A DNA stretch of 64,000 nt from the NCBI GenBank assembly GCA_963823335.1, contig CAWGLD010000004.1, forward strand, positions 320,001 to 384,000, given 5' to 3'. This DNA is from an uncultured delta proteobacterium. GTDB lineage: Bacteria > Desulfobacterota > Desulfobacteria > Desulfobacterales > B30-G6. The notes below the pieces were generated by a model. The model ran no database searches, was not told the DNA's origin, and saw nothing but the letters and a program-made list of their open reading frames with translations. Of this stretch, positions 1 to 64,000 are shown in pieces (positions within the stretch are counted from its first letter, which is position 1; each line of letters starts with the position of its first letter). The position numbers were made by a program, and so were the translations under genes.

Positions 1-591
1 TTCTTTCGATTTTTCGGTAGACAAGCCAATGACATAAAAATGTCCGAGAATCAGTTCTTTTGGCTGCTGCTGGAAAGCCAGAAGCTCTCCAAACAAGGAG
101 AGGCTTTCAATGACGCCATCCTGATATGCATTTTTCAGTGCGGCAGTCCCCTCTTCAGCAATGGCAATCAGATCCGTCTTTTTATAGCTGAGATCCAGAA
201 GATCAATACATTCTTTCTGGATCGTTTGCAGTGTTTCGAGCCCTTTTTTCTCAATCACGTCTGTATCGTTGAGTATTTTGACAGCATTGCGAATGCTGAT
301 CATCTCCTTGACGGTGGGGCTTCTCCTCATAGCGACATCCGCTAATGTCGTTAAATACATGGGCAAATCATTTCCCAGAACAATGATACGGTATTTTTCC
401 CCATCGCTCTTTTGGACATATAAATCCAGGTCACGTTCCTTATGATGGATGTAAGGGCTCATACCAAGAAGCTCGCGCACGGCGTTGATATCCGTTCTTT
501 TGCCACTATCGACAGATCCCATGGAAGTGAGAATTTTTTGCCCAAGAAGCTTGATCCTGATTTTTTTTAAAAGATTCTCTTTAAAGGACAT
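1..591 (-). CDS. Hypothetical protein, partial (runs off the left edge)
   Basis: ATG at 591 (minus) opens MSFKENLLKKIRIKLLGQKILTSMGS..., with no stop seen before position 1. It is absent from the ORF track, presumably because it has no stop in the window. Confidence 0.7.
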   Translation of the reverse strand, partial: MSFKENLLKKIRIKLLGQKILTSMGSVDSGKRTDINAVRELLGMSPYIHHKERDLDLYVQKSDGEKYRIIVLGNDLPMYLTTLADVAMRRSPTVKEMISIRNAVKILNDTDVIEKKGLETLQTIQKECIDLLDLSYKKTDLIAIAEEGTAALKNAYQDGVIESLSLFGELLAFQQQPKELILGHFYVIGLSTEKSKE

Positions 592-755
592 GATAGCCCC
601 CAAAACAACGGTGTATAGTTCAGATCTGTGCGTTAAACACTATTACCTTATTACCATAGATTAAGATGATGTCTTTTTCAATCACCTTCTTGACCAAACA
701 TACAAAGTGACGTATATAAAATGGTTCAAATTTTTACGAAAGGACAGCAAGAACC

Positions 756-2036
756 ATGCCTGAATATGCCGAATTAAATTACAATGGGAAACAGTACAAG
801 CTTCCAGTCGTAACCGGAACAGAGGGAGAAAAAGCCATCGACATCTCCAGACTGCGTCAAGACACCGGTTTTATAACCCTTGATGTCGGATACGGCAACA
901 CAGGAAGTTGCAGAAGTTCCATTACCTTCATGGATGGTGAAAAGGGCATTCTTAGATATCGGGGTATCCCTGTAGAACAACTGGCTGAGCATGCCACATT
1001 CAAAGAAACCGCATATTTGTTGATACATGGCCGTCTTCCCACCTGGAAAGAACACCGGCAGTTTTCAGTCCTTTTGAATGATCATTCTCTTGTCCATGAA
1101 GATATGCGTTCTTTTTACCAGCATTATCCAAGAGGCTCGCATCCCATGGGAATTCTCTCCGCCATGCTCAATGCCTTAAAAAGCTTCTACCCGGAACTGG
1201 AAATTCTGGAAGAGGAAATTGATATCACCGTGCCCCGTCTCCTGGCCAAGGTCCGCACGCTGGCAGCCATGTCATACAAGATATCCCGAGGCCATCGTGT
1301 TGTTTACCCTCGCCCGGACCTTGCTTACTGTGAAAATTTCTTAAACATGATGTTCGACAGCCCTGTCCGGCCGTACAAAATCCATCCGGATGTCGTCAAG
1401 GCTTTACGGGTCTTCTGGATTCTACATGCCGACCATGAGCAGAACTGCTCCACTTCCGCCGTCAGGATTGTGGGCAGCGGACGTGTCAATCTGTATGCTG
1501 CCATCTCTGCGGGTATTGCCGCCCTCTGGGGCCCACTGCATGGCGGGGCAAATCAGGCAGTGGTCGAAATGCTTGCAGATATCCAAACCAAGGGGAGCAG
1601 TATGCAGCGGGTCATCGAACGTGCCAAGGATAAAAATGATCCCTACCGGCTCATGGGCTTCGGTCACAGGGTCTACAAAACCTACGACCCCCGGGCAAAG
1701 ATCATGAAAAGAATCTGCGATACACTTCTGTCAAAGCTGACCCTCCAGGACCCTCTGCTGGAGATCGCAAAAAAACTGGAAGAGGTCGCTTTAGAAGATA
1801 GCTACTTTATCGAACACAATCTCTACCCCAATGTGGATTTTTACAGCGGGATTGTCCTGCGTGCCATCGGTATTCCAACCAACATGTTCCCGGTGATGTT
1901 TGCCATTGGAAGATTACCAGGCTGGATTGCACAGTGGCTGGAGAGTATGAACGACCCCAACTGGAAGCTGTGCCGCCCCCGGCAGATCTATCTGGGCCCT
2001 GGAAAAAACGATTATGTCCCCTTTGAAAAGCGATAA
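756..2036 (+). CDS. gltA: Citrate synthase
   Basis: LHADHEQNCST, GPLHGGAN, LMGFGHRVYK and YPNVDFYSG motifs. Confidence 0.97.
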   Translation: MPEYAELNYNGKQYKLPVVTGTEGEKAIDISRLRQDTGFITLDVGYGNTGSCRSSITFMDGEKGILRYRGIPVEQLAEHATFKETAYLLIHGRLPTWKEHRQFSVLLNDHSLVHEDMRSFYQHYPRGSHPMGILSAMLNALKSFYPELEILEEEIDITVPRLLAKVRTLAAMSYKISRGHRVVYPRPDLAYCENFLNMMFDSPVRPYKIHPDVVKALRVFWILHADHEQNCSTSAVRIVGSGRVNLYAAISAGIAALWGPLHGGANQAVVEMLADIQTKGSSMQRVIERAKDKNDPYRLMGFGHRVYKTYDPRAKIMKRICDTLLSKLTLQDPLLEIAKKLEEVALEDSYFIEHNLYPNVDFYSGIVLRAIGIPTNMFPVMFAIGRLPGWIAQWLESMNDPNWKLCRPRQIYLGPGKNDYVPFEKR

Positions 2037-2071
2037 AAAAAAGCCCTGCAGAAATCTGCAGGGCTTTTTTT
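2035..2071. terminator. Bidirectional intrinsic terminator after gltA
   Basis: A-run, gccctgcaga-aa-tctgcagggc stem, T-run, lying between convergent genes. Confidence 0.85.
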
Positions 2072-2113
2072 GCTGTAGATAGCTATTCACATACAGCACG
2101 GCGAAGCCTCTCC

Positions 2114-2155
2114 AATAAAAAGTGTTCCGGAGGCTAGGCCGGAACACTTTTTATT
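2114..2155 (-). terminator. Intrinsic terminator for upp
   Basis: aataaaaagtgttccgg...ccggaacactttttatt hairpin overlapping the upp stop. Confidence 0.7.
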
Positions 2156-2777
2156 TGGTGCCAAATATTTTATCGCCCGCATCTCCAAGCCCGGGAAGAA
2201 TGTATCCGATCTCATTCAATTTCTCGTCAACCGCTGCCACATAAACATCGGCATCAGGATGTTCTCTCTCTACCCTGGCAATGCCTTCGGGAGCAGCCAC
2301 AATAAAAATACCTCTAATTTTCTCACAACCGGCCTCCTTCAAAAAATCGATTGTGGCACATAAGGTGCCGCCGGTTGCAAGCATGGGGTCCAATATCAAG
2401 GCAATCCGCTCCTCCATCTGGCTTGTTGTTTTGATATAGTATTTTACCGGTTCCAGCGTTTCTTCGTTCCGATATAGACCCACCACACTCACCTTTGCCG
2501 ATGGAATCAGGTTCAATACACCGTTCATCATGCCGAGGCCTGCCCGTAAAATTGGGACAACTGTAATTTTTTTGCCCTTTATGCGCTCAACTTCGACATT
2601 CCCGGCCCAGCCCTGAATTGTTCTTTTTTCCGTTTCCAGGTCTTTGGTCGCTTCATATGTCAGTAAGCTTGCAAGTTCGGAGGCCAGGTCACGAAAATCT
2701 TTAACCGTTACATCATGTTTTCGCATGAATCCCAGCTTGTGTTTGATCAAGGGATGGTTAACAATATGTATTGTCAC
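2151..2777 (-). CDS. upp: Uracil phosphoribosyltransferase
   Basis: [20 protein letters not shown] and [17 protein letters not shown] motifs; GTG start with an aggag RBS. Confidence 0.98.
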
Positions 2778-2802
2778 ATTAACTCCTTCTTAGAAACAGC
2801 TA

Positions 2803-2836
2803 TTGAAGAACCTCGCAGCATGCTACGAGGGTTCAA
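2803..2836. repeat. Short copy of the palindromic (PATE/REP-like) CCTCGCAGCAAGCTACGGGG family
   Basis: ttgaagaacctcgcagcatgctacgagggttcaa matches the copies at 7521, 21958, 29197, 35667 and 50945. Confidence 0.7.
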
Positions 2837-2863
2837 ATAAAAATCGTTACCCTGAAGACTGGG

Positions 2864-3166
2864 CTAGAATTCTCCCAATGGTCGTGTAAAGGTGAACTTT
2901 GCCGGAGCCACCACCAGCTTTTCTCCGGCCTGCTTTACATTTTTTCCCAATGCAGAAAATGGTAACGATATGACGAACAGACCCACACCCACAACTATGG
3001 CAACGAGACCCAGTGGTCGAACAAGAATCGCGTCCGCTACCATGTTTTCGGTACTGATCTCTTCCTTCTGAATCCCCGCCTGCGCAAATGAACTCGAGGC
3101 GAATGCGGTGGTTACAAAGACAACCACCAGTAACATGACAAAGGTTTTTTTTGCAATTGTTCGCAT
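2864..3166 (-). CDS. Small exported/membrane hypothetical protein
   Basis: aggagg RBS, signal peptide, hydrophobic segment, C-terminal FTRPLGEF. Confidence 0.8.
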   Translation of the reverse strand: MRTIAKKTFVMLLVVVFVTTAFASSSFAQAGIQKEEISTENMVADAILVRPLGLVAIVVGVGLFVISLPFSALGKNVKQAGEKLVVAPAKFTFTRPLGEF

Positions 3167-3487
3167 GTATGCCTCCTTGTAAAAGAGTTTGCCGACTCTT
3201 TCTTTCTGTCAATGAAAAGTTTGTTCCACGTCTGTTTGAACTTCTTGAATCCGCAACGGTGAATAAATTCGTAAAAAGTTTTTGCCTTAATCATCTGAAA
3301 TCGGGTATAAATACACTATCAGACTTTGCCGGTTTTTTCAACCAAAGAACCGCATGGTTGTCATTTCATGTCCCACACCTCCTGAAATGAAAATTGGATC
3401 GGCATTTTTGTTTGGCCTGCAATTGTGGCATCTCGATATTGGCATCGTCGTTCAGCAGGATAATCGCCGACTATTGTATGTTTTTTA

Positions 3488-5938
3488 ATGACGCCTATGA
3501 GTAAAGAAATAAACACAATCGAAGTCGCCGTGGCTTTGCCAGTCCAGGGAACATATTCGTATGCCGTTCCTGATAACCTCGCAGTCATGATTGCTCCGGG
3601 AAAAAGAATCATCGTTCCGTTTGGCCGCCGTCGGATTACCGGATATGTTCTGGGGACACCACACGAAGTCTGTGATCTCAGCCTGAAAAAAGTTCTGGAC
3701 GTACTGGATGACCATCCGCTTTTTCCAGAGTCCATGGTTCCCTTTTTCAAATGGATTTCGGAATACTACATGTATCCCATCGGACAGGTCATTATGAATG
3801 CGTTACCGGGTGGATTGACCACTGCTGAGCAGAACGTTTTTACCATCACTCAGCAGGGATGCCGCTTTCTCGAACAGGGCATTATGACCATTACGGAAGA
3901 AAAAATTCTCAACACCTTGAAAACCGAATCCCTGAATTTGAAGGCGCTTGAAAAGAAAATCCGCCGACCCCTGCCAACAGCCATAGCTCTTGCCATGCTG
4001 GACAGGGGATGGATTTGCCAGAGAAAGAAGCTCAAGAAAGGCCAAACACAATCGAAAATAGAAAAATTTGTATCCCTGAGCAATAATAATCGTGACGAAA
4101 CAAAACTATCTGAAACGCGAAAAAAAATAATCGGCTACCTTAAAAATGAGCATGAAGTCTCATTGAAAGAACTCAAGAAAATCGTACCGACGGCGCCCCA
4201 GATCATAAAAGCCATGGCATCCTCCGGGCAGGTCAGGCTGGACCTGAAGCAGGTCTATCGTGACCCGTTCGGGGAACCTGTAAAGAGAGAAACACCGCCA
4301 GTCTTGACCCTTGAACAGAAACAGATCGTTTCACAAGTTCAAGAAGCCATGGGAAAAACATTTGCCCCATTTCTTCTTGTGGGTGTCACCGGTAGCGGCA
4401 AAACAGAGATCTATCTCCAGCTTGCGCTGGAAACCCTCAACAAAGGCCGTTCCGTCATCATCCTGGTTCCCGAAATTGCCCTTATTTCTCAAATGGAAAG
4501 ACGTTTTCGTTCGCGGTTCGGCGATCAGATAGCAATTCTTCATAGCGGACTGTCCCCTGGAGAACGATACGACCAGTGGTTGAAGCTTGCCAGAGGTGAG
4601 ATCACTATCGCCATAGGTGCACGCTCTGCCATATTCGCACCCGTCAAAAATATCGGTCTTATCGTCGTTGATGAAGAGCATGATGCTTCCTACAAACAGG
4701 AAACAAAATTATGTTACAATGCCAGAGATATCGCCATTGTCAGGGCAAAACAGCATAACGCAGTGGCGCTTCTTGGGTCGGCAACCCCTTCCATCCAATC
4801 TTATCACAATGCAATGAACGGAAAATATACTCAGGTCTCCCTCACCGAGCGTGTCATGAACCGCCAGCTTCCTGACATCACCGTTGTCGATTTGTGCGCC
4901 ATGAGAAACCAGCGTGGGTACCGACGTTACTTTTCGAAAGAACTCCTTCTGGGTCTGGGGAACACCCTGAATCGCAATGAGCAGGCCATTTTATTTCTCA
5001 ACCGCCGGGGATTTGCAAGTCTACCGATATGTGGCGCCTGCGGGAAGCCCCTGCAATGCAAAAATTGCGATATCTCCCTGACATATCACCAGCAATCCAA
5101 TGCCTATCGTTGCCACTACTGCGGTTTCTCCACGGCAGGCGGTACAAGTTGTCCTTCCTGCGGTATCGCCGACATCCGCCATTTAGGATTTGGCACCGAA
5201 AAGATCGAAGCAATCGTCAAGGAACTCTTCCCGGATAAAAATATCGCCAGAATGGACCGGGACACCGTCGCTCATAAAGGGTCTGTCCTTAGAATTCTCA
5301 AGGGCTTGAACGACGGTACCATCGATGTCCTCATCGGCACACAAATGGTAGCCAAAGGCCACGATTACCCGAATATCACACTTGTAGGGATTATCTGTGC
5401 CGACCTTTCACTCAGTTTTCCGGATTTCAGGGCTGGTGAACAAACCTTTCAACTCCTCGCTCAGGTGAGCGGGCGCGCCGGTAGAGGGGAGATACCCGGA
5501 AGTGTAATACTCCAGACTTACAACCCGGAACATTTCAGTATTCTATGTGCCAAGCAACAGGATGTGCAACAGTTCTACGACCAGGAAATCACCTTTCGAA
5601 AAGCCCTGAATTATCCACCGTTTTCTCGAATGATTCAGATCATCCTTTCCGGTCACGACAAGACCCGGGTCCATCAACACGCACAGGCCCTTGGAACAGC
5701 CTGTAACACACTATTCAGAAAAAACAAAAAATTCAGGGAAACCATCGTGATGATGGGTCCCATAGAAGCCCCCTATGCCAAAATAGCCTCCAGATACCGA
5801 TGGCAGATTCTGTTCAAAGGCAATCAGACCGGCTTGCTTCATCAGTATGTCCGCGAGCTGATATTCCTGAATCCTCCCCTGTTGAACAAACAGCATGTCA
5901 AGATCACCATCGATATAGATCCTGTTTTCATGATGTAA
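3488..5938 (+). CDS. priA: Primosomal protein N' (replication restart helicase)
   Basis: GVTGSGKTEIY, VDEEHD, SATPS, two Cys4 zinc-knuckle pairs, GTQMVAKGHD, QVSGRAGR. Confidence 0.97.
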   Translation: MTPMSKEINTIEVAVALPVQGTYSYAVPDNLAVMIAPGKRIIVPFGRRRITGYVLGTPHEVCDLSLKKVLDVLDDHPLFPESMVPFFKWISEYYMYPIGQVIMNALPGGLTTAEQNVFTITQQGCRFLEQGIMTITEEKILNTLKTESLNLKALEKKIRRPLPTAIALAMLDRGWICQRKKLKKGQTQSKIEKFVSLSNNNRDETKLSETRKKIIGYLKNEHEVSLKELKKIVPTAPQIIKAMASSGQVRLDLKQVYRDPFGEPVKRETPPVLTLEQKQIVSQVQEAMGKTFAPFLLVGVTGSGKTEIYLQLALETLNKGRSVIILVPEIALISQMERRFRSRFGDQIAILHSGLSPGERYDQWLKLARGEITIAIGARSAIFAPVKNIGLIVVDEEHDASYKQETKLCYNARDIAIVRAKQHNAVALLGSATPSIQSYHNAMNGKYTQVSLTERVMNRQLPDITVVDLCAMRNQRGYRRYFSKELLLGLGNTLNRNEQAILFLNRRGFASLPICGACGKPLQCKNCDISLTYHQQSNAYRCHYCGFSTAGGTSCPSCGIADIRHLGFGTEKIEAIVKELFPDKNIARMDRDTVAHKGSVLRILKGLNDGTIDVLIGTQMVAKGHDYPNITLVGIICADLSLSFPDFRAGEQTFQLLAQVSGRAGRGEIPGSVILQTYNPEHFSILCAKQQDVQQFYDQEITFRKALNYPPFSRMIQIILSGHDKTRVHQHAQALGTACNTLFRKNKKFRETIVMMGPIEAPYAKIASRYRWQILFKGNQTGLLHQYVRELIFLNPPLLNKQHVKITIDIDPVFMM

Positions 5939-6068
5939 ATCAGCGACCACCGACACAAGCTGTGATCGCTGATTATCTTGACATTCTGCAGGATGCCGAT
6001 TAGCATTATGCCTTCCTGTAAACAACACCTATCAAGATTATTTATGACAGCCTTTAGGAGATCGAAAC

Positions 6069-6773
6069 ATGAAATATTTATGTGCCTGGATGATTCTTTT
6101 TGTATTGATCCCTTTTTCCGTGTTCGGCCAAAGCACCACCGACTCCGGGGCGCCTTCTCTGCAAGTACCCGAGCCTTCATATCAGTTTGAACCAGTGGTA
6201 AGTGGTCAGGACGTCAACCACGACTATATTGTGTACAACAAGGGGACTGCCGAGCTCATCATTACCAGCGTCAAAACCGGCTGAGGATGCACGGCAACCT
6301 CTTTTACGAGGCAAATCCCTCCCGGTGGAGAGGGAAAAATCACATTGAAACTGGGAACCGGCGGTTACAACGGGAAACATGTAAATAAAACCGCCATCAT
6401 TCATTCCAACGATCCGCTAAATCCAAGTTTCACGCTGACCATCTCCGGTCAGGTTGAGAAATTTGTGGATCTGGAACCAAAATATGTCCGTCTGACCGGG
6501 TATTCAGGGGCACCCATTTCTGTACCGGTATCGATCACACCCACAGCCAAATACCCTTTTAAGATTATCGATGTGACCGCAAGAGGCGGCAACTTGATCA
6601 AGTACACGCTTACAGAGAGAAAATCCGATCAAGTGAGCACATACACACTTCTCATTGAGAATCTTAAAACGGACAAGGGCCGCTACACGGATCTTCTTAC
6701 CTTGACAACGGACAGTCAGATCCAGCCAAGTATCACCATCCGGGTATACGGAAATATTTTGGAATCTGAATAA
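6069..6773 (+). CDS. Exported DUF1573-domain (Ig-like) protein with in-frame TGA at 6282-6284, probable selenocysteine (UGC motif)
   Basis: ORFs 6069..6284 and 6345..6773 share a frame. Read-through gives ...ELIITSVKTG-[TGA]-GCTATSFTRQIPPGGEGKITL...HSNDP, the DUF1573 'xCGCT...IxPG' signature. N-terminal signal peptide. Confidence 0.85.
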
Positions 6774-6846
6774 AATACAGTTGATCCAATTTAAGAGGGT
6801 AAGAATTTCTGTACACCTTGAACCCTTTTTTCTGGCAGGAGTACCT

Positions 6847-7464
6847 ATGTCAAACTACAAAGTGATCGCTTTTGACTGCGACGGTGTGCTTTTTGACACC
6901 GCAGAATCCAACAGGGCTTACTACAACGCCATTCGCAACCAGCTGGACATGCCGGACATGACGGAAGACGAGTTTTATTTTGCCCACATGCATACCGTAA
7001 AGGAGACACTGGCGTACTTGTTCAAAGATCCCGGGGCACTCCAAAAGGCTGAGGCCGTAAAAGCGCAACTGAATTATACGCCGTTTGTAGCAGCCATGAA
7101 GATGGAACCGGCGCTGATACCACTCCTGAAAAAAATACGCCCAGCCTACAAAACAGCCGTTGCCACCAATCGCTCGGATTCAATGCCGACACTTCTCAGG
7201 GAACATGACATTGCACCGTATTTTGATCTTATCGTATCGGCCAGTGATGTTGCCCGGCCAAAGCCACATCCGGACCAGCTCCTGAGGCTTCTCGATTATT
7301 TTAAAGTCTCACCCCATGAGATGCTCTATGTGGGCGACTCCAAAGTTGATGAAGCCGCTGCAAATTCCGCCCAGGTCCCTCTGGCAGCATACGACAACAG
7401 ATCCCTGTCCGCCGAATATCACATCCGCTCCCTCAAGGAAATCGAGGACATACTGGGGCTTTAA
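6847..7464 (+). CDS. HAD-superfamily hydrolase (phosphoglycolate phosphatase-like)
   Basis: FDCDGVLFD, TN, KPHPD and YVGDS motifs; ggag RBS before ATG 6847. Confidence 0.9.
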   Translation: MSNYKVIAFDCDGVLFDTAESNRAYYNAIRNQLDMPDMTEDEFYFAHMHTVKETLAYLFKDPGALQKAEAVKAQLNYTPFVAAMKMEPALIPLLKKIRPAYKTAVATNRSDSMPTLLREHDIAPYFDLIVSASDVARPKPHPDQLLRLLDYFKVSPHEMLYVGDSKVDEAAANSAQVPLAAYDNRSLSAEYHIRSLKEIEDILGL

Positions 7465-7520
7465 CAGGTTCCAAAGGACAAACAATAACCCGCTGTCCGA
7501 AAACGAATGAACATCGAATG

Positions 7521-7603
7521 TTGAACTGCAACAGCGAGCGCATTCCCCATAGGTTCTGCCGTACGGCAGTGCATTCCTCTTAGCTTGCTGCGAGGTTCTT
7601 CAA
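7521..7603 (+). repeat. Palindromic PATE/REP-like element
   Basis: ttgaac...gcgagcgcattcccc...tagcttgctgcgaggttcttcaa. Confidence 0.75.
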
Positions 7604-7700
7604 ATTGAAATATCAAGAAACATCCGTCAGTATAGATTCGGGCAAGATCAATTCTCTGAAAGATCTGGGAGTTTTCAACCGTTTGGAGCGGGAGTGGTAA

Positions 7701-9110
7701 TCAGAGCCAGTGGCGAATCGCATTGGCATAATAGGAGAGCAGGTTCATGTCTTCGGATGTGGCTTTGAACCGATCGTCAATCGATTTGATCATGCGCCGC
7801 AACAGCATCAAATCCATTGCATCTGCGATGGCATGCACCCGGGTACTCCGAGGCGACTCAAAAATAGGGGCGCCCTTGTCCTTCAGCCTGTCTATGAGTT
7901 GAAAACTCCGTTGCTCCACTTCGAGGAGGTCCATCTCGATGTCCATATTTTCCACAAAAACAGTCGACACCAGAGATATGGGCAGGATCGGAATGACATC
8001 CGCAACGGTCTGCATGAGTCGGCGACACAGTTTTTCGATTTCAGGAAACCGCCGGGAGCGGTCCAGCCTCTTGAAATCGACATCCTCGTCCCGGCAGTAT
8101 GCTTTGATGGACAGAGGGGTCCCAAAATTGACGCAGGCATATCCATACCGTCGCCAGCGGCTGAGAATCATCAGCAGCAGACTGCGTAGAATAAAGGTGC
8201 CCGTCGTCCAACAGACAAACCACCAGCTTCTTTTTTCAGCCCCCGGCCTCAGTGCACGTATAAGGCTCCGGTCTTCAATGGTTCTGTCATAATTGATTCC
8301 AACGGGGATAAAAATAATATCCCGATCGGTGGACAGGTCAAATTGACGCAGCATATAATCTACCAGGCCGAGCTTGGGATTCTGGAGGCTCCCGTCTCGG
8401 CTCAGGCCACCCTCCAGAAAAACAGCCTGGCAGACCCCTTCACGGGTGGCCATGTGGATATAGCGTTCCAGCACACAACGGTACAAGGGGTTCCCTGAAT
8501 TCCGGCGCACAAAAAAAGCGCCCATGGCCCGGATCAGCATTTGCAACGGCCAAATCTTGGCCCATTCACCCACGGCATAAGACAGTGTGGTTCGCTCGGC
8601 AGCCAGGAAGGCCACCAGGACATAATCCATATTGGAACGGTGATTCATGACGAATACCACCGTAGAGTTCGGATCAATGGATGCATAGTGTTGTTCTTTG
8701 ACCAGGCCGACTCTGACCCGGTACAACACCCGGGCGATTTTTTTGGCAACCCAATAACCGATTCGAAAATAGAGATACGCATTAAACGACGGGACAATCT
8801 CACGGGCGTATGTCATGGCTTTGTTCTGTACGATCTCCATGGGCATATCGTGGTCCCTGGCAAACTCCTTGACAGCCTCCAGTACACTTGGATCATAGGC
8901 AAGACGATCGATGAGAACTTGTCTCTTGGTGAGTTGAAAGGGACGGATTTCAATGTCTAGACGGGTGCCTATTTCATCGATGACACGATTGATACGGCGA
9001 CGCAGGAACCAGCGGGTACTGGGAATCAGAATCCGGTCAAGAATCGCAACGGTGGCAATCAACACCAGTAACAAAAACACCCAGAGAGATATGGTGATCT
9101 GACCGAACAT
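7701..9110 (-). CDS. Glycerol-3-phosphate acyltransferase (PlsB-like)
   Basis: NHRSNMD (HX4D), GAFFVRR and FLEGGLSRDG motifs; gaggt RBS before ATG 9110. Confidence 0.85.
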   Translation of the reverse strand: MFGQITISLWVFLLLVLIATVAILDRILIPSTRWFLRRRINRVIDEIGTRLDIEIRPFQLTKRQVLIDRLAYDPSVLEAVKEFARDHDMPMEIVQNKAMTYAREIVPSFNAYLYFRIGYWVAKKIARVLYRVRVGLVKEQHYASIDPNSTVVFVMNHRSNMDYVLVAFLAAERTTLSYAVGEWAKIWPLQMLIRAMGAFFVRRNSGNPLYRCVLERYIHMATREGVCQAVFLEGGLSRDGSLQNPKLGLVDYMLRQFDLSTDRDIIFIPVGINYDRTIEDRSLIRALRPGAEKRSWWFVCWTTGTFILRSLLLMILSRWRRYGYACVNFGTPLSIKAYCRDEDVDFKRLDRSRRFPEIEKLCRRLMQTVADVIPILPISLVSTVFVENMDIEMDLLEVEQRSFQLIDRLKDKGAPIFESPRSTRVHAIADAMDLMLLRRMIKSIDDRFKATSEDMNLLSYYANAIRHWL

Positions 9111-9135
9111 AGTGACCTCATACCTTAAGCTCAAA

Positions 9136-9408
9136 TCACTGATTACCGAACCCGTTCCACCCTCCACAGTCAGGACACTGCCAGGTAATGTGATTGCAAG
9201 ACATGCCCCACACATTCTCGTTCATGCATGCCTGGCAGATGGCAAAGCCACACCGACAGGTCCAATGGAACGGGGTCGTAGCATCGCAGCATACACAGGG
9301 GACATCCTTTCTTCGACGAGTCCGGGTCCTTTTAACAGGGCGACGTTTTACAGTGTCTGGAACGTTCAGTCTTATTCCTCCTTGTACAAAATCTATCAGC
9401 ACAAACAA
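9136..9408 (-). CDS. Small Cys-rich putative zinc-finger protein (start uncertain)
   Basis: CVCC..CRC..CQAC..C..CPDC pattern. An aggagg RBS inside the N-terminal part suggests a later start. Confidence 0.7.
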   Translation of the reverse strand: MFVLIDFVQGGIRLNVPDTVKRRPVKRTRTRRRKDVPCVCCDATTPFHWTCRCGFAICQACMNENVWGMSCNHITWQCPDCGGWNGFGNQ

Positions 9409-9576
9409 TCCATTCCAGCGCGCTTGCCTTTTTCCCCATACATGCTATACAAAATAAGGGTTCAAGGGGTCGAGGATTCCAGGGTTCAAGAAAAAGCCAG
9501 GATCCGGGATTCTTGAAGACAGAAAAACAGCTGTAAGCCATAAGCTTTAAGCCGCTTATGGCTTACAGCTTAAAGC

Positions 9577-9717
9577 CTCAACTTTCGGGTTTCGTCATAG
9601 ATAGAGCGAAATGAGTGATCCAATGGCGATTTGCGCTGATGTTAGGAACCCTTGCGGCGAGTTCGCAAAGTGCCAGGGGATGATTCATTTCGTGTTCGCC
9701 TAACCCCGAAAGTTGTG
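9577..9717. mobile_element. MITE-like hairpin element
   Basis: Terminal inverted repeats caactttcggg / cccgaaagttg; internal stem cgaaatgag...ttcatttcg. Confidence 0.6.
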
Positions 9718-9766
9718 TTAAAGCTTTTTTCTTCGAACCTTTGCATTGTATTCCAGGAGAACGAAC

Positions 9767-10345
9767 ATGTCAACCACGACCGATACCGGTATTACGCGAG
9801 ACCAGGCCATGGCGCTTCTTGAAACATACCTTCAAAATCCCAGACTCATTTCTCATTGTGTAGCAACCGAAGCCATCATGCGTTCCCTGGCCAGAAAATA
9901 TGCTGAAGATGAAACCGTCTGGAGTCTTTCCGGATTGCTCCACGATCTGGATTACCAGTTAACCGGCGAGGATTCCGCCACCCACGGCATTGAGACGGAG
10001 AAAATTCTTTCCGAAATAAATGTGTTGCCCATAATCCCGGAGACCATCAAAAAGCACAATGCAGAAGGCCTGGGTCTTGAGCGGACAACCCGGTTCGAGT
10101 TTGCCCTGACATGCGCGGAAACCATCACCGGCTTGATCGTCGCCACTGCCCTGGTCTACCCGGACAAGAAGATTGCCAGTGTCAAACCCAAGTCAATTAC
10201 CAAGCGCATGAAAATGAAACATTTTGCCCGGGCAGTGAGCCGTGAGAGAATTATGGAATGTGAAAAAATGGGTATGTCCCTTAACGATTTCGTTGTTCTC
10301 AGCCTGGAAGCCATGCAGGGCATTGCGGATGAGTTGGGGTTGTGA
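9767..10345 (+). CDS. HD-domain metal-dependent phosphohydrolase
   Basis: SHCVATE, GLLHDLDY and KKHN motifs; aggag RBS. Confidence 0.88.
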   Translation: MSTTTDTGITRDQAMALLETYLQNPRLISHCVATEAIMRSLARKYAEDETVWSLSGLLHDLDYQLTGEDSATHGIETEKILSEINVLPIIPETIKKHNAEGLGLERTTRFEFALTCAETITGLIVATALVYPDKKIASVKPKSITKRMKMKHFARAVSRERIMECEKMGMSLNDFVVLSLEAMQGIADELGL

Positions 10346-10552
10346 AAAAGATCAGGGTCGGGGGGTTGGAGGGGGATACAAGGGTTGGAGGGTAGCTGAG
10401 GGTTTTCTGCGATGAGCGCCTAAAAGTCTACCGTCTAAACCCCTGAACAGCCATTATTATCCCGGCTTCCAAGCACTGTAAACCCAACAAACGCAACAAA
10501 CACAACGAACACAATAAACCCAAACAACTCATACGCCACCATAGGAAAACGT

Positions 10553-13261
10553 ATGTCCTCTAAGTCACAAAATAAATTCCCTTTTGAACCAGATAAAACC
10601 ATCTTTCTCATTGACGGCAGTGGCTATATTTATCGTGCCTTTCACGCCATCCGCGGTCTCACGAATTCAAAAGGTCTTCCCACCAATGCTGTTTTCGGTT
10701 TTACCCGGATGCTCATGAAACTTCTGGATGACAAAATATCAGACAGAATGGTCATGTTCTTCGACAGCAAAGGACCGACGTTCAGACACGATATGTATGA
10801 GGCCTACAAGGCCAATCGCCCACCCATGCCGGAAGAACTGTCTGTTCAGATCCCCTATATTCACCAGGTCACCCAGGCATTCAATATCCCGGCCTTCGGG
10901 ATGCCGGGCTACGAAGCAGATGACCTGATCGGCACCACTACCAAAAAGGCTGAGGAAGAAGGTTATTTCATCGTGATTGTGACCGGCGACAAGGATTTGA
11001 AACAGCTCATCTCCCATCGTGCCATTGTCTGGGACCCCATGAAAGATACCCTCGTGACCTTGAAGGATATTCAGGCAACCGGCATAACGCCGCCTCAATT
11101 GATCGACGTTATGGGCTTGTCGGGCGATACCTCCGATAATGTTCCAGGGGTACCGGGCATTGGGCCCAAGACAGCACTGTCCCTGATCCAGACCTTCGGG
11201 AACATGGAACAACTTTACGAGCAGGTGCATTCCATCACCAAAAAAAAACAGCATGACAACTTGATCCAATACAAGGACCAGGCGTTGTTGAGCAGGGACC
11301 TGGTCAGGCTGAACACCCAGGCCCCGATCCAATTTCGTGTAGCAGATCTCACGGTCGGCGAACCGGACACTCCGGCACTGGCGAATATTTTCAAGGAACT
11401 TGAATTCACGCAACTGCAGCGACAATTCCCCAAACAGACCGATCTCAGCAAAAAGCGATACCATACCATCCAGGATATCGATTCCCTGGCAACGCTGGTC
11501 TCTCGACTCAAAACAGCCCGCCTCGTGGCCGTGGACACAGAGACGACATCGACAAATCCCATGCTGGCGCAAATGGTCGGTCTCTCTTTTTCAATCCAGC
11601 AGGACGAAGCCTTCTATATTCCCTGTGCCCATCAATATCTGGGTGTGCCTAGCCAGATCCCCCTTGCCAAAGCCCTGGAAATACTGAAGCCTGTTCTCCA
11701 AGATCCGGCGATTCATAAGATTGGCCAGAACATTAAATATGACTGGATTGTCTTCGAAAGACACGGGATCCAGCTAAACGGTATCACCTTTGACACCATG
11801 CTCGCATCCTATCTCATCAACCCCTCCAAACGTGCTCACAATCTGGATCAGATTGCGCTTGACTTTCTCGACCACAAAACCATCACTTACGAAGAGCTTA
11901 CCGGGAAAAAAGGAAAGAAGGCCGCCACTTTCGACACGGTACCCATCGACAAGGCCGCGCCCTATGCCTGTGAAGATGCCGATGTCACACTTATGGCTAG
12001 CCATGTTCTGAATGAGAAAATGGAAGAGCTCGGGCTTTCAAAGCTTTTCCAGGAGGTTGAAATTCCCCTGGTGTCTGTTTTGAAAGATATGGAAATGACG
12101 GGGATCACCGTAGACAAAGATAAGCTCCATGAGCTTTCGAGCTCTTTTGAACACCAACTCAAAGCCATTGAAAAGTCCATCTACGATATCGCCGGGGAAT
12201 CCTTCAATATCAACTCTACGCAACAGCTGGGTATAATTCTGTTCGAAAAGCTCGGTCTTCCCGTCCAGAAAAAAACCCGTAAAAAAACCGGATACTCGAC
12301 GGATGTCGAAGTTCTCACAACCCTTGCCAATCACCACGAACTGCCAAAGCAGGTATTACGACACCGCACTCTGTCCAAACTTAAATCCACATATGCCGAC
12401 GCGCTGATGGGACTCATCCACCCGGAGACAGGCCGTATTCACACATCCTTCAACCAGACTGTCACCGCAACCGGTCGACTCAGCAGTTCCGATCCAAACC
12501 TTCAAAATATTCCCATCAAAACCGAAGAGGGCAAAGAAATTCGGAAGGCATTTATCCCGAAATCCGGTTGGAAAATGCTGTCGGCAGACTATTCCCAGAT
12601 CGAACTTCGTATCCTGGCGCACTATTCCAAAGACAAAATTCTGAGAAATGCCTTCGAGGAAGAAGAGGACATTCACACCCGCACAGCTTCGGAAGTTTTC
12701 CAGGTTTTTCCATCTTTTATCACGGAAGATTTGCGCAGGCAGGCCAAGATCATAAACTTTGGTATCATATACGGTATGAGCCCCTTCGGGCTGGCCAAAG
12801 CGCTCAATATCAGCCAGAAGATGGCCAAAGCCTATATCGAAAATTATTTTGGAAGATACAAAGGCGTCAAGACATTTATCGATCAGAGTATCGAGAACAC
12901 CAGAAAATCCGGTCAGACCACCACGCTCCTGGGCAGGATTCGTCTGCTTCCTGAAATCAACAGCAAGAACGTGAACGAACGACGATTTGCGGAACGAACC
13001 GCCATTAACACACCCATCCAGGGCACAGCCGCCGACCTGATCAAAGTCGCCATGATTCATGTGGATAGGGAGCTGAAATCCCAAAACATGAAAACCGCCA
13101 TGCTTCTTTCGGTTCACGACGAGATTGTCTTCGAGGTCCCGCCTGAAGAGGTCGATACCGCATCTGCCCTGATAAAAGAGAAAATGGAATCGGTATGGGA
13201 TCTGAACGTCCCGTTGAAGGTGAATATCGAGGTGGGCAACAACTGGGCCTCCGCCCATTAA
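10553..13261 (+). CDS. polA: DNA polymerase I
   Basis: 5'-3' exonuclease (LIDGSGYIYRAFHA), 3'-5' exonuclease (DTET), and polymerase motifs ADYSQIELR, KIINFGIIYG and VHDE. Confidence 0.98.
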   Translation: MSSKSQNKFPFEPDKTIFLIDGSGYIYRAFHAIRGLTNSKGLPTNAVFGFTRMLMKLLDDKISDRMVMFFDSKGPTFRHDMYEAYKANRPPMPEELSVQIPYIHQVTQAFNIPAFGMPGYEADDLIGTTTKKAEEEGYFIVIVTGDKDLKQLISHRAIVWDPMKDTLVTLKDIQATGITPPQLIDVMGLSGDTSDNVPGVPGIGPKTALSLIQTFGNMEQLYEQVHSITKKKQHDNLIQYKDQALLSRDLVRLNTQAPIQFRVADLTVGEPDTPALANIFKELEFTQLQRQFPKQTDLSKKRYHTIQDIDSLATLVSRLKTARLVAVDTETTSTNPMLAQMVGLSFSIQQDEAFYIPCAHQYLGVPSQIPLAKALEILKPVLQDPAIHKIGQNIKYDWIVFERHGIQLNGITFDTMLASYLINPSKRAHNLDQIALDFLDHKTITYEELTGKKGKKAATFDTVPIDKAAPYACEDADVTLMASHVLNEKMEELGLSKLFQEVEIPLVSVLKDMEMTGITVDKDKLHELSSSFEHQLKAIEKSIYDIAGESFNINSTQQLGIILFEKLGLPVQKKTRKKTGYSTDVEVLTTLANHHELPKQVLRHRTLSKLKSTYADALMGLIHPETGRIHTSFNQTVTATGRLSSSDPNLQNIPIKTEEGKEIRKAFIPKSGWKMLSADYSQIELRILAHYSKDKILRNAFEEEEDIHTRTASEVFQVFPSFITEDLRRQAKIINFGIIYGMSPFGLAKALNISQKMAKAYIENYFGRYKGVKTFIDQSIENTRKSGQTTTLLGRIRLLPEINSKNVNERRFAERTAINTPIQGTAADLIKVAMIHVDRELKSQNMKTAMLLSVHDEIVFEVPPEEVDTASALIKEKMESVWDLNVPLKVNIEVGNNWASAH

Positions 13262-13406
13262 AAGTGGTTTCAAAAGCTCCCCTCGAATCCAATCTCGGCG
13301 TTGGAACGATGCGTTTAATCCTCGAAATACCACATGTATTCCTCCGGTTAAACGCCTCGCTCCGCCTTGATCTTGAACCCGATTGAAACTTTTGAAACCA
13401 CTTTTA
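13259..13406 (+). mobile_element. 148-bp MITE-like hairpin element, copy 1
   Basis: Perfect 18-bp TIR taaaagtggtttcaaaag / cttttgaaaccactttta, beginning at the polA TAA. Confidence 0.8.
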
Positions 13407-13425
13407 TGGGGGTATATCCTACTGT

Positions 13426-13562
13426 CTCATTTCCGCGAAGGCGGGGCACAATGTGAAGCTTTAGCGCTATCCAGAAGAACACTGGATGCCCCCGGCTAAC
13501 CACTTGCCGGGGCAGGCTTATCAAGCTTGTCCCCGACCTGATCGGGGATCCGGCATGACGGA
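13426..13562. repeat. Nested REP-like palindromes (GTCATTCCCGCGAAGGCGGGAATCC-type and CTTGTCCCCGACCTGATCGGGGATCC-type)
   Basis: Degenerate matches to the copies at 14081, 50785 and 58285. Confidence 0.55.
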
Positions 13563-13711
13563 GTCGGCTATTTTGTTGCCAGGTTAATATAAAATGTCCG
13601 GGTCAAGCTGGCTCATGCAAATCTGATGGCGCATAAATTACGTAATTTATAAAATGCCTGAGATTACTTTTTGCAATGAGCAATATTTTGATAAGTTGTT
13701 TGCAATAGGTA

Positions 13712-13859
13712 TAAAAGTGGTCGTAAAATCTTCAGTCGGATTCAAGTTCAAGGCGGACGGGAGCGTTCAACCACAGGAATACCCGGGTATTTCGAGGATT
13801 GAACACTTTCGTCCAACGCAGAAATTGGATTCGAGGGGAGATTGTACGACCACTTTTTA
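13712..13859 (-). mobile_element. 148-bp MITE-like hairpin element, copy 2 (inverted)
   Basis: Reverse complement aligns end-to-end with 13259..13406; TIR aaaagtggtcgta / tacgaccactttt. Confidence 0.8.
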
Positions 13860-14018
13860 GTCGTCTTCGGAGAGTAACCCCAAGGCCGTCTCCTTAATGG
13901 TCAGGTGTACACTCTTGAACGTCTCGTTGAAACCAGCAGGGGAAACCCTTCCAGCTTCAATAAATTTGACGACGATCTCTTTTGTCGCTTTTAAAATCTG
14001 CTCATCCATGCTGGCCAT
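13857..14018 (-). CDS. Small 53-aa hypothetical protein
   Basis: aaggtga RBS, ATG 14018, MASMDEQILKATKEIVVKFIEAGRVSPAGFNETFKSVHLTIKETALGLLSEDD*. Shorter than any ORF in the track. Confidence 0.75.
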   Translation of the reverse strand: MASMDEQILKATKEIVVKFIEAGRVSPAGFNETFKSVHLTIKETALGLLSEDD

Positions 14019-14080
14019 ACATATCACCTTTTGTTAGCAATCAAAATTGTCGCTTCTCAATAACCCCTGGTAATAGCCCT

Positions 14081-14107
14081 GAATTCCCGCGGAGGCGGGA
14101 ATCCAGA
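14081..14107. repeat. REP-like palindrome
   Basis: gaattcccgcggaggcgggaatccag. Confidence 0.65.
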
Positions 14108-14182
14108 ATGTTCATCTAATATATTATTACCCGAACCAATTAGAAATTGATCAAAACCTACATAACCGACGTAAAATATTTT

Positions 14183-14230
14183 TAAACTGAAGCGTACCCT
14201 GCGGCATGCCGCAGGGTACGCTTCAGTTTA
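14183..14230. repeat. Perfect 48-bp palindrome
   Basis: taaactgaagcgtaccctgcggca|tgccgcagggtacgcttcagttta is self-complementary. Confidence 0.9.
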
Positions 14231-14313
14231 GTTTGACAAATCCACAGTTCTCTATTAGGACAGAAATCGTTTGAAACCTGCAAAAACACTTTTTCTGAAA
14301 TGGAAGGTATACC

Positions 14314-14718
14314 ATGAGCCCTCAGTCCGATCAATATACAACCCATTACACCATCGAGCATCCGGACATCATCAGCAAGAACATGATCGATCCCATCGAT
14401 TACCAATATCGAGACAAGCGAGACGTGGATATCACTATCCGGCAACCGGAATTCACATCCGTATGCCCCATGACCGGTCTGCCCGATTTCGGCCGTATCA
14501 CCATTCAGTATGTCCCGGACAGCAAAATAGTCGAGTTGAAATCTCTCAAATATTATCTGCTGCAGTATCGAAACGTCGGAATATTTTACGAGCACGTCGT
14601 CAATCGAATTCTGGACGACCTGGTGACCATGCTGAAACCCAAATCCATGAAAGTGACCGGGGATTTTACATCCCGCGGCGGCATCGACACCACGGTTTGC
14701 GCGGCTTACAATACATAA
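14314..14718 (+). CDS. queF: NADPH-dependent 7-cyano-7-deazaguanine (preQ0) reductase
   Basis: PEFTSVCPMTGLPDFG, VELKSLKYYL and RGGI motifs; unimodular size. Confidence 0.95.
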   Translation: MSPQSDQYTTHYTIEHPDIISKNMIDPIDYQYRDKRDVDITIRQPEFTSVCPMTGLPDFGRITIQYVPDSKIVELKSLKYYLLQYRNVGIFYEHVVNRILDDLVTMLKPKSMKVTGDFTSRGGIDTTVCAAYNT

Positions 14719-14919
14719 TTTGCACTTTTCAAAATGGAGCAAGGGGTAAATTTCCCTTTGTGCTGAATAAGACAATGTGCTGTCATTTGCTGCGCGACAT
14801 TAATTGTCATTTACTTCGTGTCATTCATTGTTGCTAAACGATCATAGTAGCTTGTCTCGATTCCAAGGCCCCTCCAAACCTCCAACCATAAAACCCTGCA
14901 TAGAACGCACCTGTGCGTT

Positions 14920-16302
14920 CTATGCCCTGCACGCCAGCAGCGGATACTTTACAAACGCTACAGTGGCATCCTTTCCGTGCCGTTCCCGGGCCATGTCAAT
15001 CGCCACCTCAACTGTCTGGGCGGGCTCGAAACCCACGTGACTCACCAGGGAAGGATTCTCGGCCCCCGCCACGATGACATGCCCGGCATGCCGCAGCCGC
15101 TTCAAGGGGTGGGTCACCATGATACCGTGCATGGGGTGAAACCCGTAGCAATATCGGTACTTGTAGATATATTCCGGCCGGTGGGCAAAGTCTTCTTCGA
15201 ACAGATCCACAATCTTGTAGGGATCCCGGTAATACGGTAGAATTTTTTCCCAGATTTCCCTGTGCGTGGGGTGGTGCTCATGATGCCAGACATCCGGAAC
15301 CGGGCTGGCCAGGATAACGGTGCAGCCGGGTTTTCCCATGGCCTCGATAACACCCCCGAAATAGCCAAGACCTGTGGATATCATCGTGAGCATGGGGTTC
15401 ATGACCGAAAAGGCTGCATATGGGCTCCAGTTCGGTATGCCGTATAAAACAATATCGGCCTTTTCCTTCAAAATATCCCGCCGGGGCTTGAGTTCCGTCC
15501 TCATCAGTTCCAGTGCGGCCTGACGGCATTCAGAAATACCCCCAGCCCACACCTTATGCACCTGGAGAGGATTTGCCAGGACCGTTTCGATCTTGAATAT
15601 GCGATCTTTACCGATGCTTTCTTCCACCAGTTCTCCCATCTCATCCAGAATTTCGTGCATCCTGTTTTTATTCATGGACATGGACATGCTGTCGGGTGTG
15701 TGATGCCACCGAATACACCTATACGATGCCAGACCCACGCAGATTGACTTCCAGCCCCCGTTGAATCCCCGCCATACCACGGTGTTGATATACACGGTGA
15801 GATCGGAATCGGTTACCAGCTTGTTGAGCTCCACCTCATACCCGTTTCGAGTGCTACCGAGATATGACAGGTTGCTTTGATCCTCTGCATCATGGCAGAT
15901 CAGCCGGTAACCAAACTCTTTTACCAGGTCTTCGCCGATAATTCCGGCCAGTTCGCGTCTCGTAAATTTTCTATGAATACCGCCGGCACTCACAAGCGTT
16001 ATGTTGGAACGTTTGACACCCCCTTTTTCCAGTTCCCCAATGACCAGTTTTATAGCGGGTTCCCATACCGGTGCAAAACACGGTACCGTGGGATCATCAA
16101 ACGCGATGGTTACCCTTGAACTCGGTGCCACGAGTTCATGCAGCGGCGGTCTGCCCAGCGGGTTCTGAAGCGCTTTTTGGATACTGCCCTTGATATCATC
16201 TGTTGCCGTCAAAGTGGTCGAAAGACCCGGAGGAGCGGTTATTACATTGTCCGGAAGGGTTACGGGGATGGATTTAGCGCCAAAAACGATCTGTTCCTGC
16301 AT
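14920..16302 (-). CDS. Lactate racemase (LarA/DUF2088)-domain protein
   Basis: ALQNPLG, TIAFDDPT, GGIHR, CHDAED and GFNGGWKS motifs; aggagg RBS. Confidence 0.75.
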   Translation of the reverse strand: MQEQIVFGAKSIPVTLPDNVITAPPGLSTTLTATDDIKGSIQKALQNPLGRPPLHELVAPSSRVTIAFDDPTVPCFAPVWEPAIKLVIGELEKGGVKRSNITLVSAGGIHRKFTRRELAGIIGEDLVKEFGYRLICHDAEDQSNLSYLGSTRNGYEVELNKLVTDSDLTVYINTVVWRGFNGGWKSICVGLASYRCIRWHHTPDSMSMSMNKNRMHEILDEMGELVEESIGKDRIFKIETVLANPLQVHKVWAGGISECRQAALELMRTELKPRRDILKEKADIVLYGIPNWSPYAAFSVMNPMLTMISTGLGYFGGVIEAMGKPGCTVILASPVPDVWHHEHHPTHREIWEKILPYYRDPYKIVDLFEEDFAHRPEYIYKYRYCYGFHPMHGIMVTHPLKRLRHAGHVIVAGAENPSLVSHVGFEPAQTVEVAIDMARERHGKDATVAFVKYPLLACRA

Positions 16303-16557
16303 GGGGAACCTCCTTTATTTCAAGGGATCGAGGGTAGCTGACAGCTACGAGCAGAGAGCAACTTACCAGCTTTCAAGCGTCCGCAGCGTCCCAACATACA
16401 GGGATCCGAGGGGGACAAGGGTTCAGCTTTTAGATAAAAGCTCTATGCTGTCTGCAGCCTCCCAGCATCATAGCTTCCTGGCTTCCCAGCCTTCCTCCCG
16501 GTTTCCCAGCCTCAAACCATTATCAGAATCCAAGAGGAATGAAAATGGTGAATACAA

Positions 16558-17553
16558 TCATTGTGGCTGAACCCTGTAAATTCTGATGGGCTTGTCCACG
16601 CCTTTGACCGGCACATGTTCAAGCGGTCGTACAACGATCTTGTCCGACAGGCGGGCCAGGGTGTCTTCCGAAATCAGGACCTCGCCTTCCCGGGCCAGGC
16701 CCTGCAGTCGGGCAGCGATGTTGACCGCCATGCCAATGGAGGTGAACTCCTTTTTTCGTACAGATCCCAGAACACCCGAAAAGACCTTGCCTGTGGAAAT
16801 ACCGATTCCCAGACGCAGTCGAAAACCATTCTTTTGACTCAGGCCCTCATTGATTTCACGCGCCTTTGCCTGCATCGCCACGGCAGACCTGACCGCCATG
16901 GCCGGGTCATCCTCGCCCGTATCCGGTATGCCGTAAACCACCATCATGCTGTCGCCGATATGTTTGTCCACAGTCCCGTGAAAACTGTGGGCAATCTCAC
17001 CCATGGGAGTAAAAAAATGATCATTCAGGTAATGAGCCAGCATTTCAGGCGGGATATCCCGGGACATCCGCGTGAAACCGCGGATATCGGAAAAGAGTAT
17101 CGAGACCTCGTGATACCTCGGTTTCAATATGCCGGCCGAATTGTTCATCTCCTGGAACACCGACTCGGGCACAAACTGCCGGAGATATTTTCGGACCGAT
17201 ATGTCGTGGATCTTGGCCCTGAGTTCCATGTTGTCGAAAGGCTTTGTCAAAAACCCGTCGATGCCCTGATTGGTTGCCTCGATGGCTGTCTCCACCGACG
17301 CATACCCCGTCAGGATGATCCGGGTGATTTCCGGATTCAGTTTGTATACAGCCATCAGGGTCTGCAGCCCATCGATGCCCGGCATTCGGAAATCCGATAT
17401 GACCGTGCTGATTCGGGACACATGTCTTTTCAGCATGTCGATGCCGCTGTTTCCGTCACCGGCAGTGAACACTTCGTAAAACTCCTTGTCCAGGGCTCTG
17501 ACAATGGATCGACGGATCCCCTCTTCGTCATCGATAAACAGTAGTCCGGTCAT
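16558..17553 (-). CDS. Receiver domain plus class III adenylate/guanylate cyclase
   Basis: REC domain (FIDDE, SDFRMPG, KPF); cyclase motifs FSDIRGFT, DKHIGD and VNIAARLQ. Confidence 0.92.
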   Translation of the reverse strand: MTGLLFIDDEEGIRRSIVRALDKEFYEVFTAGDGNSGIDMLKRHVSRISTVISDFRMPGIDGLQTLMAVYKLNPEITRIILTGYASVETAIEATNQGIDGFLTKPFDNMELRAKIHDISVRKYLRQFVPESVFQEMNNSAGILKPRYHEVSILFSDIRGFTRMSRDIPPEMLAHYLNDHFFTPMGEIAHSFHGTVDKHIGDSMMVVYGIPDTGEDDPAMAVRSAVAMQAKAREINEGLSQKNGFRLRLGIGISTGKVFSGVLGSVRKKEFTSIGMAVNIAARLQGLAREGEVLISEDTLARLSDKIVVRPLEHVPVKGVDKPIRIYRVQPQ

Positions 17554-17902
17554 GACAGATCTCCTAAACCCAGCATTGCATGATGTCACACACGTTGTCT
17601 GCGTTCTTCAACATGTCATAAATTCAATTGATTTCAATACGGGAAACATATGCATTCACTACGGTATCAAGTTGCGTAGCAATGAGATACCGTAGAAGCA
17701 GCCTGATGGGGATTGAAGAACCTTGCAGCCAACCACGGGGAAAGTTCTGCCGTACAGCAGGGGCATGTTGACCTTTTCAGTCGTGCGCTTATCCTGTAAA
17801 AATAACTTGTTATTGCTAATATTTACTTGTTGTGCTATAAACATGCCTGCCTTGATTAAGTCTGAGAGATTTTATCGAATTAGAATTAAAAGAGATGTGT
17901 TG

Positions 17903-18175
17903 ATGAATACAACGCGCAAAATATTCTTTTTAGTGGTAGCAGTTATTTTAGTCAGCAATACCGTAATTTCTGACCGGCTATATTTTAAATTTAATCCAAA
18001 TGATAGTGGCACAAACCTTTTATACAGCCCTTCTATCGATCCAACTTCTGCGGATTCCATTAAAATTAATTTAAAACCGATTATTCTCCTCCTCTGCATT
18101 GGACTTGTTGGGATTGTCGTGTTTGCTAGACAGCAAATAGGGAATAAAAAAGATGATAAGGACATCGAAGCCTGA
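17903..18175 (+). CDS. Small membrane protein, AT-rich
   Basis: N-terminal signal-like helix and a C-terminal TM segment followed by basic residues. Confidence 0.55.
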   Translation: MNTTRKIFFLVVAVILVSNTVISDRLYFKFNPNDSGTNLLYSPSIDPTSADSIKINLKPIILLLCIGLVGIVVFARQQIGNKKDDKDIEA

Positions 18176-18418
18176 CAATAATGGAAGACGCTCCGGTTCA
18201 GATCGGCGCCAGTTTTCGTATGCCTTCCATCTTCCTGAACGAAGATCAATCGAAGATCGAAGAAAGGTTGTGGATAGGCGCATTTCTCAGAATCAGCAGC
18301 ATACTCAATGAAAATAAAGAGATCTTGAACGGTTTCCGGATATAGCTGGTTACGCTCTCACTTTTGCGGTTCGAGCTTCCGCGACATCTCCTGTCATGAC
18401 GACAAACAGCGGAACCGA

Positions 18419-19198
18419 TTATCCGGGTATATCTCCCACCCCGGAAAGAATGTATCGCGGATGATAGGCGAACTGCTCGAGATCTTCTTCGCTGGTGACC
18501 CCGCTGAGCACAAGCACGGTATCGATATCCGAATGGATACCGGCGATGATGTCTGTGTCCATCCGGTCACCGACTATGGCCGTGTCCTCTCTCTCGCAGC
18601 CCAGTAATTTCCTGCCGTGACGCATCATGATCGGATTGGGTTTCCCCACGAAGTAAGCTTTCCTACCGCTAGCCAGCTCGATTGGAGCAATCAGTGCGCC
18701 GGTAGCAGGGGCGAAGTCCTTGCCCAGCTTGTCGGTCAGGTCCGGATTGGCGCCAATAAGTTTGGCGCCGTTTCGAACGAGCCGTACAGCGCGTTCGATC
18801 TTTTCATAGTTGTAAGAACGACTCTCTCCCACCACCACGTAGTCCGGGTTGATTTCGTTCATGGAATAACCGATCTCGTACAGTGCGTTGATCAGCCCTG
18901 CCTCGCCGATTACATAGGCACTGCCGTTGGGACGCTGGGATGCCAAAAAGCTGGCTGTGGCCAGGGCGCTGGTGTAAAAATGGGTCGACTCCACCTGGAT
19001 ACCAAGGCGATCGAGTTTTTCTTTGAGTTCACGCGGGGACTTCTCGCTGCTGTTGGTCAGAAACAGATATTTCTTGTTTTCCTTTTTGAGCCAGTCCACA
19101 AATGCCTGTGCTCCCGGCAGCAAGTGGTCCCCGTGGTAAATGACCCCGTCCATGTCGCAGATGAACCCTTGTTTTTTCCTGAGAAGATCAAAATCCAT
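18419..19198 (-). CDS. HAD-IIA hydrolase (NagD-like)
   Basis: CDMDGVIY, LTNSS, GKPNP, VGDRMDTDI and LVLSG motifs. Confidence 0.92.
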   Translation of the reverse strand: MDFDLLRKKQGFICDMDGVIYHGDHLLPGAQAFVDWLKKENKKYLFLTNSSEKSPRELKEKLDRLGIQVESTHFYTSALATASFLASQRPNGSAYVIGEAGLINALYEIGYSMNEINPDYVVVGESRSYNYEKIERAVRLVRNGAKLIGANPDLTDKLGKDFAPATGALIAPIELASGRKAYFVGKPNPIMMRHGRKLLGCEREDTAIVGDRMDTDIIAGIHSDIDTVLVLSGVTSEEDLEQFAYHPRYILSGVGDIPG

Positions 19199-19335
19199 AG
19201 CTAATGCCCTTTCTGCTCCGCAGGCGGCAAGTCCGGATGCAACACCCGGATCGATCCCCTGGGAAACACGATGATGCAGACGCAATATGTGCGCCATCTA
19301 CAAGAGTTGACATTGGTAAATGAAATTTTAAACTT

Positions 19336-20322
19336 TTATATTTCGGTTTTGATCGATATTTCCAGCGATTCGCGATATCGCTCGATCAACTCCAGGGCTT
19401 GTTCTTCGGTGGAGATACGTTTGATGGATTCACGAAAATGTCTGGCGTGGGGCAAGCCTTTCACGAACCAGGCAAGTCTGCTGCGCATCATATAGCAGGC
19501 CTGTTCCTCACCAAAATAAACCACGGAAGCCCCCAGGTAGCGTTTCATCATGCAAAATCGCGCTGGGAGATCGGTTTCCAAAGACTCCCGGCCTTTCAGC
19601 AAGGCGTTAATCTGTTCGAATATCCATGGATTGCCGATCGCCGCCCGCCCCACCATTATGGCATCGCAACCGGTTTCCGTCACCATCCGGATCGCGTCCC
19701 GGGCTGTGACAATATCGCCGTTGCCTATGACCGGTATGGATACCATGCGCTTGATCTCAGATATGACCTGCCAGTCAGCCCGACCTTTAAAACCCTGTGA
19801 CGCCAGTCGGGGGTGAATGGCTATCGCATCCACCCCTTCCCTCTCCGCGATTGCCGCAATGATCCGCGCATCCTCCCCGTTGCTTTCCCAGCCAGTCCTG
19901 ATTTTGATTGTCAAGGGTATCTTGATTGCCGCGCGAACTGACCTGATAACGGCTTCCGCCAGGTCGGGTTGTTTCATCAGAGCTGCCCCGGAACCGCTTT
20001 TCAATACCTTTTTCACCGAACAGCCAAAGTTGATGTCGACAATATCGGCCCCGGATAATTCAACGATTTTTGCCGCCGCGGCCATAATGTCCGGATCCGA
20101 CCCGAAAATCTGCACCGAGAGAGGTTTTTCCTCAGCTTCACTCTCCAGAAGTTTCTCGGTTTTTGCGGATTGATGGACAAGCCCGTTGGAACTGATCATC
20201 TCCGAGCATACAAGACCGCACCCCGCTTCTTTTGCAATCAGACGCATGGGCAGGTTGGTAATACCGGCCAGGGGGGCCAGAACCGTGACATTGTCTAATT
20301 TGACGTTTCCAATTTGCAGCAT
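19336..20322 (-). CDS. dusB: tRNA-dihydrouridine synthase B
   Basis: LAPLAG, QIFG, DINFGC, TIKIR, GNGDI and MVGR motifs. Confidence 0.93.
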   Translation of the reverse strand: MLQIGNVKLDNVTVLAPLAGITNLPMRLIAKEAGCGLVCSEMISSNGLVHQSAKTEKLLESEAEEKPLSVQIFGSDPDIMAAAAKIVELSGADIVDINFGCSVKKVLKSGSGAALMKQPDLAEAVIRSVRAAIKIPLTIKIRTGWESNGEDARIIAAIAEREGVDAIAIHPRLASQGFKGRADWQVISEIKRMVSIPVIGNGDIVTARDAIRMVTETGCDAIMVGRAAIGNPWIFEQINALLKGRESLETDLPARFCMMKRYLGASVVYFGEEQACYMMRSRLAWFVKGLPHARHFRESIKRISTEEQALELIERYRESLEISIKTEI

Positions 20323-20555
20323 GTTGTTATCTCGAGTATAAAAATGGATCTTCTCCCGGTTAGTCGGGAGAAAGGGCTAAAGGGTTCAAGGATTCAAGGG
20401 TTTGTTTTTCAAGGATTTGATCATCGTTTTTAGTCAATCAAATCGAGAGATTGTCAAGCTTGCCGTAGCTGCAAGAAAGATGCCGTCCCGCTATAGTGGA
20501 CTATGCGGTATGGCATCTGACACAGCAGATGCGGTAAGATCGACAATCTCTCAGC

Positions 20556-21413
20556 TCAGGCGGGGTTTGCATAGCAGTACAGACAACTATGATAACAGGG
20601 CTGCCGGCTGTAGGAACCGATATCCACGGATTTAAAACAACCGCAACCCGCTTTTACCCGCTGCCCGGAATCCTTTCCCAGGGAAAGACGCCCGCCAAAC
20701 AGTTTCATGATCAGGTCATTGGGTATACAGGCGCTTTTGCCTACCGGCGCATCATCAGCAAGCCCTTCCAGCACCTCCCTTTCACAGCAGGTTTGCAGCC
20801 AGATCCCCAGGGGCCCGAGTATACGGCTCATGTCTCCCAGGACACGAATTTTATTTTGCACGGGAACATCCACGAAATCAAGACCCGTCCGCCTGGTCAG
20901 TCGCTTCTTGATTTTTGGATACGTGTCCATAAAGCTCGTAATACATCGTTTGATACCCATGGACGCCGCTTTGTCGGCGATCATGGGAAAATCCTTCAGG
21001 TTATCTTCAATCTCATGGGTCTCTGTTCTATAGAAACAAACCGGATCAAATCGCCAGTTGATGGCCTGCGGCCCATAGTGATCGCAAAGATATTCCAGCT
21101 GCGTCAGGCGCTCCTCCAGGCGTGGCAGACCGGGCTCCAGCAGCGCAGACTCGGAATTGATGCTGAAGTTAAAAAACAGATGATAGCCATATGCCTGCAG
21201 TTGTCTGCCATACTCTCCGGAAATAAAGAGACCAAAATCTTTTGACCAGAAGACAATTGTATGCACATCCGCCGGGGAAGACGCTACAAAAAAGGTTTTA
21301 TGATGATAAGGGTTCTCCACTTCGAAAAACCCTTTACGGATGCCCTGCATAAACCAGTCCATGTAGAATGCAGGGATGTCCGTGCGGCGCGATGCGGATA
21401 TGACGGTTTTCAA
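20556..21413 (-). CDS. DUF1848 family protein
   Basis: ISASRRTDIPAFY, WRFDP and C-terminal CGC..SVDIG...CYHSCLYCYA motifs. Confidence 0.92.
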   Translation of the reverse strand: MKTVISASRRTDIPAFYMDWFMQGIRKGFFEVENPYHHKTFFVASSPADVHTIVFWSKDFGLFISGEYGRQLQAYGYHLFFNFSINSESALLEPGLPRLEERLTQLEYLCDHYGPQAINWRFDPVCFYRTETHEIEDNLKDFPMIADKAASMGIKRCITSFMDTYPKIKKRLTRRTGLDFVDVPVQNKIRVLGDMSRILGPLGIWLQTCCEREVLEGLADDAPVGKSACIPNDLIMKLFGGRLSLGKDSGQRVKAGCGCFKSVDIGSYSRQPCYHSCLYCYANPA

Positions 21414-21454
21414 TTTTTAAATCTTTTTCTGGTTTGTAAATTATTATATCCGGC

Positions 21455-21787
21455 CTAACGTTTGAAGTCTTTCAGGGATATCACGGAGCCTTTTGTTTCT
21501 GATTTGGGGTCCTTTTCAAGGAATGGATCTTTCCTGGAAATGTCTGCCGAAGGTTCCGGTGGTTCCACCAGTTCGAGTCGCATCTGTTTGCCGTCCATGG
21601 TAAATGTTTCACCATCAATATAGACGTCCCGTAAAATCCACGTAACCACCTGGGGTGGCACCTGAAGCAATAAAACTTTTACATGGTACCAGTCCGGTTT
21701 TGCATCAGGCAAAATACTTTCAATGCGTGCAAAGACCAGTGGATTTTCCTCAAAATAAACCAACACAATATCGTTTTCAGCTGCCAT
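21455..21787 (-). CDS. Hypothetical protein
   Basis: 110-aa ORF with a gggagg RBS, co-oriented with its neighbours. Confidence 0.75.
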   Translation of the reverse strand: MAAENDIVLVYFEENPLVFARIESILPDAKPDWYHVKVLLLQVPPQVVTWILRDVYIDGETFTMDGKQMRLELVEPPEPSADISRKDPFLEKDPKSETKGSVISLKDFKR

Positions 21788-21921
21788 GCGGATAAAATGC
21801 CTCCCTTTAAATCAACTTTTTTTGAGCTAGTCCGGTTAAAAAATAAGGTTCTTCTCCAATTTAGTTGGAGGAAAGGGCTCCAAAATTCGGGTCAAGAGAA
21901 ATACAGCTCGGGCTATATCTT

Positions 21922-21957
21922 ATCGAAATCGCTATCGGGATCGGGATCGGGATCGAA
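21922..21957 (+). repeat. Hexamer tandem array (ATCGNN)x6
   Basis: atcgaa atcgct atcggg atcggg atcggg atcgaa. Confidence 0.9.
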
Positions 21958-22073
21958 TTGAAGAGTACCCTGCAGCAAGCTGCAGGGAATCTTCGCGGTA
22001 AGGATTTTATCTATTTGATTCGCTCGCTAACCCCGCAGCAAGCTACGGGGAATGCGCTCGCTATTGCCGTTCA
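21958..22073 (-). mobile_element. Long copy of the palindromic PATE-like element, at the 3' end of the four-helix-bundle gene
   Basis: Two hairpins, ccctgcagcaagctgcaggg and ccccgcagcaagctacgggg; ends in ttcaa on the minus strand. Confidence 0.65.
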
Positions 22074-22456
22074 GTATAGCCGTATTCCCCGAACCCTTCC
22101 TTTACGCTATAACCCCTGCCGCCCAATCGACTAAGCATTGCAGCAATGCGGTCCAATTCACCTTTGCGCTGCCGGCTTTCTACTTTATCCAAACCTTTTC
22201 CGACTACCAAGACATCTTGGATTGCGGCACACTCCAATGCCGACCCACGCGCTATTTCGAAATATCGCCGCCGATCAGCCTTCGCTGTCTTACCGTTGCC
22301 TTCTGCAATATTAAGCGCAATCGACTGGCTGGCTCGAAGCCACTGGTCTCTTGCTGAACGATGGACGCCTCTCAGCCTGGCACACTTTTCATAAACCCAT
22401 GCGACATAGCCGATTGAAAGGCGGTAAACGTCTAATTTTTCATGACCTAATACCAT
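22061..22456 (-). CDS. Four-helix-bundle protein (23S rRNA intervening-sequence protein family, Avd-like fold)
   Basis: HEKLDVY, DQWLRASQSIALNIAEG and RYFEIARGSALEC motifs; likely start ATG 22456. Confidence 0.93.
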   Translation of the reverse strand: MVLGHEKLDVYRLSIGYVAWVYEKCARLRGVHRSARDQWLRASQSIALNIAEGNGKTAKADRRRYFEIARGSALECAAIQDVLVVGKGLDKVESRQRKGELDRIAAMLSRLGGRGYSVKEGFGEYGYTERQ

Positions 22457-22492
22457 CTCGATCCCGATCCCGATAGCGATCCCGATTTCGAC
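22457..22492 (-). repeat. Hexamer tandem array, inverted relative to 21922..21957
   Basis: Minus strand reads gtcgaa atcggg atcgct atcggg atcggg atcgag, abutting the ATG. Confidence 0.9.
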
Positions 22493-22671
22493 AAGGCTTC
22501 CACCAACAGCATTTCTACAACAAATCGGGAGAAAAGCCAAAAATAAAGATAACTATACATAGTAATACGCCTGTGATCAATTTCCATAGATATTTTTTTG
22601 GATTTAAAAAAAATGTATATTCTGTTAATTGTTATAAAATGGCTGCACAATCTTATGGGGAGGTGTTCATC

Positions 22672-25392
22672 ATGGCAAAAAAATGGGTTTATCTGTTTAA
22701 CGAAGTGCATCTGGCAGAAAAACATATGAATGATGACTGGGAAGGTGTCCGTGGACTGTTGGGCGGAAAGGGCGCCAACCTTGCCGAGATGGTGCGTATC
22801 GGGGTCCCCGTACCCCCGGGCTTCACGGTGACAACGGAAGCATGCAATGCCTATCTGAAATCAGAGCATGTTTTTTCAGATGAGATTTGGGACCAGGAAA
22901 TTCAAGCCCTGCGGGTCCTTGAAAAAGAAACCGGCAAGAAATTTGGAGCCACAGACAACCCCCTGCTGGTCTCCTGTCGTTCCGGTGCCAAATTTTCCAT
23001 GCCGGGCATGATGGATACCGTGCTGAACATCGGGCTCAACGACGAGACCGCCCAGGGCATCATCAAACTTACCGGTGACGAGCGGTTTGTCTACGATGCC
23101 TACCGTCGTTTGATCCAGATGTTCGGCAGCGTGGTCATGGGCCTGTCAGACGACCTGTTCGAGCACGTCATCACACGCTACCGCAGAAAGGCCAGGGTAG
23201 AAAATGACTCCCAGCTGACGGCAGAAGACTGGAAAGACATCACCCAGGAATTCAAAGCCATATTCCGACGCCACGCCAGTCATGAATTTCCCATTGACCC
23301 GTACGAGCAGCTCATTCTGGCCACGGAAGCTGTCTTTAAAAGCTGGAACGGAAAACGGGCCGTGGACTATCGAAAGGCATCGGGTATCCCCCACGACCTG
23401 GGTACGGCGGTCAGTATCGTCACCATGGTGTTCGGAAACATGGGAGATAACTGCGCCACGGGCGTGGCCATGACCCGTAACGGCTCAAGCGGTGAAAAAA
23501 TGATCGAGGGTGACTATCTGACCAATGCCCAGGGTGAGGACGTGGTAGCCGGCATCCGCCTAACAAAAGATATCTCCCAGCTGAAAGAAGAGATGCCTGA
23601 GGCCTACAAGGAATTTGAAGACATTGCCGGCCGTCTGGAAAATCACTATCGTGACATGCAGGATGTCGAGTTTACCATAGAAAACGGGAAACTCTGGATG
23701 TTGCAGACCCGTGACGGCAAGCGAACCGCCCAGTCCGCCGTGCGTATCGCCGTGGAAATGATGGAAGAAGGACTCATCAGCAAAAAAGAGGCCGTGTTGC
23801 GCGTTACACCGGCACAGGTCGATTTCTTTCTGCACCCCCAGTTCAGTATCGAAGCGGTTCACGTGGCCAAGGAGTTGGGGAAACACTTCGCCTCCGGTCT
23901 GAACGTGTCTCCCGGAGCCGCTCTCGGGGTGGTTGCATTCGATGCGGACCTGGCCGAAACATGGGCCAAGCAGGAAGGTAAGAAGGTCATTATGGTACGC
24001 CCGGAAACAAAGCCGGATGATGTGCACGGCATGCTGGCTGCAGAAGGCATCATTACCAGCCGCGGCGGCCGGACCAGCCATGCGGCCCTGGTGGCAAGAC
24101 AATTCGGGAAACCGGCTGTGGTGGGTGTTTCAGCCCTGATGATCGATTTGGCCAAACGCGAAATGCATGTGGGCCAAACGGTTATCAAGGAGGGCGAGTG
24201 GGTTTCCATTGACGGCACGGAAGGGGACATATTTGTCGGCAAGCTGGAAACCACAATACCGGACATAAAAGACCCCTGGCTGGAAAAACTTCTCAGCTGG
24301 GCAGATGAGTACCGCCGCCTGGGTGTGTGGGCCAATGCGGATTATCCGGCGGATGCGCGCAGAGCAAGGGATTATGGTGCGGAAGGTATCGGTCTCTGCA
24401 GATCCGAGCACATGTTCTTCGAATCAGAACGCCTACCGCATGTCCAGAAAATGATCATGACGGATCTGCCCATCGAAAGAAAGGAGGCCTTGGATGCCGT
24501 GCTCCCCTTTCAGCGGGACGATTTTGCCGGTCTTTTCCGTGCCATGGACGGCTTACCGGTTATCATCCGCCTTCTCGATCCACCCCTGCATGAATTTCTT
24601 CCCAATAACATCGATTTGATGCGCGAGCTTTCCGACCTCAAAATTCGTCTTCAACATGCAGGAACGTTGAGTGACATCGATGTGCTCCTGGACCAGGTAA
24701 AAGAAAAAGAGCGGATCCTCAAACGCGTGGAAGGTCTGCGGGAAGAGAATCCCATGCTCGGATTGAGGGGCGTGCGGCTGGGTATCCACATCCCCGAGCT
24801 GACCACCATGCAGGTTCGTGCCATTTTCGAGGCTGCCTGTCTCGTTACCCGGGAGGGGATCACGGTCTATCCGGAGGTCATGATACCCCTGACGAGCCAT
24901 GTCAACGAACTCGCCGTTCAACGCAAGGTTCTGGAGGCAGAGGCCCTGAAGGTGATGAAAGAAAAGGACCTTACCATCGATTACAAGTTCGGCACCATGA
25001 TCGAGATTCCCCGTGCAGCCCTGACAGCGGATAAGATCGCGCAATACGCACAGTTTTTTTCCTTCGGAACCAATGACCTGACCCAGACAACTTTCGGAAT
25101 CTCGCGTGACGATGCCGAAGCCAGTTTCATGATTGAATACATGGAAAACGGCATTCTACCGGACAACCCCTTTGCCACCATCGACAAGGACGGCGTCGGG
25201 GAACTCATGCGCATTGCCGTCGCTAAAGGGCGCTCTGTCAACCCGGATCTGGAGTGTGGCATCTGTGGTGAGCACGGCGGGGAACCGCAGTCGATTCAGC
25301 TTTGCCATGACCTGGGGTTGACCTATGTTTCCTGTTCGCCTTTCAGGGTGCCGATTGCACGTCTGGCAGCGGCCCATGCGGCTATTAAATAG
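22672..25392 (+). CDS. ppdK: Pyruvate, phosphate dikinase
   Basis: LLGGKGANLAEM, GGRTSHAA (phospho-His), FSFGTNDLTQ and GICGEHGG motifs; ggaggt RBS. Confidence 0.97.
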   Translation: MAKKWVYLFNEVHLAEKHMNDDWEGVRGLLGGKGANLAEMVRIGVPVPPGFTVTTEACNAYLKSEHVFSDEIWDQEIQALRVLEKETGKKFGATDNPLLVSCRSGAKFSMPGMMDTVLNIGLNDETAQGIIKLTGDERFVYDAYRRLIQMFGSVVMGLSDDLFEHVITRYRRKARVENDSQLTAEDWKDITQEFKAIFRRHASHEFPIDPYEQLILATEAVFKSWNGKRAVDYRKASGIPHDLGTAVSIVTMVFGNMGDNCATGVAMTRNGSSGEKMIEGDYLTNAQGEDVVAGIRLTKDISQLKEEMPEAYKEFEDIAGRLENHYRDMQDVEFTIENGKLWMLQTRDGKRTAQSAVRIAVEMMEEGLISKKEAVLRVTPAQVDFFLHPQFSIEAVHVAKELGKHFASGLNVSPGAALGVVAFDADLAETWAKQEGKKVIMVRPETKPDDVHGMLAAEGIITSRGGRTSHAALVARQFGKPAVVGVSALMIDLAKREMHVGQTVIKEGEWVSIDGTEGDIFVGKLETTIPDIKDPWLEKLLSWADEYRRLGVWANADYPADARRARDYGAEGIGLCRSEHMFFESERLPHVQKMIMTDLPIERKEALDAVLPFQRDDFAGLFRAMDGLPVIIRLLDPPLHEFLPNNIDLMRELSDLKIRLQHAGTLSDIDVLLDQVKEKERILKRVEGLREENPMLGLRGVRLGIHIPELTTMQVRAIFEAACLVTREGITVYPEVMIPLTSHVNELAVQRKVLEAEALKVMKEKDLTIDYKFGTMIEIPRAALTADKIAQYAQFFSFGTNDLTQTTFGISRDDAEASFMIEYMENGILPDNPFATIDKDGVGELMRIAVAKGRSVNPDLECGICGEHGGEPQSIQLCHDLGLTYVSCSPFRVPIARLAAAHAAIK

Positions 25393-25536
25393 GGTTCAAG
25401 GGGTCGAGGGTGATACAAGGGTTCATGGGTAGCTAACAGCTATGAGCTGATGGCAGCTTCCCAGCATACAAGGGTCGCTGAAAGCCTTCAGCCACAAACA
25501 CCTAACAGCCTACAGTCTAAACGGCTAAAAGTATAA

Positions 25537-26451
25537 GTGAATATGCGCTTTCTTATCCTATTTTTCATCCTGCTTCAGGGGGTGGTTTCCTTTGCAGATA
25601 CGCCGGAATCGCCCCCTGGGTCGACCATGGAAGCGGAAACATCCCCATCCGTGACGATGGAATCCGACATGAAAGAGGATCTGTCACCGCACTACCCCAA
25701 TTTCGATTCAATGTTCACCCTGTATCAGCCTTATCTTGATCATGTCTCGGCTTATCAACCCATGTATTTCCTGGTGGGGGCCGATCCGGAAAAAAGTAAA
25801 TTCCAGTTCAGTTTCAAGTACCGGCTGGTGAAAACGGACTCACCTCTGGCCGAGCGATTCCGGCTTATGGAAGGGTTTCATTTAGCCTATACCCAGACAT
25901 CCTACTGGGATTTGAAATCATCTTCCTTGCCTTTTAAAGATACCGGCTATAAACCCGAACTGTTCCATATTTCACCGAATATCAATAGCGGACTGTCGCC
26001 TGGAAGCGGCCTGTTCCTCCAAACCGGCTTCAAGCATGAGTCAAATGGCCGGGGAAGAGACGATTCACGCAACACCAATTTTCTCTATGCAAACCCCATC
26101 TTTGTTTTTTACAATGAAAAAACAACCTTCGGTTTTATGATCTCCCCCAAGGCATGGGTCTATGTGGCCAACAACGAAGATACCAATGGTGATCTGCCGG
26201 ATTACCGGGGCTATTTTGACCTCGAGTTGAAATGCGGTCTGGCTGACAGCCTGGTGGTGGGCACAAACCTTGGCTGGGCCAAAGAAGGAGGATCGCTGCA
26301 GATCGATGCAACCTATCCACTGAATCTGATTTCAGCCGGAATTTCAGGTCTGTATCTGCATGTCCAGTACGTCAACACGCTGGCGGAAAGCCTGTTGCAC
26401 TATGACAAGCGTACGCAAGCCATTCGGATTGGGGTATCTATTGTTCGTTAA
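25537..26451 (+). CDS. pldA: Outer-membrane phospholipase A
   Basis: KFQFSFK, YTQTSYW, YKPE and HESNG motifs; signal peptide. Confidence 0.88.
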   Translation: MNMRFLILFFILLQGVVSFADTPESPPGSTMEAETSPSVTMESDMKEDLSPHYPNFDSMFTLYQPYLDHVSAYQPMYFLVGADPEKSKFQFSFKYRLVKTDSPLAERFRLMEGFHLAYTQTSYWDLKSSSLPFKDTGYKPELFHISPNINSGLSPGSGLFLQTGFKHESNGRGRDDSRNTNFLYANPIFVFYNEKTTFGFMISPKAWVYVANNEDTNGDLPDYRGYFDLELKCGLADSLVVGTNLGWAKEGGSLQIDATYPLNLISAGISGLYLHVQYVNTLAESLLHYDKRTQAIRIGVSIVR

Positions 26452-26459
26452 TAAAACAA

Positions 26460-27029
26460 TCACACCATCCAGACAACACACCTTTCGCCTCTCCTCTTTG
26501 GAAATTCCACGGCTTTCAACCCCACACTTTCGGCAATTTGAATCATTTTTTCAAAGGCGGTCTGACTGACGTGCATTTTCGGCTCTACAACAAGCATTTT
26601 CCCTCCGTCTTTAAGCAGGTTTTTCAACTCGCCCAGCGTCTTGGTCTTGTCCGGGATCTCATGAATCATGTAATAGGCCAGAATAAAGTCTGCTGTCTGG
26701 TTCAGCCCGATATGGTCGGACTCAGCGGTATGATAAACGATCCTTTCCTCCAGCCTGTGCTTTTGTGCCTTTTTCCGAACGCGTTCGAGCATCTTGACCT
26801 GGATATCCACGGCAATCACCCTCCCCCCAGGTCCCACCATTTTGGCCATGTCGATGGTAAAGTATCCTGGGCCGCATCCCATGTCGATGACCGTGCTGCC
26901 CTCCTGAATATAGGGGGCGACAATTTTACCGGGGGGTTGAATCAAACGCCGGATCCAGTTGTCCAGGATAAAGGCAATTTGATGGGGACAGACATGGGAG
27001 TTTGGTTTTGTAACGCTGTTGCTTATCAT
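26460..27029 (-). CDS. Class I SAM-dependent methyltransferase
   Basis: VIDMGCGPGYF and AVDIQ motifs. Confidence 0.9.
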   Translation of the reverse strand: MISNSVTKPNSHVCPHQIAFILDNWIRRLIQPPGKIVAPYIQEGSTVIDMGCGPGYFTIDMAKMVGPGGRVIAVDIQVKMLERVRKKAQKHRLEERIVYHTAESDHIGLNQTADFILAYYMIHEIPDKTKTLGELKNLLKDGGKMLVVEPKMHVSQTAFEKMIQIAESVGLKAVEFPKRRGERCVVWMV

Positions 27030-27231
27030 AATACGTTTCTCTCAGGGATTAATTACCACCCGTGGCACTGTATGTTGGGGTATTTTGCCAGCAGTGCACC
27101 TCGGGCATCCTGAATCAGTTGAATGGTGACACCTCCTCAAGGAATCAGCGTTCGTGTGTTTTCACCACGGAAAAGAGTGCAAAGCTTCTTTTTACAGGAA
27201 ATAATAGCCACTGCAAAGCATCCCGTCAATC

Positions 27232-28575
27232 TCAAACATCGGCAACCAGATTCTTTAACCGTGCCAGCGTCTCCCACGAAAAGGTGTCTTTTTGGCATGG
27301 CAAGATGGCATTGTTGGTGAAGATGGGGTCCGATGCCAAATCATAGCGTGAGGATGCAACGGCTTCTTTCCAAAGAGCGGTGTGGGGGATGGGGGTATAA
27401 TATGCCATGATGGGCAGTACGCCCGCTGATTTGACCGCCTGGATGGTGTCAACGACATCTGAAATCGATTGTCCCGGAAGACCCACAAGGATATATGCGC
27501 CGATCTGGCTTTTATGAAAACCTGCTTCTTTAAATGCTTGGATACATCTAAAAAACTCTCCTTTTGTAATTTTTTTGTCCAGGTGGCCCCGCTCTTCGAA
27601 TGCGGTCGTTTCAACACCCAGGCGTATGGATTCAAATCCGGAAGCATACATCAAACCGGCAATCTCCGGGGTGACTTCCCGAACATGCAGGGCATTGGGT
27701 GTGTGAAATCGACTATCAAGACCGGCTGCCACGATACCCTCCAGAATCGGGATAATATGATTTTCGGCATTTACCAGGAGTGCATCGTCGTAAAATGCAA
27801 AGTCCACTACACCGTGTGTCCGGTGCCAGTACCGGATCTCCTCCACCACCGCTTCAGGGCTTCGCCGCATAGGCTCTGGATTTAAATAGTGGGAAGCGCA
27901 GTAGGTGCACGCAAACGGGCATCCCCTGGAGGTGAGAATCGGTACATAGGGAATCCAATGTTGGAGGTCAAAGGCGGGATAGGGATAGGTATCGAGGTCT
28001 TGGGGATCGAAGCCGCACGTCAGAGCCACCCCCGTATGCTCTGCCACCAGATCGAGCACCCTGCCCTCGCCCGGTCCTGTCACGACGAGATCGGCGCCAC
28101 TCTGTTTTCTTGCATGCTCCCGGCAGAGGCTGGCATAGATTCCTCCCAGCACAATAGGTGTGTCTGGAAACGTCTCCCTGATCTGATGAATCGTTTCCTG
28201 AACGCCTGGATACCAGTAGGTCATCAGGGACGTCACCATCACGACATCGGGTTGCGGTACGTTGGACAGATCCTCTTGAAACCATTCCAGCGGTATCCCG
28301 TAGCGCGAAAAATACCGCGGCACATCTTCCAGTCCGGCAGGTCGAGGGATTCTGGTTTTCAGATATGCACCGCGGCCCGGTTTTTTTGGGGATACGGGTG
28401 ATTCAGATCTGGGGTGGAAGCGGTCCAGACAGTCTATATAGGAAATCCTGACGCCATGTGCCCGCAAAATGGCTGCCAACTGCAGCAGGCCCATGGGTCT
28501 GGCCCAGAAATCATACGCTGCAAAATCATGAATCCATGGATTGACAAGCAGGAGGTGGGGATGGTCTTTTTGCAA
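27232..28575 (-). CDS. B12-binding-domain radical SAM protein
   Basis: SRGCPFACTYC, with an N-terminal cobalamin-binding-like segment (LGGIYA, GPGE). Confidence 0.9.
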   Translation of the reverse strand: MQKDHPHLLLVNPWIHDFAAYDFWARPMGLLQLAAILRAHGVRISYIDCLDRFHPRSESPVSPKKPGRGAYLKTRIPRPAGLEDVPRYFSRYGIPLEWFQEDLSNVPQPDVVMVTSLMTYWYPGVQETIHQIRETFPDTPIVLGGIYASLCREHARKQSGADLVVTGPGEGRVLDLVAEHTGVALTCGFDPQDLDTYPYPAFDLQHWIPYVPILTSRGCPFACTYCASHYLNPEPMRRSPEAVVEEIRYWHRTHGVVDFAFYDDALLVNAENHIIPILEGIVAAGLDSRFHTPNALHVREVTPEIAGLMYASGFESIRLGVETTAFEERGHLDKKITKGEFFRCIQAFKEAGFHKSQIGAYILVGLPGQSISDVVDTIQAVKSAGVLPIMAYYTPIPHTALWKEAVASSRYDLASDPIFTNNAILPCQKDTFSWETLARLKNLVADV

Positions 28576-28607
28576 ATCTATTTCATCTTAAGGCATCGGA
28601 GCCTGTT

Positions 28608-29087
28608 TTATTCATCATCATCCGCAAAGTACGCCATGGACGTTTTTTTCAACTCTTTGCGGCTGAAAAGGAGGGTATAATCCGTCACATGAGTTTTTTC
28701 CGACATGACGCGCGCAATGGATCGACAGGCAGTCTCGTCATTGGCATGCACCATGGTGTATAGATTATACGGCCAGTTACGGGCAGGGTTTCGGCGATAA
28801 CAGTGGGAAACTTCCGTGAAAGCGGCAAAGATCTCTCCGACCTCCTCCATACGTTGCTCATCCACATTCCAGGCCACCATGGCATTGGCTTTGAATCCCG
28901 AACGCTGGTGGCGGATGGTGGCGCCAAATCTTCGAATGACACCCCTGTCACAAAGATCTTCGAGCGTCTTCAGCACCAGAGCTTCTGGAACATCCAGCAT
29001 GGTGGCGATCTCATTGTAGGGGTGCGACGACACCGGCAAATCTCCCTGAACCGATGCAATCACCTGTTTTTCCAAATCTGTCAGCAT
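28608..29087 (-). CDS. ahbB: Siroheme decarboxylase beta subunit (AsnC/Lrp-like)
   Basis: GVIRRFGATIRH, ANAMVAW, VSHCYRR, WPYNLYTMVH and ELKKTSM motifs. Confidence 0.85.
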   Translation of the reverse strand: MLTDLEKQVIASVQGDLPVSSHPYNEIATMLDVPEALVLKTLEDLCDRGVIRRFGATIRHQRSGFKANAMVAWNVDEQRMEEVGEIFAAFTEVSHCYRRNPARNWPYNLYTMVHANDETACRSIARVMSEKTHVTDYTLLFSRKELKKTSMAYFADDDE

Positions 29088-29196
29088 GGCGGAGTATAAA
29101 GGACAGGCGGGAATAAAAGTCAAGCAATAATAAAATCGCGGTGCGATTTTATAAAACGCGTCTTGGCCGCTCTAACTTAGCTGTCCTGACCGATAC

Positions 29197-29279
29197 TTGA
29201 ACCGAAAAAGCGAGCGCATTCCCCGTAGGTTCTGCCGTTCGGCAGAACATTCCTCGTAGCTTGCTGCGAGGTTCTTTAA
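29197..29279 (+). repeat. Palindromic PATE/REP-like element
   Basis: Near-identical to 7521..7603. Confidence 0.75.
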
Positions 29280-29380
29280 TTGAGTAAGGATTTGTTTTCC
29301 AAAACGCGTAAAAGACAGCAGGGTATAGATCAGCGGCATGAAGGATTGAAAACTGAGATCTGTCTATACGCCACCCCCTT

Positions 29381-30055
29381 TTATTTAGAATTTTCCATTT
29401 CATATCGGTTTTTTAAGTTCAATATTGTTTTTTGTTCCCAATGTGCAGTGTATGACAAAAAATCCTTCATACCCCCCTTCCAGGGATAGGCGGTCCAGAG
29501 AGAAGCACCCAAAAAGTCGAAATAAGCCATCTGGGTAACCCGCGTTCCTTCTGGTACAGACTCCAGCTTTATGTGCCCATAATGGTATTTTTGCCTGCAT
29601 TGTTCTGGATTCAGGAGAACAAAATCCAACCGTTGCGTCTCCGTGAAAACAGTGGTCTGCCACTTGAAATATACGTCCGGACTATTGGTATATTTGTTTT
29701 CAGTAATGACCGTATCGCCATTTTGGGAAATGAAATTGTGCTCTCGAATATATTTGTTAGTTACTAAGAAATCATTGTCAAAATCCGTTTTGAACTTCCA
29801 GTAAAAATCGATGGGAGCCTTGACAAAATAGACAAGTTTATACGCTTTGCCCCCTCTTTTGTCTGGCGCTATTTGATAAATGAATACTTCTTCGTCCGAT
29901 GATCTTTTCTGTTCGTTTTGCGCACCTATCGAGTAGGAAATCGAGAAATCAAAAAACAAGTGTGTTACCCAAATTATTACTGGTAAAATGATAAATAAAC
30001 GTCGGGTCAAGTGTATTAAAAATGGTTTCATGCAACGCATCGTTATTCCTGACAA
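29381..30055 (-). CDS. Hypothetical membrane-anchored protein (possibly SRPBCC/START-like), AT-rich
   Basis: 224-aa ORF with an N-terminal TM segment; the fold guess is weak. Confidence 0.65.
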   Translation of the reverse strand: MSGITMRCMKPFLIHLTRRLFIILPVIIWVTHLFFDFSISYSIGAQNEQKRSSDEEVFIYQIAPDKRGGKAYKLVYFVKAPIDFYWKFKTDFDNDFLVTNKYIREHNFISQNGDTVITENKYTNSPDVYFKWQTTVFTETQRLDFVLLNPEQCRQKYHYGHIKLESVPEGTRVTQMAYFDFLGASLWTAYPWKGGMKDFLSYTAHWEQKTILNLKNRYEMENSK

Positions 30056-30158
30056 GGCCTATCCACTGAAATATTCCCGTTTCTAAAAACTTTGATTCTG
30101 ACAAATCCAAAATCCGAATATCGAAATACGAAACAAATTGAAGAATCTCGGAGCGATT

Positions 30159-31262
30159 TTATCGATGCTCTGGGAACAACCTCAATATATCCGCCTCGTC
30201 AGCCTTGCAGACGCCCCTCTCCGTTATAAGCCCGGAAACGAGTCTTGCCGGGGTTACGTCAAATGCAGGGTTGGCCGCTGGGCTGTCAGAAGGGGCAATC
30301 AGGACCTTCCTGGAGGACCCCGCATGATCTCCCTGGACATACCGGACTTCGTCCGGGTCTCTTTCTTCGATGGGAATATCCTTCAAGCCATTGGATGCCT
30401 GCCAGTCAAAGGTGCTGGATGGCAAAGCCACGTAAAAAGGTATCTCATTGTCTTTGGCGGCCAGGGCTTTTAGATAGGTTCCGATCTTGTTGGCCACATC
30501 TCCGGTCCGGGTGGTTCGGTCGGTACCCACAATTACCATGTCCACCATCCCATGCTGCATGAGATGACCACCGGCGTTGTCTGTCACGACAGTGTGTCTG
30601 ACGCCGTGTTTTCCCAGTTCCCATGCCGTAAGTCTGGCACCCTGGTTCAAGGGGCGCGTCTCATCGACCCAGACATGCACATCAATTCCCTTGTCAAAGG
30701 CCGCGTAGATGGGGGCGGTTGCCGTGCCGTATTCGACACATGCCAGCCAGCCGGCATTGCAATGCGTGAGGACATGCACCGTATCACCGTTTTTTGCCTC
30801 GCTGACGGCCTTGATCAGCCTCAGACCCGCTTCACCGATCTGCCGACAGTTCTCCGCTTCCTGTTCAGTGATGCGCGCGGCTGCCGCTTTGGCTGTCGCT
30901 GTTTTATCTGCCATGGTCTTTTTTTGGGCCACTTCCGTCAAAACCTTGTCAATGGCCCAGGAAAGATTGACTGCCGTGGGTCTGGCTGATTTGATCCGAT
31001 CACATTCTTTCAAAAAAAAGGCTTCATCACCTGAAGACACCCTTGTATTCAAGGCAGCCACATAAACACCGTATGCACCTGTGGCTCCGATGAGGGGCGC
31101 CCCCCGGACATACATATCCTGGATGGCGGTGATCACTTTGTCCACTGTTGTGAGTTCTGTGATGACCAGCCTGTGGGGCAGTTGTCGCTGATCGATGACC
31201 TTTACCGTTTGGCAGGTCTCATCCAGCCAGATAGGCCGCATCTGTCTGCCGTCTACTTTCAT
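30159..31262 (-). CDS. mtnA: S-methyl-5-thioribose-1-phosphate isomerase
   Basis: VRGAPLIG, RPTAVNL, THCNAG, ETRP and NPAFDVTP motifs. Confidence 0.95.
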   Translation of the reverse strand: MKVDGRQMRPIWLDETCQTVKVIDQRQLPHRLVITELTTVDKVITAIQDMYVRGAPLIGATGAYGVYVAALNTRVSSGDEAFFLKECDRIKSARPTAVNLSWAIDKVLTEVAQKKTMADKTATAKAAAARITEQEAENCRQIGEAGLRLIKAVSEAKNGDTVHVLTHCNAGWLACVEYGTATAPIYAAFDKGIDVHVWVDETRPLNQGARLTAWELGKHGVRHTVVTDNAGGHLMQHGMVDMVIVGTDRTTRTGDVANKIGTYLKALAAKDNEIPFYVALPSSTFDWQASNGLKDIPIEERDPDEVRYVQGDHAGSSRKVLIAPSDSPAANPAFDVTPARLVSGLITERGVCKADEADILRLFPEHR

Positions 31263-31792
31263 GCCTTCACCACCGTAAAGCCCTGAGGTTGCAGCCCAGT
31301 AGACGATGGGGTCCCGGCAATCTTGGATAGATACACGTCACCCAGTTTGTCGATGTGTTCCTTAACATTGTCAAAATAATTAAAATGTGCCTGCTCGTCA
31401 TCAATAATCTCCTCAAAAAGCTTCATGCTGATACTGTCACCATTTTCTCTGCAAACCAGAAGAAACTGATTGTAAGCATCTATGGCGTCGTCCTCTTGAG
31501 CGGTGTCGTGTTTGAAGATGATCTCCACGGCCTGGCCTTTAACCACAGGACCAGCGCTTTCGCTCGTTGGTTCCCCTCCGAGCTCCTTGATACGTTCAGC
31601 AAACATCTCGGAATGTCTCATTTCATCTAGAGCGATCAGCTTTAAATTGGCAGCCATTTCACCATAATCCATATCATCCAGGTTGTAATGCTGATTCATA
31701 TACTGATGTATTGCCTGGAGCTCCATGGCTCTTGCTTTGTTTAAAACTTCGACAACCTTTGCCCTTCTCTTTTCCTTACTGGTCTTGTTCAT
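31259..31792 (-). CDS. bfr: Bacterioferritin
   Basis: ELQAIHQY, DEMRH (heme-ligand Met plus ferroxidase residues) and DEQAH motifs. Confidence 0.9.
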   Translation of the reverse strand: MNKTSKEKRRAKVVEVLNKARAMELQAIHQYMNQHYNLDDMDYGEMAANLKLIALDEMRHSEMFAERIKELGGEPTSESAGPVVKGQAVEIIFKHDTAQEDDAIDAYNQFLLVCRENGDSISMKLFEEIIDDEQAHFNYFDNVKEHIDKLGDVYLSKIAGTPSSTGLQPQGFTVVKA

Positions 31793-31819
31793 TAAATACC
31801 TCCTTTCATTAAAACACCC

Positions 31820-33319
31820 CTAACGATCTTGCAGGCCGGGTCGCTTATCAAACCAGGGCTTTTCCTCTTCCAACTGTCTGGCCAAACGAAATAGTGTTGC
31901 TTCATCCCCCATGGGTGCCATGAACTGCATACCGCAGGGAAGACCATCCGATGTCCATTGCAGGGGCACAGACATGGCCGGCTGACCCGTAAAATTGGCC
32001 AGCTGGGTAAAGGGTGTCTTGGCCAGGTTTTCCATGGCCAGTTTTTCCACGATACCGCTTCGCTTCAAGAGCTTTCCCAGGCCAAGTTTGCTCACCATCC
32101 TCAAGGCAGTCTTTTCAAGTGGTTTCAATTTTAGTGCCCCCACGCGAATGGGCGGATAAGCCATGGTGGGGGTCAAATAAATATCGTATTTCTCGTGAAA
32201 CCGGGCCATCACCCTGGATGCCTGACCCCACTGGCGGATCGCTTTGACAAAGGAAAATGCCGATGTCGCCTTCCCCAGCATGCCAAGCGTCCATGTGAGG
32301 GTTTCGACATCGTCCGGACATGCCTTACGGCCCAGTACACCCCCGAGCTCATCAATATCGGCTGCCACTTCCCCGAAATACATGGAGAGATAGCTCAGGG
32401 CCAGGGAGCGGCCGTCGATTTCCGGCACATCCTCATCCACATCATGCCCCAGCTTTTGAAGCATCAGGGCCGTTTCCAGGGTTGCCTTGACAATATCCGG
32501 ATGAACAGTCGTTTCCAGAGGCGACTGAGAGTTAAAAGCAATTCGCAGTTTCCCAGGCTCCCGCTCGATCTCATCCATATAAGGTCTCTCGGGCTGCTGG
32601 ATAATATAGGGTGCACCCAGGTCGGGGGCACAGGTGGCATCCAGCATGGCGGCACTGTCTCTGACACTTCGCGTGATGACATGCTCGATAGCAGCCCCCT
32701 CCCACAGCTCGCCGTAATCCGGTCCGGTGGGGGTCCTGCCGCGGGTCGGTTTCAGACCGAAAAGTCCACAGCAGGAAGAGGGAATGCGCATGGACCCCCC
32801 GCCGTCGCCGCCGGATGCCAGGGGCACCATACCGCTGGCAACAGCTGCTGCCGATCCCCCGCTGGAGCCCCCCGGCGTGTGATCGGTATTCCATGGGTTG
32901 CGGGTCGGTCCATGCAATTCCGGTTCTGTATAGGCCACCAGGCCGAATTCAGGGGTGTTGGTTTTTCCCAGCACATTGACACCCGCCGCCTTGAACCGTT
33001 TTACCAGTTCGCTGTCATAGTCCGGTATGTAGTTGCGAAGCCCCCTGCATCCGTAGGTTAATGGTACGCCCGCATATGCCGCCATCAGGTCCTTCAGTAA
33101 AAAGGGAACGCCGGCAAAAGGACCTTCGGGTGTCATTTCCTTGACCACCGCCCTTGCCCTGTCAAACATGGGTGTAATGACAGCGTTGATTTCAGGATTG
33201 AGGGCTTCAATCCTCTCGATGGCCGCTTCACACAACTCAGCGGGTGTTACCTCTTTTTTCCGAACCAGGTCACCCAGCCCCAGACCGTCATATTGCTCAT
33301 ATTCTTTGAAATTTCCCAT
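31820..33319 (-). CDS. Amidase-signature family protein
   Basis: [28 protein letters not shown] and DGGGSMRIP motifs. Confidence 0.95.
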
Positions 33320-33506
33320 TCATACCCCCTTTAACCAGATTTGTTTTCTATATCCGAGTCTTTTTTTCACATGCTTCCAATTTCGAACAGCAGAAGTAAG
33401 ATAAAACACTTCGAAATTCGATATTACTTGTTCGACATTCTGCGGTTCGTTTTGAAAAAAAGCTTACGTTAACGGCATTGGGTTTAAAAGGTTATTTAAT
33501 TGCAGA

Positions 33507-34340
33507 TTACAACCCTTTCCCTGCCAGGCCCAGGTAATATTCCATTTCTTCCATTTTCCCACGTTTTTTACATCCCGAGGCATATATCTCACACTTGTTT
33601 TGCAGCACAGTCAGTGCCGCTGCTTTTTGATCATGGGAAAGGGAGCCGCTTTCCAAAAGCTTTATTATGGATTGAATGCGATACTTGTCCAAACCGATAT
33701 TGGATGACAGCTGATCGGCATGTCCTCCCCTTTTGATGACCAACGGTTGGTCAATCAGAAAAATCGGTATGCTGACACCAACCCTGAGCCAAAGATCGTA
33801 ATCCTCACAGGCCGGCAGATTCTCATCAAATACCCCCACCGTCTCAAAAAGACGTTTCCTGATCATAACCGCCGAAGGACTCACCAGGCACAGCCCGAGG
33901 GACCGTTCAAAAAAATAGCCCGATTGTTTCCGATGGCGGTTTTTGGGATGGATCCGCCGTCCATTCCTGATCCATGTTTCCTGGGTCTGGCAAACCAGCG
34001 CCTCGGGATTCGCCTGAAAAAATGTGACCTGCGCGGAAAGCTTTTCAGGCAGCCAAAGGTCGTCTGAATCAAGAAATGCTATCAACTCTCCCTTGGACGA
34101 TGCAATGCCTCTGTTCCGGGCGGCACTGACACCGCGGTTCTGTTGGGTAATGACGGTAATGTCTTGGTATCGGGATAAGTGCTTTCCCGTATCGTCCTCA
34201 GACCCGTCGTCAACAACAATCAGTTCATATCTCTCATAGGTCTGTGAAAAGACCGAATCAACAGCATCATTCAGACACCAGCCTCTGTTATGGGTAGGGA
34301 CTATCACACTGACCATTGGGTCTTCAGTACGACGTATCAT
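33507..34340 (-). CDS. Glycosyltransferase family 2
   Basis: VVDDGS, AARNRG, FLDSDD and EDYDLW motifs. Confidence 0.93.
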   Translation of the reverse strand: MIRRTEDPMVSVIVPTHNRGWCLNDAVDSVFSQTYERYELIVVDDGSEDDTGKHLSRYQDITVITQQNRGVSAARNRGIASSKGELIAFLDSDDLWLPEKLSAQVTFFQANPEALVCQTQETWIRNGRRIHPKNRHRKQSGYFFERSLGLCLVSPSAVMIRKRLFETVGVFDENLPACEDYDLWLRVGVSIPIFLIDQPLVIKRGGHADQLSSNIGLDKYRIQSIIKLLESGSLSHDQKAAALTVLQNKCEIYASGCKKRGKMEEMEYYLGLAGKGL

Positions 34341-34630
34341 GGATTTAACTACTCGATCTGCTTATATTCTATTTCGTAAGATTCGCAATCTGCCATATTC
34401 CAATATCTGTGCCTGTTTGACAAGCCGGATTTAATGAAATCCGGATAAAGTCTTGCATTCGTCAACCAGGTTTGGTAATTTTTTGCTATGGCACGCTTAT
34501 GTATTGCCATTCCTTCATTACATTTCAATCGTTAATGAAAGGAGGTTGATAATTCTTGCTCTTCGATCAAACCATGGCAGATTTTTTACGCCGAGTCCCA
34601 TTCAAACCATATAAACTCAAGGAGGTCGAG

Positions 34631-35608
34631 ATGAAAAAAACCATTATTCTAAGTATTGCACTTCTCTTCGCATTTGTTCTGTTGATAGAAGCTCCGCCCG
34701 CCCAGGCGGCTGATCAGACATTCGTCACTATCGGCACCGGCGGTGTAACCGGTGTTTATTACCCCACGGGAGGTGCCATCTGCCGCCTGGTCAACAAGGG
34801 CCGCAAGGAACACAACATCCGCTGCTCCGTTGAAGCCACCGGGGGCTCCGTCTACAACCTGAACGCCATTGCCGCCGGAGAGCTGGACATGGGCGTTGCC
34901 CAGTCCGACTGGCAGTATCATGCCTACTACGGTACCGACAAGTTTGCGGAGCAGGGCCCCAACAAGGACCTGCGCGCCGTCTTCTCCGTGCATCCCGAGC
35001 CATTTACGGTAGTAGCCCGTGCCGGGGCCGGTGTAAAGAGATTTCAGGACCTCAAGGGAAAACGGGTCAATGTCGGCAATCCCGGTTCCGGTCAGCGCGG
35101 CACCATGGAAGTCGTCATGGATGCCCTGGGCTGGACCATGGCTGATTTCAAACTGGCATCCGAGCTGAAACCCGCCGAACAAGCCGGTGCCCTGTGTGAC
35201 AACAAGATCGATGCCATGGTTTATACCGTGGGACATCCCAACGGCTCTATCCAGGAAGCGACCACCACCTGTGATTCCGTCATGGTGGAAGTTGCCGGCC
35301 CCGAAGTGGATAAACTGGTCAAGGATAACGATTATTACCGCAAAGCCATTATTCCCGGCGGCATGTATCGCGGGACGCCCGACGACACCCAGACATTCGG
35401 TGTGGGCGCCACCTTTGTTTCTTCCGCCAAAGTTCCGAATGAAGTCATTTACACTGTAGTCAAGGCCGTATTCGAAAACTTCGAAGATTTCAAGAAACTC
35501 CATCCGGCCTTTGAAAATCTGAAAAAAGAAGAGATGATCAAGGACGGGCTTTCTGCACCCTTGCATGACGGTGCAGTGAAATACTACAAAGAAGCCGGGT
35601 TGATGTAG
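34631..35608 (+). CDS. TAXI-family TRAP transporter solute-binding subunit
   Basis: [20 protein letters not shown] and PLHDGA motifs; ggagg RBS. Confidence 0.95.
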
Positions 35609-35621
35609 TCACCGCTTAAAC

Positions 35622-35655
35622 CGGCGCGTGTGCCGATATTACGGCACACGCGCCG
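35622..35655 (+). promoter_or_regulatory. Intercistronic GC-rich hairpin (mRNA stabiliser or weak terminator)
   Basis: cggcgcgtgtgccg-atatta-cggcacacgcgccg, with no U-tract. Confidence 0.6.
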
Positions 35656-35666
35656 TAATAACCCAT

Positions 35667-35740
35667 TTAAGAACCTCGCAGCATGCGAAGAACTGCCGAA
35701 CGGCAGAAACTACGGGGAATGCGCTTGCTGTTGCGGTTCA
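35667..35740 (-). repeat. Palindromic PATE/REP-like element
   Basis: Reverse-complement match to 7521..7603. Confidence 0.7.
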
Positions 35741-35821
35741 GTCACCACCTGCGTTTTCCCTGCCGCTATCCCTTTACCGGATCTTAAGCGACATGTCCTT
35801 TATTCTTAGCGAAAAGGAATT

Positions 35822-38413
35822 GTGACAATGACCGATCCAACAAAACCCACAGAACCTGACGAAAAAGTACGGGAAATGGTTGCAGAAACAGAGACCGGCG
35901 CCAGGAACCCTACCGGTGCAATTCCCAAGAATGTGCTCTTTTACGTACCCCTCATCTGGACCCTCTTTCAACTCTGGTATGCTTCTCCCCTGCCCTTCAT
36001 ATTCAACATTTTCGTTCTAAACGATACCGAAGCCCGGGCCATACATCTGGCTTTCGCCATATTTCTGTCCTATACGGCTTATCCCACGTTCAAATCGTCA
36101 CCCAGGAGCTATATTCCAGTTCAAGATTGGCTCATGGCCCTCATCGGTGCATTCTGCGCGTCATACCTCTTTATATTTTATGTCGAGCTCTCATCACGAC
36201 CCGGCAACCCCACCCAGACAGATTTGATAGTGGCGGTTGTCGGTCTGATCATGCTTCTGGAAGCCACGCGCCGCGCATTGGGGCCGCCGTTGATGGTTGT
36301 CGCCACCCTATTTATCATCTACACCTTTTTCGGTGCCTACATGCCGGATGTTATCGCCCACAAAGGGGCCAGCCTCTCAAAAGGAATGTCTCACTATTGG
36401 CTTTCCACGGAGGGCGTATTCGGGGTAGCTCTGGGTGTTTCCAACGGCATGGTTTTCATGTTCGTGCTTTTTGGGGCGCTTCTCGAAACAGCCGGCGCGG
36501 GAAATTACTTCATCCGCACAGCCTTTGCCGCTCTTGGTCATCTCAAAGGCGGGCCCGCCAAGGCTGCCGTGGTATCATCAGGACTGACCGGCCTGGTGTC
36601 GGGTTCATCCATCGCCAATGTCGTCACCACCGGCACATTCACGATCCCCTTGATGAAAAAGGTTGGGTTCAGTCCGGAAAAAGCCGGGGCCGTGGAAGTG
36701 GCCTGCTCCACCAACGGTCAGTTGATGCCGCCGGTAATGGGAGCCGCCGCATTTCTGATGGTCGAATATGTGGGGATCTCCTATGTTGAGGTCATCAAGC
36801 ACGCCTTTCTCCCGGCCATCATCTCCTATATCGCCCTGGTCTATATTGTCCACTTGGAAGCCCTGAAAATGGGGCTCGAAGGCTTGGAAAAAAAGGTCAC
36901 CAAAACATGGGTCCAGCGGCTGTTTTCATTTGTCTTGACGATTCTCTTTATCATCATCATGGGTGGTATTACTTACTACGGCATGGGCTGGATCAAGACC
37001 TTTGCAGGCGGGGCTGCCAAGTATATCGTCGTGGTTCTTCTTGCTGCCGCCTACCTTCTGCTGCTGGCTTACGCCTGCAAAGTACCGGAACTCGAAGCCA
37101 CGCATGAAATCAACGAACTCCCGGATCTGGGCATCACAGCACAAGCAGGGTATTATTTTCTGCTGCCGATCGTGGTGCTGATGTGGTGCCTGGTGGTGGA
37201 AAGACTTTCACCGGCACTTTCGGCCTATTGGGCCACCATGCTCCTGATCTGTATCGTTATCACCCAGCATCCGCTGAAGGGTTTTTTCCGTAAAGCCAGG
37301 GGGAATGATCACACGTTCAAACGTGGATTCGGTGACCTGGTGAGAGGCCTGGTCAACGGCGCGCGCAACATGATCGGTATCGGTGTCGCAACATCCGCGG
37401 CAGGTATCGTCGTCGGGACCGTGACACTCACCGGCATCGGATTAGTGATGACTGAATTCGTCGAATTCATATCGGGTGGCAACCTGGTACTGATTCTCGG
37501 TTTTACGGCGGTCATCAGCCTGATCCTGGGCATGGGGCTGCCCACGACAGCCAATTATATCGTGGTGTCGACCCTCATGGCGCCCGTCATTGTCAGCCTG
37601 GGTGCCCAGAACGGTCTGATCGTACCCCTAATCGCCGTTCATCTTTTCGTTTTTTACTTCGGTATTCTGGCCGATGACACACCACCGGTGGGGTTGGCGG
37701 CCTTTGCCGCCGCCGGCATATCAGGAGGGGATCCCATACGGACCGGTATTCAGGGCTTTATCTACGACATCCGAACCGCCATCCTGCCCTTTATCTTCAT
37801 CTTCAACACAGAGCTGCTCTTGATCGGGGTGGGCACCTGGTTTCATCTTCTTCTGGTCATAGTAGCCAGCGTCATCGCCATGTTATGTTTTGCCGCAGGA
37901 ACCCAGGGCTACTTTCTCACCAAAAGCCGCATCTGGGAAACCGCTGCATTGCTGCTGGTTGCGTTTACCCTCTTCAGACCAGGTTTCTGGTGGGACATGG
38001 TGTTCCCCCCACTGACGGAAGAGCCTGCCGTGAAAATTGAGCAGATAGTGGAGGGAATAGAGCCCGGCACCCATATGATTCTAACGATCCAGGGGGAGAA
38101 AATGAGCGGGGATATATTTACCAAAGTCATCATGCTGCAGGTTGGGGGCGAAACGTCGGGTTTTGACAGACTTGCCGCCATCGGCATAGAACTCCGAAAA
38201 GAAGATGGCAAAGTACTGGTGGACAATGTAGTCTTTTCCAGTGCCGCGGAAAAAGCGGGGCTGGATTTCGACCAGGAAATACTGAACGTCCAGAGACCCA
38301 ACAAACGGCCTCCTAAACAACTCATGTTCATTCCGGCGGTGCTTCTCCTGGGTGTGATCTGGTTTTTTCAGAATGGCCGTCGCAAGAAGCTCAAGCCTTT
38401 GCTGGCAACCTGA
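35822..38413 (+). CDS. TRAP transporter 4TM/12TM fusion permease
   Basis: GGPAKAAV, PPVMGAAAF, GMGLPTTANY and TPPVGLAAF motifs. Confidence 0.95.
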   Translation: MTMTDPTKPTEPDEKVREMVAETETGARNPTGAIPKNVLFYVPLIWTLFQLWYASPLPFIFNIFVLNDTEARAIHLAFAIFLSYTAYPTFKSSPRSYIPVQDWLMALIGAFCASYLFIFYVELSSRPGNPTQTDLIVAVVGLIMLLEATRRALGPPLMVVATLFIIYTFFGAYMPDVIAHKGASLSKGMSHYWLSTEGVFGVALGVSNGMVFMFVLFGALLETAGAGNYFIRTAFAALGHLKGGPAKAAVVSSGLTGLVSGSSIANVVTTGTFTIPLMKKVGFSPEKAGAVEVACSTNGQLMPPVMGAAAFLMVEYVGISYVEVIKHAFLPAIISYIALVYIVHLEALKMGLEGLEKKVTKTWVQRLFSFVLTILFIIIMGGITYYGMGWIKTFAGGAAKYIVVVLLAAAYLLLLAYACKVPELEATHEINELPDLGITAQAGYYFLLPIVVLMWCLVVERLSPALSAYWATMLLICIVITQHPLKGFFRKARGNDHTFKRGFGDLVRGLVNGARNMIGIGVATSAAGIVVGTVTLTGIGLVMTEFVEFISGGNLVLILGFTAVISLILGMGLPTTANYIVVSTLMAPVIVSLGAQNGLIVPLIAVHLFVFYFGILADDTPPVGLAAFAAAGISGGDPIRTGIQGFIYDIRTAILPFIFIFNTELLLIGVGTWFHLLLVIVASVIAMLCFAAGTQGYFLTKSRIWETAALLLVAFTLFRPGFWWDMVFPPLTEEPAVKIEQIVEGIEPGTHMILTIQGEKMSGDIFTKVIMLQVGGETSGFDRLAAIGIELRKEDGKVLVDNVVFSSAAEKAGLDFDQEILNVQRPNKRPPKQLMFIPAVLLLGVIWFFQNGRRKKLKPLLAT

Positions 38414-38507
38414 TTTTTATGAAATATACTGACAGCTCTTTTACCTAAATAAGCGACAACGTCGCGTCACGTAAAATCGTCCTGCGATTTTATTATTGGA
38501 GTGGATT

Positions 38508-38948
38508 ATGTTTAAAAAGATTCTTATGCCGGTGGACATCGATTACCCGGAAGCCGCCAGAGCTGTTTACCAGGAAACTGCCAAAATTGCCGGAAGCTTT
38601 GGCGCCGAAATTAAATTACTCAGCGTTATGCCGGGCTTCGGTATGCCCATCGTGGCATCCTATATTTCGGAAGAAGTACGGAAGGATGTTTCAACCCGGT
38701 TCAAAGCGTCTGTAGCGGCATTCATTGCGGAAAATTGCGGAAAATCGTTGCCCTTCACGGTTAAAATCGGGAAAAACTGGGAAGAAATCATCAAAGCTGC
38801 TGACGAATGGGGTGCGGACCTGATTGTCGTCTACCATAACCGCCGTCATGAAATCAACGAAGTGTTCAGCAGATCCTGCTCACAGCGGGTTGCAGACAAC
38901 GCCAACTGTTCGGTACTGCGGCTTCGAAACATTCAGGGTTCGTCATAA
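38508..38948 (+). CDS. Universal stress protein
   Basis: MFKKILMPVD, ADLIVV and CSVL motifs; a typical TRAP-operon partner. Confidence 0.88.
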   Translation: MFKKILMPVDIDYPEAARAVYQETAKIAGSFGAEIKLLSVMPGFGMPIVASYISEEVRKDVSTRFKASVAAFIAENCGKSLPFTVKIGKNWEEIIKAADEWGADLIVVYHNRRHEINEVFSRSCSQRVADNANCSVLRLRNIQGSS

Positions 38949-38996
38949 CTGCACCCGGGCGCCGTCAAACTCTTTGCCGAGCAAGGATTATGGGCC

Positions 38997-39647
38997 ATGA
39001 AGTATTATCTGAAGCTACTGAGCATCATGTTGTTTTGGCTGCTGCTACTCAACATTTCACCGACCTTTTCCCAGGAAATCAAGGCGACAACAGCGGATGG
39101 AAGAGATGTCACTCTCAATCCCAACGGTACCTGGCAGTATGTAGAGCAGACTGGGACACCCTCTCGGTTGGACAGTGAGCTTCCACAGCTTTTCAAGCCA
39201 AAATCCGCCACCGCTCTCCTCAGGGGAAAGCGCGTCAAATATGGCCTGTGGTATGACCGCAGCAAATGGATCCTCGACCAAAACATCGACAACGCTTCCG
39301 CAGAATTTGAACTCACCCACGTCGAAGGTGACCGGTATATCGTGATCATTCCGGAAAGAATTCAGATTCCCCTGGAAACTTTGAGGATTGCCGCCATTGC
39401 CAACGCTAAAAAGGTCGCTCCGGATACCCGGGTATCCTTTGAGGAAAAAAGACTCGTCAACAACAAAAAATTACTCTGCCTGAAAATGGATGCGACCATC
39501 CAGGGGATACCGGTTTCCTACATCAATTACTACTATTCCGGAAAAGCCGGCGCCGTTCAACTGATGAGCTATACCGGTCAGAACCTTTTTGAGGAGTACC
39601 AGTCCGATATAATGGATCTTCTGAATGGGTTTGAGGTATACGAATAA
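38997..39647 (+). CDS. Exported hypothetical protein (DUF3157-like N-terminus)
   Basis: Signal peptide, then ATTADGRDVTLNPNGTWQY. Confidence 0.7.
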   Translation: MKYYLKLLSIMLFWLLLLNISPTFSQEIKATTADGRDVTLNPNGTWQYVEQTGTPSRLDSELPQLFKPKSATALLRGKRVKYGLWYDRSKWILDQNIDNASAEFELTHVEGDRYIVIIPERIQIPLETLRIAAIANAKKVAPDTRVSFEEKRLVNNKKLLCLKMDATIQGIPVSYINYYYSGKAGAVQLMSYTGQNLFEEYQSDIMDLLNGFEVYE

Positions 39648-39772
39648 ATTCGCGCAGCGAATTTATCTGACGCGGCTGCGCCGCTCGAACCCACGACAGC
39701 CTTTTAGGGGTTTAGGCTAAAGACTGTTAGGCTGCTTTCGGTTGATGGCTTTCAGCCACCCTCCTCAACCCT

Positions 39773-39810
39773 AATTTTGCTGAATATTTCCCGAAATATT
39801 CAGCAAAATT
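39773..39810. terminator. Long inverted repeat between convergent genes
   Basis: aattttgctgaatatttc-cc-gaaatattcagcaaaatt. Confidence 0.65.
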
Positions 39811-39811
39811 G

Positions 39812-40825
39812 TTAAAGCCCTACCCCGTCAATCAGCGCCCCGCAATATTTGCACTTGCCACCGATGATGGCGTAATTACTGACATTGAACCCCCATCGGT
39901 CGATGAGAACTTTCCCACAGGCATAACAGAAAGTCTTCTCACTCTCCTCTCCGGGGACATTGCCGGTGTAGACATATTTCAGACCGGCACGAAGACCGAT
40001 TTCGTGAGCAGTCATCAAAGTCTGAACCGATGTGGAAGGACGGTCGGTCAGCTTGTAGGTGGGATGAAACCTGCTGATGTGCCAGGGCGTATCGGTTCCT
40101 AAAGACCTTGCGATAAACCCGGCCAGATCAGCGAGCTCTTCTGGGTTGTCATTCAAACCCGGAATGATGAGTGTGGTAATTTCAAGAAAAATATCCCGGG
40201 ATTTCATGGAAACAAGCGTCTCTTTCACACCGGCCAGTCTGGCGCCACAGTATGTTTTGTAAAAGTTGTCATTGAAAGCCTTTAAGTCGACATTGGCAGC
40301 ATCCAGATACGGGGCAATCATATCCAGCGCTTCCGCTGTCATATATCCGTTCGTCACAAACAGATTCAACAAACCCTGTTCATGTGCAAGCCTGGCCGTA
40401 TCATGAGCGAATTCAAAATATATGGTCGGTTCTGTATAGGTATAGGCAATGGAGCGACAATTGTGTTCTTTGGCGGCGGCGACGATTTCGTCCGGCGTTA
40501 TGAAATTTCCGACAATTGCGCCCTGGTGGTCTGTCGGCATCTGGGCAATATCGGCATTCTGACAGAATTTACATTTAAAATTGCACCCCACCGTTGCAAT
40601 GGAATAGGAAAGACTGCCCGGATAAAAATGAAATAGCGGTTTTTTCTCGATGGGATCTACATGTCGCGCCACCACCTTCCCATATACCAGCGATACGAGC
40701 GTGCCGTCGCTATTCTGCCTGACGTGGCAGATACCACGTTTATTGTTCTTGATCAGGCAGCGGTGATGGCACAGGTTGCACCGTACTTGCTTGTCCGCCA
40801 GACTGTCGAAAAGATAGGCTTTCAT
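39812..40825 (-). CDS. amrS: AmmeMemoRadiSam system radical SAM enzyme
   Basis: CNLCHHRC, DPIEKKPLFHF, GCNFKCKFCQN and YTYTEP motifs. Confidence 0.93.
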   Translation of the reverse strand: MKAYLFDSLADKQVRCNLCHHRCLIKNNKRGICHVRQNSDGTLVSLVYGKVVARHVDPIEKKPLFHFYPGSLSYSIATVGCNFKCKFCQNADIAQMPTDHQGAIVGNFITPDEIVAAAKEHNCRSIAYTYTEPTIYFEFAHDTARLAHEQGLLNLFVTNGYMTAEALDMIAPYLDAANVDLKAFNDNFYKTYCGARLAGVKETLVSMKSRDIFLEITTLIIPGLNDNPEELADLAGFIARSLGTDTPWHISRFHPTYKLTDRPSTSVQTLMTAHEIGLRAGLKYVYTGNVPGEESEKTFCYACGKVLIDRWGFNVSNYAIIGGKCKYCGALIDGVGL

Positions 40826-40853
40826 GATTTTTTCAGGGTTTTAGGTTTTAAGA

Positions 40854-41603
40854 TCAGTTAGTTACCACGCCAGTCGACTGCCTTGGCTTGTGACGCAATG
40901 TCATGGGCCGAGTTCTGAATCGGGGAACCAGGGAGGCCACCAGGCCAGCAAAAGTGCCAAAAGGAAAGCGTTGAATGATCTCCGACTTCTCTATACTGCC
41001 GATGACCTTCCCGGATGACACAGGAAACTGGCTCACGGTACGCCAGGAAATTGGGACCGTTTCGCCCAGGATCTCGCGAATCATGTATTTTAGTTCCCAG
41101 ACACTGTAAAATTGCGCCCGATTATAGATGGTATGGTGAAAAATACCTCTCAGGCGTCGCTCGATTCCTTTGAGTGCATAGCGGTTCATGACACCTAAAA
41201 AAATACGGTCTTTTGCCACCCGGCAAGCTTCTGATATGGCTTTCAAGGGATCTTCCACGAACTCCAGTGTGGTTACCAGGCTGGCATGGTTGAATGAATT
41301 GTCATCAAAGGGAAGATCTTCGGCATATCCCCGATAAAATTCGACCCGATGACCGAACTGTTTCATGGCGATATCGAGCATATAGGGGGAAGGATCGATG
41401 CCCGTGACCTGCAGACCTTTTTCATAAAAGGGTTTGATGCTGGCACCACAGCCGCATCCGATATCGAGCAGGGATTCGCCTCGAATCGGTTTCAACATAT
41501 CGATCATGAGGCAGTTCTCGAGATCGGCTTCGGTTCTGCTACGCGTCTTCAGCACCCATTCTTCATAGGCGCGTGCATCATTAAAATTGAATACATAACC
41601 CAT
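40854..41603 (-). CDS. Class I SAM-dependent methyltransferase
   Basis: LLDIGCGCG and AEDLPFDDNSF motifs. Confidence 0.9.
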   Translation of the reverse strand: MGYVFNFNDARAYEEWVLKTRSRTEADLENCLMIDMLKPIRGESLLDIGCGCGASIKPFYEKGLQVTGIDPSPYMLDIAMKQFGHRVEFYRGYAEDLPFDDNSFNHASLVTTLEFVEDPLKAISEACRVAKDRIFLGVMNRYALKGIERRLRGIFHHTIYNRAQFYSVWELKYMIREILGETVPISWRTVSQFPVSSGKVIGSIEKSEIIQRFPFGTFAGLVASLVPRFRTRPMTLRHKPRQSTGVVTN

Positions 41604-42078
41604 GCTTTAACGTAAACCCAACCCGGAATAACCGGAAAAGATAAAACTCTTTTATCACGAAAGGACGAAAACACGAAAAGACCGTCAAAACATTCGTGTC
41701 TTCCAGATGTATCATTTACGGATACTTCGTTCATGTTTTCGTGATTGCATGTATTGCCACAAAAGTAACGAAAAATACAATTGAGGCGCCAATCGGTATA
41801 ACTAATTGATAATATGAGTTATTTTAATATTGATAACCGTAAAATGTTCCGGTTAGATTATATAAATTTTTCAGATATATCAAGCACAAACCAGTAATAG
41901 CATCGTGAACGCTCTAATAGAACATGACGGTTTCGTTCCTTGGAAAAAGACTTGTTTGAAAAATCATTTGACCAGCAGAACCTTGATTCTGTAAGATCGA
42001 TTCCGTGTATCATACGTGAAACGGAATTTTTAATTGGAAGCTATCTCATAAATCTATTTTAGGAAAGGTTTGATATAT

Positions 42079-42930
42079 ATGAAAATATGTGTCGGAATTA
42101 GCGGTATTTTTCTGTCTGTGATGGTGAGTCTCTTTCCGGGTCTTGCTTCTGCGCAGCCCAGTAATATTGACTGGACCCTGGCTGGCCAAATCAAACTGGA
42201 ATCACCGCCTCTGGATGTAGAAAGCACGGCGGATGGAGAACTGGTCTTCGTTCTCCTGCCTGGAAAAGTTGTCGTTTACAACAAACATGCAAACCGTCAG
42301 CTAAACCAGATTCCCATCGATCAAGGTTATGACCGCCTGACATACGCCACCGGATCCGAAACGTTGATATTGACGAGTTCCAGCACGAGCGCGCTCAAGG
42401 TCATCCATATCGATCAGGTTCACAACATTTCCGTGGAAGGATCTCCCTTTATGGGACCGGAAAATGCGCCTGTCACCTTAGCTGTCTTTGATGACTACGA
42501 GTGCGGTTACTGTGCCAAAATGGAAGCGGTTTTCAGCCAGCTGCTTGCAAAATATCCCCAGGATGTCAAGCTGGTTATCAAACAATACCCCCTTCGAAAC
42601 CATCCCAATGCCAGGCAGGCCGCTCTTGCCGTTCTGGCAGCACACAAGCAAGGCAAGTTCTGGGAATTCCACAGTCAGGTCTTTGCCAACCAAACAGAGT
42701 TGTCGACCACGAAACTGGACGAAATTGCCGAAAGTTTTGATCTCGATATGACCCGGTTCAAAAAGGATCTCCTGTCCCAAGATGTCCTGTCCATAATTGT
42801 GCGGGACGTCAGGGAAGGACAAAAAATCGGTGTCAGCGGAACACCAACTATCTTTCTGAACGGCAAGCAGGTAAAAGATCGAACCCTCGAGAATCTCGAA
42901 AAATTGATCGAGAGAGAACTGGCTCGATAA
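42079..42930 (+). CDS. Exported DsbA-family thioredoxin-fold protein
   Basis: DYECGYC and GVSGTPT motifs; signal peptide. Confidence 0.9.
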   Translation: MKICVGISGIFLSVMVSLFPGLASAQPSNIDWTLAGQIKLESPPLDVESTADGELVFVLLPGKVVVYNKHANRQLNQIPIDQGYDRLTYATGSETLILTSSSTSALKVIHIDQVHNISVEGSPFMGPENAPVTLAVFDDYECGYCAKMEAVFSQLLAKYPQDVKLVIKQYPLRNHPNARQAALAVLAAHKQGKFWEFHSQVFANQTELSTTKLDEIAESFDLDMTRFKKDLLSQDVLSIIVRDVREGQKIGVSGTPTIFLNGKQVKDRTLENLEKLIERELAR

Positions 42931-42935
42931 AATCG

Positions 42936-43790
42936 TTAGAGGATCTCCGACACAGGTACCAGTGACACGTTCGATTGCTTGAGTCTTTTTGCAAATCGAC
43001 CGATAGCTCTGGCGGTCTCCGGGAAGGGGTGGCCGATACCGATTGCCCGGCCATACAACATGGCGTGCTTTTGAAGACTGACAAGCTGGGACATGATGGC
43101 TGATTCTTGGTGGACATTATCGAGAAATACGTTTCGGTGGGCTGTGGGTATATGGTACCGTCTGGCGGTTGCATGTGCCAGGGAATGGCTGGATGTATAA
43201 CTGTCGACAAAAAACATACCCCTGGAACGAATGACCTTCAGGGTCTCTCCAATCTCGTTCGGGGATGCGGTAAATTTGGACCCCATGTGGTTATTGACAC
43301 CCTTTGCAAAAGGGATACTCCGCATGTTGGTCTGCAGGGTTTTTTCTATCCGCTGGGCATTGTCGCCCACAAACAAAGCACCGGGACCTGGATCACAGCC
43401 AATGCTGTAAGGCTCCATGGGCTGGTGCAACATCACTTCATAGCCCTGATCATTGAGTTCGAATGCAAGCTCCTGGGAGTAAGGCACTTGCGGCAGAATG
43501 GAAAAGGTCAGTATCTCATTCAAAGCGACAAATTGCCAGGCTAACGACCGGCTGTAGCCGATGTCATCGACAATCAAGGCAATTTTGGGGGCTGGATGAT
43601 TTTGAGACTGGACGCTTTGGGCAGCAAACCCTTTGGAGATGTTGAGTAGCCCGAGAAGACCGCCGCCTGTCATCAAACACAAATACTTTAACAACTGTCT
43701 TCGGTTGAAACCACTTATATTTCTACTCATATCGAACCGCTGCTCTGTATGAACACGTATACCGCTGTTCATTTCCGTTTGGGGTTCCAT
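42936..43790 (-). CDS. Divergent polysaccharide deacetylase family protein (Tat-like signal)
   Basis: IVDDIG, HQPMEP, NNHMGS and IGIGHP motifs; NRRQLLK. Confidence 0.9.
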   Translation of the reverse strand: MEPQTEMNSGIRVHTEQRFDMSRNISGFNRRQLLKYLCLMTGGGLLGLLNISKGFAAQSVQSQNHPAPKIALIVDDIGYSRSLAWQFVALNEILTFSILPQVPYSQELAFELNDQGYEVMLHQPMEPYSIGCDPGPGALFVGDNAQRIEKTLQTNMRSIPFAKGVNNHMGSKFTASPNEIGETLKVIRSRGMFFVDSYTSSHSLAHATARRYHIPTAHRNVFLDNVHQESAIMSQLVSLQKHAMLYGRAIGIGHPFPETARAIGRFAKRLKQSNVSLVPVSEIL

Positions 43791-44049
43791 TTGGATGTGT
43801 AAGATGGATCAATCGTGCTAGATTCTCAATCTTTTCAGAGTGCCATTACCTTTTTTGTATGCCATATATTGAGGGAATAGTCAATAACCAATACAATATA
43901 TTGACAATGTTGCCCGTATTTGGCATGAAATAAAATCGTTTTACGATTTTATCGAGCGCGATGGTGTCGCTTATAGCTATTGTCATAGATTTTCATGCGC
44001 AACTGTGCACAACGACGTATGAAACATCCGGACTGGCAGGAGGGCCCCC

Positions 44050-44460
44050 GTGAAAACATCATATCAGATTTATCCTATTGGATTCATTAAAAATTCAAAT
44101 GAATTTACCGAAATTGAAATCTGTGACGAATTCACCGACGCGCTTCTGGGTCTGGAGGCATTTTCACACATCCACGTCTTTTACTGGTTCCATCAAAACG
44201 ACACCCCGGATAAGAGAAGCATCCTGCGCGTTCATCCGAGAAAAAATGAGCAGAATCCATTGACGGGCGTATTTGCAACCCATTCACCGGTCAGACCCAA
44301 TCTCTTGGCTATGTCCTTGTGCCGGATTTTATCCATTTCATCCAACCGAATCCGCATCCATGAGATCGATGCCCTTGACGGATCTCCGGTCATCGACATT
44401 AAATGCTATATTCCACCAAAAAAATCATTGGAAAATGTCCATCTGCCGGAATGGGTTTGA
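44050..44460 (+). CDS. tsaA: tRNA m6t6A37 methyltransferase TrmO/TsaA family
   Basis: PIGFI, GVFATHSPVRPN and DGSPVIDIK motifs. Confidence 0.88.
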   Translation: MKTSYQIYPIGFIKNSNEFTEIEICDEFTDALLGLEAFSHIHVFYWFHQNDTPDKRSILRVHPRKNEQNPLTGVFATHSPVRPNLLAMSLCRILSISSNRIRIHEIDALDGSPVIDIKCYIPPKKSLENVHLPEWV

Positions 44461-44759
44461 TAGGATCAGATTCCGAGGATTCGAGGGTGATACAAGGGTT
44501 GGAGGGGCGGAGGTTCGGTGGGTTATCGCTACAATAAATGACGCGTGAAGCGCTAATGTCGTCCGACAGACCAAATGACAGCGAAAGCTATAGGGGTTGT
44601 CAGAAAAACGTTCCGATTGAGGACCTTTTTTCTGCTACAACCCCTTATGCCGCCATCCTATTTTCGGAATATTATTATGACAAGCGGTATAAATGTCGCC
44701 CACAGGGCAAAGGCACCTAAATAGTCTAACAGCCTAAACACCTAAAAGGCTAAAAAGCC

Positions 44760-46946
44760 ATGATCGCATTGACCGGTCAACTTGAACGGATCACTTACAC
44801 CAACGCACAGACGGGCTACACGATTGCCAAGTTAAAAGTGCAAGGTCAGTGGGACCTGGTTACCATCGTCGGCAACATCCCGTCACCCTCTCCTGGGGAG
44901 ATTCTGGACCTGAAAGGAGAATGGGCACATCACCCAAAGTATGGAGATCAATTCAAGATTCATTCCTATCAGACCACCGTTCCAGCTACGGTTTACGGTA
45001 TTCGGAGATACCTGGGTTCCGGCATGATAAAAGGTCTGGGTCCCAAAATGGCAGATCGCATTGTCAAAATATTCGGGGAAAAGACCCTCGACATCATCGA
45101 ACACCAGATACAACGCCTGGAAAAAGTCGAGGGCATCGGGCCAAAACGGATCGCCCTGATCCAGCAGGCCTGGAAAGACCAGAAGAAAATCCGCGAGGTG
45201 ATGCTGTTTCTGCAGTCCCATGGTGTCAGCACCGGATATGCCACAAAAATATACAAGACCTATCACAACCGATCCATTGCCATTGTTCAGCAGAACCCTT
45301 ATCGCCTCTGTATGGATATTTTTGGTATCGGCTTTGTGATTGCAGACCGAATTGCAGAAAAGCTTGGATTTCCGAAAAATTCTGAATTACGGGCCGAAGC
45401 CGGCATTATTTATGTTCTGCATGGTCTTGCAGACCGTGGCCACGTCTATTTTCCGTACAATCTGCTGGTGGACAAATGTAAAGAGGTTCTGGAAATTGAC
45501 AGTCATACCATCCAGACCTCCCTGGGCAGGCTTTCTGGAGAAACCCGTATCGTCATAGAAGACCTGGATGAGAATCCCGACACCTCTCAACCAGCTAACA
45601 AGGCTGTCTATCTGAAAAAGCACCATGTTTGTGAAACCGGCATCGCCACAAGAATTATGATGATGCTCCAAACCCCCGCGGCAGCTCCGCCCATTGATGT
45701 GGCCAAAGAAATGGACCGGGTGCAGGGACATTTTACCATTCACCTGGCAACCGACCAGCTGTCTGCCATAAAATCAGCCATCCAGAATAAGGTAACCATC
45801 ATCACAGGGGGACCCGGTACCGGCAAAACGACCATTATCCGCGCTATCTTGGAAATCATGCTCAGGTATAAGTTGCGAGTAATGATGGCGGCACCCACGG
45901 GACGAGCCGCAAAACGAATGCAGGAAACCACCGGTCAAGAGGCCAAGACTATCCACAGGCTACTGGATTTCAGCCTGCAGAAAGGGGGGTTTCAAAAGAA
46001 TGAAACCACACCGCTCGATTGTAATGCACTGATCGTTGACGAAGCATCCATGATCGACACCCACCTGATGTATTATCTGTTGAAAGCGGTTCCGATTCAG
46101 ACAAGCATCATCCTGGTAGGAGATGTCAATCAACTGCCATCCGTCGGTCCCGGGCGTGTACTGGAAGATCTGATTCAATCCCGGCAGATCCCTGTGGTCT
46201 CCCTCACCGAAATCTTCAGGCAGGCCAAAAAAAGCCGGATCATCACCAATGCACACAGAATCAATCAGGGCAAATTTCCCATCGCCCCCCCCCCCGGGGA
46301 GCCGGAGGACGCTAAGACAGACTTTTATTTTATTGAACAGGAAGAGCCTGAACGCGTCCGCCAGACCATCATAGAACTGGTTGCCCATCGAATTCCCGCT
46401 CATTTTGGATTTGAGCCCATCGATGACATACAGGTTTTGACACCCATGCACAAAGGAATTGTGGGAGCCGAAAATCTGAACAGTTCACTGCAAAATGCCC
46501 TCAATCCAGGAGAAGAGCGCGTCTCCCGGGGCAGCAGCAGCTTCCGCATTCATGACAAGGTCATGCAGATAAGGAACAATTATGACAAATTGGTCTTTAA
46601 TGGGGATATCGGGCGTATCGAAAATGTCCATTCCGAAAATCAGACCGTTTTGATTTCCTTTGACCAGCGCAATATCATTTACGACTTTTCCGAACTCAAT
46701 GAAATTGTCCTGGCCTATGCCATCTCGGTGCATAAATCCCAGGGATCGGAATACCCGGCAGTCGTTCTTCCCATTCTCACCCAACATTATATACTCCTTC
46801 AACGAAATCTGATATATACTGCCGTCACAAGAGGAAAGCATCTCGTGGTTGTGGTGGGAACCAGAAAAGCCCTTCATATGGGGATCAACAACAGTAAAAC
46901 CAAACAACGATTCACATACCTGAACCAGCGACTCATAAATTCGTAG
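44760..46946 (+). CDS. recD2: RecD-like ATP-dependent DNA helicase
   Basis: HhH N-terminus; GGPGTGKT, APTGRAAKR, VDEASM and HKSQGSEY motifs. Confidence 0.95.
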   Translation: MIALTGQLERITYTNAQTGYTIAKLKVQGQWDLVTIVGNIPSPSPGEILDLKGEWAHHPKYGDQFKIHSYQTTVPATVYGIRRYLGSGMIKGLGPKMADRIVKIFGEKTLDIIEHQIQRLEKVEGIGPKRIALIQQAWKDQKKIREVMLFLQSHGVSTGYATKIYKTYHNRSIAIVQQNPYRLCMDIFGIGFVIADRIAEKLGFPKNSELRAEAGIIYVLHGLADRGHVYFPYNLLVDKCKEVLEIDSHTIQTSLGRLSGETRIVIEDLDENPDTSQPANKAVYLKKHHVCETGIATRIMMMLQTPAAAPPIDVAKEMDRVQGHFTIHLATDQLSAIKSAIQNKVTIITGGPGTGKTTIIRAILEIMLRYKLRVMMAAPTGRAAKRMQETTGQEAKTIHRLLDFSLQKGGFQKNETTPLDCNALIVDEASMIDTHLMYYLLKAVPIQTSIILVGDVNQLPSVGPGRVLEDLIQSRQIPVVSLTEIFRQAKKSRIITNAHRINQGKFPIAPPPGEPEDAKTDFYFIEQEEPERVRQTIIELVAHRIPAHFGFEPIDDIQVLTPMHKGIVGAENLNSSLQNALNPGEERVSRGSSSFRIHDKVMQIRNNYDKLVFNGDIGRIENVHSENQTVLISFDQRNIIYDFSELNEIVLAYAISVHKSQGSEYPAVVLPILTQHYILLQRNLIYTAVTRGKHLVVVVGTRKALHMGINNSKTKQRFTYLNQRLINS

Positions 46947-46969
46947 TTCGAAAACTAAGGAGCTTACTT

Positions 46970-48127
46970 ATGGAATTCGGTCTTTCCACTGAACAGGAAA
47001 TCTTGAGGGAATCCGTGCGCGGCTTTGCCGAAAATGAAATCAAGCCGGTGGCGCAGGCGCTGGACAAAAAAGAAGAATTTTCATACGAAACCATGGCAAA
47101 AATGGCAGAACTCGGGCTTTTTGGCATCTTTGTGTCAGAGCAGTATGGGGGACAAGGCATGGATTATGCGTCCTATATTATCGCTACTGAAGAGATCGCC
47201 CGGATTGACGGCTCTCATGCTGCCACAGTCGCGGCAGGCAACTCTCTCGGTATCGGCCCTATTTATTATTTTGGAAACGAAGAACAGAAAAAAAAATATC
47301 TGCCCAAACTATGCAGTGGTCAGGCCCTCTGGGGTTTTGGGCTGACAGAGCCGAATGCAGGCTCCGATGCCAGCAACAGCAAAACCCATGCGGTTCTGGA
47401 TGGAGACGAATGGGTCATCAACGGTAGTAAGATTTTCATAACCAACGGATCTACAGACATTACCGCGGGCACCACCGTTCTGTGCAAAACAGGTACACGT
47501 GATGATGGGAAGCCGGAACTCTCCTGTATTCTTGTGGAAACAGGGACACCGGGTTATTCCACCCGCGAAATGCACGACAAGATGATGTGGCGGGCATCCA
47601 ACACCAGCGAACTGTATTTCAAGGACTGCCGGGTTCCCAAGGAAAACTTGTTGGGTACCCGGGGTCACGGCTTTCACCAGATGATGCAGACCCTGGACGG
47701 CGGAAGACTTTCCATTGGTGCCATGGGGCTTGGCGGTGCCCAGGGGTGTTTTGACATGTCATTGAAATACAGCAATCAAAGGGAACAGTTCAACAGGCCC
47801 ATCGCCACTTTTCAAGTCAATGCGTTCAAACTGGCGGATATGGCTGTCGAGATTGAGTGCGCACGTCTTTTATTGTACAAGGCATGCTGGTTGCGCGACA
47901 ACGACCTGCCGTTTTCAAAAGAGGCCGCCATGGCAAAGCTCTACTGTTCCGAAGTCATGTACCGCTGTGCCAATCATGCAGTTCAGCTTCATGGCGGCTA
48001 CGGTTTGATGAAGGAGTACGATGTCGAGCGATTTTATCGAGACCAGAAACTGCTGGATATCGGAGAAGGCACATCGGAGGTACAACGCATCGTCATTTCA
48101 CGCTATATCGGGGCAAAGTGTTTATAG
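46970..48127 (+). CDS. Acyl-CoA dehydrogenase
   Basis: LTEPNAGSD, KIFITNG, HGGYG and GEGTSEVQR motifs. Confidence 0.95.
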   Translation: MEFGLSTEQEILRESVRGFAENEIKPVAQALDKKEEFSYETMAKMAELGLFGIFVSEQYGGQGMDYASYIIATEEIARIDGSHAATVAAGNSLGIGPIYYFGNEEQKKKYLPKLCSGQALWGFGLTEPNAGSDASNSKTHAVLDGDEWVINGSKIFITNGSTDITAGTTVLCKTGTRDDGKPELSCILVETGTPGYSTREMHDKMMWRASNTSELYFKDCRVPKENLLGTRGHGFHQMMQTLDGGRLSIGAMGLGGAQGCFDMSLKYSNQREQFNRPIATFQVNAFKLADMAVEIECARLLLYKACWLRDNDLPFSKEAAMAKLYCSEVMYRCANHAVQLHGGYGLMKEYDVERFYRDQKLLDIGEGTSEVQRIVISRYIGAKCL

Positions 48128-48336
48128 GAAGGGTTCAAGGGGCCAAGGGTGATACAAGGGTTCGAGGGTAGCTGACAGCTAAAAGGCTGTAAACGGATCA
48201 CTGAGAAACAAACACTTGAACCCTGGGATCCTCGAACCCTCGGACCCATCTGCCAACAAAATTTAAAAAGAACTATAGAAGGTTGTTCATTTTTACCGTC
48301 ACTATAATCCAACAAGTAATTGTATAGGAGAACATC

Positions 48337-48975
48337 ATGTCAGAACAAAACCAGAAACCACCCATCAATGTCGACTATTTTGAAGATCTCACCGGGGACA
48401 TTGCCAAAACGTCAGTTGATCCCATAGAAAGCGTTGGCGAACGGATCCGTGTCTTGAGAGAGGAAAAGGGGTTGTCGCTCGAGGAGGTGTCCAGACTGAC
48501 GGGTTTTGAAATCGCATTTCTCGAAGACCTCGAAAACAACAAAGTTCAACCACAACTGGGTACTTCCATCAAGCTGTCCAGGGCCCTGGACAGCGCCTTT
48601 GGTCGTATTGTCTCGGGTGTCGGAAACAAACTCTATTCCATTACACGAAAGAGTGAAGAGATACCGGTTTCCAGGTCAACGTCTAAAAAGGGACAAAAAG
48701 AAATCTACTCCTACATGAGCCTCGCACCGGATGTCAAAGGCAGGAACATGGAGGCTCTGATCGTCAAACTGAAAGAAAATCCAGACGAGGAGATCTCCAT
48801 TCATGAAGGCGAGGAATTTATTTATGTGCTGGAAGGAACTGTATCGCTTAAAATCGGCGCGGATGCATTTGAACTGGAACCCGGAGACAGTGTGTATTAT
48901 CTTTCGACCACACCGCATCTCATCGCAGCAAAGTCAGGCGAAGCAACGATTATTGCGGTACTATATGGTCGATAA
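48337..48975 (+). CDS. XRE-family HTH plus cupin transcriptional regulator
   Basis: HTH region (LREEKGLSLEEVS); HEGEEFIYVLEG. Confidence 0.92.
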   Translation: MSEQNQKPPINVDYFEDLTGDIAKTSVDPIESVGERIRVLREEKGLSLEEVSRLTGFEIAFLEDLENNKVQPQLGTSIKLSRALDSAFGRIVSGVGNKLYSITRKSEEIPVSRSTSKKGQKEIYSYMSLAPDVKGRNMEALIVKLKENPDEEISIHEGEEFIYVLEGTVSLKIGADAFELEPGDSVYYLSTTPHLIAAKSGEATIIAVLYGR

Positions 48976-48980
48976 AAACT

Positions 48981-49100
48981 GTCATTAGCCTTTCAGGCGT
49001 CATTTATCCTTCGGACGACATTTAGCCTTCGGCTGTCATTTGCACTGCGCGCGTCATTTGTCCTATCAGACGACATTTACGCTGCGCGCGTAATTCATTG
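48981..49100 (+). repeat. 18-nt-period mini-hairpin tandem array
   Basis: Six units of g(t/a)catt(t/a) plus a short hairpin, several with a cTTCGg loop. Confidence 0.8.
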
Positions 49101-49268
49101 TAGCTCTTAGCCGGAGGCTCTTGGCTCTTGGCTGAACCTAAAACCTAAAACTTAACACCTAAAACTATCTACAATGACACGCAGTAAATTACAATGAATG
49201 ACGCGAAGCAAATGACCATCCATAGCTACTCGCAAATAGAACCCGACCGAACAATCGATGGATTTCCC

Positions 49269-50234
49269 CTAAGACTGGCTGTCAAAATGTGCTGCCAGGC
49301 TATGGATGTGTCGCTGGTCCGTGCCGCAGCAACCACCCAGGATCTTCATTCCGAATTCTCCATGCAGACTAGCCACATCGCGGCCAAAGATTTCAGGAGC
49401 CTCTGTTACCAGATTTTTGCTGCTGTCCAGTTCTTCGGGGTCAAGAGCGGCTGTATTGGCGAGCAGACCGACAACCCGCTTTCTGACCAGGGGTGTAACA
49501 TGGGTGTCATGCATCATCGCTGATCTGAAAATGGATGCATGCGTGCAGTTGCAGATATAGGCTAGCGGTTTCGGACGAACCTTGGCATCGATGGCGGTGA
49601 CAGCATCCTTCAGAGGGGTACCATCCAGCAGTGTGCCTCCCGGACGAAACACAAAACTGATGATATATGGCTTGCCGGTGGCTGCCATGGCCGACGCAAG
49701 TCCGATGGCCTCACTCACGGCAGGCAGTGTTGCCGCCAGAAGAAAGTCCACACCGGTTTCAGCCAGTTTCTGAGCCTGCCAGGCATGAAACAACCGGGCC
49801 TCATCTTCAGAAAGCCTCTCAGCAGGATTATAGGCATCCCCGCGACAACTCATCAGACCGCAGATGGCAACCTTGTCCGCATAGGCACCATAGGTCTTGC
49901 GCAAGCCATCCAGAAATTGAAAGTTATCTTCATTGATTGCCCTGCCCTTGTAGCCGGCAGTTTCGATGCGCTCCTTGCTGGCACGCCAGGTCGGGGTGGA
50001 AAGCAGCAGCGGCAAACCCGACGAAACGCCAACATCCATATACTGCCGGTAGATGGATTCCAGCGCCGATCGTTTTTCCCGGTCATAAATGAATGCCGCG
50101 TTGACAATATGGGGATCGAGCTCCCATTCCGTTTCCCGCCGCAGACGCTCGATAACCGCGCCTTCCCCGATGATGATGTCGGATTGCTCATAAAACTGTG
50201 AAAAGGATAGAGGCATCATGCCACCCTCTCTCAT
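49269..50234 (-). CDS. Homocysteine S-methyltransferase family protein
   Basis: Zn-ligand motifs ICNC and LGGCCGT. Confidence 0.88.
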   Translation of the reverse strand: MREGGMMPLSFSQFYEQSDIIIGEGAVIERLRRETEWELDPHIVNAAFIYDREKRSALESIYRQYMDVGVSSGLPLLLSTPTWRASKERIETAGYKGRAINEDNFQFLDGLRKTYGAYADKVAICGLMSCRGDAYNPAERLSEDEARLFHAWQAQKLAETGVDFLLAATLPAVSEAIGLASAMAATGKPYIISFVFRPGGTLLDGTPLKDAVTAIDAKVRPKPLAYICNCTHASIFRSAMMHDTHVTPLVRKRVVGLLANTAALDPEELDSSKNLVTEAPEIFGRDVASLHGEFGMKILGGCCGTDQRHIHSLAAHFDSQS

Positions 50235-50310
50235 ATCCAGAAGCTATCTCAAAAAAGTCTTTGGCCCAAATCCTGCTTTGGGCTTCTAAGAACATGCGCG
50301 CTGAAAGCCA

Positions 50311-50643
50311 TTAGCCCTGACCGGGAACGATAATCCGCGAGGACTCTTCCTGCTGGGCTTTTTTGGCCAGTTCGATGATTCTTTCAACTTCCTTTTTGAC
50401 GACACCCGGGAACTTCTTGACGGCTTCCGACAGAGTCGTTGTTTCCTCGATCATACAGCTTACCGGCAATGGACCGTTAGGAGACATCAGCTGAGTCTGG
50501 GCCATAAAAATCGGTTCACGGCTTTCATCCCTGGACCCATCTTCCTTGACCGGCATCAATCTCCTCACAGCACCGGTTTTCAGGTCGGTAAACGATTCTT
50601 CCTGGTACAGATTGTTTTTATCCAATTTGAGATCGATATCCAT
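50311..50643 (-). CDS. Hypothetical cytoplasmic protein
   Basis: aggag RBS; 110 aa ending SRIIVPG. Confidence 0.8.
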   Translation of the reverse strand: MDIDLKLDKNNLYQEESFTDLKTGAVRRLMPVKEDGSRDESREPIFMAQTQLMSPNGPLPVSCMIEETTTLSEAVKKFPGVVKKEVERIIELAKKAQQEESSRIIVPGQG

Positions 50644-50784
50644 GATACGCTCCTTGCTATAGTGGTTGTTAAGATACGTGTTCTTAAAAAAAATGAATGT
50701 GAAGGGTATCTATTTCACGATAAATAGCAAGTCTTAATTTAAAGACAGCTTTTAGCTATACGCTATACGCTGTTAGGTTAACTA

Positions 50785-50905
50785 CTCAAAAAATCCGGTC
50801 TATAACCCTGGATTCCCGCCTTCGCGGGAATGACGATTTTGGCTGAATGCCTATCATTCCCGCTAAGGCGGGAATCCAGTAAGTAGTTTCAAAGCACGAG
50901 TTACC
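50785..50905. repeat. REP-like doublet (GGATTCCCGCCTTCGCGGGAATGAC inverted pair) with conserved flanks
   Basis: Two inverted palindromes; the flanks recur at 58285..58360. Confidence 0.8.
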
Positions 50906-50944
50906 CAAACTTATTGAGAAGTGCCTGGGAGGCTTTAACAAGCT

Positions 50945-50996
50945 TTGAACCGAAAAAGCGAGCGCATTCCCCGTAGCTTGCTGCGAGGTTCTTCAA
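50945..50996 (+). repeat. Palindromic PATE/REP-like element (minimal form)
   Basis: ttgaaccgaaaaagcgagcgcattccccgtagcttgctgcgaggttcttcaa. Confidence 0.75.
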
Positions 50997-51243
50997 TACT
51001 GAGCCTCCACCGCAGAACGGGTGGGCTTAAGAAGCCCCCTCGAAGGGGGCTGAAATATCCAATATCGAATATCGATTACATGAATTTCGAAGTGATGGTT
51101 CTCAGCTTATGGTACAAAAGAAGATAGAGCGCAGCGATACAACACGTCAATATTCTACATTCCTTGTTCGATATTCATTATTCTCTTTTATTTTCACCGG
51201 ATCGGTAGAACCTTGCCGGGTCCTCCACCTGAGGTGGAGGTAT

Positions 51244-51386
51244 TAGAACCTATCTCAAAATAAAGATCGGAGTTCATGGCAAGGCGCAACACAGCGAAAA
51301 AGCGGAGCATACACGTAGTATGTGAGCATTTTGAGATGTTTTGCAACACCGCCATGGGCACTTAGATTATTTTGAGATGGGTTCAA
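51244..51386 (-). mobile_element. MITE-like hairpin element, divergent copy 3
   Basis: TIR gaacctatctcaaaataa / ttattttgagatgggttc; shares internal motifs with 13259..13406. Confidence 0.7.
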
Positions 51387-51393
51387 AATAAAT

Positions 51394-51419
51394 GACCCCC
51401 GCCGGCAACGACGGGGGTC
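51394..51419 (-). terminator. Probable terminator of the small gene
   Basis: gacccccg...cgggggtc stem followed by an AT-rich run on the minus strand. Confidence 0.6.
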
Positions 51420-51445
51420 TTGATAAAACAGCTTGAATGCGCAGT

Positions 51446-51607
51446 TTAGGAAAAAATACTGCCTGCTTGTCTTCTCTCCAATCCTTCCAAACAAAAATGG
51501 CCGAAGTGTGAGGGGTCATCTTCCTTGCGTCTCTCTATGCCGGTATATTCCTGTTTGCTATTCATTTTCTTGATTTTCAAGAGCTGTTCGATAATTGATT
51601 TTTCCAT
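51446..51607 (-). CDS. Small 53-aa protein with two ERR motifs
   Basis: gaggtg RBS, ATG 51607, an upstream sigma54-like promoter and a downstream terminator. Confidence 0.65.
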   Translation of the reverse strand: MEKSIIEQLLKIKKMNSKQEYTGIERRKEDDPSHFGHFCLEGLERRQAGSIFS

Positions 51608-51658
51608 GGGGCACCTCTTGTTTGTGTGTTTAGAAGACATCTTACGTGAGTTTATTAA

Positions 51659-51675
51659 CTCAAACATCATGCCAA
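51659..51675 (-). promoter_or_regulatory. Sigma54-like -24/-12 promoter
   Basis: Minus strand reads TTGGCATGATGTTTGAG (GG-N10-GA, a non-canonical -12). Confidence 0.5.
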
Positions 51676-51953
51676 CATGTTACTTTTTGATATAATCTTT
51701 TGATTTTACAATCTAATTCAAGATAACATCTCCGTCTGTCCATTCGTGAATAGCAGCTTTATGGACATTCTTTGTATAGTGTGCTTACATGGGGTGTACA
51801 CTTGGGTCATAGAGGGTTGAAGGGTTTAGGGTCCGAGGGTAATGGCGTTCATTGGGTTTGTTGAGTTTCTTGGGTTCATCGGGTTGATGAGGCAGCTCTG
51901 AGTTGTAAGCTGCTAAATGCCTATCAGTCTATAGCCTGTAGTTAGTGAATAGC

Positions 51954-53432
51954 ATGGAAAAACAACGAAAGTTAGAACCGCATATCCGAGATTTCTTTGC
52001 GCTGGTCTACGATGCAATCCTGGCCAACCCCTTTGATGATGCCAGGGCGGATGTAGACTTGAAACTATCCGGGTTATCGCCCACAACCTCCAGAAAAAAG
52101 CGGCTGGAAAAAGCGATTCATGAAACAAGAAAACGGATCGAGCTCATTGAAACGGATGGACCATCCGATATCGATGCCTTTGGGGAAAAGGATCGGCAAC
52201 TGGTTCAGGCAGCCTATTTATTCGATTTTTTTTACCGGTACCGGGAGCAGTTCGACAAGCTCATCACCGACCAGATCGCCGCGGGCGAAAATTTTATCAA
52301 AGTCCCCTTTGCCAATGAGGCCTTTCTCTTTCTCAGAAAAAAAGGCTTCACAGGTGAATCCACCACCCGGTATTTTGCCCTGAGCTACCAGTTGAGACGG
52401 GCCTATTATTTCATGACAAGACGGCTGGTGGGACCCAGCCCTGCCATGAAAAAACTGCGTTTTGACCTCTGGAACAATGTGTTTACCCACAATATCGACT
52501 TTTATGAAAAGCATCTCCTGAATCGCATGGAAGACTTCTCCACCCTCATTCTCGGTGAAACCGGAACGGGCAAAGGGACCGCTGCCATGGCCATCGGCTG
52601 TTCCGGCTTCATACCCTTTCATCTCAAGAAAAAAGGTTTTCAAGAAAGTTTTACGAAATCTTTTGTATCCATCAATCTGTCTCAATTTCCGGAAACACTG
52701 ATCGAATCCGAACTTTTCGGGCATAAAAAAGGGGCATTCACAGGCGCTGTAAAACATCACACGGGTGTTTTCGGAAGATGCAGCCCCTATGGTGCGATTC
52801 TGCTGGACGAAATTGGTGAAACCTCCACCCGGCTTCAGATAAAACTTTTGGAAGTGCTTCAAAACAGGGTTTTTTCACCTGTGGGAAGTCATGAAAAGAG
52901 CCGTTTTGAAGGCCGGGTCATCGCCTCCACCAATCGGGCATTCGAGGATATCAGGGCTAAAAAGATCTTTCGGGATGATTTCTATTATCGCCTCAGCTCC
53001 GACATCATCACGGTCCCCCCGCTGCGGCTGCGAATCCAGCAAAATCCGGATGAATTGAATGCCCTGTTGTCTTACACCATCGAACGGATGCTGGCCAAGC
53101 CCTCACCGGAACTTGAAAACGAAATTCAAACGGTTATCGATAAAAACCTGGGGCTCGACTATGCCTGGCCCGGCAATGTCAGAGAACTGGAGCAATGTGT
53201 AAGGCGGGTAATTCTGAAGAAAACTTATGAAGGTGATATCAAACCTGTTTCACCGGATGACTTGAAAGCCCGGCTGATAGAAGGAATCGAAGCCGGTGAA
53301 TTGGATGCCCAAAACCTGATTGCCGGCTACTGCACGCTTTTGTACAGACGGTACGGGACATTCGAAGATGTTGCCCGCCACACAAATCTGGATCGAAGGA
53401 CCGTTAAAAAATATATCAACGAATGGGAATAA
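51954..53432 (+). CDS. Sigma54-dependent transcriptional activator with unrecognised N-terminal domain
   Basis: GETGTGKG, ESELFGHKKGAFTGA, LLDEIG, WPGNVREL and a C-terminal HTH. Confidence 0.92.
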   Translation: MEKQRKLEPHIRDFFALVYDAILANPFDDARADVDLKLSGLSPTTSRKKRLEKAIHETRKRIELIETDGPSDIDAFGEKDRQLVQAAYLFDFFYRYREQFDKLITDQIAAGENFIKVPFANEAFLFLRKKGFTGESTTRYFALSYQLRRAYYFMTRRLVGPSPAMKKLRFDLWNNVFTHNIDFYEKHLLNRMEDFSTLILGETGTGKGTAAMAIGCSGFIPFHLKKKGFQESFTKSFVSINLSQFPETLIESELFGHKKGAFTGAVKHHTGVFGRCSPYGAILLDEIGETSTRLQIKLLEVLQNRVFSPVGSHEKSRFEGRVIASTNRAFEDIRAKKIFRDDFYYRLSSDIITVPPLRLRIQQNPDELNALLSYTIERMLAKPSPELENEIQTVIDKNLGLDYAWPGNVRELEQCVRRVILKKTYEGDIKPVSPDDLKARLIEGIEAGELDAQNLIAGYCTLLYRRYGTFEDVARHTNLDRRTVKKYINEWE

Positions 53433-53493
53433 TTTAGGCAGCCAGAAATATAGGCTCCAATAAGGATAGCTTAAGCTGATTCCTACATAGGCA

Positions 53494-54870
53494 TCATTCA
53501 ATGCCGTATTTTTTCATTTTCCGCCACAGGGTCGACTTGTCGATTTTCAAATATTCTGCGGTCCTGCCACGGTGCCCCCAATGGCTCTCGAGGGCTGCAA
53601 CGATGGCATCTCTTTCGACCTGTTCGAGTTGAGGGGGCGCAGCAGAACGGGATTCACCCGTGGCACTCTTGATAGCCCCATTTCGAAGGTCCCGGGAAAG
53701 ATGCCTTGTTTTGATCATATCCCCGCGACACAATACAAAAGCATATTCGATGAAATTCTCCAGCTCCCGAATGTTTCCCGGAAAGTTGTATTGCATCAGG
53801 ATCTTGAGCGCATTATCGGATATCCCCTGGATCTCCTTGCCTTTGAGTGCATTGAATTTCCGGATGAAGTTCTGAATCAGCAGGGGGATATCTTCACGGC
53901 GGCTGGAAAGGGGTGGCAGTTCGATTCTGATAACATTGAGACGGTAGAACAGGTCTTCACGAAAGGATCCCCGGGCAACGAGTTCAGATAATGTCCTGTT
54001 GGTCGAAGTGATTATTCGTGCGTCTGTTTTCATGGTGGCAGTCGCCCCCAGCGGCTCGTATTCTTTTTCCTGCAGAACCCGCAGCAGTTTTACCTGGAGT
54101 GCTGTGGAAATATCGCCGATCTCGTCCAGAAACAGCGTCCCGCCTGCTGCACGTGCAAAGCGCCCGGGCTTGTCCTGTTTGGCTTCGCTGAAAGCGCCCT
54201 TCTTGTAGCCGAATAATTCGGACTCCAAAAGAGTATCTGGCAAAGCAGCACAGTTGACTGCCACGAATTTTCCCTTCTGTCCGCTCACACCGTGAATTGC
54301 TCGTGCAAAAAGCTCTTTGCCCGACCCACTGGGACCTTCGATGAGAATGGTGCTGCCGCTCGTGGCAATGTCCGGCAGGATGTCGAAAATTTTCTGAATA
54401 TCATGGTTTTTGCTGATGATGTCCTCAAACCGGTACTGGTTGTTGATTTTCTTTCGCAGTGCTTCCACAGCGGTAAGATCCCTGAAAATCTCTACGCCGC
54501 CGATTACGTGCCCGTGATCTCCCATCAACACGGATGTGCTCACACTGGCTGATAGTCGCTCCCCATGACTGTTCAAGATGTTGATGGGAATGTTGATTCC
54601 CTGTTCGCCGGTTTGCATGGTTTTTCCCAGGGCACAGGATGTCTGGCATATGTTGGCCCGGAAGACATCAAAGCATTTCTGACCCAGTGCCTGCTTTTTT
54701 GAGACGCCCGTGATCGTTTCTGCGGCATGGTTGAAATAGGTAATCTTGAAATCCAGGTCGATGGTAAAGACGCCATCGGCAATGGCGTCGAGAATGCCTT
54801 CAAAATGGGTGTGCCGCTGTTTGCTTTTATTTAAAGGTTCTCTTTTCCCTTCCATGGCTTTCCTCTTCAC
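53494..54870 (-). CDS. PAS-domain sigma54 activator, OrpR-like
   Basis: PAS domain with C-x8-C-x3-C, AAA+ domain (GPSGSGKE, GAFSEA) and a Fis HTH; divergent from the orp genes. Confidence 0.88.
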   Translation of the reverse strand: MKRKAMEGKREPLNKSKQRHTHFEGILDAIADGVFTIDLDFKITYFNHAAETITGVSKKQALGQKCFDVFRANICQTSCALGKTMQTGEQGINIPINILNSHGERLSASVSTSVLMGDHGHVIGGVEIFRDLTAVEALRKKINNQYRFEDIISKNHDIQKIFDILPDIATSGSTILIEGPSGSGKELFARAIHGVSGQKGKFVAVNCAALPDTLLESELFGYKKGAFSEAKQDKPGRFARAAGGTLFLDEIGDISTALQVKLLRVLQEKEYEPLGATATMKTDARIITSTNRTLSELVARGSFREDLFYRLNVIRIELPPLSSRREDIPLLIQNFIRKFNALKGKEIQGISDNALKILMQYNFPGNIRELENFIEYAFVLCRGDMIKTRHLSRDLRNGAIKSATGESRSAAPPQLEQVERDAIVAALESHWGHRGRTAEYLKIDKSTLWRKMKKYGIE

Positions 54871-54953
54871 TCACAGTCGTTGGTCGCATAAAAAACCAGA
54901 AAAACTTATTTTTATGAGCGTGTTTTGAGTCTGGTGATTTGGCTTCCAACTAT

Positions 54954-54999
54954 ATTGTAAAATTGCAATGAATTGCAACATTAAATTGCATTTTTGCAA
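54954..54999. promoter_or_regulatory. Candidate upstream activator (OrpR-like) binding palindromes
   Basis: attgtaaaattgcaat and attgcatttttgcaat, about 90-135 bp upstream of the sigma54 promoter. Confidence 0.55.
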
Positions 55000-55087
55000 T
55001 TATATACATAATGCCTCAATATTTGAATTCAATATAAACTACTGAAATTTCATATATATTTTATATAATATGCGGAATGTATCGAGT

Positions 55088-55103
55088 TGGCACATGCTAT
55101 GCT
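55088..55103 (+). promoter_or_regulatory. Sigma54 -24/-12 promoter
   Basis: TGGCACATGCTATGCT (GG-N10-GC). Confidence 0.8.
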
Positions 55104-55153
55104 ATTACAAATTGCGACATCTCTGTTGGATATGGAAAAGAAAAGAAGACAAC

Positions 55154-55777
55154 ATGAAAATTGCCATACCGGTGTTTCATACAAAAGTTTCTCCCCGCTT
55201 CGATCAGGCCCAGGGGTTTCTTTTACTTGAAACGGAGAATGCCGTTGTAATTGCCAGAGAAAATCTGACGACCAGAGATTGGTCGGTACTTTCCAAAATG
55301 AAGTTCTTAGTGAATCTGGAAGTCAAGACACTGATCTGCGGTGGAATCGATCGCGCATCGCTGCAATACCTTAATTTTAGAGGACTCAAGATATATTCCT
55401 GGGTAACCGGGGAAGTTGAAGATGCCGTTTCCTGTTTTCTCAGCAATCGAATGAAGCCGGGCATTATTTTAGGGGCACATGGGAAGATGAAGGGACGCTG
55501 GCAGTTCTGCAACGGCAGGAATCATTTGTGCAACATGTTCCAAACAGGTTTTAATAAAAGTGAAGAGGAGGTGAAGACAATGCCCAGAGGAGATGGGAAA
55601 GGACCCAAGGGACAGGGACCGCGCTCGGGAATGGATCGCGGAGGCTGTAAAGCAGGCAATGAAGGCCGTGGCAGCGGCAAGGGTAGAGGCCAGGGATCCG
55701 GCAAGGGCAGAGGTCAAGGATCCGGCCAGGGCAGAGGCGGCGGTGTAAAAGATCGTCGTAACAGCGATAACGATTAG
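55154..55777 (+). CDS. NifB/NifX-family protein with Gly/Arg-rich DUF5320-like tail
   Basis: MKIAIP...VSPRFD...LICGGI. The upstream ATG at 55070 overlaps the promoter, so 55154 is preferred. Confidence 0.8.
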   Translation: MKIAIPVFHTKVSPRFDQAQGFLLLETENAVVIARENLTTRDWSVLSKMKFLVNLEVKTLICGGIDRASLQYLNFRGLKIYSWVTGEVEDAVSCFLSNRMKPGIILGAHGKMKGRWQFCNGRNHLCNMFQTGFNKSEEEVKTMPRGDGKGPKGQGPRSGMDRGGCKAGNEGRGSGKGRGQGSGKGRGQGSGQGRGGGVKDRRNSDND

Positions 55778-55823
55778 CCAGCCCGCAGGATGAATTGAGG
55801 CGGGCATGAGAGGAGGTCAGACG

Positions 55824-56168
55824 ATGCCGGGATTTAACCAAACAGGGCCTTCAGGCCGAGGGTCCATGACAGGTAGAGGCAGGGGGCTTTGTACCGCCGG
55901 TAGGCCAGTATATGCAACAGGAATCCCAGGAAATGCCGGTTTTGGCCGCGGCATGGGATTTGGCCGCGGTTTCAGGAGCGGCTACGGTCCGGAGATGAGA
56001 GAGTATCCGGGAAGGGGATGGGGTCGAAACCGGGCGACAGTTGTGGAAGCTTATCCGGAAGATACCCCCCATGTTGAGCTCGACAGGCTTAAAATGCAGT
56101 CCGAATCGATGAAACGCACCCTTGACACGATAAACCAGCGCCTGGCGGAAATGGAAAAGAGCGCATGA
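55824..56168 (+). CDS. DUF5320-family protein
   Basis: MPGFNQTGPSGRGSMTGRGRGLC, with a C-terminal coiled coil; aggaggt RBS. Confidence 0.85.
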   Translation: MPGFNQTGPSGRGSMTGRGRGLCTAGRPVYATGIPGNAGFGRGMGFGRGFRSGYGPEMREYPGRGWGRNRATVVEAYPEDTPHVELDRLKMQSESMKRTLDTINQRLAEMEKSA

Positions 56169-56560
56169 TACACATTTTAATAGCCCGCAAGGATTGTCGT
56201 TGCCTGTCTGCTTTCAAAACTGCGCTGGACGAAAGCGATGCACAAACCACATGCCTGGAATCGGGTAACAAAGCACTTTGCGCGCTTTCGGAAAAGGTGT
56301 TTGATCTTCTGGTTACGGATGAAAACCTGGGCGATATGACCGGTCTCGAATTAATTGCAGCCATTGTCGCAAGGCTGCCCATGCTCAACTGCGCCGTGGT
56401 AAGCTCACTTTCCCCCGGTGAATTCCATGAAGCAAGCGAGGGGCTGGGAATTTTGATGCAGCTTCCTGTCGAGCCGGGCCAAAAAGAGGCCAACCAACTG
56501 CTTGAACATCTAAAAAAAATCCAGTCCTTAGCAATAAATTCAGCACCAAAGGAGACGTAG
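56165..56560 (+). CDS. Atypical single-domain response regulator receiver
   Basis: FDLLVTDENLGDMTGLEL; lacks the N-terminal acidic pair and the conserved Lys. Confidence 0.75.
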   Translation: MIHILIARKDCRCLSAFKTALDESDAQTTCLESGNKALCALSEKVFDLLVTDENLGDMTGLELIAAIVARLPMLNCAVVSSLSPGEFHEASEGLGILMQLPVEPGQKEANQLLEHLKKIQSLAINSAPKET

Positions 56561-56563
56561 GTT

Positions 56564-57403
56564 ATGATTATCAGTGTTGCCAGCGGCAAAGGCGGGACAG
56601 GAAAGACCACCGTAGCAACCAACCTGGCAGTTTCCATCGGGTCGGGCGTCCAGTTACTGGATTGTGATGTGGAAGAGCCCAACGCCCATCTTTTTTTAAA
56701 ACCGCAAATCGACCGCACAGAAACCGTTTTTACGGCGGTTCCTGACATCGACAAGGATAAATGCACCTTGTGCCGGAAATGCTCCGACATATGCCGGTTC
56801 AAGGTGATTGCCATTGCAGGCCAGACAATTCTCACGTTTCCGGAGCTGTGCCACAGCTGTGGCGGTTGCATGGTGGTATGTCCCGAAGGGGCGATCACTG
56901 AAACCGGCCGAGAGCTTGGCGTGATTGAAGAGGGCTTTCTCGATTCCATCGACTTTGCCCACGGTCGTCTCCGGGTTGGCGAAGCCATGTCGCCGCCGCT
57001 GATCAAAAAAGTCAGGTCACTGGCAAAACCCGATAAGACAAAGATTATCGACGCTCCTCCCGGTACATCATGTCCGGTGATCGCGGCCATGAAAGATACG
57101 GATTTTGTTCTGATGGTAACGGAACCGACGCCTTTTGGCCTGCACGATCTGAAACTTGCCGTGGCGGCTGTAAAGCTTCTTCGCATTCCCTGCGGTCTTG
57201 TCATCAACCGTTCCGATATCGGCAACGACGATGTCCGGCGGTATGCTCAGCAGGAAAACCTGCCGATCCTGATGGAGATACCCTTTGATCGCAGGATAGC
57301 GGAGACCTATTCGCGAGGGCATCTGATGGTCGAAGCGATGCCCGAGTGGAAGGATAAATTCCTGACGTTGCACAGTAAAATTAAAAGTCTGATAGAGGGG
57401 TAG
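56564..57403 (+). CDS. MinD/ParA-type P-loop ATPase with 2x[4Fe-4S] (Orp complex ATPase)
   Basis: SGKGGTGKTT, DCDVEEPN, two CxxCxxCxxxC motifs and DAPPGTSCP. Confidence 0.92.
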   Translation: MIISVASGKGGTGKTTVATNLAVSIGSGVQLLDCDVEEPNAHLFLKPQIDRTETVFTAVPDIDKDKCTLCRKCSDICRFKVIAIAGQTILTFPELCHSCGGCMVVCPEGAITETGRELGVIEEGFLDSIDFAHGRLRVGEAMSPPLIKKVRSLAKPDKTKIIDAPPGTSCPVIAAMKDTDFVLMVTEPTPFGLHDLKLAVAAVKLLRIPCGLVINRSDIGNDDVRRYAQQENLPILMEIPFDRRIAETYSRGHLMVEAMPEWKDKFLTLHSKIKSLIEG

Positions 57404-57407
57404 GACC

Positions 57408-58289
57408 TTGATAAAAGAACTGGTGGTTTTGAGCGGTAAAGGTGGAACAGGTAAAACAAGCTTGATGGCTGCGTTTGCTTCGATTGTTAAAAACAGTGTG
57501 CTGTGTGACGCAGATGTGGATGCGGCGGATCTTCACCTGCTCATGGATCCGGACGTTCAGCAACGAACGGATTTTATGGGAGGCAATGTTGCCGTCATCG
57601 ATTCCGAAAAATGTTCACTGTGCGGACAGTGTGTCGAGCTGTGCCGTTTTGATGCCATCAGTGAAAATTTTATGGTCGATAAAATTGATTGCGAAGGCTG
57701 TGGGGTCTGTGTCGATCTCTGCCCGGAGCAGGCCATCGATTTTCCGGTCAAGAAATGTGGTGAGTGGTTTATTTCCAATACCCGCTTCGGCGCCATGGTG
57801 CATGCCAGGCTGGGTATTGCGGAAGAAAATTCCGGAAAACTGGTCACGCTTGTCCGCCAGGAGGCAAGGAAGCTGGCTGAGAAGCACCACCTGGAATTGA
57901 TCATCACGGACGGACCTCCGGGAGTGGGATGCCCGGTTATCGCTTCAGCAGGCGGTGCCACGGCCATGCTCGTTGTGACAGAGCCCACTGTTTCCGGCCT
58001 GCATGACATGCAACGGGTGTTGGAGCTTGCAGATCATTTCAAAGTCCCGTGCATGATATGCGTGAATAAATATGACTTGAATCTTGATCAGACCGCGGCT
58101 GTTGAAAAGTTTGCAAAGGAGAGAAATATTCCCGTCGTGGGAAAGATTCCTTTCGACCATCACTTTACCGATTCCATGGTCCAGGGGAAAACAATATTTG
58201 AGTATGATCAAAATTGTGAACTGAGCATAACGATCAAACACCTGTGGGAGACGATCGGAAAACATCAACTTCTCAATAAGTTCAGGTAA
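57408..58289 (+). CDS. MinD/ParA-type P-loop ATPase with 2x[4Fe-4S] (second Orp ATPase)
   Basis: SGKGGTGKTS, DADVDAADL, two ferredoxin motifs, ENSGKLV and DGPPGVGCP. Confidence 0.92.
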   Translation: MIKELVVLSGKGGTGKTSLMAAFASIVKNSVLCDADVDAADLHLLMDPDVQQRTDFMGGNVAVIDSEKCSLCGQCVELCRFDAISENFMVDKIDCEGCGVCVDLCPEQAIDFPVKKCGEWFISNTRFGAMVHARLGIAEENSGKLVTLVRQEARKLAEKHHLELIITDGPPGVGCPVIASAGGATAMLVVTEPTVSGLHDMQRVLELADHFKVPCMICVNKYDLNLDQTAAVEKFAKERNIPVVGKIPFDHHFTDSMVQGKTIFEYDQNCELSITIKHLWETIGKHQLLNKFR

Positions 58290-58360
58290 ATCATGCTTTG
58301 AGACTACTTACTGGATTCCCGCGAAGGCATGAATCCAGGGTTATTGACCGGATTTTTTGA
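58285..58360. repeat. Collapsed copy of the 50785..50905 REP doublet element
   Basis: Reverse-complement match of both flanks around a single central palindrome. Confidence 0.7.
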
Positions 58361-58413
58361 AAAGCTACGGAAAATCTTTTTAACCATCGAAACATATAAG
58401 GAGAATATGAATT

Positions 58414-58806
58414 ATGAAAAACGGAAGAATAGCGATCCCATCAAATGGTTCAGGCGGACTGGACGGTACAAGGGCCGGGCATTTCGGTCACTGTGACGTT
58501 TTTACATTCATCGATGTTGAAGACGGGGAAATAAAAAAAGTCAGCGTCCTGCAAAATGCGGAGCATGTTCAGGGTGGGTGTATGGTACCGGTAAACCTGC
58601 TGGCAAGTAACAATGTGAACGTGCTTGTGGTGGGCGGTATCGGCATGCGGCCGCTGATGGGGTTCAAACAGGTTGGCATCGATGTTTTTCATGACGCGGA
58701 GAGGGCCGAAATAAGACCGGTAGTGGAAGACTTGATTGCGGGCAAACTGAAAGAGATTCAAAGTGACCAGGTCTGTGGCGGGGGTGGGGGGCAAATGAAC
58801 GCCTAA
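58414..58806 (+). CDS. NifB/NifX-family (FeMo-cofactor-binding-like) protein
   Basis: HFGHCD, HVQGGC, GGIGMRP and C-terminal CGGG motifs. Confidence 0.88.
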   Translation: MKNGRIAIPSNGSGGLDGTRAGHFGHCDVFTFIDVEDGEIKKVSVLQNAEHVQGGCMVPVNLLASNNVNVLVVGGIGMRPLMGFKQVGIDVFHDAERAEIRPVVEDLIAGKLKEIQSDQVCGGGGGQMNA

Positions 58807-58886
58807 TCCCGATAAACCGGAACGCCAAGTATCGACTATTTAAAAACAGGATGTTCACAAATAGAGCGTCATGGGAGTTAAAAAAA

Positions 58887-59246
58887 ATGAAAATTGCAAT
58901 TACATCTCAGGGAAAGACTCTTGATTCACAAGTCGACCCAAGATTCGGTCGTGCGGCATACATCCTGATCGTTGATTCGGTGGATGAAACGGTTGAGGTG
59001 CTGGACAATTCAGAAAATGTTAATGCGTTTAAAGGCGCGGGGATTCAGGCGGCTGTGATGGTGGGTGACAGCGGTGCGAAGATACTGCTGACCGGTTTCT
59101 GCGGACCCAACGCATTCAAAACGCTGGCGGCGGCAGGTTTAAAAGTGGCCAATGATGCTAGTGGAACGGTGAGAGATGCATTGGAAGCATTTAAAAAGGG
59201 TCAGGTGTCATTTGCCGATGATGCAAACGTCGAGGGACACTGGTAA
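58887..59246 (+). CDS. NifB/NifX-family orange-protein-like
   Basis: MKIAITS, VDPRFGRA, GAGIQAA, TGFCGPNAF and ANVEGHW motifs. Confidence 0.88.
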   Translation: MKIAITSQGKTLDSQVDPRFGRAAYILIVDSVDETVEVLDNSENVNAFKGAGIQAAVMVGDSGAKILLTGFCGPNAFKTLAAAGLKVANDASGTVRDALEAFKKGQVSFADDANVEGHW

Positions 59247-59343
59247 TAAATCTGCTGCTCAGATTTATTAAGGTGCAGCTTCGCCGCACAAGAACCCTGC
59301 TGGGGCAATATCCCAGTTTAATAAATGATGTGTTTTTATTTTA

Positions 59344-59772
59344 ATGACCGCAAAGCATATGGATTTTTTTCAAGATCATTCACGAACCTATCTCGAAATG
59401 GCCCTCAGAACGGACAGACAGGAATCCATAGAAAATCCGGACGGGTACGGCAGGCGGACAGGAGACTGCGGCGATACAGTGGAAATATTTTTGATGGTTC
59501 GCAAGGGACGCATACAAAAAGTGTCCTACCTTGTCCAGGGATGTATAAACACCAATGCCTGCTGCAATACTGTTGCAAATATGGCTGAAGGAAGGAGCAT
59601 AACGGCGGCATGGGGAATCACCCCGCAAAGGGTAATGGATTATCTGGAAACACTGCCGTCGAACCATGAACACTGTGCCGAACTGACTGTCGGTGCATTA
59701 TATCTGGCGCTTTCCAATTGTCAGGAGCTGGATCGGAATCCCTGGAAAAAGGGCTACCGGAAAAATTCGTGA
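59344..59772 (+). CDS. NifU-N/IscU-like Fe-S scaffold protein
   Basis: GDCGDTV, GCINTNAC and HCA motifs. Confidence 0.85.
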   Translation: MTAKHMDFFQDHSRTYLEMALRTDRQESIENPDGYGRRTGDCGDTVEIFLMVRKGRIQKVSYLVQGCINTNACCNTVANMAEGRSITAAWGITPQRVMDYLETLPSNHEHCAELTVGALYLALSNCQELDRNPWKKGYRKNS

Positions 59773-59945
59773 TCTCAAACCTGCAACCGGGGACTGCCCC
59801 AACGATTACCTGCCATGCCTGGTCGAAAATGAAATTCCCATCGGTGTCTGAATTCCATGTTCCTCTTGTAAATCGTCCCTGGAAACGTTACGGATGTAAA
59901 GTGTAAACAAGACATGATTAGATTTAGACGCTGGAGAACAACATT

Positions 59946-61820
59946 ATGATGAACTCATATTGGGCGGACGGCTATGTTGACAAAAAATGTGATGCCAAAA
60001 CAGCCATGCTGCGCATTCGCCCCGGACAAAGGGTGTTTATCGGTTCTTCATGCGGGGAGCCTCAGCATCTGGTAAAAGCCCTTGCTGAAACCGCCAATCG
60101 GTATACCGATATTGAAATTGTACGCCTCATGGCTCTTGAAAGTACACCCCTGACCCTCATCGCCGACAAAACAGGCAGCCAGAATCTCACGATTAGAACC
60201 TTTTATCTAGGGTCGGCCAAAGCCAAACATCTGTCAAAAAACCAGCGTTTCATCACACCTGTCAATCTCTCGGCAATACCCCGTCTTTTCAGAAGCCGGC
60301 ATCTTCCCATTCATGTGGCACTGATCCAGGTGTCACCGCCCGATGACTTTGGTTGGATGAGCCTGGGGGTATCGGTGGATATAACCCTGGCGGCAGCGCA
60401 GTCAGCCGACATGGTCATCGCCCAGGTCAATACCAACATGCCGAGAGTGCTGGGCCAGAGTTTTGTACATGTGAATGATGTCGATCACATTGTCGAACAC
60501 GATGAACCTCTGTTGACCATTGGTCAAATGCCGGAATCAGATTCCGCCGACAATATCGGCAGACTGATTGCCAGGCTCATCGACGATGCATCGACGCTGC
60601 AACTGGGCCCGGGTATCACCCGCAAGGCAACCCTTCTAGCTCTTTCGGATAAAAACGATCTGGGCGTCCACTCACAATATCTGACGGAAGATATGATGCA
60701 TCTGGTTTCAAAAGGTGTCATAACCAATCGCAAAAAGGGTTTCAATGACGGCAAGATCGTGGCCAGCGCCGCCATCGGCTCTGAAAACCTGTATGAATTC
60801 ATCAATGACAACCCTGCCATCGAATTTCACCCCTCAAATTATGTCAGCAATCCAAGTATCATCAGCCGCAACCACAAAATGGTTTCCATCAACGTTGTCA
60901 TGGCCATGGATCTGACCGGCCAGGTGGCTGCGGACGCACTGCCACACAATCATTTCTCAGGTGTCAGCGGTATGCCGGATTTCATACGGGGAGCGGCCCA
61001 GGTACCTGACGGCAAGTCCTTTTTGTTACTGACATCCACCACCGAGCAGGGCAAAAAAAGCCGTATCGTGCCCATGCTGTCCGACACGGCCGTTGTGGTC
61101 CCAAGGGCCGATGTCCAGTATGTGGCAACCGAATACGGTGTCGTGAATCTTTTCGGCAAGAGTTTTCAGGAAAGAGCCACCGCCATGATCAGTATTGCGC
61201 ACCCGGACTTCAGGGACGAACTGTTCCATCAGGCCAAAGATTTAGGCCTGATCGGTACGGAACGAAACCTGAAAGAATCCATTTACGGTGTCTATCCCAG
61301 GGAACTCGAAGAAACCATCCTTCTGGACAACACAAGCGTCACCATCCGGCCGGCAAAACCTGTGGACGAACGACGGATACAAGAGCATTTCTACAATCTC
61401 AACAAGGATGATGTCGTTGCCAGGTTTTTTCACGAAAAAACCTCTTTTGTACGTGCCGAAGTCTCAGATGTCTCCCAGGTGGACTACATCAAAGACCTGA
61501 CCATTGTCGCCGTCATCGGAGAATTCGGTTTTGGTGAAGTGGTGGGAGTGGGTGAATACCTGCTCGATCCCTCCAACAATATGGCGGAGGTGGCATTTTC
61601 CGTCAGTCAAAATTTTAAAAAGAAAGGCCTTGGGAAAATCCTTATTCGAAAACTGTGCGAAACAGCCCGGATAAATGGCATTTCAGGTTTTTTTGCCTAC
61701 ACATCACCTGAAAACAGGGGCATGATCAATCTTTTCAAGACCTTGCCCTATAAGACAACCAAAAAGTTCGAAGACGACCTGGTGCTGCTGCGCTGCAATT
61801 TTACCGATCCGGAACAATAA
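59946..61820 (+). CDS. Acetyl-CoA hydrolase/transferase-family domain fused to a GNAT acetyltransferase
   Basis: QVSPPD, SLGVSVD and ATEYG...IAHPDFR motifs; C-terminal AEVAFSV...KKGLG. Confidence 0.9.
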   Translation: MMNSYWADGYVDKKCDAKTAMLRIRPGQRVFIGSSCGEPQHLVKALAETANRYTDIEIVRLMALESTPLTLIADKTGSQNLTIRTFYLGSAKAKHLSKNQRFITPVNLSAIPRLFRSRHLPIHVALIQVSPPDDFGWMSLGVSVDITLAAAQSADMVIAQVNTNMPRVLGQSFVHVNDVDHIVEHDEPLLTIGQMPESDSADNIGRLIARLIDDASTLQLGPGITRKATLLALSDKNDLGVHSQYLTEDMMHLVSKGVITNRKKGFNDGKIVASAAIGSENLYEFINDNPAIEFHPSNYVSNPSIISRNHKMVSINVVMAMDLTGQVAADALPHNHFSGVSGMPDFIRGAAQVPDGKSFLLLTSTTEQGKKSRIVPMLSDTAVVVPRADVQYVATEYGVVNLFGKSFQERATAMISIAHPDFRDELFHQAKDLGLIGTERNLKESIYGVYPRELEETILLDNTSVTIRPAKPVDERRIQEHFYNLNKDDVVARFFHEKTSFVRAEVSDVSQVDYIKDLTIVAVIGEFGFGEVVGVGEYLLDPSNNMAEVAFSVSQNFKKKGLGKILIRKLCETARINGISGFFAYTSPENRGMINLFKTLPYKTTKKFEDDLVLLRCNFTDPEQ

Positions 61821-61824
61821 AAGG

Positions 61825-61907
61825 ATCATTTAGCCTTCGGCTGTAATTTGCCTTTCAGGCGTCATTTGCACTTCGTGCGATATTTGCCCTTCGGACGTCA
61901 TTAATTG
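61825..61907 (+). repeat. 18-nt-period mini-hairpin tandem array (second locus)
   Basis: Four units homologous to those at 48981..49100. Confidence 0.8.
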
Positions 61908-61991
61908 CTGCTCATTGCTGATAGCTCTTAGCTCGTGGCTCAACCTAAAACGTAACACTTAAAACCTATAACCGCTTTTGAAAGAAAAAAA

Positions 61992-63953
61992 ATGACAACC
62001 CATAAAATCTCATTCCAGCCCCACAACATCACCATCGACATTCCCCAAGACGAGACCATCCTCAGAGGGGCCCTGGAAGCCGGAGTTCACATCAACGCTT
62101 CCTGCGGCGGAGAGGGTGTCTGCGGAAAATGTCGTGTTATTATTGAAAACGGCACCGTGACCGGTGGCATCAGCGAAAGATTGAGCCGGGAGGACATCGA
62201 GAAAGGCTACCGGATCGCCTGTCAAAGTGTGGTCGAAAGTGATCTCACCGTTCGTATACCCGTGGAATCCTCTGTCGATGCCAGTGTATTGAATGCGCGC
62301 ATAACACCCCGGCAAACGGCAAAAATCAAGCAGACAGACCTCAACGGTCTGAAAGAGCAGGGTCTGTTCGTGCCGCCGGTCGAAAAAAAATACATCGAAC
62401 TGCCGGAACCGTCAGCAGATGACCGCCTCCCCGATGTGACGAGACTGGTCAGTTTTCTCAAATTGAACCAGGGCGAAGAACGCCTGGCAGTCAGTTTGCC
62501 TGTTATCCGTAAGATACCGGACATACTGCGAGAGTGCGATTTTAAGGTGACCGCAACCCTCGAAAGACCGGTCCAAAAAGGCCGGAAAACCCACATTATC
62601 AATGTGCAGCCAGGGGATGCGTCCAAAACCAACTACGCCATCGCCATCGACATTGGCACCACAACCGTCTACGGCCAGCTCATCGACCTCATCTCCGGTG
62701 AAATCATTGCTGAAACCGGCGATTTCAATGGCCAGATCAGCTATGGCGAGGATGTCATCAGCCGTATCGTATTTGCCGAAAAACCGGAAGGTCTCGAAAA
62801 ACTGCATGTCGTCATTGTTAAAACAATCAACGGCATCATTCATAAACTCGTCAAGCAAAGCGGGTGTGCCGTCGACAATATTTCGAGCATCACCCTGGCG
62901 GGCAACACCACCATGACCCAGCTTTTTTTAAAAATCAATCCCAGGTACATCCGGCGATCTCCTTATGTGCCCGCCGCAACCCTCTACCCGCCCATCAAGG
63001 CGCTGGATATTGGGATCGAATTGAACGAGCATGCCAGCGCACTGGTCTATCCAGCTGTATCGAGCTATGTCGGCGGTGATATTGTCGCCGGTGTCATGGG
63101 CTCCGGCATGTATCTCACAGACAAGTTGACGCTCTTTCTGGATATCGGCACCAATGCTGAAATCGTCATCGGCAACCACGAATGGTTCGCCTGTGCAGCC
63201 TGTTCTGCCGGGCCGGCATTTGAAGGTGGTGGTATCGAATTTGGCATGCGCGCCACCAAAGGCGCCATCGAGGATTTTTCCATCGACCCGGATACCCTCG
63301 AACCCATGAACATCTGCATCGGCAACGTCAGACCCAAAGGCATCTGCGGTTCCGGTCTGATTATCATGGTGGCAACGATGTTCGAGTACGGAATTATCAA
63401 CAATCTCGGTAAATTCGATCGCGATCTGGACACGCCGCGAATACGTGAAAAAGAGGGTATCTATGAATATGTCTTGGCCTGGAAAGACGACACACAGATC
63501 GATCGTGATATCGTTTTGACGGAAATCGATATCGAAAATCTCATCAGGGCCAAAGGTGCTATCTACAGCGGTTGTGTGACTCTGCTCGAAGAAGTCGGCA
63601 TGTCCATTCAGGACCTGGAGCAGATCATCCTGGCAGGGGGGTTCGGCAGTTATGTGGACCTGGAAAAAGCCATGATCATCGGTCTGCTTCCCGAAGTGGA
63701 TCCCGGGAAAGTTACCTTTATCGGCAATGGATCCCTGATGGGTGCCAAGATGAGTGCCCTCAGCAATCACATTCGCAGAAACGTGGCGGAGGTTACCAAA
63801 AAAATGACCAACTTCGAGTTGTCTGAAACAGCCTCTTACATGGACAACTATGTTGCCGCACTTTTTTTACCCCACACCAATCTGGAACGTTTTCCCAAGC
63901 TCCAGGCACGTATGGCCCAGCGTAAGAAAATGAAGGGTTCGAAGGGTAAGTAG
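61992..63953 (+). CDS. [2Fe-2S]/ASKHA-domain corrinoid reductive activator (RACo/AcsV-like)
   Basis: CGGEGVCGKC, DIGTTT, GEDVISR, DIGTNAE, AGPAFEG and GICGSG motifs. Confidence 0.92.
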   Translation: MTTHKISFQPHNITIDIPQDETILRGALEAGVHINASCGGEGVCGKCRVIIENGTVTGGISERLSREDIEKGYRIACQSVVESDLTVRIPVESSVDASVLNARITPRQTAKIKQTDLNGLKEQGLFVPPVEKKYIELPEPSADDRLPDVTRLVSFLKLNQGEERLAVSLPVIRKIPDILRECDFKVTATLERPVQKGRKTHIINVQPGDASKTNYAIAIDIGTTTVYGQLIDLISGEIIAETGDFNGQISYGEDVISRIVFAEKPEGLEKLHVVIVKTINGIIHKLVKQSGCAVDNISSITLAGNTTMTQLFLKINPRYIRRSPYVPAATLYPPIKALDIGIELNEHASALVYPAVSSYVGGDIVAGVMGSGMYLTDKLTLFLDIGTNAEIVIGNHEWFACAACSAGPAFEGGGIEFGMRATKGAIEDFSIDPDTLEPMNICIGNVRPKGICGSGLIIMVATMFEYGIINNLGKFDRDLDTPRIREKEGIYEYVLAWKDDTQIDRDIVLTEIDIENLIRAKGAIYSGCVTLLEEVGMSIQDLEQIILAGGFGSYVDLEKAMIIGLLPEVDPGKVTFIGNGSLMGAKMSALSNHIRRNVAEVTKKMTNFELSETASYMDNYVAALFLPHTNLERFPKLQARMAQRKKMKGSKGK

Positions 63954-64000
63954 ATTCCAGGGGTTGCGCAAGATCTTTAAATGTCACACGCGTCAGCGGT

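Follow-up and report, generated by a model that had tools for sequence, protein, structure and literature searches.

The locus and its neighbours

The window, that is, the whole stretch of 64,000 nucleotides that was analyzed, is part of contig C4, in an assembly of 11 contigs with 93.9% completeness and 4.6% estimated contamination. Within it, positions 6069-6773 of the forward strand form a single reading frame that runs from an ATG to a TAA (6771-6773) and has one internal stop only, the TGA at 6282-6284 (codon 72). Under translation table 11 the same stretch is broken into an ORF of 71 amino acids (6069-6284) and an ORF of 142 amino acids (6345-6773) in a shared frame, and inspection of the frame bore out the original prediction that nothing but this TGA separates the two. 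The read-through product has 234 residues, includes the sequence ...KTG-U-G-C-TATSF... and carries the motif U72-G-C74; U72 and C74 are the sole Cys/Sec residues of the mature protein. The features of the locus are as follows.

5978..6006, + strand: promoter-like site TTGACA-17 nt-TAGCAT, 10/12, about 60 nt 5' of the start codon; a consensus match alone, not functional evidence
6056..6060, + strand: Shine-Dalgarno-like AGGAG, 8 nt 5' of the ATG, read from the sequence
6069..6773, + strand: complete selenoprotein gene of the OS_HP2 family, with 234 codons and the TAA (frame reading and domain matches)
6069..6128, + strand: predicted signal peptide of about 20 residues, putatively cleaved after ...VFG, with no twin-arginine motif (sequence and N-termini of homologs)
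6165..6458, + strand: domain 1, DUF1573/OS_HP2, PapD-like (ASH/MSP) Ig fold, residues 33-130 (HMMs, AlphaFold2 and fold match)
6282..6284, + strand: UGA as Sec codon 72, in a turn between strands 63-70 and 74-79 (column conservation and AlphaFold2 model)
6288..6290, + strand: TGC encoding Cys74, the invariant partner within the U-G-C motif (homolog comparison)
6297..6312, + strand: hairpin A, columns 16-31; here 4 bp (6298-6301/6308-6311) with loop UUUUAC, 5-8 bp in most relatives (folding and covariation)
6316..6335, + strand: hairpin B, 8 bp with one bulged A and loop GGU (6324-6326), the proposed SelB-binding part (folding and conservation in Sec forms)
6462..6761, + strand: domain 2, a second Ig-like beta sandwich, residues 132-231, with no Pfam match (AlphaFold2 and fold match)
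6847..7464, + strand: HAD-family hydrolase gene directly 3' of the selenoprotein gene, a conserved neighbour (locus comparison)

In 29 of the 30 best loci the next gene downstream, in the same orientation, is the HAD-family hydrolase gene, and priA lies upstream in 20 of the 30, several of the remaining loci ending at a contig edge. Many families of the order share the gene arrangement priA-OS_HP2-HAD (3488-7464 in the window; loci L021-L050). The linkage pairs a cytoplasmic hydrolase with an exported selenoprotein; the HAD protein reaches no equivalog cut-off, and these neighbours give no functional clue. No terminator-like site was seen between the selenoprotein and HAD genes, and judging from the sequence the two are possibly co-transcribed. 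Convergent with the HAD gene is an ordinary gene on the reverse strand (7701-9215), encoding a glycerol-3-phosphate acyltransferase-like protein of 504 amino acids (Pfam Acyltransferase and GPAT_C).

Family membership and the decoding of codon 72

The read-through product was searched against curated profile libraries. The NCBIfam model NF041425, "OS_HP2 family (seleno)protein", matched residues 33-130 over its full length (model positions 1-98 of 98) with 133.4 bits against a cut-off of 100, and Pfam DUF1573 (PF07610) matched residues 33-129 with 65.8 bits (E 3.6e-18; gathering threshold 26.1 bits). Both matches span codon 72, so the domain does continue past the TGA into a protein of about 234 amino acids, as had been predicted. 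A third model, PF22544 (the HYDIN/VesB-like Ig family), matched the read-through product with an E-value of 3.3e-10. Members of the family begin their U/C-G-C motif with Sec or Cys, the motif being U72-G73-C74 here, and homologs of the Cys form also pass NF041425. Zhang and Gladyshev introduced OS_HP2 ("Olavius symbiont's hypothetical protein 2") in 2007 as a newly predicted selenoprotein family, first found in marine deltaproteobacterial symbionts (PMC1976440). An ocean-sampling paper of 2008 equates it with pfam07610 and gives its motif as UxC (PMC2398784), and reviews of 2022 and 2026 list it with the motif UGC (PMC9312934, PMC13188914). The original prediction had presented the gene as hidden, and that part has to be given up: the gene belongs to a catalogued OS_HP2/DUF1573 U-G-C family for which NCBI provides a "(seleno)protein" model. 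Since the family has stood on published selenoprotein lists since 2007, the gene was caught correctly and is of an already known kind. For annotation this means that one selenoprotein gene of 234 codons should be called, not two ORFs or a pseudogene, and the curated model for doing so exists.

Homologs were found with a protein query in 192 of 201 genomes of the same order. Among the 150 matches listed from these 201 genomes, 135 contained one TGA, 14 contained none and one contained two; a further 108 matches lie beyond these 150. The codon column itself was inspected in 44 loci. In the best 30, the window's own included, codon 72 is TGA in 29 and TGC in one, while 13 matches with no stop have TGC (10), TGT (2) or TCT, a Ser codon (1); the match with two TGAs has one at the codon-72 column, the second being its own stop codon. 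Scoring the column in this way had been proposed with the original prediction, together with the possibility that the TGA might be confined to one genome; it is present in 28 of the 29 best loci from other genomes. At the level of the phylum, NF041425 matched 122 of 301 genomes at E <=0.001, with TGA and no-stop forms both represented. The family thus occurs in most genomes of the order, yet it has no assigned function.

Two kinds of variant were also observed. The homolog with Ser (L051, G103:C178:743-1414) has S-G-C in place of U/C-G-C, and its genome also carries a TGA form. Tandem Sec and Cys copies are found at two loci, L035 (G102:C57:8290-9757) and G005:C37:14970-16208, which looks like a selenium-independent backup pair; the Cys copy of G102 has no hairpin A.

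Searches of the same assembly revealed a complete selenocysteine machinery. A tRNA-Sec was detected with 75.4 bits and was given the anticodon UCA by ARAGORN, and profile matches were obtained for selB (373 bits), selA (610 bits) and selD (372 bits, with one in-frame TGA), each of the four exceeding its own family cut-off. All four genes whose presence the original prediction had asked about are therefore in the assembly, on contigs other than C4, which is to be read with the 4.6% estimated contamination in mind. The genome also contains at least seven other genes that belong to known selenoprotein families, each with one in-frame TGA:

C5:144246-145172: selD
C1:1677470-1679476: fdhA
C1:1610688-1611056: FlpD/MvhD-like gene
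C1:952159-952527: FlpD/MvhD-like gene
C1:1683402-1683770: FlpD/MvhD-like gene
C5:443626-443997: FlpD/MvhD-like gene
C1:1849620-1850054: AhpC/TSA-like gene

A total of 46 tRNAs were predicted by ARAGORN in the whole assembly, of which one has the anticodon UCA and is the tRNA-Sec; the sub-threshold matches of the tRNA-Sec model are Ser, Leu, Arg and Trp tRNAs. As a separate observation, the genome has a tRNA-Pyl (anticodon CUA, C2:80111-80184) that adjoins a gene for the PylS C-terminal domain (326.6 bits, cut-off 178), the two together occupying G000:C2:79183-80184.

Two other fates of the TGA were weighed against selenocysteine. It could be a genuine stop, in a pseudogene, through a sequencing or assembly error, or between two genes, so that only the 71-residue peptide is made, and the two ORFs obtained under table 11 are what such a reading would predict. 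It is hardly credible when the same TGA is shared by 28 of 29 loci from other genomes at 43-77% protein identity with no decay 3' of the codon, when a domain model crosses the codon and Cys homologs align at its column, and when a TGA-specific RNA structure follows it in a genome with the complete Sec machinery; the joining of the two halves across the TGA by the domain models, taken with the TGA in those 28 loci, is more than chance. Read-through without selenium is also conceivable, with a UGA-reading tRNA supplying Cys or some other standard amino acid. Cys is the obvious substitute in this column, and some bacteria are reported to have Cys tRNAs that resemble tRNA-Sec. Against this stand selA and selD, both present and intact, and the tRNA set, in which the single UCA tRNA among 46 is typed as tRNA-Sec (an assembly that is 94% complete could miss a tRNA). 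Since this lone UCA tRNA is the tRNA-Sec, the alternative of Cys insertion, which had been raised with the original prediction, finds no support and is very improbable. The TGA at codon 72 is, with near certainty, a selenocysteine codon in the gene of an exported two-domain protein. The wider reading, of an intact OS_HP2/DUF1573 selenoprotein gene whose UGA72 is decoded by the genome's own SelA, SelB, SelC and SelD under the direction of an mRNA structure and whose product is exported, is very probable.

RNA structure downstream of the UGA

For the RNA analysis, columns were numbered from the U of the UGA (column 1). The two hairpins that had been predicted at 6298-6311 and 6316-6335 are indeed found there. 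Hairpin A pairs columns 16-20 with 27-31 and at most 14-21 with 26-33, and hairpin B pairs columns 35-42 with 46-54 with one bulge and a GGY loop, being built from the codons of the conserved peptide I-P-P-G-G-E-G-K. Among 28 distinct Sec sequences, pair 17-30 of hairpin A is UA in 14, CG in nine and UG in five, pair 18-29 is CG in 24, UA in three and UG in one, and pair 20-27 is CG in 27 and UA in one; none of these three pairs is broken in any sequence, and each shows compensatory changes. The covariation score was higher than in all 500 shuffles and in every slid register. Hairpin B is highly conserved and shows one-sided changes only, with no double compensatory change in any one fixed register.

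Both hairpins are specific to the Sec forms and are lost or weakened in the 14 Cys/Ser forms. The mean folding energy of hairpin A is -8.2 kcal/mol in Sec forms (n=30) versus -1.4 in Cys/Ser forms (n=14), and the corresponding values for hairpin B are -10.6 and -5.1 kcal/mol, while the peptide I-P-P-G-G-x-G-K is kept in both groups alike. The difference is visible in the choice of synonymous codons: codon 80 ends in G in 29 of 30 Sec forms versus two of 14 non-Sec forms, and Glu88 is encoded by GAG in all 29 Sec forms having Glu there, versus GAG in two and GAA in four of the non-Sec forms. Both hairpins recur in each of 20 more distantly related Sec forms from other orders, within columns 12-35 (mean -8.7) and 34-57 (mean -11.0), with quite different stem sequences in hairpin A. 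The data show selection on both hairpins at the level of the RNA. The covariation proposed as a check on the 3' region is thus present in hairpin A, both hairpins go with the TGA form, and the prediction of an exported DUF1573 protein with UGA in place of the first Cys of C-G-C has been upheld by the codon column, the Sec machinery and covariation.

Hairpin A is weak in the genome studied and in the genus to which it belongs (4 bp, -4.9 kcal/mol), and the minimum-energy fold instead pairs CCUC with a GAGG that overlaps the UGA; by argument and not by measurement, this pairing would have to melt while the ribosome holds the UGA. The weak RNAalifold consensus of 29 Sec sequences (-6.2 kcal/mol) likewise proposed a hairpin over columns 2-20, the UGA included, together with 3 bp of hairpin B. 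We rejected it on two grounds: the 5' arm (G4, G5) does not vary and hence offers no covariation, and the hairpin cannot form with the UGA in the ribosome. An Rfam scan of positions 5500-7500 with E-values up to 10 gave no match to a SECIS family, the only matches being to miRNA, CRISPR-DR and snoRNA models at chance level, far below their gathering scores.

Which of the two hairpins acts as the SECIS element was considered against the bacterial model, in which an apical loop of 3-9 nt with a G in its first two positions sits on an upper stem of 4-16 bp, 16-37 nt from the UGA; some bacterial Sec genes do not fit this model (PMC13188914). Loop and stem sizes suit both hairpin B (GGU on 8 bp with a bulge) and hairpin A (a loop of 4-6 nt on 4-8 bp). 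A loop G is found in hairpin B, where G43 is invariant and G44 is present in at least 90% of sequences, while the loop of hairpin A, here UUUUAC, has no G in its first two positions. The distance from the UGA to the loop is 17-18 nt for hairpin A and 39 nt for hairpin B, so that no single hairpin combines the required distance with the loop G, in agreement with the original remark that neither is a clearly canonical SECIS.

The other Sec genes of the genome offer a reference. Each of the seven examined has a GG-initiated loop on a stem of 5 bp or more, the loop beginning at nt 24, 22, 27, 24, 24, 24 and 24, and such a loop at nt 22-27 from the U of the UGA is a consistent SECIS signature of the organism. 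The OS_HP2 gene has a single GG-initiated loop on a stem of this kind, beginning at nt 43, which places it some 19 nt more distant from the UGA; hairpin A, at 20 nt (columns 14-33), is roughly as long as that offset. From this correspondence between the length of hairpin A and the shift in register we infer a composite SECIS, in which the structure would occupy the 52 nt after UGA72 in two parts. Hairpin A would begin about 12 nt after the UGA and fold away 20 nt of spacer, and hairpin B, whose GGU loop is of the kind shared with the other Sec genes, would then be the SelB-binding stem-loop, brought by the folding of hairpin A to the usual register of about 23 nt. We put forward tentatively, with somewhat less than even confidence, that OS_HP2 genes carry such a composite SECIS as a class of its own, with a SelB-binding GGN loop made from P-P-G-G-E-G codons 39 nt past the UGA, by itself too distant, and a spacer hairpin that restores the register.

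Another arrangement would have hairpin A alone as the SelB-binding SECIS, since its start, like that of the E. coli fdhF element, lies about 11-12 nt behind the UGA, with hairpin B an accessory or a by-product of the P-P-G-G-E-G codons. Hairpin A does have the clearest covariation, its loop lies 17-18 nt from the UGA and so within the range of 16-37 nt, and its structure is kept across orders despite differing stem sequences. This arrangement nevertheless appears unlikely to us, as GG-initiated loops like that of hairpin B are found in all seven other Sec genes examined, and hairpin B is selectively kept in Sec forms through synonymous choices.

The composite SECIS is the one point of this locus that may be new. 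A literature search over article text, covering few subscription journals, found no published bacterial SECIS with two hairpins or a spacer hairpin, nor one of this type for OS_HP2, and the SECIS figure of the 2007 paper (Figure 5) has a legend that names five other families and not OS_HP2 (PMC1976440). If the composite structure is real, a switch from Cys to Sec could recruit a hairpin B that was already half-formed in Cys ancestors (mean -5.1 kcal/mol in the Cys/Ser forms). The two-hairpin structure also provides a testable case of a SECIS fitted into a constrained coding sequence, and it bears on SECIS prediction software that expects one hairpin no more than 37 nt away.

The protein, its probable export and its comparison with known systems

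All homologs start with a K/R-rich stretch followed by a hydrophobic one, resembling a signal peptide. Of five long homologs tested, four (L025, L028, L039 and L042, 355-401 residues) have an OmpA-family, peptidoglycan-associating domain at the N-terminal side, the order being signal peptide, OmpA-family domain and then the OS_HP2 selenoprotein; another homolog, L050, ends in a long low-complexity tail rich in Pro, Lys, Thr and Ala. The signal-peptide-like N-termini and the OmpA-family fusions point to the periplasm or cell envelope, and the Sec-type signal peptide of the window's protein, as read from its sequence, would direct the product to the periplasm and leave about 214 residues once cleaved. 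OS_HP2 is one of few selenoproteins predicted to be exported by the Sec translocon.

The structure was predicted with AlphaFold2 from an alignment of 20 sequences (mean pLDDT 90.5, pTM 0.72); five rows of this alignment end in a spurious C from an included terminal TGA stop, and the first row is unaffected. The model comprises an N-terminal helix (residues 2-18) and a disordered linker, both of low confidence, and two beta sandwiches (residues 30-131 and 132-231), with U72 in the turn between strands 63-70 and 74-79. In the periplasm the product would form two tandem Ig-like domains, with U72-G-C74 on a beta turn of domain 1. His51, Asn57, Gln82 and Asp115 are among the residues that do not vary across the alignment of 20 sequences.

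Two main proposals are made for what the U72-G-C74 centre does. It may be a redox-active selenenylsulfide (U-x-C) centre acting on thiols or disulfides of the envelope, to which we give an even chance. It might instead bind a soft metal ion such as copper, mercury or cadmium in the periplasm with no redox cycling, the main alternative and in our view the less likely of the two: several selenoprotein families of the 2007 study are metal-related (PMC1976440) and His51 is invariant in the 20 aligned sequences, while no metal-handling gene adjoins the OS_HP2 gene in 30 loci, where the neighbours are priA and the HAD hydrolase, and no metal-binding protein is among the top 50 fold matches. The L051 homolog, in which Ser replaces Sec/Cys, counts against the role proposed for the centre. 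The signal peptide, the OmpA-type fusions and the tandem Sec/Cys copies narrow down where OS_HP2 works.

Comparison with known structures gave generic similarities. A sequence search of the PDB with E-values up to 1 returned no match, and the fold searches (Foldseek against pdb and a wide VIA-align search) yielded nothing beyond generic Ig, PapD-like and ASH domains and offered no lead to a function. Domain 1 matches the C-terminal Ig domain of Vibrio VesB (Z 12.2, rmsd 1.9 over 96 residues) and a PapD-like domain of HYDIN (Z 10.9), and domain 2 matches a domain of SbsC (Z 9.8, rmsd 2.5 over 86 residues). The PapD-like/ASH/MSP domains of HYDIN and VesB are structural or interaction domains that have no Sec/Cys centre, and the common fold is uninformative on function. 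The same layout of two Ig domains occurs in PDB 2qsv, a protein of unknown function from Porphyromonas gingivalis (Foldseek E 5e-9, Z 10.8, 199/220 residues aligned), which the PDB sequence search did not retrieve; its identity is 12%, and the large rmsd of 12.8 suggests that its domains are oriented differently.

Within its own family, the gene of the window is an ordinary member that differs in nothing essential from other OS_HP2 genes and has Sec first in U-G-C as they do. Its RNA resembles the consensus bacterial SECIS and that of E. coli fdhF in having, within the coding sequence after the UGA, a stem-loop with a small loop that starts with GG or GU and a bulged stem nucleotide; the fdhA of this genome has the loop GGUCU at nt 22-26. 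It departs from that consensus in the position of the GG-loop hairpin, at 39 nt beyond the range of 16-37 nt, and in the covarying second hairpin that occupies the spacer.

Follow-up and report, generated by a model that had tools for sequence, protein, structure and literature searches.

The stretch of DNA analysed here, referred to as the window, comprises 64,000 nucleotides from an uncultured delta proteobacterium. A gene for a 131-residue four-helix-bundle protein of family PF05635/TIGR02436 occupies positions 22061-22456 on the minus strand, with its ATG at 22456-22454. The ORF is bracketed tightly by two inverted arms on the same strand, 38 nt each, 87% complementary and 501 nt apart: a 5' arm at 22458-22495, made of (ATCGNN)n units that run up to the ATG as a non-coding leader, and a 3' arm at 21919-21956, which reads (GATNNC)n on the gene strand. 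TRF identified both arms as hexamer arrays (ATCGGG x 3.7 at 21934-21955 and ATCCCG x 5.3 at 22455-22486). The sequence-only reading of the window had placed inverted (ATCGNN) arrays on both sides of the gene, one abutting the ATG and the other beyond the 3' end. The arrays are real and the first one does abut the ATG (22457-22492); the second one turned out to be ancestrally coding (see below). The ungapped flank-pairing score of the locus is 21, whereas 300 windows of 315 bp drawn at random from this genome had a median score of 8 and never exceeded 11, and chains of at least three in-phase ATCG units occurred in 0 of 223 control windows. These comparisons confirm that the inverted (ATCGNN)n arms around the PF05635/TIGR02436 gene are far above chance. 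Within 2.5 kb, the gene is accompanied by a 110-residue ORF that has no family assignment and by DUF1848, Dus and PpdK; as had been noted, there is no reverse transcriptase here. There is no rRNA either: the genome's one 23S gene maps to C5:36999-40034, away from all five copies of the element described below.

The protein matches PF05635 with 67.6 bits (cut-off 33.8, E = 1.3e-18) and TIGR02436 with 62.6 bits (cut-off 24, E = 3.4e-17). An AlphaFold2 model (pLDDT 83.2) contains four helices, encompassing residues 9-25, 30-55, 59-85 and 91-111. Among proteins of known structure, the best phmmer match (XCC0516, 2gsc/BT_0352, 2rld) has an E-value of 5.5e-6, and Foldseek superimposed the model onto 2gsc and 2rld with TM-scores of 0.89 and 0.87, respectively. 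The protein is strongly conserved, with a dN/dS of 0.059 among relatives. The PF05635/S23p family is present in 69 of the 121 genomes sampled in this phylum and is still termed functionally uncharacterised in a 2024 account (PMC11270868). PADLOC gave no match for the type-A protein, one type-B protein or the 110-residue neighbour.

The 3' end of the gene has been altered by a REP-like insertion of 112 nt with two hairpins (21967-21990 and 22030-22053), which occupies positions 21960-22071 and is the source of the present stop codon. A search of the genome with this repeat returned 185 HSPs, which fall at 151 places. Because it entered the 3' end of the gene, the 3' array now lies approximately 104 nt past the stop. 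The insertion is missing from the element copies on contig C7 and in the relative G007, and in one RNA-library contig position 21957 is followed directly by 22070, so that this contig represents the form without it. In the C7 copy the ORF continues through the array as ...EFDPDPDPDSDFDKI, followed by a stop codon. Judging from these intact copies, the 3' arm is ancestrally a coding sequence, specifying an (Asp-x)n C-terminal tail that is predicted to be disordered in the structure model.

The gene and its arms are contained in a 692-bp element (21847-22538, minus strand), of which the genome holds five copies with 99.3-100% identity, one each on contigs C2 and C7 and three on C4. All five are in intergenic DNA; the one described here lies 127 bp upstream of ppdK, where the target is A/T-rich. 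The 8-mer AAAAATAA is found directly outside both ends (21839-21846 and 22539-22546), and all five copies are flanked by an 8-bp target duplication that is different each time. The terminal inverted repeats, which begin with GGTTCTTCTCCAATTTAGTTGGAGG at the gene-distal end (21847-21876, plus strand; with a small hairpin CTCCAA-N5-TTGGAG inside) and with GGCTTTTCTCCCGATTTGTTGTAG at the gene-proximal end (22509-22538, minus strand), pair imperfectly with each other. The gene-distal end matches the two ends of an ISL3-family IS in L171 at 24 of 24 and 23 of 24 positions, respectively, and both ends of an IS in L170 at 23 of 24; the gene-proximal end is identical to ISL3 IS ends at 17-18 of 24 positions. 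L171 and L170 are other genomes of the same order, and their IS hold PF01610 genes; the ISL3 IS of L170 also has an 8-bp target duplication, TTAATCTT. The element at our locus holds the PF05635 gene, along with short overlapping ORFs, and is too small for an ISL3 transposase gene. Thus, the outer layer of the locus is shown to be a transposase-less derivative of an ISL3-family IS that has spread to five sites. The sequence-only reading had suggested that the ORF and its inverted arms are mobile. Mobility is borne out by the five copies, their individual 8-bp duplications and an empty site (see below); the microsatellite arms are not the mobile ends. These are the ISL3-type repeats at 21847 and 22538, which lie 70-45 nt outside the arms.

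A clean empty site with a single copy of the target was found in the relative G004 for the copy at C4:31203. At the ppdK site, the gene is present in none of the six genus relatives that have both flanks, and G007, G004 and G006 have a decayed element of another subfamily at about the same spot upstream of ppdK, so that the content of this locus varies between relatives. A nucleotide-exact empty ppdK site was not found among the relatives, whose intergenic sequences have diverged too far, and none of the metagenome or RNA-library contigs on the locus bridges an empty ppdK site. The number of array units differs between element copies. Derivatives from which the gene has been deleted retain the arrays, and an exact 8-bp duplication flanks 9 of the 28 ends scanned, compared with 1 of 28 in a control that allowed one mismatch. 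In this genome, ISL3 ends of one type enclose cassettes of two different subfamilies.

No match to the ISL3 transposase (PF01610) was found in our genome (93.9% complete) or in five genus relatives. The genome contains other transposase-like ORFs, which, from reading their translations, we take to be IS110-like, IS1182-like and IS5-like. The ends of the IS1182-like pair, the only ones that could be read clearly, are unrelated to those of the element. Given that neither the genome nor the five genus relatives contain an ISL3 transposase, recent movement is something we infer and do not explain. The element inserted upstream of ppdK, duplicating 8 bp, and has to be moved in trans, via its terminal repeats, by an ISL3-family transposase that is absent from the assembly.

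The arrays are conserved far beyond this genome. In 77 type-A relatives, labelled as coming from at least 10 phyla, there is a median of five in-phase ATCG units on each side of the gene. The 5' array keeps its position, with a median of 7 nt between its end and the ATG, and is found in different phases with respect to the ORF (7/24/33); the mirror array encodes the (Asp-x)n tail. Aspartate in the tail is encoded by GAT 356 times and by GAC 14 times (283 and 235 in the gene body), and 275 of 299 x codons end in C (29% in the body); GAT thus makes up 96% of the aspartate codons of the tail, and NNC 92% of its x codons. The preference for GAT over GAC (356:14) shows a constraint at the nucleotide level, and the tail is shaped by this constraint on the nucleic acid. 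Synonymous divergence among the type-A relatives is saturated (pS 0.755), while the ATCG core is invariant. The same cassette is found in unrelated flanks across many phyla. Five near-identical copies in a Verrucomicrobiota genome lack ISL3 ends, their unit beginning 10 nt ahead of the 5' array, and sediment metagenomes contain minis consisting of an array, a short spacer and an array. No type-A relatives were found on plasmids, phages or IMG/VR contigs. A motif in one Verrucomicrobiota genome prompted a search for integron attC ends (RYYYAAC ... GTTRRRY) at the 3' end; in this crude test none of 65 loci and one of 254 controls contained the perfect 8-mer pair NNNNNAAC/GTTNNNNN, and the attC reading was dropped. 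The motif more plausibly belongs to the outer portion of the big stem.

Other PF05635 subfamilies have inverted arrays as well, made of different units of 6-8 nt. Flank pairing was above all 300 controls in 19 of the 22 paralogs of this genome, and above all 50 controls in 25 of the 27 genomes sampled. A gene enclosed in a repeat-built stem is a design that recurs wherever we found the PF05635 family. Full-text literature searches did not find this family-wide rule, an ORF bracketed by subfamily-specific inverted arrays of 6-8-nt units. The sequence-only reading had named two observations that would speak against a mobile cassette: homologs lacking inverted repeat flanks, and a gene that is syntenically fixed with no presence/absence variation. 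Neither describes the data, because the type-A homologs, the paralogs and the sampled genomes have inverted flanks, and the ppdK site varies, with further copies and an empty site elsewhere.

The stem looping out the ORF that had been proposed is also predicted by folding: in both the MFE and centroid RNA folds the array stem closes the element, with z-scores of -4.8 (20 shuffles) and -5.5 (100 shuffles). Contigs from RNA libraries cover the element and not its flanks, which is a weak observation, as DNA can occur in such libraries and the data are contigs only; uncovered parts and contig ends at the arrays carry no meaning, because repeats break assemblies. Partner-specific covariation of the arms is weak. 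The median pairing of an arm with its own partner is 17, compared with 16 for swapped partners, and of 64 loci, 4 have their own partner as the best one and 16 have it among the top 10%. We therefore do not take covariation as proof of the stem; arm complementarity is largely a property of the shared unit. A sense-strand bias towards G.U among the arm mismatches is absent (32 vs 37, 30 vs 16 and 6 vs 7), so that nothing favours RNA of the gene strand over DNA. A promoter and terminator scan of positions 21700-22750 yielded no more sites than in shuffled sequence, and Rfam gave no match in 20200-22800 at E-values up to 1.

Taken together, we consider it fairly probable that the locus is a selfish element of two layers, in which an ISL3-derived outer layer carries a stem-loop cassette that resembles the intervening sequences (IVS) of 23S rRNA and acts at the RNA level. 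For the inner layer the architecture is shown, and the function, an RNA stem looping out the ORF, is inferred. This layer is an ancient, horizontally travelling cassette with a strongly conserved four-helix-bundle gene. Its arrays would pair in the transcript or in single-stranded DNA, giving a stem of approximately 33-38 bp with the ORF in the loop. Such a stem would bury the ribosome-binding region of the gene and would mark the cassette RNA for processing out of the surrounding transcript by RNase III. In addition or instead, it may couple translation of the gene to stem opening, since ribosomes reaching the tail would melt the stem. The repeat unit is probably also a recognition element, because ATCG stays the same across phyla; an invariant core at a pS of 0.755 exceeds the needs of a plain stem.

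This last point is the starting point for a different explanation, which we regard as possible, if on the unlikely side: the arrays may be iteron-like sites bound, as DNA or RNA, by the cassette's own four-helix-bundle protein, with pairing being secondary. Each protein subfamily would read its own 6-8-nt unit, resulting in autoregulation, RNA protection or marking of the cassette. The persistence of the ATCG core in about five units on both sides of the gene in 77 relatives, despite saturated synonymous sites, is what would be expected of a binding site, and the unit differs in every subfamily. The absent G.U strand bias and the weak partner-specific covariation also fit, as do the five-chain entries of the closest solved relatives, 2gsc and 2rld, and the presence of Avd in a DGR ribonucleoprotein (according to entry titles). 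However, periods of 6, 7 and 8 nt are difficult to reconcile with a single fixed geometry of protein on nucleic acid, an association of protein clades with units would also arise from co-inheritance alone, and the gene-deleted derivatives keep their arrays. Furthermore, the S23p protein seems not to be made in Coxiella, as described in PMC4990558, suggesting that protein and stem may have separable roles. Protein binding can coexist with the stem model. There is also a more far-reaching proposal, which we consider speculative and improbable: PF05635 genes, rather than being ordinary genes of the cell, would be the cargo of a widespread and as yet undescribed class of self-recognising stem-loop cassettes, with a pentameric protein reading its own arms of about five units in RNA or hairpin DNA. 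If this were true, the protein-arm pair would let the cassette survive and spread across phyla via IS skeletons and rRNA helices (the classical IVS), and the four-helix-bundle protein would be the element's maintenance or mobility factor, a role that Ralph and McClelland put forward for IVS in 1993 (cited in PMC4990558).

Alternatively, the cassette of arrays and ORF may itself be the primary mobile unit at the DNA level, its hairpin or cruciform being recognised by a host or unknown enzyme; rRNA helices, IS skeletons and intergenic sites would then be new contexts into which it moves, and the ISL3 ends just the current vehicle in this genus. We judge this to be distinctly unlikely, even though it would account for the unrelated flanks in many phyla, the five Verrucomicrobiota copies without ISL3 ends, the two subfamilies inside one type of ISL3 ends, the sediment minis, the variable array copy number and the absence of a sense-strand G.U bias. 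No enzyme of this kind is known and none is encoded; no relatives were found on plasmids, phages or viral contigs; and reading the ends as attC-like failed (0/65). Moreover, a pure DNA signal would need neither the link of the 5' array to the start codon, at a median distance of 7 nt, nor that of the 3' array to the end of the ORF. That the arrays have no nucleic-acid function at all, the 3' one being an acidic low-complexity tail and the 5' one a slippage-prone microsatellite, would agree with the changing unit number and the predicted disorder of the tail, but is very hard to maintain given tail codons fixed at the nucleotide level, a non-coding 5' array kept in position and unit across phyla, and the same inverted layout built from unrelated units in other subfamilies.

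The two-layer reading, which we prefer, bears on an old question. The origin of 23S IVS has been debated since 1990, and the possibilities discussed in PMC4990558 include that they are left over from transposition or are mobile elements helped to move by their ORF. Our locus provides a handle on this debate: it is an IVS-like cassette that lies outside rRNA and has demonstrably moved in recent times, it shows target duplications, and the family of its transposase can be named. The bracketing-array rule can serve as a simple signature by which such cassettes are detected in sequence data, and opens RNA processing, translation control and repeat recognition to direct experiment. There are also practical consequences: programs that call ORFs may place the gene start further upstream by reading through the 5' array, and the insertion described here sits in the promoter region of ppdK.

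Several known systems resemble parts of the locus. The relation to Avd, the DGR accessory protein, that had been pointed out from the sequence holds at the level of the fold, with Foldseek TM-scores of 0.80-0.82 to 4dwl and 8ube and a sequence identity of only 8-9%. Avd is encoded next to a DGR reverse transcriptase with template and variable repeats, whereas here no reverse transcriptase lies beside the gene and a second ORF would not fit into the element. The best matches in both sequence and fold, XCC0516 (2gsc) and BT_0352 (2rld), are PF05635 proteins of unknown function with five chains in each entry. The (Asp-x)n tail has no counterpart in them, as their chains of 108-117 residues align only within the four-helix body. 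The Correia or NEMIS elements of Neisseria are likewise small, bounded by inverted repeats and devoid of a transposase, and RNase III cuts the long hairpins formed by their transcripts; they have no ORF in the loop, and their ends and target duplication differ from those of our element.

The outer layer is most similar to ISL3-derived MITEs or mobile insertion cassettes (a term from IS231/MIC231), with which it shares GG(C/T)T(C/T)TTC ends, an 8-bp duplication, A/T-rich targets and the lack of a transposase. Internal-deletion derivatives and autonomous IS with the same ends in related genomes are likewise common to both. A Microcystis ISL3 IS and MITE pair described in PMC11448079 has GGCTCTTCG ends and 8-nt direct repeats. 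What sets our element apart is a conserved, selected passenger gene with internal inverted arrays; its deletion derivatives are remnants of this passenger gene and not of a transposase gene.

The inner layer is most similar to the 23S rRNA IVS of Coxiella, Leptospira and others, which carry a gene of the same family and have their ORF looped out by a stem of terminal inverted repeats. According to PMC4990558, the Coxiella IVS has tandem heptamers before the ATG of the S23p ORF, with a copy number that differs between strains, and a 28-bp terminal stem that is cut by RNase III. The heptamers are placed like the hexamer array before the ATG of our gene. The IVS lie in a 23S helix, whereas the single 23S gene of our genome contains no such ORF, and the arms here are hexamer arrays, of which the 3' one is translated. 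Our cassette also differs in lying inside ISL3-type ends, with target duplications and in five copies. Since RNase III cuts the IVS stem, the array stem at our locus is a candidate substrate of the same enzyme.

The four-helix-bundle gene (131-codon ORF) occupies 22061-22456 on the minus strand, with its ATG at 22456, and its product also matches the TIGR02436 profile (four helix bundle protein). An inverted-repeat search located two 38-nt arms, at 21919-21956 and 22458-22495, which are 87% complementary and separated by 501 nt; Tandem Repeats Finder scored both as hexamer arrays. Read on the gene strand, the upstream arm is GTCGAA ATCGGG ATCGCT ATCGGG ATCGGG ATCGAG and abuts the ATG, and the downstream arm is its mirror except that one unit is displaced. 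A simple, ungapped flank-pairing score reached 21 at this gene, compared with a median of 8 and a maximum of 11 in 300 random windows of the same genome, which bears out the inverted hexamer arrays described in a sequence-only reading of this DNA.

A PF05635 search of the genome (4.37 Mb, 11 contigs, 93.9% complete) gave 22 matches, five of them equal in score. Alignment of these five loci with 700-nt flanks revealed a common unit of ~692 bp end to end, with unrelated DNA outside and a pairwise identity of 99.3-100%. The window copy spans 21847-22538 and has an imperfect terminal inverted repeat, with ends GGTTCTTCTCCAATTTAGTTGGAGG... and GGCTTTTCTCCCGATTTGTTGTAG.... Flanking each of the five copies is a separate 8-bp direct duplication, in every case of an A/T-rich target sequence: AAAAAAGA, ATATTTTA, AAAAAAAT, TTATTTTT (window) and AAAAAAAT, on the gene strand. 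In the relative G004, the site of the C4:31203 copy is empty, with a single target copy (ATACTTTA) and homology on both sides. The ORF and its arms had been proposed to form a mobile unit; they do lie within a multi-copy element, as the five duplications and the empty site attest, but the ends of that element are separate terminal repeats. Upstream of ppdK, where filled and empty sites were to be compared, the gene is present in the window and lies between the flanking genes in none of the six genus relatives that have both (0/6); this intergenic region is highly diverged among relatives and the comparison there is not base-exact. In three of them (G007, G004, G006), it holds a decayed type-B element, from the subfamily with octamer rather than ATCG hexamer (type A) arrays, near the same A-rich spot. 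At A/T-rich sites where the source genome has type-A copies, G007 (L052, L047) and G006 (L049) contain different elements whose ends are related, or an end-to-end remnant of 35 bp; such sharing of sites across relatives suggests insertion hot spots. A single RNA-library contig (run X15, depth 11.8) joins 22541 to 21850, linking the two ends of the element head to tail with a few bases between. It may represent a circle junction of the kind formed in copy-out-paste-in transposition, or else two insertions that lie side by side in some genome.

A 112-nt REP-like insertion with two hairpins (CCCYGCAGCAAGCTRCGGGG; 21960-22071) is present in four of the five copies, that of the window among them, and supplies the present stop codon of the window gene. 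The C7 copy and a copy in G007 are without it, and it is also missing from an RNA-library contig in which 21957 is joined to 22070. Without the insertion, the ORF runs on through the 3' array and ends in ...EYGYTEFDPDPDPDSDFDKI before its stop codon; the 3' array is ancestrally coding. The earlier placement of this array beyond the 3' end of the gene is thus true of the present gene, but only because the insertion gives an earlier stop. The REP-like family accounts for 185 HSPs at 151 places in the genome. The repeat (~112 nt) is also plentiful in most genus relatives; in this element it interrupts the gene's coding sequence near the 3' end.

Ends starting with GGCTCTTC, together with an 8-bp duplication, are what we take to be marks of the ISL3 family. 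An excerpt of PMC11448079 describes GGCTCTTC ends and an 8-bp duplication for Microcystis ISL3 elements and their MITE. The ISL3 transposase family, PF01610, had no match in the source genome (93.9% complete) or in five genus relatives; among 61 sampled genomes of the order, 12 had a match. Two of these ISL3 IS (on L171 and L170) end in GGTTCTTCTCC(A/G)ATTTAGTTGGAG. The L171 IS (positions 259-1611) has one end identical to the window's gene-distal end at 24 of 24 positions and the other at 23 of 24; both ends of the L170 IS (positions 1466-2821) match it at 23 of 24, and its 8-bp duplication is TTAATCTT. Judged by these ends, the element derives from this IS type and has no transposase of its own; as a MITE or 'mobile insertion cassette', it would have to be moved in trans. 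Transposase-like ORFs of the source genome, read from translations rather than from a library scan, are IS110-like, IS1182-like and IS5-like; the ends of the IS1182-like pair are unrelated to those of the element. Since the five copies are virtually identical, we infer that an ISL3-type transposase was recently in the genome or is located in unassembled sequence.

The end motif occurs 36 times in the source genome and 26, 43, 31 and 0 times in the relatives G007, G001, G004 and G009 (reversed control pattern, 0), mostly in type-B elements. One of these (C1:412354-412912; 559 bp, duplication TTATTTTT) consists of a hairpin end, an octamer array (AGGATTCA AGGGTTCA AGGAGTCC ...), a typical TIGR02436 gene, an inverted octamer array and a hairpin end. 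Internal deletion has left most type-B copies with only the two gene ends, and partial PF05635 matches cover model positions 1-57, 1-55, 44-105, 52-105 and 68-105; an example is C7:1907-2161 (255 bp, duplication TATTTTTG). At the scanned ends, 8-bp duplications were exact in 9 of 28 cases and had at most one mismatch in 11 of 28, compared with 1 of 28 for a control 8-mer at the latter threshold. G009 contains several type-A copies that have lost the middle of the gene while both arrays and both ends are intact; the gene is therefore dispensable in cis for spread. At 20346-20435 in the window, another element end (GGATCTTCTCCCGGTTAGTCGGGAGAA) precedes an array of the octamer AAGGGTTC (TRF 20372-20402) and, judged by eye, the 3' end of a type-B gene; this looks like a truncated type-B element between a Dus gene and a DUF1848 gene. 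Two period-18 tandem arrays with similar units (CATTTATCCTTCGGACGA, TCATTTGCCCTTCGGGCG; 4.3 copies each) lie at 49001-49079 and 61826-61902.

One-genome-per-species contigs contain close relatives of the protein (67-98% identity) at 210 places. Among the best 80 of these, the labels come from at least ten phyla, including Verrucomicrobiota, Kiritimatiellota, Lentisphaerota, Acidobacteriota, Nitrospirota, Planctomycetota, Bacteroidota, Gammaproteobacteria, Desulfobacterota and Hydrogenedentes; for short contigs these are bin labels and may be wrong, and several relatives are on 1-4 Mb contigs or in a complete genome. Across 77 loci whose upstream sequences are distinct, the longest in-phase ATCG chain preceding the ATG has a median length of 5 units (at least 4 in 59/77) and stops a median of 7 nt short of it; its CGAT mirror at the 3' end has the same median length (at least 4 units in 58/77). 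None of 223 control windows had a chain of three or more units. The variable dinucleotides are mirrored as well (5' AA, GG, CT, GT; 3' TT, CC, AG, AC). The phase of the 5' array relative to the ORF is inconsistent (7, 24, 33), so by its sequence this array is a non-coding leader. Translation of the 3' array gives (Asp-x)n. Tail Asp codons are GAT in 356 cases and GAC in 14, as against 283 and 235 in the gene body, and the x codon ends in C in 275 of 299 tail cases, as against 29% in the body; this codon usage indicates that the 3' array is fixed at the nucleotide level. Purifying selection on the protein body is strong (median dN/dS 0.059 over 1199 pairs; pS 0.755, near saturation). Taken together, the sequences therefore indicate that both protein and arrays are selected.

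One Verrucomicrobiota genome holds five near-identical type-A cassettes (gene plus arrays) without ISL3 ends (L060, L063, L064, L067, L100). That unit begins at CGTTGGGGCAT, which lies 10 nt upstream of the 5' array, and finishes with ...GAGCTTTGACGTT; its outer inverted pair GTTGGGGC / GCCCCAAC encodes a conserved K-P/S-Q-Q/P motif. A 1132-nt contig labelled Zixibacteria (L056) encodes a protein 98% identical to that of the source genome's element, with both gene flanks similar; it is either a very recent transfer or a mis-binned contig. Several contigs from sediment DNA and RNA libraries join 21943-21957 to 22456-22471 with only 12-39 other bases between the arrays. These gene-less hairpins are probably miniature derivatives in other organisms.

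Inverted arrays are also found across the PF05635 family, where homologs were to be checked for inverted tandem-repeat flanks. In the source genome, 19 of the 22 matches scored above all 300 controls; the other three scored 11, 8 and 7. The last two are adjacent divergent genes in tandem outside the window (C4:64077-64895); they lack inverted repeats around each gene, as no other member in this genome does. The family is present in 69 of 121 sampled genomes of the phylum. Flanks were scored at 27 of 29 loci from different genomes, the other two lying too near a contig end; 25 of the 27 exceeded the maximum (11) of 50 shifted control windows, and 23 scored at least 13. The arms there are tandem arrays of a 6-8-nt unit particular to each lineage (for example AATCGTA, TTAGCTG, TTTTCTG, TAGTGAC, GGTGATT, GGTGGYC, AAGGRTTC and AACATCGA), and the longest measure 62 nt. 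The ORF is closely bracketed: across 32 loci, the median distance is 32 nt from the end of the 5' arm to the start codon and 26.5 nt from the stop to the start of the 3' arm, which sometimes falls within the ORF.

Given the homology with 23S rRNA intervening sequences (IVSs), an RNA-level stem is the most likely function. In both the predicted MFE and centroid structures, the element RNA closes through the array stem and the terminal repeats (-263.1 kcal/mol, z -4.8, 20 shuffles; REP-less copy, -223.4 kcal/mol, z -5.5, 100 shuffles), with the start codon at the foot of, or within, the stem. Two metatranscriptome libraries contain contigs that cover 21835-22541 (97-100% identity) and leave the flanking host genes uncovered; as such libraries can hold DNA, this is only a hint that the element is transcribed. 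The stem might serve as an RNase III substrate, so that the cassette RNA would be cut out of any host transcript, and/or couple translation to stem opening, since ribosomes at the tail must melt the stem. The RNA-stem reading was strengthened neither by partner-specific pairing of the arms at 64 loci (median score 17 for the own partner and 16 for an arm of another locus; own partner in the top tenth at 16/64) nor by an excess of G.U over A.C mismatches (32:37, 30:16 and 6:7 on the gene strand). Conservation of the ATCG core where synonymous sites are saturated exceeds what a stem alone needs, and suggests that the unit itself is recognised, by the cassette's protein or a nuclease. The protein is predicted to be a four-helix bundle with a disordered tail (pLDDT 83). 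Its nearest structures are XCC0516 (2gsc, TM 0.89) and BT_0352 (2rld, TM 0.87), both entries with five chains. Avd, from the ribonucleoprotein of diversity-generating retroelements (DGRs), is next (TM 0.80-0.82, 8-9% identity), in agreement with the shared fold noted earlier. Given this fold and the conserved unit, binding of the protein to its own repeats is plausible.

An integron-cassette reading failed a crude test of cassette ends. The element lies outside the 23S rRNA gene and is thus not an rRNA IVS by location, and no reverse transcriptase adjoins the gene; the sequence-only reading was right on both counts. Rfam families did not match the region around the element, PADLOC models gave no match, and plasmid, phage and viral-contig collections contained no relatives of the type-A protein. 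MITEs, ISL3 elements, the IVS stem and the Avd fold are already known. What appears to be new is an IVS-type cassette as a recently mobile, multi-copy element outside rRNA, the bracketing of PF05635 genes by inverted arrays of subfamily-specific short tandem repeats, and the nucleotide-level constraint that writes the (Asp-x)n tail; open-access papers and bioRxiv full text yielded no earlier description of any of the three. The finding makes an old question testable, namely the nature of IVSs and the role of their ORF. In contrast to MITEs derived from ISL3 elements, the deletion derivatives here are remnants of the four-helix-bundle gene and not of a transposase gene. According to an excerpt of PMC4990558, the Coxiella 23S rRNA IVS has a 28-bp terminal stem, at which RNase III cuts; directly 5' of the ATG of its S23p ORF lie two or three GACAGAT heptamers, the number depending on the strain. 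The PF05635 cassettes described here have the same layout: an ORF bracketed by stem arms, with short tandem repeats before the ATG.
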